A stretch of 64,000 nt of DNA from the human T2T-CHM13v2.0 reference genome, Homo sapiens, in assembly GCF_009914755.1 (NCBI RefSeq), contig NC_060925.1; one strand, given 5' to 3'. Below, in pieces: positions 1-64,000 of the stretch (its first letter is position 1; the number at the start of each line of letters is the position of its first letter). Under the pieces are notes generated by a model, which saw only the letters and a list, made by a program, of their open reading frames with translations, was not told where the DNA came from and did no database searches. Both the position numbers and the translations under genes were made by a program.

Positions 1-529
1 TTTTAAATAAATTTGTGATAAAAATGCTAACACATTTTTTGCTGTGAGATAAAATACTAAGGAACACTTTGTTAAAAGTTTTAAAAAACTTGTTTTACAA
101 ATGCACTTTTAAGGTTCCTTTCTGGTTTTGTTTTAAGTGAAACATCAATAATATGGTCATTTTCACATTTAAGATTCACATGGACTTTTTGCCCCTGACT
201 TTACTGTAGAAAGTCAAAGGTGCTAGAAGGGTGACCCACACTTCCTGCTGTTACACTTGAGCCAATGGCAATTATTTCATTTTAAGTTTATAGGGCACCA
301 GCATCTCAGTGTATATTTTGGCAGTTGAAACTTTGCCATTTAAAGGTTAGAATTTATTTTGAGAGGAAAACAGAGAAGCACTTCCATCTTATAAGACATT
401 TTTTAACTTTCCAAAATATGTGAAAATAGCATTAAATCATAAAACTCTTCAATTTAATGTAACACACTTTATTTAATTGTTTTATTTAATAATGAACTTA
501 ATAACCTAATAATCTATGTCCATTATCAA

Positions 530-760
530 ATACTGAATATAAAAGAAATGGGCAAAAAATAAGAACAGAAAACTTAGAGAAGAAACTCAAAATAATTATA
601 TAATGAGATACTCAAAATTATTAGTAATCAGGAGAAAATGGAAACAAATACTGAGGTTTTATTTTATCTTTGTTGGGCTATCAACAATTCAAAAGCTGAC
701 TAGGTATTTCTAAGGATATTGATATTTAGAATCATTCATGTACATCAACTAAGAGTGGTT
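530..760 (+). mobile_element. Highly decayed L1M (ORF2 3' region) fragment
   Basis: AAAAGAAATGGGCAAAAAATAAGAACAGAAAA...CTCAAAATTATTAGTAATCAGGAGAAAATG resembles the recalled L1 ORF2 C-terminal consensus. Confidence 0.45.
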
Positions 761-3494
761 TTTAGAAATCAATAACAAAAATGTGCTTTGAACTGAAGAA
801 AATGACTAATTTGATTTTTGCTAACTTGATATCCAGAAAAAAAGGTAAAAGAAGAAAAGTAAAGCTAGTTAATTAGGAAATATACAATTATAAAGAAGGC
901 ATTATAGAACAAGATCTTACTACTCAAATAAATTTAAAACAAAAACTTTCAGTTAATTTATTTTCAACATGTGTTTTTGGCATCTCTATACATATCTTTC
1001 TATCTATATCTATGTCTATACCTACACTGACATCTATATCTGTGTCATGTTTTATCTATATTATATATCAGTATATTTTTTAACTTCACATATAGATTAT
1101 CTATATATCCATGCCGGTCAAGATAGTGTTCTTCCATATTGTAATAGATTTAATTAGTTTCCTTTTGTTGATTGGTAGGTTGCACTGGTAATATATGAGA
1201 GAACAGGCAGTCAACAATTTTGGTGGTTTCAGTGAGATCCAATAATAAAATCTTTGCCATCACTCAGAAACAGATTAGTCCCCTCAAGAACTTGGATTGC
1301 AGTGTTGAGGATACTCTCAAACAATAGATCTGAACTCTGATTTCTTTACATTAAGCTCCCAAATGTTGAGTATGTTTTGTTTCCCACAAATTAGAAACCT
1401 CCTTTAGGAATTCATTATTGCCTGATTAGATTTGAAAAGATATATCTTTGATGAAGGGCTACTTCATTACTAAAACTACTGCTGTGATCACACCAGAAGG
1501 GCAGGATGGACCCCCATGCAAAATTTGGTTAAGATGTTGAGATTGAATATGACACACACAAGGTGATATCAAAGGTGTATTACTTAATGAGAATTTCCAG
1601 AAAGAAAATGTCAGGTCTCCCAGGCTGCTCCATAAGTTGCTTGAGGGATCAGAGAAAGGAGACTGGCTTGGATTTTTTAATGTGGATAGATATGGGGTTG
1701 AGGGATAGGTAACGGCTTGTGGGGCTTAAATCTCCCAATGGTGCCTAAGATGGGCACACACAGGGAGAAGAGAAAGAGAGGAGTGAGGCTTAAAAGCTGT
1801 CAGCAGTTAAAGATCAAAATATGAAGTTGTACTCCTTATTACCACTAATGGTTATTTCTCTATCTGTACTTTTCCTTTTTTTGTGCTTCTAAATTGAAGT
1901 CCCTAAGGAAATGGACAAGTGTAGTGTCAGATATGACATCTCTTGAACCTGCCATAATTGGGAAATCTATTCCAAAACTTATGGAAAGAGTCAGGAGGCT
2001 CTTGAAATTCCATATCGCAGAGTCTGATACAGACCTGGGTACCAACAGGAACCCCCATGTGGGGCTCAGTTCCTAAAGGCTTTCCTCCACAGAACATAAA
2101 AAACGTATTTGCAAAAATAATTTTTTGAAAATGACTCTCAATCTACATCAATTTGTTTTTGTTACCCCAGGCAACCAACTTAAGTTATATGTCTTTACTT
2201 ACTTCTAGACTATGTCCCAGGTTTGTTTGAAAAGTCTATTCTAGAGGGCCAAGAAGAATATTCAATCACTGGAAAAGCTTATATTGAAATGCTTCATAGT
2301 CAAAATGAAGCCTGTTTTGTATTCAAGGAAGCCAGGTTTTTAAGACCTGTTGAATTTTCCAGTGCTGCTACATGTTGATTATTTTGCACAAAGAAAACCA
2401 AATAAGAAGACATCTGGAGAACTGTAAACATCTTTGTAAGTTATATGTAACCATATTATAATGATCCAGTGTTGGTCTGGGGTCTATCACTTTTGGAAGC
2501 TGGAAGGGTGTTATTACCCAACCAACTTTTCAGTACCCTGCTTTTAATTAAAGCTTTGTGGAACTCGGAAATAGAGCTCAAGTTATCTTTGTATTTTGCC
2601 ACTGACTTTTCTTATGAGGACTATTTTATAAAGTGTATTTACATTTACTTAATTTTCCACTTTTGTTTTTCCATTCACTTCAGTGATTGTTACTGAGGCT
2701 TGCTCAGAGCTTCTCACTAGACCGATACTTTTGGCTTGGGAAAGGCCATAGCTTTTCTTGGCTTCTTTAGGAATAAGATCCTCCTATGTGTTTGCCCATG
2801 CCTCTGACTAGCCTAGGCATGAATTGTCCCTATGGCTCTCAACTGAAGTCTGCCATTCAGGCATGAAAATAAGATAATAATGTGGCTCAGGAGAATGTGT
2901 TGGACTCAAGCGAGAGCCTCTGAGCAGATAAATGAAGGATCAACGACAGTTGCTTTTCCTTTATTCTATCAATAAACTTTTGGCAGGGAGATTTTATTCT
3001 TTTGTCCTAGAGATAAGCTGACCAAAAAAAGTTATATGGCCCAAAGTTCAACCATCTAACATTTAAGTTTTGTTCATTCTGGCAGTTATTAATAATGCTG
3101 CTCTGGCCTGATCTAAATATCTTACCCAGTGATTTTCAGATAACCTTTAAAGAGTGGATCTGTGTATCCTGGAAAATAGTAGCAAAGAGAAAATATCTTT
3201 GCTTCTGTTTAAATTTCAATGAAAAGTAATTATAATAACAAAATACAAATACCTGATTTTGTAGAATTGAATTGTCCCATTGCAATAAGCCTACAGATAC
3301 GTGATTAACTCTGGTCAAAATTCTCGAACTGAGGCTGTGATAACTGAGTACGCGCACAGGAAAATGAAAGAGGTTAGGACTACAATGACTCAGATGACAA
3401 AAACCGGGGTTTTTCTTTAGTATTTTCAAAGATGTTTATTACAAATTTGTTTGTAGAAAATGTGGGTTATATGTGAAATTTGAAAATAAAAACA

Positions 3495-3821
3495 GGCTGG
3501 GTGCTGTGGCTCACACCTGTAATCCCTGCACTTTGAAAGGCAGAGTTGGGTGGATCACCTGAATTCAGGAGATTGAGACCAGCCTGGCCAACATGGTGAA
3601 ACCCTGTCTCCACTAAAATTATAAAAATTAGGTGGGTGTGGTAGTGTATGCCTGTAATACCAGTTACTTAGGTGGCTGAGAAAGCAGAATCATTTGAACT
3701 AGGGAAATGGAGGTTACAGGGAGCTGAGATTGCACCACTGTACTCCAGCACTCCAGCCTAAGTCCTAGGTGACAGAGTGACAGAGTGAGACTCTATCTCA
3801 AAAAAAAAAAAAAAAAAAAAA
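3495..3821 (+). mobile_element. Alu (diverged AluS/J), full length
   Basis: GGCTGGGTGCTGTGGCTCACACCTGTAATCC start, A-rich linker, right monomer and poly-A tail; micro-duplications near the 3' end. Confidence 0.95.
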
Positions 3822-5381
3822 TCTCAAAGTTAAAAGTTTATTACACAATATAAGCTATCTTGCCAGTGCTATTAAGAGATGTAAAGTATCTTTTCCTTCT
3901 TTTCTTGTGCTTTAAATGTTAGCAAACAATAAGAAAACCTAATTTTAAAATGCATTTTAAATGAGTATTCCTTAAAAATGATATGCTTTTAAAATATTTA
4001 TGAAGTAATTATCACAACGATCTTATTTGATCTCTAAAACATGTTTTAACAGAAGGAAAGCAGAAATTAATCTGTTTTACAAATGAGCAAACTGAACTTC
4101 AGGGAGATTTTTCACTTTATGAAGGTCAAAAGTAGTAGTGCTAGTTGGTCGTTGATTCTTGATATATCATCTATATATGCTGCAATTTATATTTTCCTGC
4201 TATCTTGGCATTTTAGGAGACAGATTATTTTGAGGAAAGAAACTTTTCTAAAAGTGTGAAATGCAAGAAAAGAGATGCTTCTGTACTTGTAGAATATTCA
4301 TGGTTGTGTTCCTATCTACCTCAATTTTCATTATATATTTTCCATCTGTAATTTTTATGTGTGCAGTTTCATAGCAACATTTATTTTTTGCTTTTGATCT
4401 TTCTCATGGAATTTTGAGGTTTACACATTAATTGTGTTTTTATGGAATAAATACATATATAAATATAATTCCTCAAATATTACAGAACTTAAGCTTTTAT
4501 TCCTCTAATGTTCTAATATTGATGCCTGTGAAGTAATATATATTTATTATTCACTATAATTATTCATTATGAATTATTTCATTAATACTTTTACTCTATG
4601 ACCCAGTTGTTGTTATAATCATGTTATTATATATTTTATTATAAGGATAATAAAGTCTCATATTCAGTTCTGATTAATCCAGCAAAATGCACATAAAAAT
4701 ATGAATTAGTTTTTATTTGCATTTTTAATTAGTTGTACTATCTCATTTGAGAAACAGATTTCCAGAATTTCACTTAAAAATGAATGGGGAAATGAACAAA
4801 AACAGTCAATGAAAATTTCAAAGGTAGGTCTTCAGCAAGGTCACTGTATGATACTTCTGAAGATATTAATTAATTTATCTGATAAAATATTCTCTTGTGG
4901 ACAAAACCCAGTATGTAGGTGATATTTATGTCATATGATGAACTATATGACTATTTTGCTTTTTTGATTTCAAACAGGGAAAAATCTATTCTGAAAAAAA
5001 GTCATTGCCCTATGGAATTGTATAATGCTGTTATTGATTATACATATATATCTCTAACACATCCTATCATGTAAAAAATTTATACCTCTACTAATTTGAT
5101 AAAAAACAAATAAACATAAATTTAAATTTATTTATGCTCTTTTCAAATGAAACTTGGATCATCGCAATCTTCTGATAATAATATTATAAAGGCACTTCAT
5201 CTCACTTGTGTATGTAAATTAACATTCTGAAATTTCAAGGCCAGCTCCACTGGAGTCCCAAATGTAGGAACAGTTAAGTAGTAAGTTTCATGAATTGCTG
5301 GAGACTGAATGTGGACTAGCATGTTGTTGCTACTGATCCCATGAATAGTAAAAGGATAATAAGTAAATATTACAAACTTTC

Positions 5382-5775
5382 TGTATTAGTGTGCTAGAAC
5401 TTTCATAACAAAATACCATTCGGTGTCTTAAACAATAGAAATTTATTTTTTTTCATTCTCGGAAGCTAGAAGTACAAGACTGAGATGTTGGCAGGTTTGG
5501 TTTCTTCTGAAAACTTTCTCCTTGGCTTGTGAATTGTTCCCATTTTGCTGTGTCTTCACATGGTTTTTCCTCTATGCAAGCTCATTCCTGGTATTTCTTC
5601 GTTTGTTCACATTTATTCTTCTTAGAAGGACACCAGTCATATAGATTAAAATTCACACTATCTTAATCAACTATTTAAAGACCTTAACTACAAATACATT
5701 TCATTCTAGATACTATGGATTAGGACTACAACACACATATTTGGCTGGGCATGGGGGCTGATAATTCAGTCCTTT
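5382..5775 (-). mobile_element. MLT1A/B-like MaLR solo LTR nested in the L1
   Basis: TGTATTAGT start, AAACAATAGAAATTTATTTT, CTGTGTCTTCACATGG, AAGGACACCAGTCATAT; the L1 sequence is continuous across it. Confidence 0.8.
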
Positions 5776-6084
5776 TATGCCCACAAATTTAATATCTTGG
5801 ATTAAGTGGACCAATTACTTGAAAGACACAAACTACTAAAACTCACACCATGCAAAATCGATAAACTGATTAAGTCAACACATATTAAATAGATTCAATA
5901 ATTAATACCTTGCCAAAAAGAAAGTGCTCAGTCTAAATACTTTTGCTATTAAATTATGCCAAACATTTATGGAAGAAATTATACCAATACTTCACAATAT
6001 CGTCCAGAATATATGAGGAACAATTTCTAACTTATTTTATTAGGCCAGCACTACTCTAATACTAAAATCAGGTAAACACAGGGG

Positions 6085-6371
6085 TTTTTGGGTTTTTTGT
6101 TTATTTGTTTTTTTGAGACGGAGTCTCTTTCTGTGGCCCAGGCTGGAGTGCAGTGGCAAGATCTCGGCTCATTGCAACATCCGCCTCACTGCAACTTCCA
6201 TGATTCTCCTGCCTCAGCCTCCCAAGTAGCTGGTATTATAGGTGCACACCACCATGCCCAGCTGATTTTTGCATTTTTTAGTAGGGACAGGGTTACTCTA
6301 TGTTGGCCAGGCTGGTCTTGAACACCTGATCTCAAATGATCTGCCTACCTCGGCCTCCCAAAGTGCTGGGA
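6085..6371 (-). mobile_element. AluS, 5'-truncated, nested in the L1
   Basis: T-rich tail, GAGACGGAGTCTC...CTCGGCCTCCCAAAGTGCTGGGA, then stops ~28 bp short of the Alu 5' end. Confidence 0.93.
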
Positions 6372-7368
6372 ACATGATTTTAAAAAAGAAAATGACAGAC
6401 AATATCTTTCATAAACAACATAGATTCAAAAATCCTTAACAAAATATTAGCAAATCAAATTTAACAATGTATGAAAATGAATGATACACCATGACAAAGT
6501 GGAATTTATTCCAAGTATCCAATGCTGCTTCAACATATGAAAAATGGCCAATGTAATCCACCATATCTCAGACTAACGGTAAGGATACCCTCTCTCATCA
6601 CTCTTAATATCCCCTGATTGAAAGTCCTAGTTATTTTAAGGCAAAATAAAACAGAAAGTACGAGATTGTAAAGGAAGGAGTAAAACTACCTTTATTTGCA
6701 GACGATATGATTTTACTAAGTAGAAAATTGCAAATAACTGGGAAAAAAAAATCCAAGAGCTGATCAGCAGCAAGGTCATAGGATACAAGATTACTATACA
6801 AAAGTCAGTTGCTGTCTTATATACCAGCAATAAATAATTTAGGTTTGATATTAAAAACAAAATGTGATTTATGATAACACCAAAATGAAATATTTAGTAT
6901 GAATATAATAAAATGAGTAAAAAAAATCCACACGGGAAACTACAAAACTCTGGTGAGAGACATCAGGAAAAAAACTCAATTAATGGAGAGAGATTTCATG
7001 TTCATAGACTGGAGAACTCAATAGTGTTAAAATGTCAGTTCTTTCCAACTTGATTCATATATTCAAAACAATCATAGCAGCAGTTCCAACAAGCTTTTTT
7101 GTATCAACAAATTAACTGGAAGGTTTATATGGAAACAAAAGAACACCCTAAAATTTTCTGCACAATACTGAAGAAGAGAAAAGTAAGAGGACTGATATAA
7201 CCAAATGCATGGTTTGGTTATAATTAAGCTATTATAATCTGTACACCATGTTATTGATATATTTATCAAAAGGTTATATAAATGAGTGGAAAAGAATAGA
7301 GAACCCAGAAATAGATCTACAAAAATATAGTTAACTAATCATTGAAAAAAGAGCAAAGGCAGTTCAAT

Positions 7369-7425
7369 GGATAAAGTATAGTCTTTAGGATAAAGTATAG
7401 TCTTTAGGATAAAGTATAGTCTTTA
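7369..7425. repeat. Perfect 3 x 19-bp tandem repeat (GGATAAAGTATAGTCTTTA)
   Basis: Identical units at 7369, 7388 and 7407, read directly. Confidence 0.97.
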
Positions 7426-10349
7426 CAACAAATGGTACTAAAAAGATTGGATGTTCATATTAAAAAAAATGAATGTAGGCACAAACCTTACACCTTTCAC
7501 AAAAAGTAACTCAAAATAGTTCATATACCCAAATATAAAACAGCACTATAAAACTAGCAGAGGAAAACATAGAAGAAAATTTATGTGACTCTGTGTTTGT
7601 GGTGTGTTTTTAGATATTAATACAACATCAAAAGAACAATCTATTAAAAATTGATGAACTGAACTGTATTAAAAGTAAGTTCTTTGGTTCTGTAAAGACA
7701 TAGTGAAGCGAATCAAAAGAGAAGCCACAGACTAAAGAAAATATTTGCTTAACATCTATCTGATAAGTGATTGTATCCAAATTCACAGAAATATTTAAAT
7801 CTCAATAATAACGTGATTCAATTAAAAATGGGCAAGATCTGAAAAGAATCCACACCAAATTTATGTAAATGACAAACAAGCATGTAAGAAGATATTCAGC
7901 ATTATTTGTCATTAAATAATTTCAAATTAAAACAACAAGAAATTACCACTGTACATGTATTTGAATGACTAAAAGCCATAAAATCTGGAAAATCGAATGC
8001 TGGAGAGGGTTGGAAGCAACAGAAGTTTTCATTCCCTCATAAAGAAAATGCAAAATTGTACAGCCAGAATGAAAGACTTTTTTTTAGTGTGTTAGAAAGC
8101 CAAATATAGCCATAACAATCTTGTTTCTAAGCATTTATGCAATTGATTTTAATACTTATGTCCTCATAAAAACCTGCAAGAAAAGTTTTTAACAGCTTTA
8201 TTCATAATTGCAAAACTAGACGCAACTGAAACAGTCTTCAATAGGTGAATAAATTTTTAAATCCTGTGATAAATCTATACAATAGAATATTATTTAGCAA
8301 TAAAACATGTACTATCAAGCAACAAAAACCGGGTAAACCTAAAATGCATATTGATGAATGAAAGATGGCAGTCAGAAAAGGGTAAATACTGTATCATTCC
8401 CATTAGATGATACTTTGAAAAAGGCAGAACTAGAGAGAGTGAAAATAGCAGTGGTAGGTTGAGATGTTGGGGGACAAGGACAGGGATGAACAGGTGAATA
8501 ACAGGGAATATGTAGGGGAGGGAAATTATTCTATATGATACTGTCATGGTGGAAAACATGACATTATCCAGTTGTTTAAATCCATAAACTTATAGCACAG
8601 CGTGAGCCTTAATGTATGCAAACAAAAATATCATTTAGGAGATTGGAGAATCCTAGGAAGCAATGCAGACTTTGACAATAGAATGTAATGCTATTTATAA
8701 ATACATGAAACAACCTCAGTGAGAAGGTGGGCGAGGGGGGTGGGTAGCTGATGAACTAAGTAATTTTGGAAATGAGAGATGTATGTAAGTCTAAAGGCGA
8801 AAGAAACATCACAAAAGCACTATACCGGCTAATGAAGTTTTTCCCATTGGGATACTGGTGGACAATCTTGATACTTCTATACACGTACACTGGAATTGAA
8901 CAATAAAGTAAATAGATGGTAAATCATGAGAGTGAAGTTTCTATTTGTTGAAGTGAGTATTTATGTAAAAGTAAGGGCAAGAGGCCAGAATAATTTATAT
9001 AGTGATAGATGAGGTTTGGAAAAATCAGTAAGACACATCAATCAATAAAACATAGAGGTGAAGATCTCAGGCTATTAGTGTAATATAGATATAGATTGTC
9101 AAATATGGAAATGTTTATTTATATGTAAATATATAAAGACAAATATATAGACATATATTTGAAAGGTGCTAAGAGGTCCTAAAAGAAATGACACCCCAGT
9201 AGAACTTGCACAGTTTGCATCCAGATCTTGTTTTCTAATATATTCCAATAAAAGAAACCAAAGCTCTTTGGATAAATGGCTCATTCTAGAGATGGGCCTA
9301 GAAATACACAAGATGAACACAGCTCATCTTGTCATGCTGGAAAATGAGGAGGTGTCCAAAAGCAAAAACAAACAAACAAAAAATGCCTATGGAGATATAT
9401 CGACAGAACACAAGAGCCAACTGAAAGACCTCTCAATGGCCAATCCTGAAACAATTTGAGCAAGAAAATGAAAGTTGTATTAATGTAATACAAAATACAA
9501 AATATATGTTGATGAGAACATCATGATATAAATAAATAATTATAAGAACAAATAAATATATAAGAAGAAGAGATGAGACAAATCTCCCATGAAGAATATT
9601 TCCAAATGATTTTTGTAGATTCTCCATTACCAAGGAGAGGGAGTATTAGTCCCCATTTCTTAAGTGTGTGATACATGTAATGTCTTCCTTCCAGAGTCTA
9701 GTATAGTAAGAGAGTGGAGAAGAGTAAGTTTAGAGTGGAGAAACCTGGCAAACTCCCGCTCTGCCAGGGAATCGAGGTCCACATCAACAGTCATTAATCA
9801 CTTGATAGTGTTTCCTTTATGTGATGTGATAAAAATGACACCTCATCTCTGTGACCTGTGTCCCTAAAACAGATAACCTCAGTCTAATCATGAGATAAAC
9901 ATTAGATAAATTTAAATTCCATTAGAGGATAAAGGTGCATACGACAAAGTACTTTACCAATAGTCTTCCAAAGTGTCAACATCATCAAAAATGTCACAGA
10001 AATTGACACAGCCCACAGGAACCTAAGGAGACATGGCATCCAAATGTAATGTGGCATTTTGAATAGACTCCTGAAACAGAAAAAGGACATTAGGTAAAAA
10101 CTAAGAAAATCTGAATAAATGAGGGACTTTAATTAAGAACAATATATAAACACCTGTTTAATAATTGTAATAAATATATTCTACTATGTAAGAAGATAAT
10201 ACAAGTGGAAACTGTGTATTAGGTATACAGGAACTCTCTAATATCATCTCAATTGTTCTATTAATCTAAAACTTTTCTAAACTATAAATCTGTTAAAAAT
10301 GTCCTTGAAATGGTTGACAAAATTCTCTTGATATAGATTCAATGCTACC

Positions 10350-10822
10350 TTTTCCACTGGCATCTTTTACTTCCTGCCCATCTCTCAGTCTGCCCCAGCC
10401 ACACTGGCTTCCACACTGGTCCTCGAGGCCGCTATACCCACTCACATCTCAGAAGTACCCACTGTGACTTCTACCTGGAACACTCTTTCTACATATGAGC
10501 TTAGCTAATATCCTTAATTCTTCAGGTCTCTGCTAAAAACTTTCCTCACAAGAGACAACTTCCATGACCATCATATACAAAATAAGCACGGTCCTCCATT
10601 GTCTCTCAGGAATACTCCTCATTCATGCTCAGTTTTACTATTCTTCTTAAAATGTATAAGTATTTGATATATCATATACTTTTATGTTTATTTATTTAAG
10701 GTTTGTCTCTTTCCATTAGCATGTAAGCAGCATGTAGGAAGGAATTTCACTGCTTTATTCACTATTGCATGCTCAGCATTTTAAAAAGTATCTGATTGAC
10801 ATTTAAAAAATTAACGAATGAA
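10350..10822 (+). mobile_element. L2 3' fragment
   Basis: CCAGCCACACTGGCTTCC, CTACCTGGAACACTCTT, TTCTTCAGGTCTCTGCT, TAGCATGTAAGC and a GAATGAA-type end. Confidence 0.75.
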
Positions 10823-12169
10823 GCATGCAATAAGCTGATAAATGAATATAGAATTTCTATAAATATGTGTTAGTATATCTAACATATCTGTAACGATCTT
10901 CTAGCAAGACTTTTGATGTTAATTTTATCCCTGCTCATCTTCAATTTCTGTGAAATTTGCAATTTAAGTTTACATTTTATATTTGTGCAGCACTTTATAA
11001 TACTTCCATTATGACAACTGCACTAGGCATAATGCTGTTTGCAACACAGTGTGGATCACAATCTGGAATATATAATGTTTAAATGTGACTGAACTGGAAT
11101 ATGTAATTTAGCAACATAGTAAAAAATGTATATGAGCTTGGCATTAAAAATGACAATAAAATATTATTGCCAAGCAGACTGTTTGAACACTTGGAGACTT
11201 CTTGAGTGTGTGCTAGAAAGAAAATTCTTTACTAATACCCAGTTCATGAACTTTCCTACAAAAAAAAAAAAAAAAAGAAATGACAACTAGATTATATCGT
11301 GGTATCACAATTTGGATGTAATATAAAATCCTGGAGAATGTGAGATATGAGAAATAAAATAATATGCTTCCTGCTGAGTATTCAAATCTGTTTTAAACAC
11401 AAAATGAACCCATAAAATTCCATTTTAATTTCCTCCAACTGTATAAGCTGGAGAAAAGCTGTGCTGTAGATTGAATATGCTGAAATTAGTCACGGCATAG
11501 ACTAAGATGTAAAACAAGTAATCTGGAAACACCCATTATTGAAAGACAGCTTTAAACAATGAAAAGTAAGATGTGTACGATGTTTCAAGTATTATCATTA
11601 GCATTGACTCTATGCAGCTAAGATATTCACACTGCAAAAAAGAATCTCACAATGTTGAATAGCCATTAATATGTTTTTCATACAGAGCACAACTACCTAA
11701 TATTTCTAGATGCATCTACTTGTTGTTAATGTATTTCAGTGCATTGAGGTTTCAGCAGAAGTTACAGGCTTTAGGTTTAGAAAAATCTAGGGACTCTGAT
11801 TTACTTAATGTATCTGAAATAATTTATGAAACTTTGTTGTAAAACAACAAATTGGCCACTGCATAAATATTACTATTATTTAAGACACATTAATGAACTA
11901 TATACTATAATTTTTAAAGGACATATCTTATTGGTCCAAAAATATTTATTAAGCATTGACTCTATTAAAGAGAATGTCACAGATTATAGGGAAGATAAAT
12001 TTTATAAATAAGTATAATATGCATGAGTATTTTAAGTACCATATCAGTATCATTATTTGTAAAAGAGAAATAAGTGCAGTTTTGAATGTTGAACTCACCA
12101 GACAGTTCCTGGATAAGCTCCATTTATCATGATTTATTATCATTATTATACTACTAGTTTCAGGTGGTC

Positions 12170-13130
<961 letters not shown>

Positions 13131-13674
13131 ATTTTTTTAATAAATATGGAAGCAATTCTGATTCAACATTTGAAAACAAATCAAGTTATTTCACCACATT
13201 AAAAAAGTAAGTGAGAAAATCCAAAATAGAATTTTGAAAACTAGAATGACCATAATGTTTCAGGGAAAGAAAGTAAAAGTATGCATTTTATTCACTTTCA
13301 ATTTTAAGAGTCAACAGAAATCTAAAGGAATTGAGAATATAAAAGTGGGTACATGTTGTTCCAAATTAGTGGGAAATTTATATTGTAGGCTCTAGGTGCA
13401 TTTTGCTTTAGAATGAGACTCATCAATAATATAGAAGACATTCCATAGTATAAGAGAACAAGTACTGTGACAGATTCTCCTAATAACATAAATTTGATTT
13501 TTTACTGATTTTAAAATTAAATACATTAATATATCACTAAAATAGCTAGAGATATGTAATTTCTAAAAGTAAAGCATACTATTATTAATATAAATATTGA
13601 ATATGTATAATTGTTGTCTGGTAAAAATTAAAAATACAGTAATAAGTATATAATACATATAAAAATAAATTCTA

Positions 13675-13980
<306 letters not shown>

Positions 13981-14514
13981 GAATAAATTTTACAAATACA
14001 TTTAAAACGTAAATAAATTAACAAAAGTTTACTGCATGATATTAAAAATATTCCAAAATAAATGTGCAGATATACCATTGCTAGTAAATAGGAGCCTCTA
14101 TGAATTAATATATAAATGTATCTCCAAATATTTTATACTTTTAATATATTCTCTTAAAAATCCCCAAGTTTTATGAAGATTTATAGCCTATTTCAAAATA
14201 TCTATGAACAAACAAATATCATGAACAGTCAGTGGCTGAAATAGAAGGCCAACTGGTAGGATTTAGCTTACTAGTTATTAAGAATTATTATAAATCTATT
14301 AGAATTAAAACAGACAAGTAAGATAAATAAGCAGATCTATAAGAAACTCATTAAAGAAGTAATCTTAATTTAGAAAGAGGGTATGACACATAAGTTGAAA
14401 GAATACTGCTGGGGAAATCATGTATTCATAGGAAAATCTTTAAAAAGGATTTCTAACTCTTTTAGTACTATATATATGTATTTATGTATATACTTTTATA
14501 CTCGTGTATTAACA

Positions 14515-15398
14515 AAATATAACAAGTGTTGACTAGGATGTGGAGGAAGTTGAAATCTTGTACTCTACTGATAAAAATGTAAGATGGTGCAGGCACTGTG
14601 GAAAATATTAGGGAAGTTCCCCCAAAAATTAAAATAAATCTGAAGTATGATATAGCAATTATTTATCTGAAATAATTGAAATCAATACCTCATAGAAATA
14701 TCTGCACCCTTATGTTCATTGTAGCAGTTGGGTATTTGGATGTTTTCTCTATCTTGGCATATGAAAATCTTGGCTATCCCAACATATAGAAATAATCCAA
14801 ATATTCATCAAAAGATGAATGGATAAAGCAGATATGTTATATACATGCAATGGAATAGTACTTATTCTTTAAAAAGAATGGACTCGTACCATTTGTGACA
14901 ACATGGATGAACCCAGAAGACTCCATGTTAAAGGAAATAAGCCAGTCACAGAAGGACAAATACTGCATGATCTCTCTTATGTAAGATATCTAAAATAATC
15001 TAGCTCGTAAAAGCAAAAAGGTGGTTGCCAGGGTTTGGAGGAGGGGGCCAATAAATAGTTGTCACTCAGTGGGTATAAAGTTTCAGTTATGTAAGATGAA
15101 TAAGTTCAAGAGATTTACTGAAAAACATCTTGCCTATATAGTTCACAGTATGGTATCATGCATTTAAAGATTTGTAAAGAGAATATATCTCTTGTGAAGT
15201 GTTATTATGATGAATACACACACACACACATAAAGAGACACAAGGAAACAACTTTTGGACATGGTGAATAGGCTTATTACCTTGATCATGGTAATGGTAT
15301 TGTGGGTGGGTGAATAAGGCTAGGCTCACCAAATTTTACATATTAGCATGTGCAATGTTTTTGTATATTAATTATTCCTCAATAAAACTATTAAAAAT
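14515..15398 (+). mobile_element. L1MA9/L1MB1-like 3' end
   Basis: AACAAGTGTTGACTAGGATGTGGAG, CATTTGTGACAACATGGATGAACC, GCCAGTCACAGAAGGACAAATACTGCATGATC, ending CCTCAATAAAACTATTAAAAA. Confidence 0.88.
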
Positions 15399-15834
15399 GG
15401 AATTGAATACAAAATACTGCCCAGATAGATTAAAGACAACTTTGAAAAGCAAAATCCTGAAACTTTAATGGTTGTATATATCTTATAACTCAGAGAAATA
15501 AGTGATTTCTTAAATGAAACATTTTAAAAGTAACTGTAAGGATAATTTGAAATAGTCAGTTACATTAAAATAAAAACATTTATTTTCCAAATGACTACAT
15601 ATAATTATCACATTCCTTTGAAATGGAGGGACAATATTTGAAGCTGTATAACAAATAGAAATTAAGATACCTATATTTATTATTCATCTCTCTATTTAGC
15701 TATCTATAACAATCTTTATCTAAAGAACTTCTACAAATTAAGTAAAAATAAATACCTGTCGTGAAAAAGAGTAGAATTTATAGATAGTTGTTTAGGAGAG
15801 GAAACATGAGCAGATCATAATTCTTACCTGCTTA

Positions 15835-17400
15835 TGATAGAAATTGCCAACTGTGCTCCCACTTCACCTCTGTATCAATTCTACCCTTTGTACTTTTTGC
15901 AATGGAATCACCAAAGTCAGAGTCTTAGCAAAATCATGATTATTCATCTGGAGCCCCTATTCATTATTGTATTAATTTATAGTCATAAAACCAAAGTGAC
16001 TAACCTGCACAATGTGCACATGTATCCTAAAACTAAAGTATAATAATAAAAGAAAAAAAAAACAAAAAACAAAGAATCTTGCAAGGGGATGTGAATAGAA
16101 GTAGCACAAGCAATTTATGAGTCAATTCCTTGAAAGAGAAGTTCTTTGTATTTGTTGTTGTTGTTGTTGTTGTTTTTATTTTACCTTTCCCTAGAACTGA
16201 AATTAAGATGTCATGCTGGAGATCCACCGTCAACTATGTTCAAGAAAAATCTCTATGAGATGATGGAGTCACAAGTAAAAAATAATGCCAGGATCCATGG
16301 ATGACTTCATGGAACAGAAAAGTCTTCGTTCCTCAAACTAGCCATTGATATTGTGAAAGTTTTCCAGAAAAGATTAATCTCTATCTTGTTTGAACCCAGT
16401 GAATAACTTTGTTACAACACCATACCTTAACTAATAATCAGAATGGAGTTACTGAAGTGAACTAAAAGATTTTGGCACACATTTTGTTGCCGTGGCAATC
16501 ACTTTCACTGAGGTAACAAGGGTGGCAGATAACATAACTACAAAGCCTGCATACAAATCCAAATATTGGCTTTTCTTTTTAGCTCTTGGTTGCTTTAGCA
16601 AAGTAATACAGGTGAGATTAGTAGGCCAGAGCAGAAATGGAAGTCATAATACTCTACTGAAAAGGCTTTCTCAGAGTACGCTGCAACCTAAATTTACTTA
16701 GAATAAACGAACTTGGAGCCTTGCGGGGTTGTAAATGCCGACTCCTTCTGTTCTCTGAACAACCGTCAATGAGATTATGGAGCCTACATATCAATGTACT
16801 CGGACATAAAATGCTCGCTAACCCAGCTGCAAAGATCAGATTATGCATATTATCTGTTCAGGCAGCCTATTATTTCAGAAAGCCTTGAGGAAGCTGCCCT
16901 TAAATGAGTATAGATGTCAGTAAATAAAAGAGTCATCCAGGCTGAAGAACTACTCTAGGTAGATGTTTGATTGCATCATAGTTTCTTCACATGTAACTGA
17001 ATGTAAGCAAATACATCAGAAACTTCTTGGGTTTTTGATGAAATTGTATTGCCCCAAACACCTTAGCTTCCAAGACTGATGATTGAATCCTCAGACAAAC
17101 CTAAGCCTAAAAACCCAAACCAATAGGGGATTGGCAATTAAACTCTACCACAAGGAAGAAATGTTCTGCATAGTTTATTTTAGATGTGGAAATAGTGGAC
17201 AAGAGAGATCCTGTCATAGAGTAGAGCCAGGTTCCTATAAAGAAGTTATTCCAACATTGAGAAAAGTAGGCCTCATAGTATCTATCCAGGCAGATTTTAT
17301 AAGTGATCTATGACTGCATTATGTACCCTTCCTCCTCTTTTGACAATTGAGTTGATATTTCACTTTCCCTATGCATGAGGGCAGTGGGTGGCTAAAGTGA
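15835..17400 (+). mobile_element. Old MLT1 (J/I-like) LTR followed by MaLR internal sequence
   Basis: GATGACTTCATGGAACAGA and CTCTATCTTGTTTGAACCC LTR motifs ending CTAATA near 16436; internal-like TCTTGGTTGCTTTAGCAAAGT follows. Confidence 0.5.
15997..16064 (+). mobile_element. Extremely 5'-truncated young L1PA (L1PA2-like) 3' tip
   Basis: TGACTAACCTGCACAATGTGCACATGTATCCTAAAACTAAAGTATAATAATAAA plus A tail; TSD AAAACCAAAG (15987) / AAAAACAAAG (16065). Confidence 0.9.
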
Positions 17401-17844
17401 ATATCTTTGTCTTTTCATTTCTTGGTTACCAAACTGTGAGGATTTATATTCAAACCTTTAGTTAACAGCATACATCCAAAGAGAACAACATGACTAATGT
17501 AGCATAAATTAAGTGGAAAGAAATAGAAAACAATATAAAAATGAGTTAAAGACTGTATGATGCCAGTTGTGTAAGATCCTACTCTCGACTGAATTGAATA
17601 CACGTATACTTGCCATGTCAATTCTGAAGGCCAGGGGTAAATTTGTCTTAAAGAGTTAAAAGCACTAAAATACTTCCATAAACATTCAGATGTTTAGAAT
17701 CAATAGCAATCTGGCTATGACAGTTATAGCTACTTCAAGCTAAATTTAGTCAGTCTCCACTTTCATAGCTATCTCAATGTAGTAGGTACTTTAATTTCTA
17801 AGTTTGTATACCATTGTTGTTTAATGAGATGTACATCATATGTG

Positions 17845-18016
17845 GGGTTGGAGGACCAGGGTGCAAGTCCCAAATCTGTTACCTACTAATGGATGAGTGA
17901 ACTTGGACAAGTTATCCTCTCTAAAATAAATTACTGCATCAAAATAATGGGATAGTGATACTACCTTTCTTCTTAGACTTATTGTAAGAATTCATTAATC
18001 TAAAATCCTTGGCATA
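17845..18016 (+). mobile_element. MIR SINE
   Basis: GGGTGCAAGTCCCAAATCTG, ACTTGGACAAGTTA and ATGGGATAGTGATACTACC core motifs. Confidence 0.65.
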
Positions 18017-18834
18017 TCTTTCCTATAAAAGACACTATTTGCTAGAGATCTTTGAAAAAGGTGGATCATTTCATATTCTTGCTCCCACTTGGCAACTCAT
18101 AGTGGATATTTGCCAAGAAACAGTATTGAAGATTCCTACTAAATATAAATGTTTAAATTTATTAACCATTTTTTAAAATTGAAAATACAAGTACCCTTAA
18201 TGAGTATTTGTTGAAGACATAATAAATAAAAGTTTCATTTTCATGGCACTCTTTATGCCTTCTGTTAATTGCTGATTCAGAAATACCACCCAAACACACT
18301 GTTGAAAAAGTAGAATTTATCACTTATAACAAAGGAACACCATCATTCTGGAAGAGTCTTAGTAGCCTATAGGAGAGGGAAGGTCAAATACTCCACATGC
18401 ACACATTCACACACATTTAAGTCACTGAATCTTATTTAATGAAAATGTAATGTAATCAAAATGTAATGTTCCATCTTTCCATTGCTTTCATCCTGCACAC
18501 AAATATACTTTGGATCATGAAACAGTTGAAAAATTCAATGGTATATCTCTTTACTTTCTATTATTCTAACTTTTACAATTCTACAATCTGGAAAATATAT
18601 TTGCAAAAAAAAATTTGACTCTGTGGAACAATAACACAATTCAATATTCTTCTCCTCTTTCAACCTATTACATAGTTTATCCATTCTTTAAAATTACAAA
18701 ATAAAGCAAAGCATTAACGAAAAATGAAAACAAAACATTTGAAGGTTATACTTTGCAGCAAATACATTATAGAATACAGAATAATTTTGTTACTTTACTC
18801 AGCAATGTACCTAAGGCCTTGTTATTTTATATTA

Positions 18835-18885
18835 TAGATAGATAAATAGATAGATAGATAGATAGATAGATATAGATAGATAGAT

Positions 18886-18927
<42 letters not shown>

Positions 18928-18941
18928 CAGATAGATAGATA
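18835..18941. repeat. Compound (TAGA/GATA)n tetranucleotide STR, about 26 units with interruptions
   Basis: Read directly; interruptions TAAA, TA, TGA and CAGA. Confidence 0.98.
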
Positions 18942-20646
18942 TCCCTGCTATTGAGCAAAAGAAAATTCAAAATCAACTTTGAATTTTGCAGCATTATAAA
19001 GTTTGTCTTATATGCAATCCTTTCTAAAGGCAGAGGATTTAGCTACCTTAGTTGGCAACTTCAGGCTCTGGTGACTTGTCCAATCTACACTTAGTTTCCC
19101 AAGGATAATATTCTGAGCAATCTCATCAATCATGCCCCCAACATGTTTTCTTCATTTTAACATGTCCAATTTATTTGTGATTTTATTGTTAAAAGGCCTT
19201 TTATCGCACTTGTTTCAGAAAAAGCTTCTAGAAGAGCTATCGAGATATTTAATGAATTTGTTACTTTCCATTAAGTCACTCTATAACCACCTGACTGATG
19301 TTGAAATGACTGACTGCTTCTCTTACTGTTGAAAGCTGAAATGCCAATATCTGAGGTAAGCTCTACTTATGCCATAGTGTATTGGCACTTGTCACCTCCA
19401 GCTTGTTTCTCTCCAGGAAGTTGGCAGAGTATTATCAGAGAAATCTCTTCATATAGCTTCACGGAAACTGAGCTTTATCATTAGCCGGGATACACTGAAT
19501 TTGTAGAAAAAAAATCAATACATAGGCTTAAGGTGTCTCAGTTATTGTGACTGCTACATGCTTTGGATTTTGTGCACTTATATCGAGATATGACTGTTTA
19601 TTTTGTCTTTTTTTGTGTGGAATTCTTATTTTACCTTTCAAGTAAAGTTGTAATAAAAATCATAACTCTTACTGGGGGTAAGTGAATTTTCTAGGATTGG
19701 AAAAATATCACGATCTATTATTTAAAGGTAAATTATCCAAGCCATCTGTAAAATTTAAAGTAGAATTTGGTTCCATCCTTTGACTAAAATCTTGAGTGCA
19801 TTAAAATTCATAATTGAAATTATTTTTAAAAATTACATCATAACACGAAAGTGCCACGGTCACTAAGAGCTAACAATTCATTGATCATTGGACAGTCATG
19901 GGTAATAATTAATAAATGAAAAAAAGAATAAAAATTAATACAAAACACTAAAAACTATTTGATACTTAAAATATTCTTAAATTGTTTGAAATAAATCTTA
20001 AATTTGTTTTCTTACAGTGAAGATTTAAGGCATAAAAGTTTCAGGTGCTTGTAAACATCTGTGATTTAACCAATTCTATAATATAGCCAATATAATAATA
20101 TATGTAAATAAATAAGTTATAACATTTGGATATGCCATATCAAAAAATTAGAGAAGAGAATAAAATTGAATAGAAATTACATCCAAAATCTAATAGAAAA
20201 TGATTTGTCATTTTGAGATTCTCTAAATTAAAAATAAATATTTGTGATTCCTCCCATGGAAAATAAACTGAATCTGTAATTAAAGTGACATAATGTCTTC
20301 TAGGATGCAAAATCATCAGTGAAGGCTAGAGTTTGAAATAAGTATTAATCAGAGTGCCAAAGCCAAAGTAAAATAAATTATTTCACAGGCATTTAGGAAG
20401 AAAATTCATAGAAATTAGAGGGAAAAAAACAATTTCTTCACTAAACAAATGTGCATATAGACTGACCACCAAACTTCAGTGAAAGACTTAATGGACAGTT
20501 GACATTTTCAGCCAAAAGAATATGACCCTAAAATTTTCTTTGAAGCTAAATTGACTTTGATTAGAAAGACAAAGGGAAGATTTCATGAAAGCTATAAGGA
20601 ATCTGGAATATTGTATCTATTAATTCTTCTGAATTCTTCTAAATTG

Positions 20647-20670
20647 CACACACATACACACACACACACA
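20647..20670. repeat. (CA)n microsatellite, one interruption
   Basis: Read directly. Confidence 0.9.
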
Positions 20671-21790
20671 ACATTCCAGCATAGATAAATGGTTCAAAAT
20701 AAAGAACTAAGAAAATAAGAAGTTACTGGTAGGATAAGATCTGCACTTGCTTATTTTACATTGTGAAATCTTGTATGTAGTTTTAAAAAAATAATTGTTT
20801 TAACCATTTTACTACAGTATCTTCTAGATTATCTTTAATTCTTGAAAAAATAATTTATTTTATTAATTTCCCAGATAAATACCCCAGCTTACACCTTACA
20901 AACCGTGGCACATCTGTACTTTCACTGTTCTCAGGATTCCCAGTGTTACCTGCTGGATGGGAGATAACACAGTGAATGATTATATACTGGAATTCTTAGA
21001 ATCATCATTTTTCCAAATACTAGGAGGTGAGGCTTTTATAGTAAAACAATGCAGAACAATTAAATGTAGTCAATACATTTCTCTGTTATATGGAAAAAGG
21101 GTAAAAATGTCCTGGTATATGGAAAAGAGTTCCTCAGGGAAAAGATGTATTCTTTCAAACTGGCACTAAGATAGAAAGACCAAAAGAAACCCTTTAGGCT
21201 CTTTGGCAGCCTAACTCTACTTGCTGGGAAAAGAGTCTAGATAGGGATTTGGAAGCAATTCTAGTAATTCTTCATTCATGACCTTCTTATTTACCTTCTT
21301 CTGTGATTTAGTAAAAGAATCTGGGGTAATAGGTATAAATTCAAATTCTGGCCATACACTTAGGACAAAATAAAATAAGTGTTCAGCAAATTGCTTTTGA
21401 TTTAATTAATTTCATAACTGAATACCCTTATTGTTTTGCAAATTTTCTATTAGAACAATAATTTAGTAGCTGTTTTCTTGTTGTTTTATTTTTAAAATCT
21501 GAATCATCTTATTCAACACACTTCACATAGTAAAGAAAATTATCCATTATATAAAGGCAATTTAATTTTTCAATACTATTAAAAGATACAGTACAAACAT
21601 AGGACAAAGTTAAATGAGACATGACCCTCAAAAAATATCAAGCTTAACTCAATAAAGGCAAATATTGTTGTGGAAATAATCAAGAGATTCTAGGGAAAAA
21701 AAATAGATTGCTCTTTAGAATCATATTGTTCAAATAACAAATGACTACACTGTAGAAAGAACCATGGATCAGGACATGTTACATTAGGAT

Positions 21791-22247
21791 TGTAAGCCAA
21801 AAAGTATCTGAGACAAGTCTCAATCAATTTAGAAATTTATTTTGCCAAGGTTAAGGGCATGTCCAGAAGGAAAAAAAAAAAAAAAAGAATCACAGAAACA
21901 GTCTGTGGTCTGTGCCTTTCTCTAAAGATGAACTTGAGGGCTTCAATATTTAAAAGGGAAAAATGGACAGGAGGGAAAAGAGTGAGGGTATGGTAATCCA
22001 GGAGTTTCAAGATCAAAGGAGCAGGTAAGGAGATAGTCAGCTTATGCTCACTCAGTAAATCAGCACTTTACATAAGATAAGATGAACAGAGAGTAGCTAC
22101 CTGTGGAGATACGGAACATTTTATCTGTAGGTATCTGCTTAGGAACAAAAGGAAAGTTGCAGTTTCTTGTAAGATTCAGTTTTCAGCTATTTTTTTTTCT
22201 TTTTGGAGTAGTGAATTGGGGTCCTGAGTTTTTATTTTTCTTTCTCA
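21791..22247 (-). mobile_element. MER4-family ERV1 solo LTR
   Basis: TG...CA termini, 4-bp TSD GGAT (21787, 22248), ATCTGAGACAAGTCTCAATCAATTTAGAAATTTATTTTGCCAAGGTTAAGG typical of MER4 LTRs. Confidence 0.88.
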
Positions 22248-22850
22248 GGATAATATTACAAAATGAACAAACAAACAAAAAACTGTGAGGTTTCTTTAGG
22301 TTAGAGGAAGGCAGATCTTTTCATGCTTAGGGTTATCATATCTAAATAAAGTTAAACTGAAAATAATGCTTAATATTCTATCATTAATAAACTGAAAAGC
22401 TAAAGATAGTTTGCAGTGAAATTGTAACTCTGGTCATTAATGCATTTTGACTCATTTAAGCTTTTTTGTTTATTTTGTTACGATGTTCTTTAAACTTTCT
22501 CATACATTTAGAAACAAATATATATATATACACACACACATATAGTGTTTATAATGTTTGAACAAGTGTAGTGCGTCTTCTGAAAGTACATTGTATATTT
22601 TTCATACAAATATATCCAGTTCAAATTATACATATTTCAAATTAAAGTAGCCACAAGATATTTGCGTTAAATTCCATATGATGAACTGTTAACTAGTAAT
22701 CTTTGTATTTTTTAACATATAGTGGCACATCTATTTGATTTGTTCTCAAAGTATTCACTCTTTTAGGTTTATTTAATTACAGATGACAAAATCAGGTAAA
22801 ATAACCTGTTCAAATTCAAATCTTGGCTGGTGTTACATGCCACGTTTTTT

Positions 22851-23147
22851 TTTTTTTTTGAGACGGAGTCTCGCTCTGTCGCCCAGGCCGGACTGCGGAC
22901 TGCAGTGGCGCAATCTTGGCTCACTGCAAGCTCCGCTTCCTGGGTTCACGCCATTCTCCTGCCTCAGCCTCCTGAGTAGCTGGGACTACAGGCGCCCGCC
23001 ACCGTGCCCAGCTAATTTTTTGTATTTTTAGTAGAGACGGGGTTTCACCTTGTTAGCCAGGATGGTCTCGATCTCCTGACCTCATGATCCACCCGCCTCG
23101 GCCTCCCAAAGTGCTGGGATTACAGGCGTGAGCCACCGCGCCCGGCC
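22851..23147 (-). mobile_element. AluYb8 (human-specific)
   Basis: Diagnostic 7-bp insertion CAGGCCGGACTGCGGACTGCAGTGG, plus CACCTTGTTAGCC and CTCATGATCCACCC; TSD CATGCCACGTTTTTT (22836, 23148). Confidence 0.97.
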
Positions 23148-24836
23148 CATGCCACGTTTTTTATTTGATTCTCAAGTATGCTCTGTCGAATTACTCTGTA
23201 GTCCCTTGCTTTGGATTCCAATGTCCAGGAAATACAGTCTCATGAAAGTTATAGAATAACTTCAACTTCTCACAATCAAACGTCTCAAGCAGGAAAAGAG
23301 GCACATGAGTAAGAGCTTTTCCATTCTCTGATTGCCTCTCACATTTTTTTTAGGAAGCATTTTTCATCCCCTGAGGCACACAAGCATTGAAGCTTTTACA
23401 CTGCATTGGTTAGAGCATGCTCAATTGGACATCTATGGCTGCAGAAGAGGTTGGGAATGTTACCAATATGACAGAAGGGATAAGAGTGTCATGGTTAGTT
23501 TAAAAAAATCATGATTCATGCCTGGGGTCATACACTGAGCAAAGTCAGAGGGTAGTGGAGAGGGAAGGAGGAGTAACATATAGAAACAACAAAGAACATC
23601 TTTCTTATTCTCCTTAAGACCCCAACACCGCATATTAAGTCCATTTGTAAAAGTCTTGTTAAACTAATGAAGAAATACAGATTAATTTGCTGGTGTATCT
23701 GTATCTTTCTCTATAAATCATACATTAAAATTACATTCAAAATGTCTTGTTTATTAAGTTAATCATGTTCAAAATGTTAGTAGCCCTGTGTCACTAAATA
23801 CAATTCACGATAAGTTATGGACACTGGAACTAGGGAAAAATATGTTGAATAAAAGCAATTTCTGGGTGTGAGGGTAGACCCATGATTTCTGGTATTGGTA
23901 TTTGCAAGGCTTTGCCATTTGCAAACTTTTGCATACATTGCATAGCAAATTTGATGAATGAACTCTGTATTTTTCTCCAATTAAATTGAAACACACATAT
24001 GGCTAACCCTGATATTGTAGTCTAATTCAATGCTAATTAGATTTATCTGTCTACTAAGTAAGGCACCCAAACATATGCTTTTTCATCTCCTTCTTGGGGA
24101 AAAAAAAATATATATGAAAATGCCAACATTTTAAAAATAGTGAAAAACCTGAAAATGCTTGTAGGATTTTTAAAGAAATGACTGTTCTTTTAAATGCTTC
24201 AGGTACACATTAAAAAGAAAATGATTATTAGCATCATAAATGTATATGATGTATTTCTAAGTAAGCATTTAATTATATCAGCTCAAGGAAAATTTTAGGT
24301 TTCATATAATATGTGGATTAGAGAGGCAGTAAATAGATTGCCTCCCTAGACAAAGTGACATTTTAACCAGTGAGGGGTTGGACACTGAACAGCATGACAT
24401 TTCTGCCTTCTGTTAAGATCAAAGTGACAACTCTATCCTTTCATCTGGATTTGCAGACTATAGGTAGGTGATGATCCTTAACATCTGCACATTATTTACA
24501 CTAAAAAGAAAATTGCCCAAAAATAGATAATGAGATGAGTCTCTGTGTTGGTAAATGTTGCTGTACCTAAATTTGCTTTGACTGTTCTTAAAGCCATTTA
24601 ACATTTTATCATTTCAAAATAACTTATAATCATGGATAATACAGTATCATTCCATCTAATAAAGTATCATTCAGTTTCACAGCACAGTTATTCTTCACTG
24701 CGGGGCCTGCATACTTATTAAGATTTGGTAAGAACCTAGTAATTACAAGTAGAGAAAGTGGATGTGTAGCCACACTGTAGCATTTCAAAGTTCTATAAGC
24801 TCAAGAACTTTATTTAACCACTCTGAAACTCACTTT

Positions 24837-25134
<298 letters not shown>

Positions 25135-25146
25135 GAAGCTCACTTT

Positions 25147-25849
25147 TTAAAAATATTGCAGTAAAATACATATAAAATACATCTTAACCATTTTAAGTGT
25201 ACAGCTCAGTGACATTAAGTTCGTTTACATAGTTGTGCAACTATCATCACCATCCATCTCCAGAACTTCTTGAAAAACTGAAACTCCATACTCATTAACA
25301 ATAGCTCTTCATTTCCTCCTTCCCCTTGCCTCTGGAAACCAGCATTCTACTTTTCTGTCTCTATTACTTTGACTCCAGTTATCTCATGTAAATAGAATCA
25401 TACTGTATTTGTCCTTTTGTGATTGCCTTATTTCACTTAAGACATGTCCTTAAAGTTCATCCAATTTGTAACATGTGTCATAATTTTTTTAAAAATTGAA
25501 TGATATTCTATTTTGTATGTACAGCCTGTTTTGTTTATGCATTCATCTCTTGGTGCACATTTGAGTTGCTTGTGAATTGGCTCTTGTGAATAATGTTATC
25601 ACATATAATGGCATTCAAATATCTCCTTAAGTCCCTGCTTTTAATTCTTTTGGGTACATATCCAGAAGTTAAATTGTTGGGACATATAATGATCCTACTT
25701 TGATTTTTTCAGGAAATGCTATACTATTTTCCATAGCGGGTTTATCATTTCACATTCCCACTAACTGTATACAAGCTTTCACATTATTCCACATCCTCAC
25801 CAACACTTGTTATTTATTTTTTATGCTAGTCATAACAATGAATATGAGA
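25147..25849 (-). mobile_element. L1MB-type 3' end (5'-truncated) with TSD
   Basis: CATTTTAAGTGTACAGCTCAGTGACATTAAGT...GTTGTGCAACTATCATCACCATCCATCTCCAGAAC; followed by GAAACTCACTTT at 25850. Confidence 0.9.
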
Positions 25850-26211
25850 GAAACTCACTTTTAAAGTGCAAGTAATAATCCCTATATCACAGATGGTGCT
25901 GATATAATGGTTTTTTAAACCCTTATAGATTTCAATTATTTAATTCATTTCCATGCTTTCCTGACACTTCCCAAAGCGGAGATACAGACCTTATGCCCTC
26001 TAAGTAAGGCAGATCCTTTGTCATGATTCTGTGAACTCTTTGAGTTATATCCACTCAGACTACTTAAAACAATGAGTTTTATTAAAAGAAAGGTATCTTA
26101 AATTTCTCACATACCCTGGAATAGTCATTCAGTCACCTCTTTCAACAACTGCAACAGTTCAAGTATTGGAAAAATTATAGGAACTTAGCTTCAGTCTCTA
26201 TTTTGTTGTCT

Positions 26212-26262
26212 TCTTAGTTATTGTTATTATCTTAGATATTGTTATTATCTTAGATATTGTTA
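26212..26262. repeat. About 2.8 x 18-bp tandem repeat (TCTTAGATATTGTTATTA)
   Basis: Units at 26212 (one mismatch), 26230 and 26248 (partial). Confidence 0.9.
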
Positions 26263-26305
26263 ATCTACTATCATCATGATGTCTTAAATTCCCTATCTCA
26301 ACCTT

Positions 26306-26336
<31 letters not shown>

Positions 26337-26364
26337 GTCTGTCTCTCTCTCTCTCTCTGTCTCT
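26306..26364. repeat. (CT)n/(CTGT) microsatellite
   Basis: Read directly. Confidence 0.95.
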
Positions 26365-27559
26365 AGCTCTATCTCATCTTTTTGTTCTTTTGCAATCACC
26401 TATTACTTCCATTCTCTGTAGTCTTTTTGCTTCATGGCTCCTGTTAGCTTATAATGTTTAATTGTTCATAAGTGCCTTTTTATGTGTAGCTCTTGCTGCC
26501 ACTGCCGCTTTACAATATATTTCAAAGCATCCTTCCAATTTAAAGTGTCCCTATCAACTGACTGGTAGTCTACTAAAATTAGTAGTAAAATTAGTAGTAC
26601 TAAAATTACTGGTAATCTAAGTAAAATTAGGATACTTTAGATATTGCCCATAACTTTTCTTAAAACATGCAAAAAATTGTCTTGGAAAAGAAAAAAATTG
26701 ATCTTAAAAACTTAGTCCACTTTGTTCTCGAAGTTGTTTTTGGCTCTAATAAATACTAATATATTTCTGCATACAAATAAAGTATAAATAACACTGGATT
26801 TTGAGACAATGATAATGAGATTTCAGCAATAGTAAAGACAGAGAGACTTGGAGGAATAGTGTTCTCTGATTCAGTAACAACTGAATTAAATACTTTCCTC
26901 AGGATCAGGCTTTCCCATTGTGCACCTTACACATAAAAATAAAATTTTGGAATGCAGCCTGCAGCACATTGGGATTTAGCTGGTTTTCGGAGATCTTACA
27001 TAATTAGTGAAAAACAAACACAGGCATAAAGAAGCATCATAAATATAGTATTATGTAAATATTCTATGCCACCTAATTCATGAAAATTAGGGATATGCAT
27101 GATTCCAAAAGATCTTAATCATGGCCACTTTTCTCCAGTGTAAAGTAAAAATGCCCTCTGTGTTTTTAATTTTGTAAAATGATCTAAAATGAAATCATCT
27201 AAAACAATCGGTCAATAAAGCAGCATTGAATTATTTCTTGTTTGTATCAGTGATAAAACTGAACCAGAACCCACAGATAGCTCCTAATCAAGTGCTTTCC
27301 CATCCTCCCCAAATCCAGTATCATTAATTATACGAATCCCTCTTGAATATGTAAATGTCTGACTTGCATCTCTGCTGTGTGAATCCCTTCACAGCAATTG
27401 TCCTAGTGCCTGCTTAATTTCCCTCCATATTTATTTCCACCGTGATCTTTGTATTTTGCCTTTCTTTATGCATATCATCTTGTCTTTTTATTTAATGATG
27501 GAATTCAGCTTTTTTGTCTTTGACCACACAAGATTCACAAAATATAAAGGCTTTTGGTT

Positions 27560-27975
27560 AAGTTGCAATAGTGCTTCCAATTCTTTAACCTGTCTCTCCA
27601 TCATAGACGAAGTACACTTCCCCTAGTTTTGGGGCTATGTCATGTGACTTGCTTTGGCCAATGACAATTGGATGGAAGTGACAATGTGCCAGTTCATCTT
27701 AAGCTTGAGGAGTCCTCCTGTTTTCCCACTACCCTTCTCATGTATATTCCACAGCCAGAAGAGTATTTTTCTTCTAGACCCATTGCCCCAAGACGAGGGT
27801 GACAGAAATCTGGAACCAAACTCATTCCAACTTCTGCAGCCAAACACAGAAGTGCCTACATATTCGCAGTCAGAAATGTCAAGCTAAACCCATCCTCAAT
27901 AAAGCAAACTGTAGATACTTGCCTGATAAGTGCTTGTTTTTTTGTGGTGCCTTGCTATCCGGCAATAGCTATGTG
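27560..27975 (+). mobile_element. Old MLT1 (G/H-like) LTR
   Basis: CATGTGACTTGCTTTGGCCAATGACAATTGGATGGAAGTGACAATGTGCCAGTTC is a typical MLT1 motif. Confidence 0.65.
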
Positions 27976-27983
27976 ATGCAGGT

Positions 27984-28358
27984 TGTTTAATGAGCTGAAT
28001 TGTGCCCCCTCACTATTTTTATGTTGAAGCCTTAACACAAGTACCTCAGTATGTGACTGTATTTGGAGATAGGACCTTTAAAGTGGTAATTAATGTAAAA
28101 TGACATCATTAGGGTGGGCTCTATTCTAAGGTTACTGATGTCTTTATAAGGCAAGTTGACTAGGACACAATTACCACAGAGGAAGGACAATGTGAAGACA
28201 TAGGGCCGTCTGAAAGGCAATAAGAGAGACCTCAGAATAAAACCAAACCTGCCATGGTTTAATTTGAACTTATAGACTCCAGAACTATAAGCAAATATAT
28301 TTCTGTTGTTTAAACTACGCAGTTTATGGTACTCATTATGAAAACAAAGTAAAACAGG
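27984..28358 (+). mobile_element. MLT1B-like solo LTR
   Basis: GCTGAATTGTGCCCCC, GTACCTCAGTATGTGACTGTATTTGGAGATAGGACCTTTAAAG, CTCCAGAACT, TTCTGTTGTTTAA. Confidence 0.85.
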
Positions 28359-28461
28359 TTACATTCACTATCTTTCTCTTTCTAAATATATTTTATAATC
28401 AATACCTAGTTTCCATATGTGAAGTGACTCAGGTTAGGCTACATGGATGATGTAACTCACA

Positions 28462-28680
28462 CTGTGCCCTTACCAGGCAACTTAGGTAATGACCAGCCAC
28501 AATTGGCTATTAAATATAAACATAAATTAATTAACATTAAATTTAATTAAAACTTGAGTTACTTAATCACACTATCTCCATTTCAATTGCTTAATAGTGA
28601 AATATGGCTAGTGGCTATTATATTGGAGAGGACAAATTTATAGACATTTCTATCTTCACAGAATCTTGTATTCAGCAGGA
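28462..28680 (-). mobile_element. MER3-like hAT-Charlie DNA transposon
   Basis: AGCCACAATTGGCTATTAAAT...ATGGCTAGTGGCTATTATATTGGA...ACATTTCTATCTTCACAGAA matches the reverse of recalled MER3. Confidence 0.75.
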
Positions 28681-28794
28681 TGGGGTAGAGAATCAAAGGG
28701 CACACAAGAAGATTTAAAATTATTATTCTTAGATTTTATAACTTTTATTATAGAACAATTCAGGGTATTTTTAGAAGAAAGTCTAATAAGATCT

Positions 28795-31183
28795 CAGCTT
28801 TGGACATCATCAAAATGGCAGAATAGGAGGTCGCAGGCTGCAGTGTTCACCACAGAAAGTCCAAGTAGTAACTCTTAACAGATAAAAGTACCTTTGTGAA
28901 AATTCTAAAACTTGGGAATGAAACTGAGTCACGCACGTGGACCACAGAACCCAAAACAGTGCATTAAAAGAGTAAGAGAAATTATCTCAGTTTGAGCCCA
29001 TTGCTCCACTTCATTGCTCCACTTCTGCGTCAACAATGCACCACACGGAGAGAATTCCCCTAAGATCACAGTTTCCATCATTAGAAAAAAGAACCCAATA
29101 TGGTACATTCAGCTTTCCCAGCACTTTGGGGCACTTCTTAAGAGGCCCAATACTGCTTCACTTCACAGGGAACACTGGTAGAAACTGTAAAACTAGACTG
29201 CCTGGAGTCAGGTAGAAACAAAGAAAGGGGTGGGGCTCACAGGGACCAGCACATGGATCTTGGTGGTAGCTCAGTGTTCCTGGTGGCAGTAGTGTCCAAT
29301 CAGAGATGCACCAATAGCACAGCCTATCCACAAAGCCACTCTGGTCACACCCAGAAATTCGTGGGAAGCTACATTGGCTTGAATCCCTAACAAAGAAGCC
29401 ACCCTGCCCAGCCTTAAAGTCCACCCCAAAGCTTTGCCTAAGAAGAGAGGCAATCCTCAATAATGCATTTCTATGGAATATAGCCTCTGGACCCACCCAT
29501 CTCAAGCAGCAATTCCACCTAACCTCAGAGCCTAGCACCCAGCCTAGCCTAACTGAAGAATTAAAATAGCTTTACTACCAGGAAGGGGATATAGCCTGCA
29601 ACACTGTCTGACTAGAGATGATCACAGTGCCCAGCCATCAACTCCCCTGGACATGAGAGCAAAGGCAGTGGCCCAACCCAACTAAAGAACCTGACAGAAA
29701 ACTGCCTGCCTGTGGTTGGTATCAGCTGTCCTAACCAGAAAGCCAGGCTAGACTAAATAGTGAAGTTCTACCCCTGCCAAAAAACACATGTAAAGTCCAG
29801 AAGCAGTGGTTGTATCCCCAAATGCACAGACACCAACACAAGAACACAAGCAATGAAGAAGCAGAAAATTATGACAATACTGTATGAAAACAATGAATCC
29901 TTAATGATAGACCTCAAAGAAGTAGAGATCTGTGAAAGGACTGATAAAGAATTCATAAAACAATCTTCTTAAAGTTTAGCAAGCTACAACAAAATAAAGA
30001 TAAAATATTAAATGAAACTTGGAAAACAGTACAGTAATAAATGAGAATTTTGACAAAGAAATAGAAATAATAAAAAACCCCAAATGACATCCTACAGATG
30101 AAAAGTACAATGACTGAACTGAAAATGTAATAGAAGGCTTCAATAACAGACACAATTAAGTAGAAAAAGGCATCAGTGGACTCAAGGACAAAACATTTGG
30201 AATTATTCAGTCAGAAGAGCAAAAATGAAAAAGACTTAAAGAGAGAAAAGAAAGCCTGTGGGAATTATGGTACACCATTAAAAGAACAGACTTTCTTATA
30301 ACAGGAGTTTCATAAGGAGAAGAACAAGGGCAATTAGCATATTTAATGAAATAATGGCTGAAAATGTTCCAAATCTGGTGAAAGATGCCAACATCCTGGG
30401 TCTCCAATCAAATTCAACTTAAAGAAGAGTTTGTTCAAGACATATCATAATCAACCTATCAAGAATTAAAGACAAAAAAAATTCTGAAAGCTTCACAAGA
30501 TAAGAAACATCATATACAAGATAATCCAATGACCAGCAGAAAATGTCTCAGCAGAAACCCTACAGGCCAGGAGAGAAGGATGTTATATTCAAAGTGCTGA
30601 AAAACAAACAAACAAAACTATCGAATACTTTACTTGGAAAAGCTTATTTCTCCTTTCTGAAGGAGAAATAAGAAGTTTCATGGACAAACAAAAGCTAAGG
30701 AAGTTCATCACCACTAGGCCTGCCTTACAATTATTGCTATAAGGGTTCATTAAGCTCAAATAATAGGGCACTAATTAATGAAATAAAACCTATGAAAGTG
30801 TAAAGCTCAACAACATACGTAATACATAGTCATTTTCAAAAATACTCTAGTACTATAATTGTGGTGTGTAAAGCAATTTTTTCTCTACTATGAGGGCTAA
30901 AACACAAAAGTATTTAGAACTGCTGTAGCTACAATAATTTGTTAAAGAATATAAATTGCAAAAATGTAATTTTGACATGGAAATCAGAAAAAAAATGAGA
31001 GGGAAGGTAAAAGTGTAGGTTATTTTTATGTGATCAAAGTTAAGTTGTTCACTGCTTAAAAAGTTAAGTTGTTAACAGCTTAAAATAGCCTGTTAGAATA
31101 GACATTTTATCATAAGCCTCATGGTTACCACAATGCAATCTCCTGTAACAGATGTATAAAACATAAAATGAAGTGATTCCATT
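28795..31183 (+). mobile_element. Old L1 (L1M1/M2 class) 5'UTR + decayed ORF1 + inter-ORF spacer
   Basis: CAAAATGGCAGAATAGGAGG 5' end; ORF1-like from ~29850 (TCTCAGCAGAAACCCTACAGGCCAGGAGAG, CAAAAGCTAAGGAAGTTCATCACCACTAGGCCTGCCTTACAA). Confidence 0.85.
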
Positions 31184-31680
31184 TGGAGGCAGAGCAAGAT
31201 GGCAGACTAGGATCATCCAGTCATCATCCCCCAAAAGAAATGTGAATTTGAACAGCCATTCACACAACAAAATACCTTCACAAGAGCTAAGGGAACAAGG
31301 AGAGTGACCACAGTACCTGGTTACAGCCTAATAACAAGAAAAGATGCATTGATGAGAACAGAAAATTTCATGTTGCCTGCACCACACCTCCCTGAACCCC
31401 AATCAGCACAGACACACTCTCTGCTTGGGAGGAGAAAAGGGATGTGTGCATGAAACTTTGCCTTGAAAACCATTAACAGTCCTGTCACAGAAAAACACAA
31501 GGGTAGTCAGAATGCTGTGGCCCCTGATTACAGTCTGGTGCAATAGATGGAGCTTCTAGACTTAACCGGGCACCAGGTGAGAATTTGCTTCTCTGGTGGG
31601 ACAGATCGAAGTCCTACCCTGAATCTTGATTGAACAACTACAGTGTCCTCGCGCCCCCAAAAATTTCAGTGGCAGGCAGC
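31184..31680 (+). mobile_element. Second L1 5'UTR fragment (different L1M/L1MA 5' end)
   Basis: GGAGGCAGAGCAAGATGGCAGACTAG is a canonical L1 5' terminus with the YY1-type CAAGATGGC; more GC-rich than its flanks. Confidence 0.8.
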
Positions 31681-33802
31681 TATAATACATACAAGTGAAA
31701 AAGCAAAGAATCAAAACATACTACTGGAGAAAATCACATAACCACAAAGAAAAACAGTAAGGCAGGAAGAAAGGACTTACAAAACAACCACAAAACAGAT
31801 AAGAAAATGGCATTAGTAAGTTCTTACCTATCAAAAATTATCTTGCATGTAAATGGATTAAATTCTCCAATTAAAAGACAGAGTGGATAAATGGAATACA
31901 AAAATCACATTCCAATTAAATTCTGCCTAGGAGAAACTGACTTCACCTAAAAAGACATGTATACACTAAAAGTGAAAGCATAGTATAAATACTCCACATA
32001 AAAGTAAGCCAAAAAAGAGCAGGAGTAGCTATTCTTAACATCAGGTAAAATAAACTTTAAATCAAAAATGATTTTAAAAAGGACAAAGAAAGCTATCATA
32101 TAATAATAAAGTGGTCACTATAGCAGGGGGATATAACAATTATAAATATGTATGCAGCCAATAACAGAGCACTTAAATGTATAAAGAAAATATTAATAGA
32201 CATTAATAGACTTAAAGGAGAGCAACTGCAATACAATAATAATAGGAGAATTCAACACCCCACTTTCAACAATAGACAGGTCTTCCAGACTGAAAATCAA
32301 TAAATAAACTTGGGAGTTAAATTGTGCTCCAAACTAAATGGCTCTAATAGACATTTATTAAAAATTTGATCCAACAGCAGCAGAATACACGTGAAATATT
32401 TTCCAGGATAGACCACATGTTAGACCACAAAGCAAGTCTTAACAATTTTTTAAAAATGTAAGTTATATTATATTTTCTCACCACAATGAAATAAAACTAG
32501 AAATAAATAATAGAAGGAACATTGGAAACTGTACAAAAACTTGAAAATTAAATGACAAGGTCAGAAACAACCTTAGGTGAATGGAAAATTAAAAAGAAAA
32601 TTAAAAAATTTCCTGAGACAAATGAAAATGGAAACACAACATACCCAAAGCTGTGAGATATAGCAATAGCTTAAAGTCATAAATTCCTACAGCAAAAATT
32701 ACAAAAATCTTAAATAAACAACCTAATATTATACCTCAAGGAACAAGAAAAATAAGAACAAACTAAGCCTAAAATCAGTAGAAGGAAAGAAATAATAAAG
32801 ACCAGAGCAGAAACAAACAAAATGTAGACTAATTGAACAATATAAAAGATCAGCAAAACAGAGTTGGTTTGTGAAAAGATAAAATTGTCAAGCCATAACT
32901 AGCCTAAGAAAAAATGAGAGAAGACTGAAATAAATAAACTCAGGGAGGAAAAATGAGACATTAAAACTGATAGTCACAAAAATACAAAGGATCTGAAGAG
33001 ACTATTATGAATAACTATGTGTGAATGAATTAAAAGTGCTAGAAGAAACAGACAAATTTCTGGGCACATACAACCTATCAAGATTGATTCATAAAAAAAT
33101 AGAAAACCTAAGCAGACTAATAATAAGCAGTGAGATTGAAGTAGTATTGAAAAGTTTCTTATCAAAGAAAAGCCCAGGACCTTATAGCTTCTCTGCTGAA
33201 TTTGACTACACATTTGACAAACTAATATCAATTCTTCTTCAAACTATTCCAAAAATTTGAAAAGGAATGAATATTCCTTTTCTAATTTAGAAGGCCAAAT
33301 TATTCTTATACCAAAACCAGACAAGGGACAACAGAAAAAGAAAACCACAGGTCAATATTCCTGATGAACGTATATAAGTGCAAAAGTCCTCAACAAAATA
33401 CTAGTGAACCTAATTCAATGGCAAATTAAAATATTATTTACCCTGATCAAGTGGGATTTATTCCAGGGATGAAATAATGGTTCAATATTTATAAAACAAT
33501 AAATGCAAAATCAAGGGAAAAACATACAATTTTTCAATAGATGCTTTAAAAGCATTCAGTAAAATCAATATCAATTCAAGATTAAAATGATCAAAAATTT
33601 GTGTATAAACACAATACAATGAACACAACACCAAATGACAAACCCACAGCTAACATCATACCAAACAAGGATAAGTTTAAAGTTTTTCCTCTAAGATCTT
33701 GAACAAGACAAGGTTGCCCATTTTCACCTCTTTAATTCAATATAGTATTGGAAATTCTAGCTAGAGCAATTAGGCAAGAGAAATAAATAAATGGCTTCCA
33801 AA
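31681..33802 (+). pseudogene. Decayed L1 ORF2 (endonuclease to start of RT), 3'-truncated
   Basis: ATG at 31807 (MALVSSYLSKIILHVNGLNSPIKR), GGAGAATTCAACACCCCACTTTCA (GxFNTPLS), KSPGP motif in ORF 33021-33260, ACAAGACAAGGTTGCCCA (TRQGCP); multiple stops. Confidence 0.9.
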
Positions 33803-34849
33803 CTGTTATTCTGATGCTGGTGACACTGGTGTAAACCACCCTACTTGCTCACTGTGAGTTGTATCATGGAATTGTGTGCACTACATAATACCTGATAATG
33901 ATAAATGACTATATTATTAGTTTATGTATTTACTGTACCTTTTACTATTATTTTGCAATATTTTCCTTATACTTAAAAAAGTGTATTGTAAAACAGATTC
34001 AACTAGGTCCTGAGGTATTTCAGAAGTCATTGTCATCATAGAAGAGGACACCTCCATGTATTTTACTGTCCCTGAAGACCATCCAGTGGAACAAGATGTC
34101 AATGTGGAAGACAGTGATAGTGAAGATCCTGATCGTGTGTAGGCATGGGCTATGTGTGTTTGTGTCTTTGGTTTTAACAAAAATATTTTCAAAATGTAAA
34201 AATTAAATAGAAAGGATCTTATAGAATAAGAATATAATGAAATAAAATATTCTTAAACAGCAGTGTAATGTTTGTGTTTTAAGCTAAGCAGTATTGTAAA
34301 AGACTCTAAAAGTTAAAAAAAAGTTTATTAAGTGAAAAGCACAGTGAGGTGAGGTTAATTTATTATTAAATAAAAGTTTAAAATAAATGTTGTAAGGCCT
34401 GAATGTGCAATGTTTATAGTCTACAGTAGTGTACAGTGATCTCCTAAGCCTTCACATTTACTCACCACTCACTCACTGACTCACCCAGAGCAACTTTCGG
34501 TCCTGCAAATTCCATTCCTTATAAGTGCACTATGTTGGCATAACATTTTTAAGTCACCTATACCACATTCTTACTGTTCCTTTTCTATGCTTAGATAATG
34601 TTTATGTATATAAATACTTACCATTGTGTTACAGTTGCTTATAGTGTTCAGTACAGTAAAATTAGGCACAAGTTTGTAGCCTACACTGGCTACAATATAA
34701 GGAGCAACATACCGTACCTCATAGCCCAGGGATGTAGTAGGCTATCCACCTAGGTTTGTGCAAGTACACTGCATAATATTCACATAATGACAAAGTTGCC
34801 TAATGACACATTTCTCAAAGCATTCCTATCATTAAGTGGTGCATTGTTG
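33803..34849 (-). mobile_element. Tigger3b-like (Tc1/mariner-pogo) DNA transposon, one end missing
   Basis: CTCACCACTCACTCACTGACTCACCCAGAGCAACTT, GTGGAAGACAGTGATAGTGAAGATCCTGA, TAGGTTTGTGCAAGTACACT; degenerate TIR plus TA near 34850. Strand from recalled consensus. Confidence 0.85.
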
Positions 34850-36565
34850 TATCAGGAATAGAAATAAAGTCAATCTTGAAACTATTTCCCTTTGATTAAT
34901 AGCTTTATTTTAGTTGCATTCTGTTAGGAGCAAGCAAGCACAGATTATGAGGGATCACATCATATTATTTTTCAAAAGTTGAATGGTTTAAAATGGTTAT
35001 TTTAGTAAAAAATAAAATATAAAATAAAATAATCACTTTAACTGTAATAAGTGTTATTGAATAGAATGCCTGCCATCTCAATACAAGCTTTTAACCTTAT
35101 GAGATGTTTTTCTAAACTCTACATGTTCCAGGTTTATTTTTTACAATCTTACCTGACAGTATCACTCTGGTGATTTTAAACAGAAAGAAAATATGTATAT
35201 ACCTCATGGACTTATTTATGCTTGTAAAGCATTCAGCATTACTTTAAATATTTGGCTTGTCCCATTTTGCTTTCAGAAGCCTATATGTTTTCTGATATCT
35301 CATCTCGTAGTAGGCCCTTTGTCATCTAAATTTTTATCTTCAAAGGTATTGAGAAAGGACCCTGAATGGCTAGAAATAAATCTACTTTCACTCTGATAAA
35401 TACTAGCTTCAAACATACTTATTCCAGTAAAATTTTGAACAGTGGTAAAGCTAGATGAGGTGAGGAGGTGACTGAGTGTGTTTCCCATAGGTAATCACTT
35501 CCAGAGTGCTTTATTAGAGTACGTTGCAGGGCTGAAAACTCTTTATATTTGTGTTTCATCTTGGTAAGCCTCAACCTCCTCTTCCTAGCAAGTCTTTCTC
35601 TAAACATTTTGTCCATTATTTCACAGATATCAATATGGAAACATTAAATAAATACTCCAAAGCAATGATTAGAAACACTTAAGTTTAATGATATAATCAT
35701 TTGAAAAATTGAAAATAAGACTTTCAATAAATTATATATCTATGTGTGGTATGAAATCACCACAGTTTTTAAGAGGAGATTTTCTTTACTCTTGTAATTG
35801 ATTTATTGTGTACAACACCTATTAAATACAAAATATCTGTGAAAAGGCGATTACCTATATTTCTGTCTTTAAAAGTAAAGATGAAAGTCATATGGCATTT
35901 TATAATTTGAAATTAAGTAATGGCCTGAGGTTATGATATAAAATGTTAGTAAACACAAAGATTTATTTTTATAATAAGTATACTACATCATCAATACTAC
36001 AGTAAAGAACAACCAACAGATAAGGCATTACCAGCTTTCTCCTGGGCTCCTTGCAGAACAGCTATAGTGGGACAGGGTCTGGCTATAATCCCTGGTTGCA
36101 CCACTAATGCCAAGCATGTTGAATGCTGTGTTGCCTTGAGATAGGTTAGTAAAATGCTTCAGCACCTGGAAATCCACTACAACATTCATTTGGAAAGCAT
36201 ACTTATTGTGCGCCAGGGAGCTACTGAAAAAGTGCTACTGGAGCTCACATATACTGGATGGTCTTCTCATTGACACTTAGCTGCACTTTTAGTGTTGTCC
36301 TAACTAGCTGCACAGAGATTCTGCTATGTAGCCATGTATTTTCTGCATATTAATTCTCCACTGTAATTTAGAAATAGAAACATGGCAATTTGTTTGGATT
36401 CTAAATATATTTTCATGGTCTCAAAAATCTTACCATTACATTTTTTCAGTAAAGGAAAGGTAGAGGGGTGAGATTCTTTAAATATAAGTTGAGCCTTTGT
36501 ACATATGGGATTTAAATTTTTTGCATCATCTATTTTTATGAAGAAAATTTATTATTAAGAATGAG

Positions 36566-36940
36566 TGTAGTACATTCTGGGGCTTGGTCCAGATTACCCC
36601 TGGCTGAAGCCCCACAGCTGTGTCTCTCCAGGATACTGCTCTCTGCTGCTGGAAATTCCCTTGCACAAAAGTATGTCATCTTTTAGAAAGCAGCTGGCTA
36701 CTAATTATTAATAATGAATGAATACAAAGGCCCAGTCTTCTGGGCTCAATTTGGAACATTCTGAAGGTTCCAAACTCAATCTTCAGAGTTCCCTGTAAGA
36801 TCATCGGAGTCTTCAACTGTTACCTCACTATGGATTAGAGTGTCTTTCTGCCTGATCTGGTTTCTTCATTTCCTTGGGATATATCTCCTGAGAGCATGCA
36901 ATTTCCCATCTCACAGTTTGTTTCCAGCACAGTGACTATG
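36566..36940 (+). mobile_element. LTR16-like ERVL LTR
   Basis: CTTCAGAGTTCCCTGTAAGATC, TTTCTGCCTGATCTGGTTTCTTCATTTCC, CATCTCACAGTTTGTTTCCAG. Confidence 0.6.
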
Positions 36941-37424
36941 CCATAATGACTACCAAAAATTTGAGGAGGTTATTATTAATAAACTTTTATCAGAATAGCA
37001 TGTGTACTTTATTCTAACATACACATATTTTAAAGACTTTGTACAGATGCTGTAATAAAGAAAAAAGGATACCATCATAGTGGTTTTCTACCTTCCTATG
37101 ACTTTTGCTTTATTTGGAGTATTTTCTAGAACCATACGCCTTTGCTCTCAAAAACAAAATTTAGAAAACATGGTTCACCAATCTTTTTGGTAGGCAAGTC
37201 ACCTAATGGAGTCCTGAGTCCACCATTTGTATTTACCTGTGCAAAGATTTGCATTTGAAGTAAACTTGAAAAAGAAGGAAGCTTCCATCAGAAGCCATTT
37301 AATTGACAGAGGTTGAAGTGGAAGCCTCTAGCTTTTAGCAATGGTAGAAGTTTTCAGAAGTCCCGGAGGTCCAGTAGTGGGGCTGAAGGAGAGGTTTTTT
37401 TCTATAGCAGCATTAGTGGTTTGT

Positions 37425-37568
37425 CTTTAATCTATCTTGTTGAAGTATGGTTGACATGTAAAGAGCTATACATATTTAATGTGTACATCTCTATGAGTTT
37501 GGGAGTAGGTATACATCCACGAAACTACTACCACCATCAAGGCAATAGACATATCCATCACCTCCCAG
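37425..37568 (-). mobile_element. Short L1MA-type 3' tip, within a probable old ERVL (LTR33-like) LTR at ~37130-37740
   Basis: TTGAAGTATGGTTGACAT...CATATTTAATGTGTACATC...ACCACCATCAAGGCAATAGACATATCCATCACCTCCCA. Confidence 0.75.
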
Positions 37569-38334
37569 GTTTCTTGTCAGGCTGAATCTGCAGCAGAATT
37601 TGGGACATTGTAACTGAAGCTTAGTTATGAGCCTGGTGCTTCATTTCTCCCAACATTTCTGCAGCTACTCAGTATCCTTTTAATAAGTTCTTTACTGTTT
37701 TATCAGCACAAATCACCTAACTTTTACTACTAAGAACTAAAAATTTACGTGTTTGTGTGTGTGTGTGTGTATATAATTTTTACAAATGCTATGTTCTTAA
37801 TGTTATAAAATGTTCTACAGGTGGAAATGTTATTTCCATGTGTAAACAGAACATAATTTCTTATGAGTAAACTACTTTTTCTAAGAAGTAGTCTGTCTCT
37901 GGAATATTAGCCTAAATTTAGTCAGTAGTAATTGATGTTTTGACTATTCTGAATACATGTAGATATAGCTCTAAGTGCTACAGCCATTCATATGAGTATT
38001 CAATATTCTCTTAATGTTCAATAGTGTTTGGGTCGCCATAAAATTCCAAATTTATGACATGAAAAGTTTAACTCTGTTTTGTGAACACTTGTTAAGAATA
38101 ACTAAGGACCTTGTAAGATAGCTGCATATTCATGATTTTTAAAATATAACAATTGGTCCATATGCCACCTCATAATAATTTGCTTTTGCCATATTGTTAA
38201 TTACATAGAAAGACAAATCTTTTTTTAATCAAAGATGTAAAATAATTTTTAAAAATAGAAGGTATTTATAGTTACAGAACCCTAACCATACGTCTTAAAA
38301 GACAAATTTTCTCAGATGTGCCATCTAAATTTTC

Positions 38335-38890
38335 ACCCATCCCTTTGTTCAAAAATCACCTATTGAGTGACTACTATGTGCCAAGCATCACTCTAGTCAT
38401 TAGGAATACAACAGTGAACCAAAGACTCAAAATCTCTTAGAGAGCTCATATTCTAATGAGTTGAAGCAGACGACACAAAACAAATTTTATAATAGATAGC
38501 AGCACTGATCATATGTATATAGAATAACTACAAAATAGTGTAAAAAAAGTCAGAGAAGTACTTGTTCTAAAAGTGAGAATTACAGAGACAGATGAATCCA
38601 ATCAGAGGCTGAGCCATTTGGAGAGCTGAGGAAAAAGTATTAAACAGGCAGAGAATACAGCACATTCAAAGGCCCTGAGTCAGGACAAAGATGAGTGTGT
38701 GTGAGAAAATAGTGATCAGTGTGGCTCAAATACAGCAAGTGAAGAGGAGAGTGATAGCAGATAAGGGTACTAAAAGGGGATTCACATGCATAAGACATTA
38801 TGGGCCATTGTTACTACTTAGAATTTTATTTTGACTATTAGGAAATTTATTGGATAATTTTATAACTTATGTTTTGAAAGTGCTCACTTT
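38335..38890 (-). mobile_element. L2 fragment
   Basis: TATTGAGTGACTACTATGTGCCAAGCA, GGAATACAACAGTGAAC, CAGGCAGAGAATACAGCACATTCAAAGGCCCTGAG. Confidence 0.82.
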
Positions 38891-39940
38891 TAGGAAATAA
38901 ATTTATAGTTCTCTAAATTTTCCCATAATGGCAACTCTGTGGTCCTTCTATTTACTGTCCTTTTAATGAAAGTATCAATCTTCCCTAAGTCAAATCAGAA
39001 ATACATGAATTTCAGTTTTCCACATTCTCACTAACATTTACTATTTTGGCTTTTGTAATTTTAGTCATTCTTTTGTGAATGTAACAGTGTGCCATTGTGG
39101 CTTTTATTCATATTTCTATGATGACTAATGAGGCTGCACAAATTTTCATGTGCATATTGACCATTTGTACATCTTCATTGTGAAGTGTCTTTTTGCCATT
39201 CTTCATATTATTGTCCATGTTATTTTACTGAAGAGTCTAAAGGTTAATTATATAGTATAGATGTATGTGTGATATATTATATTAATAGTTTTGTCTTCAT
39301 AAAATTTTTGACTTTTTCAAATTGTGAAGATATTATCATACATTTTCCTTTAGAAATCTTATAGTTTCAATATATTTGTATATATCTTGAATTAATTTAT
39401 CGGACTGATGTAAGGTAGATGTGGCAGTACATTTATATATATATATATACGCACACATACTTATTCAGTTTTTATATATATTTAATTATTTTTATATATG
39501 TATTCAGTTATTTCAGCTATTCAATTGAAAAGACATTCCTTTGCAAATTTGCCAAAAATAATTTGACCATGGATATGTGTACATTTTCTGGAAATTCTGT
39601 TATAATCCATTGATTTATTTTTCTGTATTTCACCAATAATGTACTGTTTAGCTTATTAAATTTTTCTGCAAAAATTATAAACTGTGAATTTCTTCTTTTT
39701 TCAGTATTATTTAGGTATTCTAGGTTATTTACTGCACCATATACATGTTATAACAAACATTAATCTGTATAAATAAATGGATTATAGGGATTTATTACAT
39801 TGGTATTGAGTTTATAGGTCAATGTTGGGAGCACGGATATCTTAATTTTTTTCTTCCAATACATGGACTTGGCAGGCCTCTCTTTTTAATTAGATATTAT
39901 TCAATTTATCTTAGCACACTTTTCTATTTTTCAGTGAAGA

Positions 39941-40241
39941 GCACTTAACTCTGGTTTTTATTAGTTTGGGTAAATTATGTGGCCACAGTGGCTGACGGAA
40001 GATTTGCCAACCTTGATAGTTTAGTATAGCTTAATCAAACTTCAGTTTATTGCTTAATTTGTATCACTGCTTTTTCCCATGGGAGTATGGTTGAGCCAGG
40101 CATTAAAAGCACCTGTTGTGTGCTTGATATCTGCTCCTTTTGATATTAGGTGATCTGGAGATCATTCTCCCTGGAATAGGGATGGTTGCATATGTAATCT
40201 TACTGAAAGCCAATAAAAAGGTTAGGGCCAACAAGCCTTTG
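39941..40241 (-). pseudogene. MT-RNR1: NUMT: nuclear copy of the 5' ~300 nt of mitochondrial 12S rRNA
   Basis: Reverse complement reads CAAAGGCTTGTTGGCCCTAACC...AGTAAGATTACATATGCAA...ATCAAAAGGAGCAGATATCAAGCAC...CCCATGGGAAAAAGCAGTGAT...AGCAATAAACTGAAGTTTGATTAAGCTATACTAA...GGTTGGCAAATCTTCCGTCAGCCACTGTGGCCACA, collinear with recalled mammalian 12S. Confidence 0.92.
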
Positions 40242-40274
40242 TATTTATGGAGTTACGTGAACTCATCTAGGCAT
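40242..40274 (-). pseudogene. MT-TF: NUMT: 3' part of mitochondrial tRNA-Phe, contiguous with 12S
   Basis: Reverse complement ATGCCTAGATGAGTTCACGTAACTCCATAAATA directly precedes the 12S start, as in mtDNA gene order. Confidence 0.82.
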
Positions 40275-40949
40275 GTTTTTTGTTAAATTTAATCCTAACT
40301 GGGTTTGGTGCTGTTGTAAATGAAATTGTTGGTTCCTTTTGAACTGAAAATCAATAGCTAACTTGAAGCCCCAGAGCTGTAGAGGTCCACTTCCACCTCT
40401 TTGGTAAGGCTATGTCACACATTGCCTTCTGTACAGACAGGAATACTTTTTGTTTTATTATTTTTGTTTTTGCTCTGAACAAAAATATGATTTTTTTTCT
40501 AAGCAATATAACATTAATGTGCACTAAATAGATGACTTTCAAGGAGTATATACTATTTCTCAAGGAAATTCTCAATTCCTACTTTCTTTCTAAGACCACC
40601 CATTGGGATTAATTTTCCATCACTCACCAAATCCTAAGACTCTATCATAGCACCATAATTTTATTTCTGAAAAAAAAAATTTTGCTAGCTCTGTTTCAAA
40701 AAATGTTATCTTATTATAATAAATATGTCAATTTGTACATCTATGTTTATCACTTAATAAATATTTATAAATAAATGTGAAATTAAATTAGATTCTTATG
40801 TCTATCAATATTAGTACCACTATATTATAATTATTTTAAGCATGTGGCTCATGTGAATTATTTACTCTTTATTAACTTGCATTGACACGATAGCATCCTA
40901 GTAGTGACCCTACTTTCAGGTACTTTATGACCTATATTTTTAATTTAAA

Positions 40950-43657
40950 AGGTGGATTTCCTAACTAGATTACCATGACTTTATTTATGCTATTTGGTAA
41001 TGCCTTCCCATATCAACTCTGGGCTTGGACAAGTGACTTATTTGATGGGGGACAAGAGTAAAATAATTCAAGTAGAGGCTTTATAAGCACTTTCACATTT
41101 TAATTTTCTCTCTTGTTCTTCTGTCTTTGTTATCAGAACACTCTGTGGTAGACTCCTGCAGATATATAAAAAACATTATAAGAGTTTAGTTTCCCCAGTT
41201 GATTTAGATCTGTCAGACCCTAGCCAACCTTCCAACTGTGTATAGTTTGTTCTCACACTGTTATGAAGAAATACCTGAGACTGGATAATTCATAAAGAAA
41301 AGAGGTTTCACTGACTCACAGTTCTGCATGGCTGGGAAGGCCTCCAGAAACTTGCAATCATGGTGGAAGATAAAGGGTAAGAAAGGAACCTTCTTCACAG
41401 GGTGACAGGAAGGAGAAGTTCTGAGCAAAGGGGGAAAAAGCCCCTTATAAAAGCAATAGATCTTGTGAGAACCCATTCACCATCACTAGAATAGCATGGG
41501 GGTAACTCCCCCCATGATTTAATTACCTCCTACTAGGTCCCTCCCACAACATGGGGATTATGGGGACTAATTCAAGATGAGATTTGGGTGGAGACACAGC
41601 CAAATCATCTCATTCTGCCCCTGGTCTCTCCCCAGATCTCATGTGCTCACATTTCAAAACACAATCATGCCTTTCCAACAGTCTCCTAAATTATTAGCTC
41701 ATTCCAGCATCAATCCAAAAGTCCAAGTCCAAAGTCTTATCTGAGACAAGGAAAGTCCCGTCTGCTTATAAGCCTGTAAAATCAAAAGCAAGTTATTTAC
41801 TTCCTAGATACAATGGAGGTACAGGCATTGGGTGGATATACCCATTCCAAATGGGAGAAATTGGCCAAAACAAAGGGGCTACAGGCACCATGCAAGTCAA
41901 AAATCCAGTGAGGCAGTAATTAAATCCTAAAGCTCTGCAATAATTTCCTTGGGCTCCATGACTCACATTCTAGTCACGCTGATGCAAGAGATGGGTTCCC
42001 ATGGCTTTGGGTAGCTCCACTCCATGACTTCACAGGGTATAGCCTCGATGGTAGCTGCTTTCATGGGCTGAGGTCCAGTGTCTATGTCAGTGTCTATGAC
42101 TTTTCCAGGTGCATGGTGCAAGCTGTCAGTGGATCTATCATTCTGGGGTCTGGAAGATGGTGGCCCTGTTCTCATAGCTCCACTAAGCAGTGTCCCACAT
42201 TTCCCATCTGCACTGCCCTAGCATAGGTTCTATATGAGTGCTCTGCCCCTGCAGCAAACTCCTGCCTGGACATCCAGACATTTCCATACAACACCTGAAA
42301 TCTAGGCAGTGGTTCCTAAACCTCAGTTCTTGACTGCCATGTACCTGTAGGCTCAACATCACATGAAAGCTGCTAAGGCTTGGGGCTTGCACTGTCTGAA
42401 GCCATGGACTGAGCAGTACCTTGGTGCCTTTTAGCCATGGCTGGGAAACAAGGCACCAACTTCTTAGGCTGCACAAAGCAGAGGTACTCTGACCCTGGCC
42501 CAGGAAAGTAATTTTTCTTCCTAGGCCTCGAGGCTTGTGATGGGAGGGGCAGCCACAAAGTTCTCTGTCATGCTCTGGAGACATTTACCCCATTGTTTTG
42601 GAAATTAACATTCACATCCTCATTATACATGCATATTTCTGTAGCTGGCTTGAACTTCTCTCTAGAAAATGGGTTTTTCTTTTCTACTGCATCATCAGGC
42701 TGCAAATTTTCTGAACATCTATGCCCTGCTTCATCTTGAGTGCTTTTCCCCTTAGAAATTTTTTTATCAGATACGCTAAATCATTTCTCTCAAGTTCAAA
42801 GTTCCACAGATCTCCAGGGCAGGGGCAAAATGCTGCCAGTCTCTTTGCTAAAGCATAGCAAGCATCAACTTTATTTCAGTCCCCAATAAGTTCCTTTACT
42901 CCACCTGACACCACCTCAGTCTAGATTCATTGTCCATATCCCTATCAGTATTTTGGTCAAAACCTTACAACAAGTGTCTAGGAAGTTTGAAATTTTTGCA
43001 CACTTTCCTGTCTTCTTCTGAGCTCTCCAAAATATTCCAACCTCTCCCTGTTACCCAGGTCCAAAGTCACTTCCACATTTTTGGGTATCCTTATAGCAGC
43101 ATCCCACTTTAGCAGTACCAATTTACTGTATTAGTCTGTTCCCAGGCTGCTATGAAGAAATACCTGAGACTAGGTAATTTATAGAGAAAAGAGGTTTAAT
43201 TGACTCATAGTTCTGAATGGCTGGGAAGGCATCCAGAAACTTACAGCTCTGGCAGAAGTCAAAGAGGAAGAAAGGCACCTTCTTCACAGGGTAGCAGGAA
43301 AGAGAAGTGCTGAGCAAAGGGGGAAAAGCCCCTTATGAAAGCATCAGATCTTGTGAGAACTCACTCACTATCATGAGAATAGCATCAGGGTAACCGGCCC
43401 CTTGATTCAATAACCTCCCACTGGGTCCTTCCCACAACATGTGGCGATTATGGGAACTACAATTCAAGATGAGATTTGTGTGGGGACACAGACAAACCAC
43501 ATCAAACTGCTAGCAAATTCATGAGCAAGTTCAGATAAGATCAATCAAACCCGGATCAGATCATCAGACTATACAACTGACTTCTTGTTGTCTTTAACCA
43601 TTTGCTTTTTGCATGATCTGCCACACAGCCTTAATGTTGGGACAGATAATTATTACA
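40950..43657 (+). mobile_element. Old MLT1 LTR split by the THE1 insertion (40950-41238 and 43505-43657)
   Basis: ACTCTGGGCTTGGACAAGTGACTTATTTG and AGTAGAGGCTTTATAAGCAC on the left; CATGAGCAAGTTCAG and TTGTTGTCTTTAACCA on the right. Confidence 0.6.
41239..43504 (-). mobile_element. Complete THE1 (THE1C-like) MaLR provirus: LTR 41239-41612, internal 41613-43126, LTR 43127-43504
   Basis: Two direct LTRs with TG...CA ends, THE1 internal sequence, 5-bp TSD AACTG (41234, 43505). Confidence 0.95.
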
Positions 43658-43821
43658 AATATATATTAAATAATTCAGGAATTGGCTTTGGTTTATGGAA
43701 CACACTTTCAATAGCACTGCCCAAAATAATCCAAATGTACTGCTTTTCTGTTAACATCCCAGGAAAATAACCTATTCTGATTTTTTCTTTTTAAAAATTT
43801 ATAACACTAACCTTCCTAACA

Positions 43822-43937
43822 GCCTATAATCCCATGAGGCAGAGATTTACATTATTCTTGTTAACTCATTCCAAGCACATAAAACAGAGTTCAGCATAAA
43901 GTATGTACTCAATAAATATTTGTGAAGTTAATGAATA
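43822..43937 (+). mobile_element. L2 3' tip
   Basis: CCATGAGGCAGAGA...GTACTCAATAAATATTTGTGAAGTTAATGAA. Confidence 0.7.
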
Positions 43938-44065
43938 ATTTCTTTAAATAGCTACATGAAAAATGTAAAATGAGTAAATGATGTTCAAGATGTGATATGA
44001 TATAGAATATTTAGCTCTATGAGGTTTGCATGACAAAAAACTTAAGACTGAAATAGGAATTTTCA

Positions 44066-44809
<744 letters not shown>

Positions 44810-44851
44810 AAAACATTAGACAAAACTGAATTTAATCATAATTATAAGTGC

Positions 44852-47187
44852 TGATATGGTTTGGCTGTGTCCTCGGCTGAAATATCATCTTGAATTTAGC
44901 TCCCATAATCCCCGCCTGTCATGTAGGGACCTAGTGGGAGGTAATTGAATTATGGGGGCGTGTTTTTCCCATGCTGTCCTCATGACAGTGAATAAATCTC
45001 ACAAGATCTGCTGATTTCATAAAGGCCAGTTCCCCTGCACACAGTCTCTTGCCTGCCACCATGTAAGATGTGCCTTTGCTCCCTCACTTTCTGCCATGAT
45101 AGTGAGGCCTCCCCAGCCATGTGAAACTGTGAGTCCATTAAACCTCTTTTTCTTTATAAATTATCCAGTCTTGGATATTTCTTCATAGCAGTATGAAAAT
45201 TGACTAATACAATAAATTGGTACTGGTAGACTGGGGTGCTGCTTATAAGGATACATGAAAATGTGGAAGCGACTTTGGACCTGGCCAAAAGACAGAGGTT
45301 GAAACAGTTTGAAGGGCTCAAAAGAAGATAGAAAAAAGTGAGAAAGTTTGGAACTTCCTAGATACTTGGAGGTCTCAGATGATAGAAGATGTGGGAAAGT
45401 TTGGAAATTCATAGAGGCTCAAGTGGCTTTGATTGAAATGGTGACAGTGATATGGACAATGAAGTCTAGGCTGAGGTAATACCCAATGGTAATGAGAAAC
45501 TTGTTGGGATGTGAAATAAAGGTGATTCTTTCTATGCTTTACTAAAGAGATTGGCAGCATTTTGCTCCTGCCCTAGAGATCTGTGGAACTTAGAACTCGA
45601 GAGAGATAATTTAAGGTATCTGGTGGAAGAAATTTCTAAGCAGCAAAGCATTCAAGAGGTAACTAGGGTGCTCTTGAAAGCATTCAGTATCATTCATTCT
45701 CAAAGATATTGTTTAGATTTGGAATTCATATCTAAAAGGGATGTAGAGCATGAAAGTTTGGAAAATTTGCAGCCTGGCAATGCATTAGATAAGAAAAACC
45801 CATTTTCTGGGAAGAAATTCAAGCCACTTACAAAAATTTGCATAGATAACAAGGAGCCAAATGTTCATTGCCAAGACAATGGGGAAAATGTCTCCAGGAC
45901 ATTTCAGAAGTCTTCAAGGCAGCCCCTCCCATCACAGCCATCACAGGCCTGGAGACCTAGGAGGGAAAAATGGTTTCATGGGCAGGGCTCAAGCACTTGC
46001 TGTTTTGTGCAGTCTCAGGACATGATGCCTGTGTCTCAGCCATGGCTGAAAAGCATTAATATACAGTTCAGGCTATTGCTTCAGAGGATGCAAGCCCCAA
46101 ACCTTGGCAGCTTACACATGGTGTTGGGCCAGCAGTTGCACAGAAGTCAAGAATTTAGATTTGGGAACCTCTGCCTAGATTTCAGAGGATGCATGGAAAT
46201 CCCTGAATGTCCAGGCAGAAGTGTGCTGCAGGAGTGAAGCCCTCATGGAGAACCTCTGCTAGGGCCATGCAGAAGGGAAATGTGGGTCACTGCATAGTGG
46301 AGCTGTGAGAAGGACCACCATTCTCCAGATCCCAGAATGGTAGATCCACTGACGACTTCCACTGTGAGCCTGGAAAAGCCACAGACATTCAACACTAGCA
46401 CATGAAAGCAGCTAGGAGGGGGGCTGTGTTCTGCAAAGCAACAGAGGTGGAGATGCCCAAGGCCATGGGGGCCCACCTCTTGCATTTGTGTGACCGAATG
46501 AGTGACACAGAGTCAAAGAAGATCATTTTGGAAATATAAGGTTGAATGGCTGCCCTACTGGATTTCAAACGCACATGTGATCTGTAGACCCTTGTTTTTG
46601 CCAATTTCTGTCATTTGGAATGGGTGTATTTACCCAATGCCTGTACCCCCATTTGTGTCTAGGAAGGAAGGAACTTGCTTTTTATTTTACAGGCTCATAG
46701 GCTAACGAGACTTACCTTGTCTCAGATGAGACTTTGAACTTGGACTTTTGATTAATGCTGAAATGAGTTAAGATTTTAGGGGACTGTTGGAAGGGCACAA
46801 TTGTGTTTTGAATTATGACAACATGAGATTTGGAAGGGGTCAGTGGTGGAATTATATGGTTTGGCTGTGTCTCCACCTAAATCTCATTCTGAACTGTAGC
46901 TCCCATAATCCTCACATGTTGTGGAAGGGGGCTGGTGGGAGGTAACTGAATCATGTGATAGTGAATAAGTCCCACAAGATCTGATGGTTTTATAAAGGGC
47001 AGTTCCCCTGAACACGCTGTCTTGCCTGTTGCCATGTAAGATGTGCCTTTGCTCTTCCTTCACCTTCTACCATGATTGTGAGGCCTCCCTAGCCACGTGA
47101 AACTGTGAGCTCATTAAACCTCTTTTTCTTTATAAATTACCCAGCCTCTGGTATTTCTTCATCGCAGTATGAAAATGGACTAATACA
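44852..47187 (+). mobile_element. Complete THE1 (THE1B/C-like) MaLR provirus: LTR 44852-45211, internal 45212-46851, LTR 46852-47187
   Basis: TGATATGGTTTGGCTGTGTC...GACTAATACA LTRs, 5-bp TSD AGTGC (44847, 47188); ORF 45551-46237 is a remnant of the MaLR internal ORF. Confidence 0.95.
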
Positions 47188-47299
47188 AGTGCAATCTAGG
47201 GACATAAGTGAATCTATTGAAACCTGCATAAAACATATTAATTCATATATGCATTGAAGTGAGGAAAAGTGTTTCCTACCAATGTTCTAATTAGTTTTC

Positions 47300-47450
47300 T
47301 TTTCTTTCTTTTATTGACAGATAAAATTGTATGTATTTTTTACTTACAACATGATGTTTTGAAGTATGTATAAATTGTGAAGTGAATAAATCTAGCTATT
47401 TATGGTACAACATGTTGACGATTGTCAATAAAAATATTTTGTATTCTGGA
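47300..47450 (-). mobile_element. Short L1MA 3' tip with a small inverted piece (47400-47450, + orientation)
   Basis: TTTATTGACAGATAAAATTGTATGTATT...ACAACATGATGTTTTGAAGTATGTATA, then TACAACATGTTGACGATTGTCAATAA...GTATTCT. Confidence 0.6.
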
Positions 47451-47749
47451 TTAAATATTATACTAGAAATTGTACCTAATATATTCCCAGAAAAATTAAT
47501 GAATAGAATGAATTAGCAATATATACATTGATAGAGTCAGGATTGCCCATATGTTTAGATATAGAATATTGTCATGAAAATCTAAGTGAATCTATAGGTA
47601 GAGTTTAATAATTAACAAGATAAATTTTCATGATTACTTGCTTAAAGATCAGCACAAAATAATACATGCTGTATATACATCCTTAACAATAAATTATTAT
47701 TTACAAATATCACACCATCTAAATTTTAGCAAAGACCAATAATTGTTTA

Positions 47750-47985
47750 TAAATACTGAGTTATTTTTATATTGGCAAGTGATAATCTAAGCAATTTACA
47801 TTTATTAACTCATTTAATCATCACAGCAACCATATAAGTCAATATGTTTGCTGTTTCTATTTCCTAGGATTTTACAAATGATGTATCGATTGTTCAGTGA
47901 TTTTAAGTTTTTAAGGTTAAAGTGCTGGAATTAGGATTTGAACACATTCTGTATAGATCCAGAAACTTTACTTTTGATTTCACTA
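47750..47985 (-). mobile_element. MIR SINE
   Basis: TTTACATTTATTAACTCATTTAATCATCACAGCAAC...GCTGGAATTAGGATTTGAAC. Confidence 0.7.
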
Positions 47986-48198
47986 CCTTAGTATAAAGAT
48001 AAAAGATAAAACTTGACAAAAAAATCTATGGAAAAAATTATATTGTTTTATCAAATAATTTTTAAATGAATAAAAATAGTATCTTATAGAAAGAAAAAGT
48101 GTTTTAACATGTTAATCAAACATTTAATATAATTTCAAATTAAATGGAATTTCATGCAACTTTTAAAAGCCACATGGAAGACTGGTGGAACAAAATAA

Positions 48199-49641
<1,443 letters not shown>

Positions 49642-50034
49642 AAAAAGATGGTGGAACTTGACTCACAAGGAATACTATAAAGTTATAGCATTTAAGTCTA
49701 ACAATACTAAAAGAGGGATACACACTTCAACTATTAGAATAAAATTAGTACAGTGAAACAAATTAACACATATATGGAAATTTGATTCATTTCCAAAGCA
49801 AAATTACTTGTTATAAATTAATGAATGAGTTTTGACTAATTATGCTGAGACAACTAGTTGTCCTCATTTTAAATAACTAAGTGAGTTTCCCTACTTCACA
49901 TTAAACTTAACTATAAATTCTACTTTAATGAAGAAACTGAAAAGAAAAGAATATTAGAAGAAGTACATGAGAATAGCTTTTTGACTCTTAAGATGGCAAG
50001 AATCTTTTGAGCATATCATAAAGGATCCCAATTT

Positions 50035-50283
50035 ATTTTTTTTAATTGTTAAATATTTGTTTTGTTTGAAAAGGTCTTGATCTGCTACCCAGGTTGAAGT
50101 GAGGAGGTGCAATTATACCTTACTCAAACAATCCTCCCACTTCAGCTTCCTCAGTAGGTGGGATTACAGGCATGCACCACCATGCCCTACTAAATATTTA
50201 ATTTTTTATTTTTGGTAGAGATGGTGTCTTGTTATATTGCCTAGGCTGGTCTTGAGCTCTTGGCTTCAAGCAATTCTCCTGCT
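50035..50283 (-). mobile_element. Decayed AluJ with internal deletion and 5' truncation
   Basis: CAATCCTCCCACTTCAGC, GGATTACAGGCATGCACCACCATGCC, TATATTGCCTAGGCTGGTCTTGAGCTCTTGGCTTCAAGCAAT. Confidence 0.85.
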
Positions 50284-51084
50284 AGGCAGAATCTGAGTTT
50301 TTTAAAGTTATGAACATATTTAGAAACATTAAATTATTCTGCATAATAAGAGATCCCATAAATAGAATTAAATGAAAAACACAATTTCAGTGCACTCTTT
50401 ACAGTGATTACTATAATAAAAACATATTACTCAGAATATTAAAGACCACTTATAAATAAGGAAAAAATAATAAAATGATCAAGCATATAGTGGATTCTCA
50501 GCTACATCTCAGAAGAAGAAGTTCAATGCAATTAGAACATGAATGTTTATTTCAGCAGTATTTAGGGAAATCTATTTAAAAAGCAATAAATTGTCACTTA
50601 ACATCTACTAAATAGACAAAACTGAAATCTGACAGTAACAAAAAGAAACAAAAGGAACTTGTAGTGTTATACACTGATACAACTGCCTTCAAAAAAATCT
50701 GATATAGTCTAAAAATGTTGAAGGAAAAAGGAAAGTTGAATGAAGAATAAAATGTCATATGCAGCAGGATGTTATTTCTATAATTGTGAAAAACATACAA
50801 CACAGTACTATGCATTGTAAGGATGCAGAAATATGTATTAAACTTACAAAAACATACACAAAAAGATAAACATAAAATTAATGATGGTATTTATTACCAT
50901 GGAGAAATATAGTTACATGGGCAGTCTACCCAGTAAGCTTCAACACCAACTGTAATACTGATGTGAAGAAATGATAAAATTGAAGGTGGTGAGTAAATAA
51001 GTCTTCATTATCTTGATCTTTGTACACCAATTCATGTTACAATATTTATTAAATATTAATACATTTAGCAGACAGCCGTTATTT

Positions 51085-51710
51085 TATTGATTCAACAAAA
51101 ATGATTGAGTTCTCAATTTGTCCCAGTTATGTTTTAAGTTCTAGAGGTATAAATATGTAAAACAGTCACTGTTTGCTCTGTACAGTAGTGTATATGGTTC
51201 AGGAGAGTACAGAATGTTGTTAGGGGTGTGGGACGGGTAAGGAGACAGACTTAACAACATAACAAACATGTACTATGTCGGATAGTCAGTGAAAAGAAAA
51301 CAGGATAGAAATAAGAAGATAGAATGTAACGAAAAGTATTGCAGACAGTGTTCAGAGAAGATCTTTTTGGTATCATGACTTTACATAAGTGAAGAGAAGA
51401 TTAAAGGGGAGTCTTGGGAAGATAGTTTAGATGAAGAAAACAGCAATTATATTGCGATTGCAATGGTTCTGATAAGAATACGTGAGAAGAATACGTTAGA
51501 AGAATTAATGAAAAGTATTGCAGACAGTGTTCAGAGAAGATCTTTTTGGTAAGATGACTTTACATAAGTGAAGAGAAGATTAAAGGGGAGTCTTGGGAAG
51601 ATCGTTTAGATGAAGAAAACAGCAATTACACTGCAATTGCAATGGTTTTCAGAAGGATATGTAAGAAGTATTCAAAAAACAGGAAATCAAAAAAGGAGGG
51701 TATGGCTTTA
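51085..51710 (-). mobile_element. L2 fragment containing a tandem duplication
   Basis: ATTGATTCAACAAAAATGATTGAG...GTTTTAAGTTCTAGAG start; purine-rich L2 antisense body. Confidence 0.6.
51321..51668. repeat. Tandem duplication, period 179 bp
   Basis: GAAAAGTATTGCAGACAGTGTTCAGAGAAGATCTTTTTGGTA at 51331 and 51510; the copies stay near-identical for ~140 bp. Confidence 0.97.
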
Positions 51711-52524
51711 ATGATCACATGCCACATTTTAGAAATTATAAACTAAATGTAAAATCATCATTATTTATGAACAAACACAAGAACATATTAATTTCTGTAA
51801 AAAATAATAATAGGATTATAAGATGCACAGCTTATTTTTAACCACAAGGACTTTTATTTTGTGAAACAATTTGATATTTTGTTTTCCTCAAATCTAAATA
51901 AGATGTGTTTTAATGTATTTTCACTGTATTTTTATGTGATATATAAATTGACAAAAGTTCACAAAAAAGTAGTGTTGAAATTTAGTATATTAAATGTCCA
52001 TTCGAATTTTATATAAAAATATAATTAATATGTACTGAAAATGCTAATGAAAATTTAACAAAAATCAGTTTATGTGCAGGTACTTTAATAAAGTAGAGTG
52101 GTGCTGAATTTCTATTTTATTTTTTATGTAAATACATTCTACTTCACACTTGTTTTACAGAAGATGAAGTACACTTCAAGCACATGCAGCAGCATCAAGA
52201 ATGGTGTCCAGGAAAGACAGCTATTGAGATGTAAATAAACACTGAACTCATTTGATAACTTAGGGATCTGGAGAGCTACACATTTTGAAGAAAGTGAGAA
52301 TTATAGTATGAGCATTCAGAAACAAAGATGAGATGGAATAAAACAAAATATTAAAATTTTAAAATGACACAGTACAACATCAAAATATCTAACTGATAAA
52401 GGTAATTCAGCATGAGGCTTATGCACACAACTTTACTGACCTCAGATATTCCTTCTCTTTTTTTAAATGAGAAATAGATAAATCTCTTTGTCAGGAGCAT
52501 GAGAATTTCTAAGAATTGCTTTCA

Positions 52525-52650
52525 ATCTCTCCCTCTCTCAAGAGAAATCTCTCTCTCTCTCTCTCTCCACACACACACATACACACACACAAATACATCA
52601 CCACCACAAAACACATGCACACACACACACACACACCACAAAACACATAC
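52525..52650. repeat. Compound (CT)n-(CA)n low-complexity tract
   Basis: Read directly; includes two CACCACAAAACACAT units. Confidence 0.9.
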
Positions 52651-52794
52651 AAGGCAAAATGTTTTTAAATAGCATTTTTCCCTTTTGTCTGTATCCTATT
52701 TCCATGAATGATTAATTTTGGAACAAAGTCCTTGGCATTAAATAGACTTGTGTTTAATTATTGACTCTTTTAATTAGAAATATTTTAATCATAA

Positions 52795-53274
52795 GTGCAT
52801 TGTATTTCTGTGGCTGCCACAACAATTACAATTAATTTTCTAACAAATTACCACAAACCAAAATGTATTGCTTCATTATTTTGCAGACTATACATCTGAA
52901 ATTTTTATCACTGGACTATAATCAAATTGTGTGTAAGGCCACACTTTCTCTGAAGTCTCTACGAGAGAATCCATCCTTCTTTTTTCCAGATTGTATTGGC
53001 TGCTGCAATCCTTGGCTTCTGGCTGCATCATTCAATCTCAGTCTCTGTCTTCACATTACCTTCCCCTCACCTGTCTGTTTAATCTCCCTATACCTCTCTC
53101 TTATAGGAAACTTGTGACTGCATTTAGGGCTCACCTGGATAATCCAGGATAAATCTCTTTATCTCGATTATTAATTATATCTACAAAGACCCATTTTTCA
53201 TTATAAGGTAATATTTATAGTTTCCAGTAATTAGGGCATGATATTGTTGAGGAGCTATTATTCTGCCTACCATA
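52795..53274 (-). mobile_element. MLT1D/C-like solo LTR
   Basis: TAACAAATTACCACAAAC, CCTTGGCTTCTGGCTGCATCA, GGGCTCACCTGGATAATCCAGGATAA, TATTCTGCCTACCATA end. Confidence 0.82.
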
Positions 53275-53363
53275 GCTAGTAAGAAAAAAATTCACTCAAA
53301 CTGGTAAAAGCAAGACAATAAAAGTTACAAAATATTTCAAATACACTAAAATGGGAAAATAAA

Positions 53364-53512
53364 TTTTCCCAACTTTGTTTTTAAGTTCCAGGGTACATGT
53401 GTAGGATATGCAGGTTTGTTACGTAGGTAAACATATGCCATGGTTGTTTGCCGCACAGATCAACCCATCACCTAAGTATTAAGCCCAGCATCCATTAGGT
53501 GTTCTTCCTGAT
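53364..53512 (-). mobile_element. Short L1PA (PA10-13-like) 3' tip
   Basis: TTTAAGTTCCAGGGTACATGTGTAGGATATGCAGGTTTGTTACGTAGGTAAAC...GCACAGATCAACCCATCACCTAAGTATTAAGCCCAGCATCCATTAG. Confidence 0.9.
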
Positions 53513-53924
53513 CTTACAGAGTGCAAAGGAAGAGTGGCTCCAGACAAAGTGAATCAGAGGCCAGCAGCATCATCAGAGTGGCAACTCTATGTGGAAGTGA
53601 ATCTCTCTCCTCTGCTTCTCCAGGTGAGAAAACATCCTCAGGTTTGCTTCATTTCTAATACAATAAAAACAACCAACCAACCAAAAAATCAAATATGCTG
53701 AAAGTATTCTCAACTACTCAACACAGCCATGTTTTTTGCCTCAATCTTATTGGGGAAAGGGGAAAATATTTAAACCAGAATAAAACAATGTGATCAGTGA
53801 GAACCTGGCTTAAGTCACTAGGGTTTCTATTGTTATCAGAGGTAGGTTAATTATACACAAATTACATAGCCAAAAATAGGAGAGATCAACATGGCTTAAA
53901 GCAAAACCCCTATATAAACAGTGG

Positions 53925-55901
53925 GACAATAGTGATGAAAATCGGATTGCTGCTGTAATAAATACCAAAAATGTAGCGGCAGCTTTGAAACTCGGTAATA
54001 GGTGGTAGCAGCTGGAAGAGTTTTGAATTGCATGATAAAAAAAAAAAAAGCCTACATTGCGGTACATGGACTGTTAAGGGTGAGTCCGTTGAATGCCAAG
54101 AAGGAAAAGAGAAGAGCTATGGAGAATGACTCAATCTTCTTAGAGAATACCAAAGTGCCTTTGAGTGGAATGTTAGTAGAAGTGTGGATGGTAACAACCA
54201 TTCTGATGAAGGCTTCAATAAAAATTAGGAACATGTTATTGCAAACTATAAAAAAAGTCAACCTTGTGATAAAGTGGCAAAGATCTTGGCTGAATTGTTT
54301 TTCTGTTGTAGCATTTTGTGGGAGGTAGAGCTTGTAAGTGTTGAAATTGGATGTTTGGCAGAGAAAATTTCTATGCAAACTGTTGTATAGAATGCGCTGA
54401 CTTCTCATACTGTGCGTAGTATAATATAAGAGGAGAGAAATGACATAAAATGGAATTGTTAACCAGAAAGTAAGTAGAACTTAAAGCTTTGAAAAATTCT
54501 TAGCATATCATTATTGTAAAGAATGAGAAAGCTGGTTTGAGAGAGAACACTAAGGGTGTGGCCAAACAGTCATTTGATAAAGGGAATAGTCAGCCATCTC
54601 AACAGGAGCCTCTGGGGTTATCAAAGACATGGGGGAAAATAATATGGATTAGCCATCTCAACAAAAGCTAGGAGCAATGGAAAATTGCAAAGGAGATGCC
54701 AACCAGCACTGCAGGACCTAGGTGCATGCTGCATCACAGGATCCACTCCCAGAACTCAGGAGCTGCACTTCTTGGTCACCCTAAGTATAGCTTCGGTGAG
54801 TCCAGGTATAGCATAAGCAACAGTGGTTACCTCTCTGGGGTATATAGTCAGCAAATTTGGCAGAGTCCCTATGGTGCCTTGCACCTGTGTGTGCAAGGCA
54901 TGAGCCCTGGGAGCATGTTTGCCTCCGCCTAGATGTAGAGGGATGGAATCAATCTTCTGGGGAACCATGGGGGTGGGGCACAGACAGAGAGAAATTCTGT
55001 GGTCATTTAGCCAAGCTAGGAAGGCAGGGCCACTCAAAGTCAGGGCAATAAGAATGCCCAGTGTCTTGGGGGCCCAACCCCTGCCTGGCTAAGCTATGGG
55101 ACCAGGATCCCGACCTCAGTGGTTCTGGTAGGTGGGACCTCCACACCAACAGTTCCAGAAGGTTGGAATTGTAGGGCAGAGCATTAAGTCAAAAAGGATT
55201 GTTCTTTAGCCTTAAGATCTAATGAAATGTGCCCTATTGGGTTTTAGACTTTCTTCAGATCTGTCTCTCCTTTCTTTTTTTCCTTTTTTTTTTTTCTCTT
55301 TTGGAATGAGAATGTCTTTGCTATGCCTGTCACACCATTGTATTTTGGAAGCATATAACTTGTTTGATTTCACAGGTTCATAAATGGAGAATAATTTGCC
55401 TCAGAATGAATTGTATGTTGAGTCTCCCCCATATCTAATTTAGCTGATATTCAGATGAGACTTAGACTTTTGAGTTGAGGGTATGTGAGCAGAACTTGAA
55501 TGGGGGCAGAAGGTGGTGTAGAGACAAAATGCTACAGACTGAACTTTTGTGTCCCAACCGCCATCCTCCAAATACATATGTTGAACCCTAATCTCCAGTG
55601 TCATGGTATCTGGAGGTAGTCCCTTTGGGAAGTGATTAGCTCATGAAGGTAGAACCTTCATGAGTAGCAGCAGTAGCCTTTTAAAAAGAGATTTCCAGGG
55701 AGCTCATTTTCCCCTTGTGCTACGTGAGGACACAGGGAAAAGACAGCTATCTATGAACCAGGAAACGAGCCCTCAGCAGATACCGAATCCAACAGCAGCA
55801 CCTTAATCTTGGACGTTCCAGCCTCTAAACTGTGAGAAGTTATTATTTTTTTTAAAGAGACTACCTAGTCTCTGTTATAACAACCAAAGCAGATTAAGAT
55901 A
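53925..55901 (+). mobile_element. MLT1A-type MaLR: internal region (53925-55529) + 3' LTR (55530-55901); 5' LTR not seen
   Basis: AAATACCAAAAATGTAGCGGCAGCTTTGAAACT internal start; TTTGCCTCAGAATGAAT...CAGATGAGACTT internal end; LTR TGCTACAGACTGAAC...GTGAGGACACAG...CTATGAACCAGGAAACGAGCCCTCA. Confidence 0.85.
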
Positions 55902-57019
55902 GCTGCCACTCATTATAGTAACTCAGTGATCTACTCATTAATCCATTAAGCTTCAGTTTTTCTTCTGTTGTGTGATATATTAAATCATTGACCTACCCTC
56001 ACTTGTAATTCCTCTGTCAGGAAGGGTATTATTATGGCCCTATTACAGGACAACTGTTCCTCAAAATAATTGATGGAGTATCCAAAATAAACTGATAAGA
56101 AATTAATTTTCTATACAGAAAGAAAAACTATATTGTATATAAGATGTTATTCTCCAATATTCATACATGTATGTAATTAAATTCAGTTTTCTGACTAAAA
56201 AAAAAAGAACTAGAATCTTGTCCAGCTGACCAGTTGACTTGGAATAACTTGTAGCTACTTCCATAAGTAGCTTTTGAAATTTACCTATAATTTAGTCAAC
56301 TGAGCTTCTGGAGATAACTTGGGCTGTAAACAGGAACATAATTATTCTCCCCCTTGATTTCAGATGCAATATTCAACAAGCCCTGTACCTTTCATAGCTG
56401 TGCTACAGAATTTGAAGTGTGCCTCAAGTAATTTTCAAAGGCATAAAGTATGATATAAATGAAGAGAATAATATAAAGATGTAAACAAACACAGCAACTC
56501 TTTATTTCTTAGGGTAGTGAGTAATGATTATTAAACTTTGTTTTTGAAAAAGATTTTTCTAATGGTTTCACAATTATTCTTAAATATAAATGGGGGTATG
56601 AATTATTATTAATTATAAGAATGCTAATTATTTCGTAGTTCAAATACAACCAATTATTAATTCATTCAAAAACACATTGAATGATACTGTGTGCTAGGCA
56701 CTGTGCTAAATGCTAGAGAAAAAAAATTTTCCGATTTTTGGTTAAATAGCTACTTCATGTAGGATGGTTACATCTCTCTATCTCAGAACCTAATTTAAAC
56801 ATAGTTGAATATGAGCCTACAGGAAACAATGTTCATTGAGATTGGAAAAAAAGATTTGATACATTTTCATTATACAAATATCAGGAATATTTAAACTGAA
56901 TGAAGACAGTAATGATGAATTAATATCTTTCCTGAAACAAAATAGTTTATAATTTTATGATATAAGAAGTAAATACTAATGATTACCAGTATTTACTAAT
57001 TATAGTTTAAGTCTTAACT

Positions 57020-57190
57020 GATTCAACAAGGCAATGTGGTTGTAATATTGTCATTCTTATTTTCCAAATGCAAAAACTGAGGCACAGAACAGCTAAGGAA
57101 ATTGTCCATGGTCACACAACCAGGAAGAGGATACACTTGAATACAAACTCAAAAAGTTAAATCCTAGAGTCCTTATTTTAATCATTCTGG
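57020..57190 (-). mobile_element. MIR SINE
   Basis: ATTTTCCAAATGCAAAAACTGAGGCACAGA...TTGTCCATGGTCACACA core. Confidence 0.78.
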
Positions 57191-57199
57191 TGTATTCCC

Positions 57200-57798
57200 T
57201 GTACATTAGAGTTTTATGAAGGACACATAATCGTTATGAGTGATGTGAAACTAGGAATTCATTATAGGGAAAGTTATACTTTAGATTTTAGGCAATGGTG
57301 GGAGTTGGTAAATAATTCTATCAAAGACTTTACATATGACTGTTACATCTGATACTGGGCCTTAAGTTTTGTAGATCAATAAAGGTCATTAGAGGGAATG
57401 AAAATTTGGATGTGAAGGAGGTGAAAGTCAAGACAAACTGGAACCCAGGAGAACACACTGGGATCCACATCAGTCTCTCATTGCCTCCAACCTTGATGAT
57501 GTAGAGAACCAGCAGGAGCTAGCATTATTTACCATGGAGCTCCTCATGTTTTGCACTTAGGACTCAGGTAATTTGAAAGTGGAGATCTGGTGAGAGCCAG
57601 AAGAGCTAAGTGGCCAGTTGCTGCCCATACCAACAAAGTAAGCCAGAACTTCTGCAACAATGTATGAGAGTTCCAGAGCTTGGCATTCCACATCAACCTT
57701 GAAAGCATACTGGTTGGTGGCCACTTCACTTTTATCTCTTACATTTCACCATACAACCTATATTTAATATAGATCCTGGAGAAAACCCAATGATAACA
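57200..57798 (-). mobile_element. Old ERVL-type LTR (LTR41-like; exact family uncertain)
   Basis: TG start, near-repeat GACAAACTGGAACCC / AACACACTGGGATCC, GTCTCTCATTGCCTCCAACCTTGATGA recalled from LTR41-group consensus; no clean TSD seen. Confidence 0.6.
57498..57680 (+). pseudogene. APOA4: Decayed fragment of APOA4 coding sequence embedded in the LTR
   Basis: Translation from 57528 FTMELLMFCT*DSGNLKVEIW*EPEELSGQLLP(-1 frameshift)TNKVSQNFCNNV*EFQ aligns without codon gaps to recalled human APOA4 [50 protein letters not shown] (23/50 identical by hand count). Confidence 0.8.
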
Positions 57799-58624
57799 CT
57801 TATTTATAAGAAATAAAAAATAAGTATAAACCACATTGGACATTTTTGAATTATTTTCATCAGAAGCCCTAAAGCATTTGAAAGCCAGTGTTCTACAAGG
57901 CTTCAGGGAACAGCAATCTAGCACTCTTGAGAGGAAAATAATAAACCATTGACAGAGTGAGCCTCACTAACACTTCTTGGCCACCTTCATTAAATAGTGC
58001 TCTTTTATTATTACATTCGATCATGGTCCTGGAATAAGACCAGCAATAGTCACATGGTCATATCTAAACTTTCAGGTTGGATCAAAAGCAAATTTACTTA
58101 AGAGAAGTAGCCCCATATTTAGTTGCTTCATTAAACCAAAGATACTGTGAAAAAAATGTTCTAGAGCATTGAGATGTAAGATCACAGAACTCGTATTTTA
58201 AAAGTTGATTGGCCATACTTCCTTTTTAAATGTGAAAGAACTATTCTAACATACACAAGGAGGACAGTTAGGGAATTTTTTAAAAAATCATCTCTAAAAC
58301 TCATTATAGCAAACTAAAATATCTTCACTTTGACTAATGTTAAAATAGTCAGGAAATCCAAGAGAACCAAAGAAAGAAGGTTTAAAAGCTAACTTACATC
58401 TGAGAAAACTCAAGAAATACATTTTAAAAGGTACAAAATGAGAAGTACTACCTAAAAATGGTCGCATTTTCCCAAACCTCCAGCAGCCATCATCTCTCTG
58501 CTTTTCTAACTTTCCCTATCAGTGTTCTCTCTGTTTTCTAGCGTGTGCTCACCACCTAGCCCCAAAGACAAAGTCAGTGCTTTAGAATTCTGTTATGGCA
58601 GCACCCCAATTCTATATAGTAATT

Positions 58625-59063
58625 TACATTTTTATTACGTATTGCTGAATAGCAAACCACCACAACACTTAGTGGTCCAAAACAAAAATGATTTACTCTT
58701 TTTATACTTCTTTGGTTTGGTTGGGCTCAGCTCAGAAGTTTTCTGCTCCACATGTTGCCTAATAGGGTCACCCATATGTTTGCATTCGCCTGGAAGATCA
58801 GCTTGGACTGACCATTAGCTGAAGCATCTCAGTTCTATTCCAAATAATCTCTGCATACAATTACCTAGAATTCTTCATGCATCAGGAATCCAAGAGAGTG
58901 AAAACAGAACCTGCCAGTCTTTTTAGTGCCCACTGACAAATCGTCACTTCCATTATATTTTGCTGGTTAAAGGACCTCATAAAACCAAACTAAATTTAAG
59001 AAAAGGGGAAGCATACTCCCCTTCTTAAAAAGGGGAACAGAATGTACCTACAAAGGTGGAAAG
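58625..59063 (-). mobile_element. MLT1H-like LTR, interrupted
   Basis: ATTGCTGAATAGCAAACCACCACAACACTTAGTGG, GTTGGGCTCAGCT, GTCACTTCCATTATATTTTGCTGGTTAAAG. Confidence 0.72.
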
Positions 59064-59765
<702 letters not shown>

Positions 59766-61186
59766 AGGAGCCAAATGTTAATAGCCAAGACAATGGCGGA
59801 AATGTCCCTAGGGCATTTTAGAGACTTTCACAGCAACCCTTCCCATCACAGGCTTGGAGGCCTAAGAGGAAACATGGTTTTGTAGGCCAGGCCTAGGGCC
59901 CTGCTGCTCTGTGTGGCCTTGGGAGATGGCACCCTGCACTCCAGCTGCTCTAGCTCCTTGGCTAAAAGGGCCTTAGGTGCACTCGGGACATTGCTTCAAA
60001 AAGTGAAAGTCCCAAGCCTTGGCAGCTTCCACCTGGTGTTGGGCCTGCTGCAGGTACACAGAAGGCAAGAATTGAAGTTGGGAACCTCTGCCTAGATTTC
60101 AGAGGATGTATGGAAATGTCTGGATGTCCAGGCAAAAATCTACTGCAGGGGTGGAATCCTCATGGAGAACCTCTACTAGGGTAGTGCAGAGGGGAGATGT
60201 GGAGTTGGAGCCCTCACACAGAGTCCCCACTGGGGCACTGCTTAGTGGAGCTGTGAGAAGAGGGCCACTGTTCTCCAGACAGAATGGTAGATCCACTGAC
60301 ACTTGCACCATGTGCCTGGAATAGTTACAGGCATTCAATGCCAGCCTGTGAAACAGCTGCAGAGGCTATATCCTGCTGAGTCACAGAGGCAGAGTTTCCC
60401 AAGGACTTTGGAGCCCACCTTTTGCATCAGCATGTCCTCGATGTGACACATGAAGTCAAAGGAGATTATTTTGGAGCTTTCAGATTTAATGATTGCCCTG
60501 CTGGATTTCAGACTTGTATAGGGCCTCTAGCCCCTTTGTTTTGAACAATTTCTACCTTTTAGAATGGGAGCATTTACCCAAGGCATGTGCTGCCACCCCC
60601 ACCATTGTGTCTTGGAGGTAACTAACTCATTTTTTATTTTACAGTCTCCTAGGTGGAAGGGATTTACCATGTCTCAGATGAGACTTTGGACTTGGGCTTT
60701 TGAGTTAATGCTAGAATGAGTTAAGACTTTGGGGGATTGTTGTGAAGGCATGATTGGTTTTGGAATGTGAGAAGGACATGAGATTTGGGAGCAGCTGGGG
60801 TGGAATGAAATGGTTTGGCTCTGTGTCCCCACCTAAATCTCATTGAATTGTAATTCCCAGTGTTGGGGAAGGGACCTAGTAGAAGGTGATTGGATCATGG
60901 GGGTGGATTTTCCCCATGCTGTTCTTGTGATAGTGAGTTCTCACAAGATATGATGGTTTAAAAGTGTGTGGCACTTCCCCACTTGCTCTCTCTCTCTCCT
61001 GCCATCATGTGAAGAAGGTACTTGCTTCTCTCCTTTGCCCTTCCATCTTGAATAAAAGTTTCCTGAGGCCTTCCAGCCATGCTTCCTGTATACCCTGCAG
61101 AACTATGAGTCAATTAAGCCTCTTTTCTTCATAAATGACCTACTTTCAAGAAGTTCTTTATAACAATGTGAGAATGGACTAATACT
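59766..61186 (+). mobile_element. MSTA/THE1D-like MaLR: 5'-truncated internal (59766-60805) + 3' LTR (60806-61186)
   Basis: GGAGCCAAATGTTAATAGCCAAGACAATGG internal; LTR TGAAATGGTTTGGCTCTGTGTCCCCACC...AAAAGTGTGTGGCACTTCCCC...GCCATGCTTCCTGTA...GGACTAATAC. Confidence 0.9.
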
Positions 61187-61449
61187 CCACCATGAGGAAC
61201 TAAAATTTGACATACGGTAATAAAATTAAGTAGAATCTATTGAGTACCTAATAAGAGGTAGATGCTTTAAAACATCACCCCCAATACCTTGGAAAATCTG
61301 CATTATTCTCTATAACTTACATAAAATAAAATGGTCTTAACAGTACATAACTATGTCCAAGTAGAGATTCAAATGCCAGCTCTATCTGATTCTGAAGTGT
61401 ATATATTTTGCAATATGCTAGGCATGTTCTAAATATTCCTTAACTCTAA

Positions 61450-61802
<353 letters not shown>

Positions 61803-61894
61803 TGAATTCTTTAAAGCTACAAACTCCTATGGAGAATCTGATTTGCACTGTGGAAAGTCTGTTAGATAAAATGCATTGATGGTAGTCTCTCTGT

Positions 61895-62355
61895 ATCTAT
61901 ATCTCCTATCTAGAACTGTGTAGTTCCGACCCATTCTAGCTCTGGGCTGACATTACAATTAATTTGGTCAATAGAATGCTACAGAGGTAATGTTGTGCTA
62001 GTTTTAAGCCTAGACCTCTAAGTTTTAAGCTGAGACCTTAAGATGGCTCTGTATGCTTCTGCTTGCAATCTTAATTGCTTTCATGATAGAGTTGCTTTTG
62101 CTGTGAGAACAAGCTTGACTAACCTGTTGCAGGATGAGAGACCACATGAAGAAGAATAAAAGCATCTCAGCAAACAGTCAGCCAATACTGAGTAGCAGAG
62201 ATGACTAGCCTACCATTTACAGCTGACCACAGATATGAGGGGTCCCATTGTCAAAACCAGATGAATTGTCCAGCTAAGCCTAGCCAAAAATTACAAACCT
62301 GAAAATTATGAGCTAAATAAATACTTCTTTGAAATCACTAAGTTTTGGGGGAGGA
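61895..62355 (+). mobile_element. MLT1F/G-like LTR
   Basis: TTTGGTCAATAGAATG, GGATGAGAGACCACATG, CAGCTAAGCCTAGCCAAAA, CACTAAGTTTTGGGG. Confidence 0.75.
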
Positions 62356-62431
62356 TAGAAGATAGGAGGATATACTGAAGAGGAAAATACTGAGGACTTA
62401 ATTTTTCTTCAACTAAAAAATGATAGAAATT

Positions 62432-64000
62432 ATATGGAGAACTACCAACACACTGATCAAGGAAATAAGAGAGGACACAAACAAATGAAAAAACATTTCA
62501 TGCTCATAGATAGGAAGAATGAATATCATGAAAATGGCCATACTGCCCAAAGTAATTTACAGAATCAATTCTATCCCCATCCAGCTACCATAGACTTTCT
62601 TCACAGAATTAGAAACAACTACTTTAAATTTCATATGGAACCAAAAAAGAGCCCGTATAGCCAAGACAATCCTAAGCAAAAAGAAGAAAGCTGGAGGCAT
62701 CATGCTACCTGATTTCAAACTATACTACAAGGCTACAGTAACCAAAACAGCTTGGTACTGGTACCAAAACAGAGATATGGACCAATGGAACAGAACACAG
62801 GCCTCAGAAATAATGCCACATACATACAACCATCTGATCTTTGACAAACCTGACAAAAACAAGCAATAGAGAAAGTATTCTCTATTTAATAAATGGTGTT
62901 GGGAAATCTGGCTACCCATATGCAGAAAATTGAAACTGGACCTTTTTTTTTTTACACCTTATACAAAAACTAACTCAAGAAAGTTTAAAGACTTAAATGT
63001 AAGACCTAAAGCCATAAAAACCCTGGAAGAAAACCTAGGCAATTCATTCAGGACATATAAGCATGAGCAAAGACTAAAAAACTAAAGAGCTTGTGCACAG
63101 CAAAAGAAACTATCATCAGAGTGAACAGGCAACCTACAGAATGGGTGAAAATGTTTGCAATCTATCCATCTGACAAAGGGCTAATATCCAGAATCCACAA
63201 GGAACTTAAACAACTCTACAGGAAAAAAAAATCAAAACGTGGGTGAAAGATATCAAAAGACACCTCTCAAAAGAAGACATTTATGCGGCCAACAAACATG
63301 AAAAAAAGCTCATCATCACTGGTCATTAGAGAAATGAAAATCAAAACCACAATGAGATACCATCTCATACCAGTTAGAATAGTGATAATTAAAAAGTCAG
63401 GAAACTACAGATGCTGGAGAGGATGTGGAGAAATAGTAATGCTTTTATACTGTTGGTGGGAATGTCAATTAGTCCAACTATTGTGGAATACAGTGTGGCA
63501 ATTCCTCAAGGATCTAGAACCAAAAATACCATTTGATTCAGCAATCTCATTACTTGTTATACACCCAAAGGATTATAAATCATTCTACTATAAAGACACA
63601 TGCACACATATGTTTATTTTAGCACTATACACAATATCAAATTTGGGTTGTAACCAACCCAAATGCCCATCAGTGATAGACTGGATCAAGAAAATGAGGC
63701 ACATATACACCATGGAATACTATGAAGCCATAAAAAGCATGAATTCATGTCCTTTGCAGGGACATGGATGGAGCTGGAAACCATAATCCTAAGCAAACTA
63801 ACACAAGAACAGAAAACCAAACACCACATTTTTCATTTTGAACAGTGAGAACACATGGACACAGGGAGGGGAACATCACACTGGGGCCTGTCATGAGGTG
63901 TCGGGCTAGGGGAGGGATAGCATTAGGATAAATATGTAATGTAGATAATGGGTTGATAGGTGCAGCAAACCACCATGGCACGTGTATACCTATGTAACAA
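62432..64000 (+). mobile_element. L1PA7-like 5'-truncated element (ORF2 3' part + 3'UTR), runs off the window end
   Basis: ORF2 remnants (ORF 63283-63786, CWRGCGEI...); 3'UTR GGGCTAGGGGAGGGATAGCATTAGG...GCAGCAAACCACCATGGCACGTGTATACC; internal deletion near 63075. Confidence 0.93.

What the first reader, a model, noticed from the sequence alone, without database searches (positions are those of the whole stretch)
39941..40274. Ancient NUMT (tRNA-Phe 3' part + 12S rRNA 5' end) preserving non-human, ancestral-type mtDNA, inserted into an old L1
Seen: ~334 bp on the minus strand collinear with the mt tRNA-Phe/12S junction; the antisense L1 breaks at ...TCAGTGAAGA and resumes at ...TTTTGTTAAATTTAATCCTAA; no TSD or poly-A. 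From recalled sequences, several positions match general mammalian rather than human mtDNA: TGCCTAGATGAG (human GTTTAGACGGG), 12S start CAAAGG (human AATAGG), GAGAATG (human GAGTTCA), AAATTAAGCAATAA (human CCTTTAGCAATAA). CpGs have decayed (GCCACTGTGG for GCCACCGCGG), consistent with long nuclear residence. Inference: end-joining capture early in primate or eutherian history, leaving a fossil of ancestral mtDNA that human-mtDNA-seeded NUMT catalogues could miss.
Basis: partly seen in the sequence, partly recalled or inferred. Interest (0 to 1): 0.7.

Follow-up and report, generated by a model that had tools for sequence, protein, structure and literature searches.

The report
Old, already catalogued mitochondrial DNA insertion
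This is a 334-base piece of mitochondrial DNA sitting inside a decayed LINE-1 repeat on human chromosome 1; it is real and likely older than the monkey-ape ancestor, but it is ordinary and has been listed in public catalogues since 2011.

Summary
Window 39942/4-40277 (minus strand) is a copy of the mitochondrial tRNA-Phe 3' half plus the 12S rRNA 5' end (mt 611/612-941). The suggestion that human-seeded catalogues could miss it is wrong: it is HSA_NumtS_034 (Simone 2011, 71.4% identity), Hsap_numt30 (Uvizl 2023) and numt_43 (Fu 2026, typed 'fixed'). 'Ancient' is supported. In a tree of 38 human NUMTs of this mitochondrial stretch it falls in a starred group of 7 long-branch copies, apart from 30 younger-type copies. 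Grouping with the hominine-type copies is rejected (p-AU 2e-11). It carries the old-class base at 21 of 29 diagnostic columns, has lost 9 of 9 ancestral CpGs, and shows about twice the decay of the main NUMT class. It interrupts L1 ORF2 at the KYLGINLT motif, with about 12 L1 bases lost, no target-site duplication and no poly-A, which fits end-joining capture. Exact age is not shown. My estimate is 65-100 My, and no matching row appears in the lemur or galago tables I could read. Ordinary; low interest.

The parts
39942..40277 (-). NUMT, mt 611/612-941 (HSA_NumtS_034 = Hsap_numt30 = numt_43); left end uncertain by a few bases (39942-39946)
40242..40277 (-). 3' half of mitochondrial tRNA-Phe (36 bp); the gene boundary at mt 647/648 is recalled
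   Evidence: alignment with 37 other NUMTs; mt start 612
39942..40241 (-). 5' end of mitochondrial 12S rRNA gene, about 300 bp
   Evidence: gene label 12S
39031..39941 (-). Decayed L1 ORF2, the part 3' of the insertion, in pieces (39031-39180, 39328-39437, 39471-39941)
   Evidence: 95 of 135 bases match the majority of 21 L1 copies
40278..40330 (-). L1 ORF2 stub 5' of the insertion, carrying the LGLNLTK remnant of the KYLGI(N/Q)LT motif; no further L1 match to the right

Best explanation
A 334-bp fragment of mitochondrial DNA spanning the tRNA-Phe/12S junction lies inside a decayed L1 ORF2, and was likely ligated there by end-joining repair of a germ-line double-strand break, likely before the anthropoid ancestor, and has likely decayed neutrally since. 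Shown: mitochondrial origin, single copy with unique flanks, collinear L1 on both sides with about 12 bases missing, no duplication or poly-A, old-class bases, CpG loss, about twice the decay of the main NUMT class. Inferred: DNA (not RNA) donor, end joining, L1 already in place, an age of roughly 65-100 My, and no function.
For: Catalogue rows at the same coordinates. Tree of 38 rows: the query lies in a starred 7-row group (99/91) with end branches 0.14-0.19 against a median of 0.067. The group holds after dropping 55 CpG-prone columns (95/91; query branch 0.15, median 0.046). AU tests reject the query with hominine-type copies (p 1.8e-11) and with hominine plus catarrhine-type copies (p 3.5e-05). 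Old-class state at 21 of 29 diagnostic columns, younger-class state at 6, other at 2; 0 of 9 alignable ancestral CpG sites kept; K2P 0.194 to its class majority versus a median of 0.089 in 20 anthropoid-type copies. A neighbouring LTR pair gives 0.179 pairwise, about 0.09 per branch. Between two L1 anchors the 21 copies hold 18-24 bases (21 in 12 of 21); the window keeps about 9. The L1 flank is 70% identical to the copies' majority, more decayed than the NUMT's 83% to its class, though subfamily drift adds to that gap. Small deletions and short microhomology are the usual NUMT junctions (PMC2567098, passages).
Against: No orthologous locus or non-human mitogenome could be examined, so the age rests on decay and on a tree of human NUMTs only, with a midpoint root. 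The class names (hominine, catarrhine, anthropoid type) are my inference plus recall. No stand-alone row of mt about 36-365 was found among 75 Microcebus rows or 68 of about 77 Otolemur rows; this argues weakly against an age before the lemur split. The query's branch includes any mtDNA change between the nearest node and the insertion, so it overstates nuclear age. The L1 match stops 53 bp past the NUMT and the NUMT is in L1-sense orientation, which a retrotransposition-linked capture would also give. Tsuji 2012 found only 10 of 557 NUMTs inside retrotransposons.
Confidence: 0.8

Rival explanations
1. The mitochondrial piece was captured during the L1's own insertion, by template switching onto an unprocessed tRNA-Phe/12S transcript or by patching near the L1's truncated 5' end, so NUMT and L1 are the same age.
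For: NUMT and L1 are in the same sense. Only 53 bp of L1 survive 5' of the NUMT, with no further match to four long L1 copies that continue beyond that point.
Against: The L1 resumes in register after about 12 lost bases, which would need two switches. The L1 flank is more decayed than the NUMT (70% versus 83% to their class majorities). Both NUMT ends lie inside genes, not at RNA processing sites, and there is no poly-A. Tsuji 2012 found no orientation bias and no match of NUMT ends to mitochondrial poly-A sites.
Confidence: 0.07
2. It is an ordinary member of the main anthropoid-era NUMT burst (about 40-55 My) that looks old because this gene-poor, AT-rich region mutates fast.
For: Most human NUMTs over 500 bp date near 54 My (PMC1925129, passages). 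The query shows the younger-class state at 6 of 29 diagnostic columns. No matching row in the strepsirrhine lists read.
Against: Fast decay does not create 21 shared old-class bases, and the grouping survives CpG removal. The LTR pair 1-3 kb away shows about 0.09 per branch, half the NUMT's 0.19.
Confidence: 0.08
3. It is a nuclear duplicate of an older, longer NUMT rather than a direct mitochondrial insertion.
For: The six other old-class copies are longer and contain this stretch. Capture of nuclear DNA into breaks is a known route (PMC2671141, search listing only).
Against: The best identity to any other copy is 77-78%, no sister relation is starred, and flank searches find only L1 matches, no paralogous flank. 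A very old duplication cannot be excluded.
Confidence: 0.05

Closest known systems
HSA_NumtS_034 (RHNumtS.2, Simone 2011, PMC3228558) = Hsap_numt30 (Uvizl 2023, PMC10764098) = numt_43.chrM:611-941 (Fu 2026, PMC13179385)
   Same: It is this locus. The 2026 row gives T2T chr1:190255944-190256277, minus strand, mt 611-941. The 2011 row (hg18 chr1:189145480-189145813) has the same length, strand and mt span, and the hg38 row (190909749-190910043) covers its core. The hg18 and hg38 rows were matched through recalled assembly offsets, not a liftover.
   Different: None of the rows seen gives an age, a primate presence pattern or the L1 junction.
Old human NUMT class: age (o) of Tsuji 2012 (138 NUMTs); 189 ancient orthologous human NUMTs, 90 of them at least 100 My old, in Huang and Frith 2025
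   Same: Highly decayed fragments derived from pre-anthropoid mtDNA.
   Different: Whether this locus is in either list was not seen (their supplements were not read). Those classes are defined with non-human mitogenomes or genome alignments.
NHEJ-captured NUMTs of Hazkani-Covo and Covo 2008 (PMC2567098)
   Same: Small target deletion (41 of 90 of their events had deletions), possible short microhomology, no poly-A.
   Different: Their events are recent and have an empty site in a sister species; here the empty state is inferred from paralogous L1 copies.

Membership tests
NUMT | Significant collinear similarity to mtDNA | tested here: met
   Indirect: 70% to a young-type NUMT, score 159 versus a shuffle maximum of 32. 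Published alignments to human mtDNA give 71.4% and 73.7%, E 1.8e-18.
NUMT | Embedded in nuclear sequence with non-mitochondrial flanks | tested here: met
   L1 ORF2 on both sides; typed 'fixed' in a pangenome table.
NUMT | Nuclear-type decay (CpG loss, changes at conserved sites) | tested here: met
   0 of 9 ancestral CpG sites kept; 36 transitions and 18 transversions against the class majority.
Pre-anthropoid (ancient) NUMT | Branches outside anthropoid mtDNA | tested here: inconclusive
   Outside all 30 younger-type human NUMTs with starred support, but the tree holds no extant mitogenome and has no outgroup root.
Pre-anthropoid (ancient) NUMT | Present at the orthologous site in tarsier, strepsirrhines or non-primates | not testable with these tools
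   No such genomes are held. The published lemur and galago lists read show no matching row, a weak negative.
End-joining insertion | No target-site duplication or poly-A; small deletion or microhomology | tested here: met
   About 12 L1 bases missing, no flanking duplication, an A-run at one junction and a 5-base word at the other that could belong to either partner.
L1-mediated retroposed RNA copy | Poly-A tail, target-site duplication, ends at RNA processing sites | tested here: not met

The most novel reading that the evidence does not exclude
This NUMT is a pre-primate (boreoeutherian-age) fossil and one of a distinct older wave of at least seven tRNA-Phe/12S insertions in the human genome. 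Four of the seven are on X, and five of the other six still carry an alignable ancestral control region, so together they would record the 12S and control region of an extinct stem-primate or earlier mtDNA and serve as presence/absence markers at the base of primates.
Probability: 0.2. Interest if true: 0.35.

Novelty: already known. Interest (0 to 1): 0.12.

Why it matters
Little on its own: it is one of roughly a thousand catalogued human NUMTs, intergenic, typed as fixed, with no sign of function. Its modest uses are as a dated fossil of pre-anthropoid 12S sequence, as a possible presence/absence marker for early primate branching, and as an uncommon case of a NUMT inside a retrotransposon, where paralogous L1 copies reveal the pre-insertion site.

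Tried and rejected
Rfam (five weak matches, none over the NUMT) and ARAGORN (0 genes) do not see it. The repeat finder showed no direct repeat bracketing the insertion. Direct comparison with human mtDNA was not possible because the held genome has 24 contigs and gave no mtDNA match; young-type NUMTs on chr11, chr5 and X served as proxies. Looking for a published age failed. The primate tables of PMC13179385 (Supplementary Data 8-9) lie beyond the cut of the held file. Hsap_numt30 occurs once in the held, cut supplement of PMC10764098, so no orthology row was seen; BRINP3 and RGS18, the flanking genes as I recall them, do not occur in its main text. The PMC5570036 supplement had no matching coordinate. 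A full-text search for HSA_NumtS_034 found 0 papers. Oto_garn_66 (galago, mt 2-365) ends at a similar mitochondrial position but is part of a long CYTB/D-loop block, so I rejected it as an orthologue. CpG decay as the cause of the old group was tested and rejected. Segmental duplication with flanks was rejected. Unseen supplements that bear on the age: Huang and Frith Tables S1-S2, Tsuji 2012 tables, Schmitz 2016 Supplementary Tables 5-6, Uvizl Table S8.

Full report
1. Observation. The minus strand from 40277 down to about 39942 aligns along its whole length with other tRNA-Phe/12S NUMTs of the same genome. A search of the window's own genome gave 39 matches: itself and 38 others at 69-90% identity. 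Against a young-type copy on chr11 it scores 159, while 300 shuffles average 19 and reach at most 32. GC is 0.36-0.39 over the insert and 0.20-0.29 in the left flank. Rfam and ARAGORN find nothing there.

2. It is catalogued. The 2026 pangenome table lists numt_43.chrM:611-941 at T2T chr1:190255944-190256277, minus strand, reference, fixed, present in GRCh38; this is window 39944-40277. The 2011 RHNumtS.2 table lists HSA_NumtS_034, hg18 chr1:189145480-189145813, minus, mt 612-941, 334 bp, 71.43% identity, with no counterpart in the earlier RHNumtS.1. Uvizl 2023 lists Hsap_numt30, hg38 190909749-190910043, 12S, 73.7%, E 1.8e-18. I found the hg18 and hg38 rows using recalled assembly offsets; their length, strand and mitochondrial span agree. 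That RHNumtS.2 was seeded with the human reference mtDNA is recalled; its coordinates and identity are to human mtDNA. The claim that such catalogues could miss the insert is therefore refuted.

3. Age. No mitogenome was held, so I used the genome's own NUMTs as fossils. Searches gave 47 other distinct places (a lower bound; one search scored 40 of 65 candidates). Of these, 37 had loci and entered the alignment; 10 without loci were left out. In the tree of 38 rows the query lies in a starred group of 7 (99/91) with copies on chr22, chr3 and four on X. These 7 plus one more chr3 copy are split from the other 30 by a starred branch (100/98). End branches in the group are 0.14-0.19, against a median of 0.067. 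Holding the query with the three hominine-type copies, or with those plus four catarrhine-type copies, is rejected (p-AU 1.8e-11 and 3.5e-05), and the group survives removal of 55 CpG-prone columns. At 29 columns where the other six old copies differ from 20 anthropoid-type copies, the query has the old state at 21, the younger state at 6 and another base at 2; three of the 29 lie at the ragged end. It differs from its class majority at 54 of 322 sites (K2P 0.194; p-distance 0.168, 95% interval 0.13-0.21), versus a median K2P of 0.089 for the 20. None of 9 alignable ancestral CpG sites is kept. An LTR pair 1-3 kb away differs by K2P 0.179, about 0.09 per branch. So the insert shows about twice the decay of the main class, which Gherman 2007 dates near 54 My. 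With recalled branch lengths of the human lineage this suggests 65-100 My. Caveats: the class names are my inference and recall, the root is a midpoint, and the branch may include mtDNA change before insertion. Against a very old age, no stand-alone row of matching span appears among 75 Microcebus rows or 68 of about 77 Otolemur rows. This is weak, because those lists depend on BLAST detection and give no synteny.

4. The L1 host. The left flank matches old repeat copies at 60-73%. A set of 21 such copies was aligned, and one of them matches human L1 ORF2p residues 751-787 in solved structures (E about 1e-5). The right flank translates to a remnant of the same motif. The flanks map to profile positions 20-164 and 170-236, and L068 spans both collinearly. 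Between two anchors the copies hold 18-24 bases (21 in 12 of 21) and the window keeps about 9, so about 12 L1 bases are missing. An A-run at one junction and a 5-base word at the other could belong to either partner, so microhomology is possible but not shown. There is no target-site duplication and no poly-A. The L1 match ends at about 40330, 53 bp past the NUMT. The L1 subfamily could not be determined.

5. Mechanism. Most likely a mitochondrial DNA fragment was ligated into a germ-line break in an already resident L1 by end joining, with a small deletion, as described for recent primate NUMTs (PMC2567098); confidence 0.8. Capture during L1 insertion (0.07), an anthropoid-era insert in a fast region (0.08) and a nuclear duplicate (0.05) are argued under rivals. 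Nothing suggests function: no annotated gene or element lies in the window (hub annotation), and conserved 12S positions are changed freely.

6. Comparison and novelty. It is a known NUMT and works like any neutral one. Old human NUMTs are a known class: 138 of age (o) in Tsuji 2012, and 90 at least 100 My old in Huang and Frith 2025. The only slightly uncommon feature is its position inside a retrotransposon (10 of 557 in Tsuji 2012). I found no paper naming this locus in its text (one term) and no published age in the tables I could read; searches listed nothing specific to it.

7. What I saw of each paper. Huang and Frith (bioRxiv 2025.03.14.643190): whole main text, no figures, tables or supplements. 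PMC13179385: abstract, passages, supplement search and first part of a cut file. PMC3228558: search listing and supplement rows. PMC10764098: passages, section 11, supplement rows and parts 98-99 of a cut file. PMC3467031, PMC2567098, PMC1925129, PMC5059674: passages. PMC5570036: supplement search, no hit. PMC2671141: search listing only.

8. Verdict. Real, old, already known. Interest 0.12.

Noticed in passing
L002 (chr22:36.64 Mb), L005, L008, L009, L025 (chrX 100.45, 141.7, 101.25, 61.3 Mb), partly L003 (chr3:169.0 Mb): The other old-class NUMTs are much longer. Five keep an alignable stretch 0.7-1.5 kb upstream of the matched region that looks like the mitochondrial control region (L002 and L009 reach back to a CYTB-end-like frame; label recalled), at 68-77% identity to each other over 1.3-2.6 kb. 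They are either independent fossils of a pre-anthropoid control region or very old nuclear duplicates.
   Followed up: partly
L005, L008, L009, L025: Four of the 7 old-class copies are on X (about 5% of the genome); binomial p 2e-4, computed after seeing the pattern. Slower decay on X and hence easier detection is a likely cause.
   Followed up: partly
L007, L012 (chr10:47.59 and 48.53 Mb), L017 (chr10:56.45 Mb): L007 and L012 are near-identical copies and group with L017 on a starred branch between the old and the anthropoid-type classes: nuclear duplicates of one intermediate-age NUMT.
   Followed up: no
window 41235-43510: Two 380-bp direct repeats (60 differences in 382 bases) around 1.5 kb, with a 5-bp duplication at the ends: a MaLR-type LTR element (THE1/MST label recalled). 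It is absent from the hub's list of longest masked stretches.
   Followed up: partly
window 44051-44178: Short Alu-like fragment matching repeats in several loci (label recalled).
   Followed up: no
PMC10764098 Table S3, Mmur_numt_23 and Mmur_numt_37: Mouse lemur has two decayed 12S NUMTs (71-73% identity, mt 41-1611 and 6-697) that could be orthologues of human old-class copies; synteny was not checked.
   Followed up: no
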